NCBI GenBank assembly: GCA_028700115.1
Contig: JAQVTI010000020.1
Coordinates: 1-10,185, forward strand
From: Candidatus Iainarchaeum sp.
GTDB lineage: Archaea > Iainarchaeota > Iainarchaeia > Iainarchaeales > CSSED10-239
Length of the DNA: 10,185 bases
Direction of reading: 5' to 3'
Below the pieces are notes generated by a model, which ran no database searches, had not been told where the DNA came from, and was given only the letters and a program-made list of their open reading frames with translations. Position numbers and translations under genes: made by a program. The number at the start of each line of letters is the position of its first letter. Positions within the stretch are counted from its first letter, which is position 1. Shown here piece by piece: positions 1 to 10,185 of this stretch.

Positions 1-1
1 A

Positions 2-196
2 GATCTTTTTATTTCTCTTACAGATAGTGATGAGATTAATTTAGTTGTTGGTTTAATTGCTAAAGAATATGGTGTAAAAACAGTTGCAATTTCTTTAATA
101 AAAACAAATTATAAAAAAGAGGTTTTAAAGAATGAATCTGAAATATTGCAATCATTGCCAAAACAAAGTAAATTGTCTTTATTACCAAGAGAATAA
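2..196 (+). CDS. 3' end of a TrkA-N/RCK-like (K+ transport NAD-binding domain) gene; 5'-partial at the window edge, with an atypical and possibly replaced C-terminal tail
   Basis: Absent from the supplied ORF track because it has no Met. Frame 2 is open from nt 2 to TAA at 194-196. It translates as DLFISLTDSDEINLVVGLIAKEYGVKTVAISLIKTNYKKEVLKNESEILQSLPKQSKLSLLPRE*. The pattern D-x-[FV]-I-x-x-T-x-x-D-E-x-N-[LI]...A-K-E-x-G-V-K-x-[IV]-A matches what I recall for the second half of the TrkA-N Rossmann domain. The G-[AV]-D-x-V-[IV]-x-P-E segment that normally follows is missing. The last 65 nt overlap ORF 132..416. Confidence 0.4.
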   Translation, partial: DLFISLTDSDEINLVVGLIAKEYGVKTVAISLIKTNYKKEVLKNESEILQSLPKQSKLSLLPRE

Positions 197-416
197 CTTT
201 TGTAGAATTGAAACAAAAGTGGAAGAAGATTTATTTGGTTTTGATAATGCTAAAAGAAAGGAATTAATAATGTTCTTAAATATTCAAAATCAAGAAGAAG
301 TAAATGTTAATTGTAAGTTTTTTAAAAAAGTTAGAGAAGAATTAAAAGATTTAATTTTATTTTTTGAAGAACTAAAAGAAGAAGAAGAGGAGTTGAAAAA
401 AGATGCAGGATTTTAA
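132..416 (+). CDS. hypothetical small protein with an N-terminal Cys cluster (possible zinc ribbon) and an acidic/Lys-rich helical C-terminus
   Basis: 94-aa ORF from the track. The N-terminus carries C-x2-C-x5-C-x8-C (YCNHCQNKVNCLYYQENNFC). The C-terminus is EELKDLILFFEELKEEEEELKK. A purine-rich AAAGAGG lies 8 nt upstream of the ATG. Its stop (414-416) lies 14 nt inside the next gene. Its first 65 nt overlap the open TrkA-like frame, so the true start or its reality as a gene is uncertain. I recognise no family. Confidence 0.4.
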   Translation: MNLKYCNHCQNKVNCLYYQENNFCRIETKVEEDLFGFDNAKRKELIMFLNIQNQEEVNVNCKFFKKVREELKDLILFFEELKEEEEELKKDAGF

Positions 417-750
417 ACAATTACGTGTTTGGCAGTTAAGCCGTGAGTTTGTTTCAGACATCTACAAGATAACAGCAAACTTTCCAAACCACGAACTCCA
501 CTCAATGACTAATCAATTAAGAAGAGCATCTTATAGCATACCCTCAAATATTGCTGAAGGTTGTGGAAAAGAAAGTCAAAAAGAATTTAAGAGATATTTA
601 AACATATCACAAGGGTCAATTAAAGAGATAGAGTGTTTTTTAATACTTGCAAAAGACTTAAACTATATCTCTGAAGAACAATATACAGAGATAAATGAAA
701 AGTTAGAAATAATTGGAAAAATGATCTGGAAACTAACTACTAAAATTTAG
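403..750 (+). CDS. four-helix-bundle protein ('23S rRNA intervening sequence protein' / S23-ribosomal-like family, related to DGR Avd proteins)
   Basis: 115 aa. The opening FKQLRVWQLSREFVSDIYKITANFP, then ELHSMTNQLRRASYSIPSNIAEGCGK, then EFKRYLNISQGSIKEIECFLILAKDLNYISEEQY are near-textbook signatures of this family (L-x-V-W-Q, Q-[LI]-R-R-A-x-x-S-I-x-x-N-I-A-E-G, A-x-G-S-x-x-E). GAGGAG lies about 12 nt upstream of the ATG. The 5' half (about 403-600) is visibly more G+C-rich than the flanks. Confidence 0.85.
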   Translation: MQDFKQLRVWQLSREFVSDIYKITANFPNHELHSMTNQLRRASYSIPSNIAEGCGKESQKEFKRYLNISQGSIKEIECFLILAKDLNYISEEQYTEINEKLEIIGKMIWKLTTKI

Positions 751-766
751 TTCCCCATCATACTAA

Positions 767-1876
767 TTAATTATCTCTCAAAATACAATTAGAATAAGTG
801 TCTTCTATTTTTGCAGAATATGAATTATTTTGTTTATCTGTAAAAGTTACATACAAATATCCATTATCTTCATAAGATGCCATAAAAGGAGTAACCTCAG
901 ACCAATCTAATCCAATTTGGTATCCATCATATAAATCAAAATAATCAAATCGGTCACTACCTTCTAAAGAATCAGTTTTAGAATAAACTTTATCTTTTTT
1001 TATATAATCCCAATAATCTGTCATCTCTATAGAATAAGCATCTGTAACAAATGTCCCTTCTATTGGAACAATTGTTCCATCATCTGAAATAGGTTTAATA
1101 TAATATATAATACCGTCATCTTCTGCATCTGAATCCCAATTCTTTGAACCCCAACAATCAATTTCTAAATGAGTTACTTTTTTTGTTAATGCAATATCAA
1201 TTTCAGAAGCATCATCTGCACTTGAACCAAATTGATCTTGTGCCATAGATTCTGGAAATAATTGTGGTAATGATGGATCATATAGCGATGTAGATAATTT
1301 ATTATAAGCATCTATATAAGGATTATCAGTTAAATCTGTATCTGGATTGATTTGATTATAATCATAAATATCTTTAATAGCTTTATTAGGGATATTTGTT
1401 TCGCCTAATTTTTTATTTTTATTATCTAGATATATAATATTTATTTTTTCAAAATCAGAATTAATTTCATAAGTTTTTAATCCGACTATTATACCAATTA
1501 AATTTAACATAAGTACTGATTTATAATCATCAGTAACAGTATAGTTTATTGAAAATATTTTGTCTTTTTCTGAGATTGTTACATCTGAAAAAATACCTTC
1601 ACTATTAGAATCAATACTATTATTCCAGTCAATTAATGCTGATTTTATTTTTGAAGTATCTGTAGTAATAATATTTTTAATTAAATTATTATTCTCTGTG
1701 GTTTTATCAGATTCTGGTGTTGTATCCGATGTAATTATATCTCCATCATTATTTTGGTTATTATTATTAATATCAGTATTTGATTTTGGTATAAATAATA
1801 CCACCCCGATTATAATAGCTATAATTACAACCCCCATAATTCCAAAAATTAACATATTATTCTTATTTTTCGACAT
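767..1876 (-). CDS. hypothetical membrane-anchored, probably extracytoplasmic acidic protein with an Asn/Thr-rich linker
   Basis: 369-aa ORF. The N-terminus is MSKNKNN followed by one hydrophobic helix (MLIFGIMGVVIIAIIIGVVLFI), with no lipobox Cys. A low-complexity NNNNQNND/TT linker follows, then a D/E/Y-rich domain with no motif I recognise. A strong GGAGG sits 7 nt upstream of the ATG. It lies 41 nt downstream of, and on the same strand as, the R-M operon. Confidence 0.7.
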   Translation of the reverse strand: MSKNKNNMLIFGIMGVVIIAIIIGVVLFIPKSNTDINNNNQNNDGDIITSDTTPESDKTTENNNLIKNIITTDTSKIKSALIDWNNSIDSNSEGIFSDVTISEKDKIFSINYTVTDDYKSVLMLNLIGIIVGLKTYEINSDFEKINIIYLDNKNKKLGETNIPNKAIKDIYDYNQINPDTDLTDNPYIDAYNKLSTSLYDPSLPQLFPESMAQDQFGSSADDASEIDIALTKKVTHLEIDCWGSKNWDSDAEDDGIIYYIKPISDDGTIVPIEGTFVTDAYSIEMTDYWDYIKKDKVYSKTDSLEGSDRFDYFDLYDGYQIGLDWSEVTPFMASYEDNGYLYVTFTDKQNNSYSAKIEDTYSNCILRDN

Positions 1877-1883
1877 ATAATTT

Positions 1884-1888
1884 CCTCC
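1884..1888 (-). promoter_or_regulatory. Shine-Dalgarno-like ribosome-binding site (GGAGG) for the 369-aa gene
   Basis: The plus-strand cctcc at 1884-1888 reads GGAGG on the minus strand. It is separated by 7 nt from the ATG at 1876-1874. Confidence 0.6.
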
Positions 1889-1917
1889 GTAAATAATTTT
1901 TAATTTAATATTTTTTA

Positions 1918-2796
1918 TTATAATTTATTTTCATAACTTTGTTTTATAATATTTAAACAATAGTCTATATCTTCAAATTTATCTAGTCTAATCTTAAGAT
2001 TACCTGTTGCCCAATGCCCTACATTTGAAACATCTATTAATTTCTTATTAGGATCACTTATTTCATTCTTATTTGAATCTATATGTATCCATAATCCATT
2101 TGATTGAATAACAATTTCACAAAAATTTTTATCTATTTGATAAGCAATATAGTGCTTTAATACTTTTTCTTTAATTTTACTATCAATAGATAAAATCTTT
2201 TCTTGAATATCTTTAAATAAACTTACAACATTATTTGATTTACCAGTTAAATGATCATCAGCAGTGTACTCTTTGTAAGATATTTTAGTATGTTTTATTT
2301 TCTTTGAAGATTCTCTTGGTAAAACTACATCTTCTACAAATAATATTTTGTTATCATATAATAAGTATTTTTTTAGCTCTATATTTTCAGAAATTCTATT
2401 AACAGCATATTTATCATATTCGTTATATGATTGTGCAATTAATATCAATCTTGGAGAATCCCAAACTACTTGTATATTTTTACCTAATTTATTTTGAACT
2501 AATAATTCAAAATCTCCTTTATGATCTATTAACCAATCTAAATAAAATAATCCTTGATTAATAACATTATCTTTTTCATTTTCTTTATATTCTATAATAA
2601 CAGGAGAACCATCTTCATCTAATCCTAAAGTATCAATTCTTCCACCGTGTGTAGTAGTATATTCAGTTGCTAAAAATTTAATTCCTAAAATTTCTTCCAA
2701 ATTATTTTCAAAAACAGATTGTAATTCTTTTTCATTTTTAAATTTAGTAATTTTAAGTTTATTCATCTTACTTTTATTTAATTCAAATATAGCCAT
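1918..2796 (-). CDS. NucS/DUF91-like PD-(D/E)xK nuclease domain fused to a C-terminal DUF5655-like domain; third gene of the Type III R-M operon
   Basis: 292 aa. The N-terminal half carries a restriction-endonuclease-fold signature: E45, GGRID55TLGLDEDGSPVIIE69YK71, then Q81GLFY (D at 2632-2634, K at 2584-2586). The C-terminal ~115 aa (KHYIAYQIDKNFCEIVIQSNGLWIHID...DPNKKLIDVSNVGHWATGNLKIRLDKFEDIDYCLNIIKQSYE) match my recollection of the DUF5655 pattern (K-x-Y-I-A-[FY]..., G-H-W-G/A-T-G, final [AS]-Y). The ATG lies only 4 nt after the res stop (TGA 2801-2803). Confidence 0.6.
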   Translation of the reverse strand: MAIFELNKSKMNKLKITKFKNEKELQSVFENNLEEILGIKFLATEYTTTHGGRIDTLGLDEDGSPVIIEYKENEKDNVINQGLFYLDWLIDHKGDFELLVQNKLGKNIQVVWDSPRLILIAQSYNEYDKYAVNRISENIELKKYLLYDNKILFVEDVVLPRESSKKIKHTKISYKEYTADDHLTGKSNNVVSLFKDIQEKILSIDSKIKEKVLKHYIAYQIDKNFCEIVIQSNGLWIHIDSNKNEISDPNKKLIDVSNVGHWATGNLKIRLDKFEDIDYCLNIIKQSYENKL

Positions 2797-2800
2797 AACA

Positions 2801-5380
2801 TCAACTCACTTTTTTAACAAAATTTATAAAACTATTATAATCTTTTATTTTTTCATAATTAATATTAATTGTATTAAAATGTTCTTTTGCACATTCAATC
2901 TTTATTTTTTCATAACCCTTTAAATCTAATTCATCTAAACTACCTTTAGTTTCATTTACTAAATATAATTTTTTTGAATTATTTACTTCATATATTATAG
3001 CCCAATCAGGATTATATTTTCCAACAGGAGTATCAATTACAAACCAATTTGGAAGTTTAATATATAATTTAACAGAATTATCTTTTTCTAAATTTACAAC
3101 TAAATTTTCTTCAATATTAGAATCAAAAATTACATTGTCATATAAACTTCTTTCAGTAGAAATTACATCACTATTATATGATTCAATTATTTGATTAAAA
3201 TTATTAACATCCCAAATTTCATTTAAAGAAATATAATTTAAATCACTTACAATCATATTAGTTAATTCTTTATTTATTATATTTGATATTTGTGTAATAA
3301 AATCTCTTGGATTTTTAAAAATATATTCTAATGGAGATTGTAATAATATTTGAATAATGGTTTTTTTAGTTAAATTAGTATCTTTAGATAATTGTTCAAC
3401 TAAATTAGGAATTATATATTTTTCAAAATAATTTTCAGATGCATCTTTTGAAATAGTATAATCAACACCAGTATCTTTAAGAATAACACTTCTTTTTTGA
3501 ACATTTATTTTTGTTTCAGATATAGATAATTCAGAATTAATTCTAGTGACACACTTTTTAATTAAATTATTAGTATCAATATTAACTTCGTATTTAGTTT
3601 TCTTTGCAATAGCATTCCAAAAATTATTAAATAAATCTGAATTTAATATTCCTTTTCTAATTTTTATCTTTCTTAATTCTCTTCTATTCTTTGGCTTAGG
3701 TGAATTACCAACACCATAATCGTCTTCATATTCTTTTTGAAGAGAATCTGCAAATTTATCATAATGTTCATTTGCAATAATTGTTAAACTTTCATTAAAA
3801 TCTTTAATTCTGGTTCCATCTTGATTTACAGGAAGTCTTAAACCCCTACCGATTTCTTGTCTTTTTTTAATAGTAGATTGAGTTTCATTAAGAGTGCAAA
3901 TATTAAAAACATTAGGATTATCCCACCCTTCCTTTAATGCTGAATGAGAAAAGATAAATTGAGTTTTAGTATCAAAAGAGATTAACTTTTCTTTATCTTT
4001 TAAAATTAAATCAATTAAGTCTTGATCTTTATTAATACTACTATCTGTTTTATATGTAGAAAAATAAGATCCTTGAACATCAATTACATTTAAACCTTTA
4101 AAGTCTTTATAATCCTCTTGTTTAATTACATTATTATACTCTTCTTCGAATGTTTTTTTAATAAATCCATCCTTATCAACATAATTTGAAACCCTATCTA
4201 TAAAAAATAAAGAAAGTACTTTTATTCCTAAAGGTTTTAATTTAATTTGCTTACTAAAATGTTCTTTAATTGTTTCTCTTATTTGATATTTCATTAATTC
4301 TTTTTTATTATCCCCTAAAGACTCATTTAATTTAATAGAAACTCCATTTGAAAAACTAATTTTATCTAAACTTTTATTAATTTCAGTTATTATATATCCG
4401 TTATAATCTTCAAACTTAGTTTTTTGATATAAATTATCTCCATTTTTAACAATAAATAATTTCTTTTTATATCCTGACTTTTGTTTAGTATTTAATTCTA
4501 ATTTAGCTTTTAATCCTGTCTTTTCTGCAATTATATCTAAACATTTAATATAAATTGTATTAAAGTCATTTTCTTTTACAACAGATAAGACATCTATTTT
4601 CTTAACTAAACCTAAATTATAAGCATCTATTGGATTTAACTTATAAATTAAATTATAAATATTTTTATGAGTTGCAGAATATCTTAGAGTAAATAATGGA
4701 TTTAATTTCTCAAGAGATGTTTTAGATAAATCACTTTCCATATTTTGAGGTTCATCTAATATTAAAATAGGTTTTGTAGAACTAATTAAATCAATTCCTT
4801 TTTCTCCTCTTAGTTTATCTATATTTTGATTTAAGATATTAGATTCTTTATTAAATGAATCTAAAGTAATAATCATAATCTCTATATTATTATTTCTAGA
4901 AAACTGTCTTACCTTTACAATATCTTTAGAAGAATAATCATAATAATTATAAGGAATATTATCATATAATTTACTAAAATGGTTTTTAGTAATCTCTAAT
5001 GATTTTAAAACTCCTTCTCTAATTGCAACAGAAGGAACAACAATTATAAATTTTTTTAAACCATATTTTTTATTTAGTTCAAAAATAGTTCTAAGATAAA
5101 CATAGGTTTTACCAGTACCTGTTTCCATTTCAATAGTAAAATTAAGATTTGAATCTAATTTTTTGGATACATCTAGTTTATTTTCTATTTGGATTTGGTT
5201 TAAATTATTTAATATATCTTGATTAGTTAAATTTAATTTATTTACAATTGATCCAAATTCGCCAAAAGTTAAATCATTGTCAGATAATTTAATTTGACCT
5301 TTAAATAGATTAACTGTAGAATTAATTGCTTTTCTTTGATAATCTAAATTACTGTCAAACTTAAATTCCATTAAAACCAC
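2801..5380 (-). CDS. res: Type III restriction-modification system Res subunit (SF2 helicase/ATPase plus C-terminal PD-(D/E)xK endonuclease)
   Basis: 859 aa. The N-terminus FKFDSNLDYQRKAINSTVNLFKGQ is typical of Type III Res. Walker A is METGTGKTYVYLRTIFEL (GTGKT at 5105-5119). Motif II is ILILDEPQNM (DEPQ at 4745-4756). A late helicase motif is HSALKEGWDNPNVF. The C-terminal nuclease motif is YNPD792WAII...LYLVNE810TK812G (D at 3005-3007, K at 2945-2947). The start is either GTG at 5380-5378, overlapping the mod TAG stop by 1 nt (the track shows it as M), or the ATG at 5371-5369. Confidence 0.9.
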   Translation of the reverse strand: MVLMEFKFDSNLDYQRKAINSTVNLFKGQIKLSDNDLTFGEFGSIVNKLNLTNQDILNNLNQIQIENKLDVSKKLDSNLNFTIEMETGTGKTYVYLRTIFELNKKYGLKKFIIVVPSVAIREGVLKSLEITKNHFSKLYDNIPYNYYDYSSKDIVKVRQFSRNNNIEIMIITLDSFNKESNILNQNIDKLRGEKGIDLISSTKPILILDEPQNMESDLSKTSLEKLNPLFTLRYSATHKNIYNLIYKLNPIDAYNLGLVKKIDVLSVVKENDFNTIYIKCLDIIAEKTGLKAKLELNTKQKSGYKKKLFIVKNGDNLYQKTKFEDYNGYIITEINKSLDKISFSNGVSIKLNESLGDNKKELMKYQIRETIKEHFSKQIKLKPLGIKVLSLFFIDRVSNYVDKDGFIKKTFEEEYNNVIKQEDYKDFKGLNVIDVQGSYFSTYKTDSSINKDQDLIDLILKDKEKLISFDTKTQFIFSHSALKEGWDNPNVFNICTLNETQSTIKKRQEIGRGLRLPVNQDGTRIKDFNESLTIIANEHYDKFADSLQKEYEDDYGVGNSPKPKNRRELRKIKIRKGILNSDLFNNFWNAIAKKTKYEVNIDTNNLIKKCVTRINSELSISETKINVQKRSVILKDTGVDYTISKDASENYFEKYIIPNLVEQLSKDTNLTKKTIIQILLQSPLEYIFKNPRDFITQISNIINKELTNMIVSDLNYISLNEIWDVNNFNQIIESYNSDVISTERSLYDNVIFDSNIEENLVVNLEKDNSVKLYIKLPNWFVIDTPVGKYNPDWAIIYEVNNSKKLYLVNETKGSLDELDLKGYEKIKIECAKEHFNTININYEKIKDYNSFINFVKKVS

Positions 5381-7260
5381 TATATTGTTTTCAAATTATT
5401 TTTAAATTCATTAGATTCTAAAACTTTGGATAAATTTTGTTTTAAAGAATCATCTAAAGCTGAATCTAAACAAATAAAAATATCTTCTTTTGATAAATTT
5501 AATTCTTTAATTATACTTTTATTTATCTTATTATCTAAACAAACATATAATTTACTAGAAGAATCACTAATTTGATACACTTTATTTGATAAATTATTTA
5601 ATTTTTCTACATTAGAATTTAAAGAAAGTCCTTCTTTAATCAAAATTTCATATATGACATTAATATCTTTATAATTTGATATTAAAGAAGATTCAAATAA
5701 TTTTAATTGAGATTTAAGATTATCTATATCTTCTAACTTATCATTCCAAACAGAATAATTAGAATTAGATAATATAAATGATTTAAATCCTAAATCTAAA
5801 TCTTTTATATCTTCAGAATTATATTCAGATTTAATTTTTGTAATAACTCTTCTTATTCTTTCTTTACAAATATCTGCAATAGAAGTATATCCATCTTTAT
5901 AAGAAATAGATTCTTTAGGTGTTTTTTCAGGTAATTGAACGCAAATAAATTTACGATTTCCTTTATCTAATTTATTTAAATCTAAAACTGCATGTGCGGT
6001 TGTTCCAGAACCTGCAAAAAAATCTAAAATAATATCATTGTCTTTACTTTTAGAAATAAAACACAATAATTTTTTTATAAATTTTATAGGTTTAGGATAT
6101 AAAAAATATTTTTTGTCTTCAAATATATTTTTTAGATCACTATCTCCAGAAGAATTTGTTACTTCATCTATAAAATTTTTATAAGGGTGTTCTTTATTTT
6201 CAAAATAACTTCTATAGTACACTTTATAATGATCTTTAATTTTTCTAAATTCAATTAATCCTTTCTCTTTTCTATTATTATATTCGTTTTTAGATAGTGT
6301 CCAACACCAATCTTTAATATTATACTGCCCTTTTTTCCTCAGTTCATATTTTTCTTTAGAACCACCAGGATATATTTTTGTATCGTCTGGAGCTATAATT
6401 GGATAATCTGAATTAGATGAATAATTTATTCCTTGTCTTTCAAAACTAGTTAGTGCATATCTTTTACCATCTTTATCTAAATATTTATAATTTTTTATAT
6501 CGGCTTTCTTTTTTAAGAAACCATTTAATTCACTAGATTTACAATAAATTAAAACATATTCTGTAATTGTAGATAAGAAAGCACTATCGTTTTTACCTCC
6601 CCCTTTTTTCCAAACTAACTGAGAAATAAAATTTTCTTCACCAAATATTTCATCCATTAAATGTCTTAAATTATGCACTTCATTATCATCAATAGATACA
6701 AAAATAACACCATCTTCTTTTAATAAATTTCTTGCAATAAATAATCGAGGATACATCATAGATAGCCAATTAGAATGGTATCTTCCTTCTGCCTTAGTAT
6801 TTGTGGTTTGCTTTATTCCATCTTTTGTTTGTCCTGTTTGTTCTAAATAAGCTTTTTTGGAATCTTTAAAATCATCATTATAAACAATATCATTACCTGT
6901 ATTATATGGAGGATCAATATAAATCATTTTAATTTTTCCAAAATAAGACTTATTAAGTAATTTTAATACCTCTAAATTATCTCCTTCAATAAAAATATTT
7001 TCTGTAGAATCAAAATTAATTGATCCTTCTTTATCAGGAACTAAAGTTAACTTAGAATTAGTTTGTATATTTTTAATAGATTCGGACTTACCAACCCAAT
7101 TTAAAGAATATTTTTCGTTAGTTTTAGAAATATCTTCTTTAAAAATAGATTTAAATTTATCAAAATCAATTTGATTTTCAGTAAATATTTCTGGAAATAA
7201 ATCTTTTAACCCTTTAATTTTATTATTTAATACGTCTTCAGATTCTTTTTTTACTTCCAT
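5380..7260 (-). CDS. mod: Type III restriction-modification system Mod subunit (beta-class amino DNA methyltransferase, probably N6-adenine)
   Basis: 626 aa. Motif IV is MIYIDPPYNTGND (DPPY at 6904-6915). It precedes motif I, ILDFFAGSGTTAHAVLDLN (FAGSG at 6004-6018), which is the beta-class order. A ~290-aa variable region between them would be the target-recognition domain. The gene sits immediately upstream of res and overlaps it. GGGGATGA lies 4-5 nt upstream of the ATG and resembles a GGTGAT-type SD. Confidence 0.9.
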   Translation of the reverse strand: MEVKKESEDVLNNKIKGLKDLFPEIFTENQIDFDKFKSIFKEDISKTNEKYSLNWVGKSESIKNIQTNSKLTLVPDKEGSINFDSTENIFIEGDNLEVLKLLNKSYFGKIKMIYIDPPYNTGNDIVYNDDFKDSKKAYLEQTGQTKDGIKQTTNTKAEGRYHSNWLSMMYPRLFIARNLLKEDGVIFVSIDDNEVHNLRHLMDEIFGEENFISQLVWKKGGGKNDSAFLSTITEYVLIYCKSSELNGFLKKKADIKNYKYLDKDGKRYALTSFERQGINYSSNSDYPIIAPDDTKIYPGGSKEKYELRKKGQYNIKDWCWTLSKNEYNNRKEKGLIEFRKIKDHYKVYYRSYFENKEHPYKNFIDEVTNSSGDSDLKNIFEDKKYFLYPKPIKFIKKLLCFISKSKDNDIILDFFAGSGTTAHAVLDLNKLDKGNRKFICVQLPEKTPKESISYKDGYTSIADICKERIRRVITKIKSEYNSEDIKDLDLGFKSFILSNSNYSVWNDKLEDIDNLKSQLKLFESSLISNYKDINVIYEILIKEGLSLNSNVEKLNNLSNKVYQISDSSSKLYVCLDNKINKSIIKELNLSKEDIFICLDSALDDSLKQNLSKVLESNEFKNNLKTI

Positions 7261-7282
7261 TCATTCATCCCCAAAATAATAT

Positions 7283-7297
7283 TTATTATATATAAGG
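7283..7297 (-). promoter_or_regulatory. TATA-like / -10-like AT-rich box upstream of mod
   Basis: The minus strand reads CCTTATATATAATAA. The box lies 23-37 nt upstream of the mod ATG. It can be read as an archaeal TATA box or as a bacterial TATAAT -10 (7290-7285) with a weak TTAAAT -35 after a 17-nt spacer. This rests on the sequence pattern only. Confidence 0.3.
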
Positions 7298-7321
7298 ACA
7301 AAAAAGAATTTAAACCCATTT

Positions 7322-7357
7322 GGTCAATTTATCGGTCAATTTTTAGGTCAACTCACT
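7322..7357. promoter_or_regulatory. three tandem direct repeats (GGTCAAyTy core) with exact 12-bp period; putative operator in the mod / wHTH divergent promoter region
   Basis: The units are GGTCAATTTATC (7322-7333), GGTCAATTTTTA (7334-7345) and GGTCAACTCACT (7346-7357). GGTCAA is identical in all three units, and GGTCAATTT is shared by the first two. These are the most G+C-rich words in an otherwise A/T intergenic region. They sit between the two TATA-like boxes. Confidence 0.45.
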
Positions 7358-7371
7358 TCAAATATTACTTT

Positions 7372-7387
7372 TTTTATTATATATATT
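7372..7387 (+). promoter_or_regulatory. TATA-like AT box directly abutting the annotated wHTH start codon
   Basis: TTTTATTATATATATT ends 1 nt before the ATG at 7388. If this is the promoter, transcription would start downstream of 7388, and the real start codon would be Met10 (ATG 7415-7417, MRSKNRQRILDLL...). No SD precedes either ATG. Confidence 0.3.
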
Positions 7388-7657
7388 ATGGACTCAAAAC
7401 TAATTTCTTACATTATGCGATCTAAAAATAGACAAAGAATATTAGATTTACTAAAGGATACAGAAAAAACACCTTCTCAATTAGTTAAAGACACAAATAT
7501 GTATCTAACCCATACCCATAGAACAATTAGAGAACTTAAAGATAAAGATTTAATCAAAGCAACAAATCCAGAAGATAAAATATATACATTCTATAAAGTT
7601 ACACCAAAAGGTAAAAAAATAGTTAAAAAAACTAAAAAAGATATTGTATTAAAGTAA
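7388..7657 (+). CDS. small winged-helix-turn-helix DNA-binding protein (ArsR/MarR-like wHTH); candidate regulator of the divergent region
   Basis: 89 aa (80 aa if it starts at Met10, nt 7415). It has the classic wHTH layout: helix RQRILDLLKD, helix TPSQLVKDT, recognition helix THTHRTIRELKDKDLI, then a beta-wing KATNPEDKIYTFYKVTPKG and a basic tail. It is transcribed divergently from mod. Confidence 0.7.
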   Translation: MDSKLISYIMRSKNRQRILDLLKDTEKTPSQLVKDTNMYLTHTHRTIRELKDKDLIKATNPEDKIYTFYKVTPKGKKIVKKTKKDIVLK

Positions 7658-7665
7658 GATAAATT

Positions 7666-8073
7666 ATGAATAAAATAGGTAATTGGATAAACAAAAATAA
7701 AATTGAAATTATTTTCTTAAGTTTAATCCTAATTTTTTACTTTATAACACAATGGTTAATTAATACTAATAATGTAAATCAAACTAATGGAGTTATAATT
7801 ATTTTAATTACCACACTAATAACAATAACATATTTATTTATTGCAATTAATAGATTAGTAAAAGAATTAGCAAAACAATATACAAAAAAAGAAAAATTAA
7901 AATTTAATGGAATAATTTGGTCTATTTTAATAATACCAACTGTAAATATGATAAGTAAGTTAATCATATATAAAAATAATAATTTTACACTATATGATTC
8001 ATTTGAATTTATGTTAACAATTGTTTTATCTTTAGCTGTAATTATATATCTTAGAACTAAAAAGTTAATTTAA
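7666..8073 (+). CDS. hypothetical integral membrane protein (about 4 TM helices)
   Basis: 135 aa, starting 8 nt after the wHTH stop. Four hydrophobic segments are visible: IEIIFLSLILIFYFITQWLI, GVIIILITTLITITYLFIAI, GIIWSILIIPTVNMISKLII and FEFMLTIVLSLAVIIYL. Basic loops separate them (RLVKELAKQYTKKEKLK). I recognise no family. Confidence 0.6.
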   Translation: MNKIGNWINKNKIEIIFLSLILIFYFITQWLINTNNVNQTNGVIIILITTLITITYLFIAINRLVKELAKQYTKKEKLKFNGIIWSILIIPTVNMISKLIIYKNNNFTLYDSFEFMLTIVLSLAVIIYLRTKKLI

Positions 8074-8162
8074 AAATTTATTCTTTTCTTTTTCTGCTTC
8101 GTCTATCATTTTTAATATTTTTGGAATCCAATATGACAATCGAGATAATATTTACTTGCCAA

Positions 8163-8768
8163 TCATAATTTATAATAAATATCATAAAAAAAATCTTTTG
8201 GTTTATTTACAATATATTTTCCATTTTCTAATTTACAATATTTTGACATAGCAAATAATGAAATTACTATCCCACTAATTAGTTTTATTATATTTAATAT
8301 TTGTTCATCTGTATATTCCAACAACCTATCATTATAATGTACACATCTATGTCTTTCGTCGCTAAGACTCTCAAAATTAGCTCTTAATGTGTCATCAATT
8401 ATATTCCATTCAATTAATGCATCCAACATAATTTTCCAATTGGTAAAGGAGCTACATCTATATATGCTTTCTTTTACTTGTAAATATTTATTTTGAGGAT
8501 AATAAGATCTTAAATCTAATATTAATTTATTTAGTATTCTCTCTCCAAAAGCGCTAGCACCCAAAATACTACAATAAAAACAACCATAAATATAGGTTAA
8601 TCTAATTTCAGATAAAATACCACCAATTTCTTTATCAAAAGCAATAATAGGTGGTATTGTATTTAATTTTTGACACCTAATTTTTTGTTTATCATCATAA
8701 TTTGATGATTCAACAAAATTTATAAGTTTTGGTAAACTATCTAAGTAAATTAAATATTGTTTATTCAT
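8163..8768 (-). CDS. HEPN-like (DUF4145-type) protein with an Rx4H motif; putative RNase partner of the upstream Shedu-like nuclease
   Basis: 201 aa, predicted all-helical by eye. The motif LSDER139HRCVH144YN is R-x4-H with a polar residue after the Arg (nt 8337-8354), as in HEPN active sites. The preceding WKIMLDALIEWNIIDDTLRANFESL and the N-terminal EIRLTYIYGCFYCSILGASAFGERILNKLILDL resemble the helix 1 and helix 3-4 patterns I recall for DUF4145-type HEPN domains. The ATG (8768-8766) lies 8 nt inside the end of the upstream gene. Confidence 0.55.
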   Translation of the reverse strand: MNKQYLIYLDSLPKLINFVESSNYDDKQKIRCQKLNTIPPIIAFDKEIGGILSEIRLTYIYGCFYCSILGASAFGERILNKLILDLRSYYPQNKYLQVKESIYRCSSFTNWKIMLDALIEWNIIDDTLRANFESLSDERHRCVHYNDRLLEYTDEQILNIIKLISGIVISLFAMSKYCKLENGKYIVNKPKDFFYDIYYKL

Positions 8769-9963
8769 TTGTTCTCTGTGTTTGCAATTCTAATCTTTTA
8801 AGCAGTTCATCATACAATATAATTTCTATATTTTTTAAAGAACCTCTTAATATTTTAAAATCCTCTCTCATTTGATCGTTTGTTAATAAAGAACTACTTC
8901 CAATTATTAAATATCCCTTAGGAGATACAATATCAACACTAACATTTTTTTCTCTTTTTAAATCTTCTTTTAATACTGCTCTCTTAGTATTAGCATTAAA
9001 CAAATATTTTTCTAATTGTACGATTGCCTTTATAGTAAAATTACTCCAATAATAATTACCTCTATCTTTTTTTTTGGATAACAATGGAGTTGTTGGTTTT
9101 TTTATTTCAAAAATATCCAAAAAATTATTAAAATCAATTAAACCAAAATCAGCTTTTCTAATACCACCTAACATTAAATTAATTTCTGGTATTGAATAAA
9201 GATATTTATAATCAATAAGATATAAATTTTGATTTAAAAATTCACCCCATTCTGATTCAGTAGTATTAGATTTTAACTTTTTGTTAAATTCTAATATAAT
9301 TTTTTCAATATTTAATATATCCACTTTAATTTTTGTTTTCTTAAAATCACCAATATTTAGATTCGAACTTTCGCTTATAGCTAAATTTAAAAATTCAAAT
9401 AACTTAATTATATCCTTTTTATTTAAGTCAGTGATTATTTCTTTATTTAAACTTTCTAAAATTCTATTTATTCGAGATCTGGTTGAATAAATAGGTTTAC
9501 TAAAATCCTCAGAGAATAAATTATTAAAAAATAAGTCAACATATAGAGATCTTTCTCTTTTTTTTTCAGAATCTATAACTGTTAAATTAGATTTTAATTT
9601 TTTAAAATCAAAATAATTTATGTTAACATCAATACATTTTGGAAATCTAATAATTTTACTCTCACTAAATTTAGAAATTGTAAAATATCTTACATTTTTA
9701 TCTTTAAATAACTTATCGAAATAATATAAAATACCTGATTTTATACCCCCTTTTTTATTAAATTCATTTGGAATTTTAATAAATCCATCCAACACAAATT
9801 TTTGAAAAAAATTATAACCCTCAAACTTAGGAAAAAAATTTATTTTTTTCTTAGTTTTATCAATTAAATAAACTAATTTTTTATCTTTATTATCTTCATC
9901 AATTACGAATATTTCTGTAGTATATAAGTCCTTATCTACTTCTTCAACTATTAATTTACCCAT
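8761..9963 (-). CDS. Shedu-like nuclease: C-terminal DUF4263 PD-(D/E)xK domain with an unrecognised ~235-aa N-terminal domain
   Basis: 400 aa. Residues ~236-392 (nt 8788-9258) read ESEWGEFLNQNLYLIDYKY...GGIRKAD272FGLIDFNNFLD283IFE286IK288KPTTPLL...YYWSNFTIKAIVQ316LEKYL...PKGYLIIGSS...FKILRGSLKNIEIILYDELLKRLE. This follows the DUF4263/SduA pattern as I recall it: W-x-x-F-[LF] opening, R-x-[PA]-D-F, hydrophobic-E-[IL]-K-x-P, Q-x-x-x-Y, P-K-G-x-[LIV]3-G, and a terminal I-x-T/L-Y-D-[ED]-L-L. E286 is at 9106-9108 and K288 at 9100-9102. The N-terminal 235 aa carry no motif I recognise. Confidence 0.7.
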   Translation of the reverse strand: MGKLIVEEVDKDLYTTEIFVIDEDNKDKKLVYLIDKTKKKINFFPKFEGYNFFQKFVLDGFIKIPNEFNKKGGIKSGILYYFDKLFKDKNVRYFTISKFSESKIIRFPKCIDVNINYFDFKKLKSNLTVIDSEKKRERSLYVDLFFNNLFSEDFSKPIYSTRSRINRILESLNKEIITDLNKKDIIKLFEFLNLAISESSNLNIGDFKKTKIKVDILNIEKIILEFNKKLKSNTTESEWGEFLNQNLYLIDYKYLYSIPEINLMLGGIRKADFGLIDFNNFLDIFEIKKPTTPLLSKKKDRGNYYWSNFTIKAIVQLEKYLFNANTKRAVLKEDLKREKNVSVDIVSPKGYLIIGSSSLLTNDQMREDFKILRGSLKNIEIILYDELLKRLELQTQRTNE

Positions 9964-9970
9964 ATAAATG

Positions 9971-10185
9971 TTAATGTATAAAACAATTAAAATATCTTAC
10001 TATTTCTTTGTAATTCTGATCCGCTAACAATTGTCGCGATAAATAATGATTTCCACCGACCGAATTACTAACCCTGCCTTGATAATAGTCTGCTATTGAC
10101 TCTGGAATTCCTAATTCTATGCACTTAGTATAGAACCATTTTCTACAGTATTTTATAGGAATTAACTTCTTTCGCTTTATTTCTG
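9971..10185 (-). CDS. tyrosine recombinase / integrase, C-terminal 70 codons (gene continues beyond the window)
   Basis: Absent from the ORF track because the fragment has no Met. The minus-strand frame is open from 10183 down to TAA at 9973-9971. It translates as EIKRKKLIPIKYCRKWFYTKCIELGIPESIADYYQGRVSNSVGGNHYLSRQLLADQNYKEIVRYFNCFIH*. The order x-x-R-K-x-F (box II Arg), then G-[IV]-P-E-x-I-x-D-x-x-Q-G-R, then H-Y (candidate catalytic Tyr) matches the C-terminal catalytic region of tyrosine recombinases. The L/Q-G-R-for-L-G-H variant is one I associate with archaeal integrases. The segment is noticeably more G+C-rich than the neighbouring genes. Confidence 0.55.
   Translation of the reverse strand, partial: EIKRKKLIPIKYCRKWFYTKCIELGIPESIADYYQGRVSNSVGGNHYLSRQLLADQNYKEIVRYFNCFIH

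Follow-up and report, generated by a model that had tools for sequence, protein, structure and literature searches.

ApeA and DARNA/PD-T7-3 are single-protein HEPN defence RNases, and HepT is the toxin of the HepT-MntA system. Shedu is a single-gene system that is often embedded in restriction-modification (RM) systems, including type III, and in mobile elements, and 11 of the 7,687 cases in the survey of Gu et al. are from DPANN archaea (10.1101/2023.08.10.552793). A two-component Shedu has also been described: in KELShedu (KELA + KELB), the upstream KELA binds dsDNA and forms a complex with the nuclease (PMC12577705). A Shedu with a partner is thus not new as a concept.

Here we analyzed a locus in which a Shedu nuclease gene (SduA) overlaps a gene for a 201-aa protein. 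The window, that is the whole stretch of DNA analyzed, is 10.2 kb long and corresponds to an entire contig of a Candidatus Iainarchaeum (DPANN archaeon) MAG. The best explanation of the locus is likely to be a single-gene SduA carried as cargo beside an independent, HEPN-like backbone gene in an integrative element.

SduA and the overlap with its downstream gene

The two ORFs of the original prediction, at 8761..9963 and 8163..8768 on the minus strand, have correct coordinates. On sequence grounds the first, of 400 aa, is certainly a Shedu SduA, a type 1 nuclease with an N-terminal domain and a C-terminal DUF4263 PD-(D/E)xK domain. The latter had been expected at residues ~236-392 and was detected at residues 234-388 as a match to SduA_C (PF14082; 2e-27, 96.7 bits with a cut-off of 27). 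The protein also matches 17 PADLOC SduA models and, in a PDB sequence search, the solved Shedu structures 8ti8 and 8ps4, and shows sequence similarity (E 3e-11) to the solved tetrameric SduA. The catalytic residues D272, E286, and K288 do not vary among 36 SduA homologues, and Q316 is nearly invariant; a script confirmed these positions and that of the terminal YDELL. Full-length homologues number 217, at 38-48% identity, and a tblastn search of plasmids with SduA gave no match at 1e-10. By analogy with the solved homologues, the product would be an oligomeric PD-(D/E)xK DNase restrained by its N-terminal domain.

Reading the junction (AGA ACA A ATG AA TAA) confirmed that the second ORF starts 8 nt inside the 3' end of SduA, with its ATG at 8768-8766 and the SduA stop at 8763-8761 (overlap ATGAATAA, 8761..8768, minus strand). 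From this same-strand overlap, the two genes are almost certainly co-expressed. The overlap also speaks for a true two-component Shedu variant, in which the SduA DNase and a HEPN-like RNase, sensor, or regulator would be made and work together; the RNase could for example be an abortive-infection layer fired when DNA cleavage fails, with interchangeable families of HEPN partners. We consider such a variant unlikely. Genes are closely packed throughout the contig (same-strand spacings of -14, -8, -1, +4, +7, +8, and +41 nt) and the SduA start itself lies 7 nt downstream of the integrase stop, so that the overlap weighs little. If SduA is indeed an ordinary single-gene Shedu, the locus also cautions against taking a start/stop overlap in compact, AT-rich genomes as evidence of a functional system. 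SduA and the HEPN-like gene would probably be co-transcribed through tight packing.

The same element was sampled a second time in another locus (L112), with an identical SduA segment that extends 246 nt into the HEPN-like gene and breaks at 8522 of the window, either as a true strain variant or through a chimeric assembly. This shared segment is a point in favor of the two-component variant; against it, the HEPN-like gene of this locus is shortened to 86 aa, without the R-x4-H motif, whereas its SduA is intact.

The 201-aa protein and its family

The 201-aa protein (8163..8768, minus strand) is probably HEPN-like, given an invariant R-x4-H motif in its family, its top-ranked fold matches, and sub-threshold matches to HEPN families in Pfam. 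The motif RHRCVH (R139-H-R-C-V-H144, aa 139-144, 8337..8354 on the minus strand, checked by script), with the putative RNase catalytic residues, is present as originally stated. By our own estimate, R-x4-H occurs by chance in ~1/6 of proteins of this size. Here, an alignment of 61 diverged relatives (20-49% identity) shows no variation at R139 or H144, nor at E76 or W111, which indicates that the motif is real; R77 and N80 are nearly invariant in the same alignment, and R139 and H144 are also invariant in a core alignment of 26 sequences. A search of 1.84 billion representatives recovered 186 relatives at E<=0.001. Members of the family are typically ~280 aa long, and the window protein is a short one without the N- and C-terminal parts.

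The protein has zero matches in Pfam (E<=1), PADLOC, NCBIfam, PHROGs, and PDB sequences, and searches of PDB profiles with the full and core alignments returned only noise (e.g. SBDS and CWC22). Neither the window protein nor its relatives reached a significant match to a curated HEPN profile in Pfam or the PDB profiles. Sub-threshold Pfam matches among the relatives fall in HEPN families only, namely DUF4145 (5 members, best 0.008), HepT-like, DUF3644, HEPN_Cthe2314, and Ribonuc_2-5A. The AF2 model of the window protein has a pLDDT of 89.8. In Foldseek, HepT/HEPN toxins rank first for two independent models, weakly (E 0.17-2), and HEPN RNases account for almost every top-ranked fold match of these predicted structures.

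The original prediction had expected two profile matches, of which DUF4263 in the 400-aa protein was found and a HEPN/DUF4145 family in the 201-aa protein was not, no such family reaching threshold. Likewise, the DUF4145-like context that it had proposed was not recovered, with Pfam, NCBIfam, PADLOC, and PDB sequence searches all empty. We rejected the label DUF4145 (PF13643) for this protein, as it has no Pfam match and the core alignment of its family gave an hhalign probability of 0.3 with a true DUF4145 protein.

The 201-aa protein would most likely work on its own as a metal-independent R-x4-H RNase dimer, whether as a toxin, an abortive-infection effector, or an element-maintenance factor. 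Alternatively, it could be a helical protein without nuclease activity that uses the arginine and histidine for binding or structure, e.g. a non-catalytic HEPN-like adaptor. The HEPN profile and PDB sequence matches below significance, the Foldseek E-values of 0.17 or worse, and the terminal parts that the window protein lacks are all consistent with this. We regard it as improbable for three reasons: the arginine and histidine have the right spacing and are as invariant as E76 and W111, with R77 and N80 nearly so; HEPN RNases make up nearly all top fold matches of two separate models; and the repeated sub-threshold matches are confined to HEPN families.

Genomic context of the two families

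Loci of the relatives were gathered by scanning for DNA that could encode LGERILNHLxL (degenerate pattern), as no stretch of the family alignments was conserved enough for a locus search. This gave 111 loci of the HEPN-like family, 103 from species genomes (single-motif scan) and 8 from metagenomes. A search of these loci with an SduA HMM found SduA in 0/111. Conversely, 66 other SduA loci, the identical element mentioned above (L112) excepted, contained no match to an HMM of the HEPN-like family; 49 of them are informative, with at least 650 nt of downstream DNA (0/49). Searched from both sides, the two families show no co-occurrence in these loci, which counts against the two-component variant. 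Clustering and a Pfam census detected no conserved partner of the ~280-aa family; its neighbors are heterogeneous, with the largest neighbor clusters reaching 6-8 loci, and the one that we traced belongs to sphingomonad genomes. The genes downstream of SduA are also heterogeneous or absent (49 informative loci and 7 Pfam-annotated contexts), and in the ~400-aa SduA subfamily a coupled gene downstream is lacking for most homologues, which again speaks against a two-component system. The obligate Shedu plus HEPN two-gene system that had been predicted, with the pair adjacent in other genomes, is not borne out by these loci. As judged from sequence comparison, the two-gene reading is unsupported and the genes are most likely neighbors rather than a new system. 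SduA and the HEPN-like gene would have separate evolutionary histories and probably function independently.

Two other SduA loci have a bona fide member of the HEPN clan directly downstream: a DUF4145 gene at +2 nt in L179 (the L124/L179 pairing) and an Abi_C gene at 0-1 nt in L114. Both arrangements, like the existence in principle of two-gene Shedu systems (KELShedu, PMC12577705), favor the two-component variant. Together with the window, a HEPN-type gene directly follows SduA in 3/~55 loci, a count that may exceed chance, and in 3/9 of those whose downstream gene is tightly coupled. This could suggest that SduAs have repeatedly taken on a HEPN RNase downstream, of any family (the new HEPN-like family, DUF4145, or Abi_C; always -8 to +2 nt), as a modular two-layer DNase plus RNase cassette in integrative elements, at the end near the integrase, a scenario that we hold to be quite improbable. 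If it were true, Shedu would be, like restriction systems, a DNA-targeting defence repeatedly backed by HEPN RNases. Two findings stand against the two-component variant here. The three HEPN-linked SduAs are scattered, with no clustering among 40 homologues, and the SduA of L115 is 84% identical to that of L114 with an unrelated gene downstream. The homology of the latter two loci ends at the SduA stop codon, and SduA thus behaves as a unit of exchange. Iterative HMM searches found no further copies of the DUF4145 or Abi_C neighbors in the SduA loci examined.

The preferred reading of SduA as cargo draws on the relatives of its neighbor. The three nearest relatives of the 201-aa protein (~49% identity) have upstream genes other than SduA. 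For P0001 and P0002 (48-49% identity), the gene in front encodes either a 261-aa protein or a divergent 405-aa protein. The possibility that these two upstream proteins are cryptic SduA-like nucleases was ruled out (hhalign probability 0.1). The start of P0002 is most likely Met14, with which the apparent overlap with its upstream gene vanishes. The sole consistent neighbor of the close relatives is a convergent gene for a winged-helix protein, kept in all three independent relatives and represented in the window by an 89-aa protein (7388..7657, plus strand; Pfam HVO_A0261_N / HTH_45). In L001-L004 its homologues are 40-41% identical and are separated by 4 nt from the HEPN-like stop.

At one edge of the contig, the window holds the 3' end of an archaeal-type tyrosine integrase gene (9971..10183, minus strand, identified by reading its translation), which is truncated by the contig end. 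In L112 the gene is preserved at greater length and gives a match to Pfam Phage_integr_3 (2e-23), and the integrase is 73.5% identical to that of L001, which adjoins a tRNA-Thr. The window also encodes a 23S_rRNA_IVP / bAvd-like four-helix protein (403..750, plus strand; Pfam 3.5e-40) that is 81% identical to its counterpart in L001 (14424-14771), a backbone gene common to the L001 element. Synteny is thus kept for the integrase (73.5%), the HEPN-like gene, the convergent winged-helix gene (41%), and the IVP protein, all held by the L001 element of ~14 kb. This element is integrated at the tRNA-Thr (4281-4354), and a direct repeat of the 3' half of the tRNA (44 bp, 95%) lies 14.2 kb away at 18428-18471, so that this sister locus has the integrase beside a tRNA and the distant repeat of a tRNA-integrating archaeal element. 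The window, which breaks off within the integrase gene, contains no tRNA or att repeat. The other upstream genes of the relatives, the retained winged-helix gene and integrase, and the L001 element point to SduA as cargo and to the HEPN-like gene as backbone, a status defined by only three independent relatives.

Most of an integrase-bearing integrative element would accordingly be represented in the window, with defence genes in its variable regions. SduA would be an ordinary single-gene type 1 Shedu in a variable slot between the integrase and the backbone HEPN-like gene. The second variable region holds as cargo the type III RM methyltransferase Mod (5380..7260, minus strand; PADLOC MTase_III 5.5e-181, Pfam N6_N4_Mtase). 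The type III restriction enzyme Res is encoded at 2801..5380 on the minus strand (PADLOC REase_III 3.4e-246; Pfam ResIII and RE_endonuc), and 4 nt past it on the same strand is the gene for a PDC-S18 candidate defence protein (1918..2796; PADLOC PDC-S18 1.4e-99), which has a NucS-like nuclease N-terminus and a DUF5655 domain (Pfam 3.8e-14). A scan of viral contigs found no close relatives of the 201-aa family and so offers no support for a viral nature of the element.

The HEPN-like protein would travel with the convergent 89-aa winged-helix regulator, and the functional pair may be these two proteins, as a toxin/regulator module for addiction or superinfection exclusion to which SduA is irrelevant. 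We regard this as a tentative possibility. The winged-helix gene is the only neighbor retained in three independent relatives, the stops of the two genes are 4 nt apart in L001-L004, and both lie inside the att-bounded L001 element. On the other hand, the genes are convergent and not co-transcribed, the wider ~280-aa family has no winged-helix partner, and the observations are three in all. In the window, moreover, 89 nt and the gene for a 135-aa predicted membrane protein (7666..8073, plus strand) intervene; the latter is known from its ORF, with no above-threshold family match in Pfam or PADLOC and no homologue in L001-L004. Such a pair is compatible with a single-gene SduA beside an independent backbone gene, and refines this explanation rather than replacing it.

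The value of a single-gene SduA as cargo, if this reading is true, is mainly descriptive. It offers a clean case, in DPANN archaea, of a Shedu gene that a tRNA-integrating element carries as exchangeable cargo; the defence repertoire of these archaea is, to our knowledge, poorly known. It also flags a widespread, unannotated HEPN-like family without a Pfam, NCBIfam, or PADLOC model (186 cluster representatives, 103 species genomes), which merits a model of its own and a trial as a stand-alone toxin or defence RNase.

Comparison with known systems

Like the HEPN toxins, the 201-aa protein has an invariant R-x4-H. Its predicted fold is helical, with HepT as its best, though weak, structural match. 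No MNT nucleotidyltransferase antitoxin was found among the window ORFs (Pfam) or the neighbors of the family, in which it differs from HepT-MntA. The genes of the wider family are stand-alone and patchily distributed, as in the single-gene abortive-infection RNases ApeA and DARNA/PD-T7-3. Unlike the known HEPN toxins, members of the family carry a GER-x2-N helix motif of their own, and the long ones add an N-terminal segment and a C-terminal beta-rich domain. The arrangement resembles that of the DUF4145 and Abi_C proteins in that a HEPN-type gene lies directly downstream of a DNA-targeting defence gene, but the 201-aa protein belongs to neither family and its own family is never beside SduA elsewhere.

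As in KELShedu, the DUF4263 nuclease gene adjoins a second gene on the same strand. Here, however, the second gene follows the nuclease gene, encodes a HEPN-like protein, and is not found with SduA in other genomes. Compared with Shedu itself (8ti8/8ti9 and 8ps4; type 1 sensu Gu et al.), the window SduA differs in its DPANN host, which is rare, and in a 3' end that overlaps another gene. Its N-terminal domain matches no named family and is conserved over its full length in hundreds of ~400-aa homologues. It shares with Shedu the C-terminal DUF4263 domain with D, ExK, and Q, and its surroundings, a defence island with an integrase and type III RM genes nearby, are typical as well.

A type 1 Shedu nuclease and a HEPN-like neighbour

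Two same-strand ORFs, of 400 aa (8761-9963, -) and 201 aa (8163-8768, -), lie exactly where the original prediction placed them, and all the residues it named are present (D272, E286, K288, Q316 and YDELL in the first; RHRCVH, aa 139-144, nt 8337-8354, in the second). The PD-(D/E)xK domain of DUF4263 type predicted for the 400-aa protein (SduA) was confirmed by Pfam SduA_C (residues 234-388; 2e-27; 96.7 bits, cut-off 27), by 17 PADLOC SduA models and by the solved SduA structures 8ti8 and 8ps4. When 36 homologues are aligned, D272, E286 and K288 show no variation and Q316 hardly any. A database search detected 217 homologues, several annotated as "Shedu immune nuclease family protein". The best (~400-416 aa) share 38-48% identity across 93-100% of the length, thus the N-terminal domain is common to them too and the protein is, by sequence, a type 1 Shedu. 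As established for homologues, it would be an oligomeric DNase that inhibits itself until its N-terminal sensor lifts the block. The gene comes from a DPANN archaeon MAG, in which the window spans an entire contig.

The junction of the two genes (AGA ACA A ATG AA TAA) bears out the predicted overlap, the second ATG lying 8 nt inside the SduA gene. Same-strand spacings across the window are -14, -8, -1, +4, +7, +8 and +41 nt, and with such tight packing throughout, the overlap is weak evidence of a functional link.

For the 201-aa protein, searches of Pfam, PADLOC, NCBIfam, PHROGs and PDB sequences gave no match. Run exhaustively over 1.84 billion representatives, phmmer detected 186 relatives (E<=0.001), most of them 260-300 aa long and aligning to residues ~50-175. 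Among 61 aligned relatives (20-49% identity), E76, W111, R139 and H144 are invariant and G75, R77 and N80 nearly so, which defines two family motifs, a GER-x2-N helix and R-[HN]-x3-H. The AlphaFold model built from this alignment is of high confidence (pLDDT 89.8) and largely helical. In a Foldseek comparison with PDB, HEPN proteins fill almost all of its top 25 places (best E 0.17), including the HepT toxins 7bxo, 7ae6 and 5yep and also Csm6'; the match to 2q00 has a probability of 0.93, a target-normalised TM-score of 0.66 and an rmsd of 3.9 Å. The model of a 277-aa relative (pLDDT 89.9) gave the same ranking. Pfam matches of family members are sub-threshold throughout; those that recur are to HEPN families, namely DUF4145 in five members (best 0.008), HepT-like, DUF3644, HEPN_Cthe2314 and RNase 2-5A. 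PDB profile searches with the family alignments gave no match, nor did 17 members against PADLOC and NCBIfam.

Based on the invariant motif, the HEPN fold ranking and the sub-threshold HEPN matches, we accept the protein as HEPN-like, with R-x4-H as its probable active site; it probably represents a separate family and would presumably be an RNase. The prediction of an R-x4-H HEPN-like protein is thus probably right, but its DUF4145 label was dropped.

The ~280-aa relatives (L009-L111; P0004-P0151) are widespread in many bacterial phyla, Patescibacteria and Nanoarchaeia. They share an M-x-R-Y-R start, the GER-x2-N helix, R-[HN]-x3-H and a beta-rich C-terminal domain ending in SDEEF, and none of Pfam, NCBIfam and PADLOC has a model for them.

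Neighbourhoods of the two genes

Among 5.8 billion proteins, only two (P0001 and P0002) are close relatives of the HEPN-like protein (48-49% identity). In the contigs that carry them (L001-L004), a gene for a protein of 261 aa (L001/L002) or for a divergent one of 405 aa (L003/L004) lies upstream. Both proteins lack Pfam and PADLOC matches, and profile comparison ruled them out as SduA-like. An apparent 8-nt overlap in L001 vanishes if Met14, in line with the start codons of the other two, is taken as the start of P0002. All four loci retain a gene encoding a winged-helix protein of 89 aa, which shares 40-41% identity with window 7388-7657 and is convergent with the HEPN-like gene, their stops being 4 nt apart. 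Scanning one genome per species for the degenerate pattern LGERILNHLxL yielded 103 loci, which nearly always encode a ~280-aa member; they are spread over many bacterial phyla and also include a Nanoarchaeia MAG. The SduA HMM detected no SduA in these 103 loci or in eight metagenome places, and neighbour clustering found no conserved partner of the ~280-aa family; its 137 immediate neighbours are heterogeneous in Pfam, with a handful of integrases alongside TrbI, ArdC, a transposase and housekeeping genes.

Searched from the other side, 67 metagenome SduA loci (49 with at least 650 nt downstream) gave a single match to the HEPN-family HMM, in L112 (JGI Ga0265294_10119897), which carries the same element as the window. 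Neighbour clusters of SduA comprise type I RM subunits, transposases and recombinases, in agreement with a survey in which 602 of 5,499 Shedu genes are located within type I-IV RM systems, 1,110 are associated with transposable elements and 11 occur in DPANN archaea (10.1101/2023.08.10.552793). In seven Pfam-annotated contexts of distinct homologues, SduA is followed by pentapeptide proteins, nothing, a transposase, small uncharacterised ORFs or conjugation genes.

One caveat comes from eight loci in which an ORF of 100 aa or more, on the same strand, starts within 60 nt of the SduA stop. Two of these ORFs are true HEPN-clan proteins of families other than the window's: a DUF4145 protein (1.1e-10) after a 2-nt gap in L124/L179 (L179:1885-3848) and an Abi_C protein (4.5e-12) with no gap (about 0-1 nt) in L114 (4977-7049). 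Including the window, the SduA-then-HEPN order occurs three times in about 55 loci. These three HEPN proteins come from unrelated families, and their SduAs are scattered, without clustering, among 40 homologues. Moreover, the SduA of L115 is 84% identical to that of L114, and homology stops at the SduA stop codon, the downstream gene being unrelated. All three observations argue against a conserved system, and the last indicates that SduA alone behaves as the mobile unit. We consider a true two-layer Shedu+HEPN system unlikely. The DUF4145 gene of L124/L179 adjoins an integrase/excisionase pair.

Between ~10064 and 8522, L112 matches the window at 100% identity; the integrase segment before this stretch has 13 substitutions, and past codon 82 of the HEPN-like gene the two sequences diverge completely (L112:1617-2054; window 8768-8522). 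The remnant is an 86-aa ORF (P0003) without R-x4-H, followed by an unrelated ORF beginning MPSGKVHRAISYKRTGF. Either L112 represents a genuine recombinant strain or its assembly is chimeric; if it is no chimera, SduA persists there beside a disrupted neighbour.

A probable integrative element

A partial integrase ORF of archaeal type (9971-10183, -; Phage_integr_3, 2e-23 on the longer L112 copy) stops 7 nt ahead of the SduA start and is 73.5% identical to the integrase of L001. There, the integrase lies immediately after tRNA-Thr (L001:4281-4354), whose 3' half is directly repeated (44 bp, 95%) 14.2 kb further (L001:18428-18471), delimiting an integrated element. AAA_14/DUF4143 ATPase genes flank it outside the att repeats (1-734; 19605-20663). 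The interval carries HEPN-like, winged-helix and 23S_rRNA_IVP/bAvd-like genes, the latter 81% identical to window 403-750. Given the common integrase and shared genes, window and L001 are probably two versions of one integrative-element family, with a backbone of integrase, HEPN-like, winged-helix and IVP-like genes and two variable regions. The first holds seven uncharacterised genes in L001 versus SduA only in the window. The second comprises, in the window, a membrane protein, a type III RM system (Mod, 5.5e-181; Res, 3.4e-246) and the candidate defence protein PDC-S18 (1918-2796, -; 1.4e-99; NucS-like N-terminus and DUF5655).

The PDC-S18 gene begins 4 nt past Res, as though appended to the RM operon. 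The 369-aa protein at 767-1876 (-) combines a membrane anchor at its N-terminus with a low-complexity region rich in Asn/Asp, and has no family match and no homologue in the sister loci. The IVP-like four-helix protein (403-750, +) is encoded by the element's best-conserved gene, preceded by a 94-aa Cys-rich ORF (132-416, +) with a 14-nt overlap.

Most likely, SduA and the HEPN-like protein are two independent modules, the latter a putative stand-alone R-x4-H RNase of the backbone that may be under the control of the winged-helix protein or connected with it. Both domain calls of the original prediction therefore hold, but not the obligate two-gene system, as homologues of the two genes are not adjacent in the loci searched from either side, apart from L112 with the same element. 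A two-component Shedu of another kind, KELShedu, has already been published (PMC12577705); the window adds new members to known kinds, namely a Shedu from DPANN archaea and a HEPN-like family so far without annotation.
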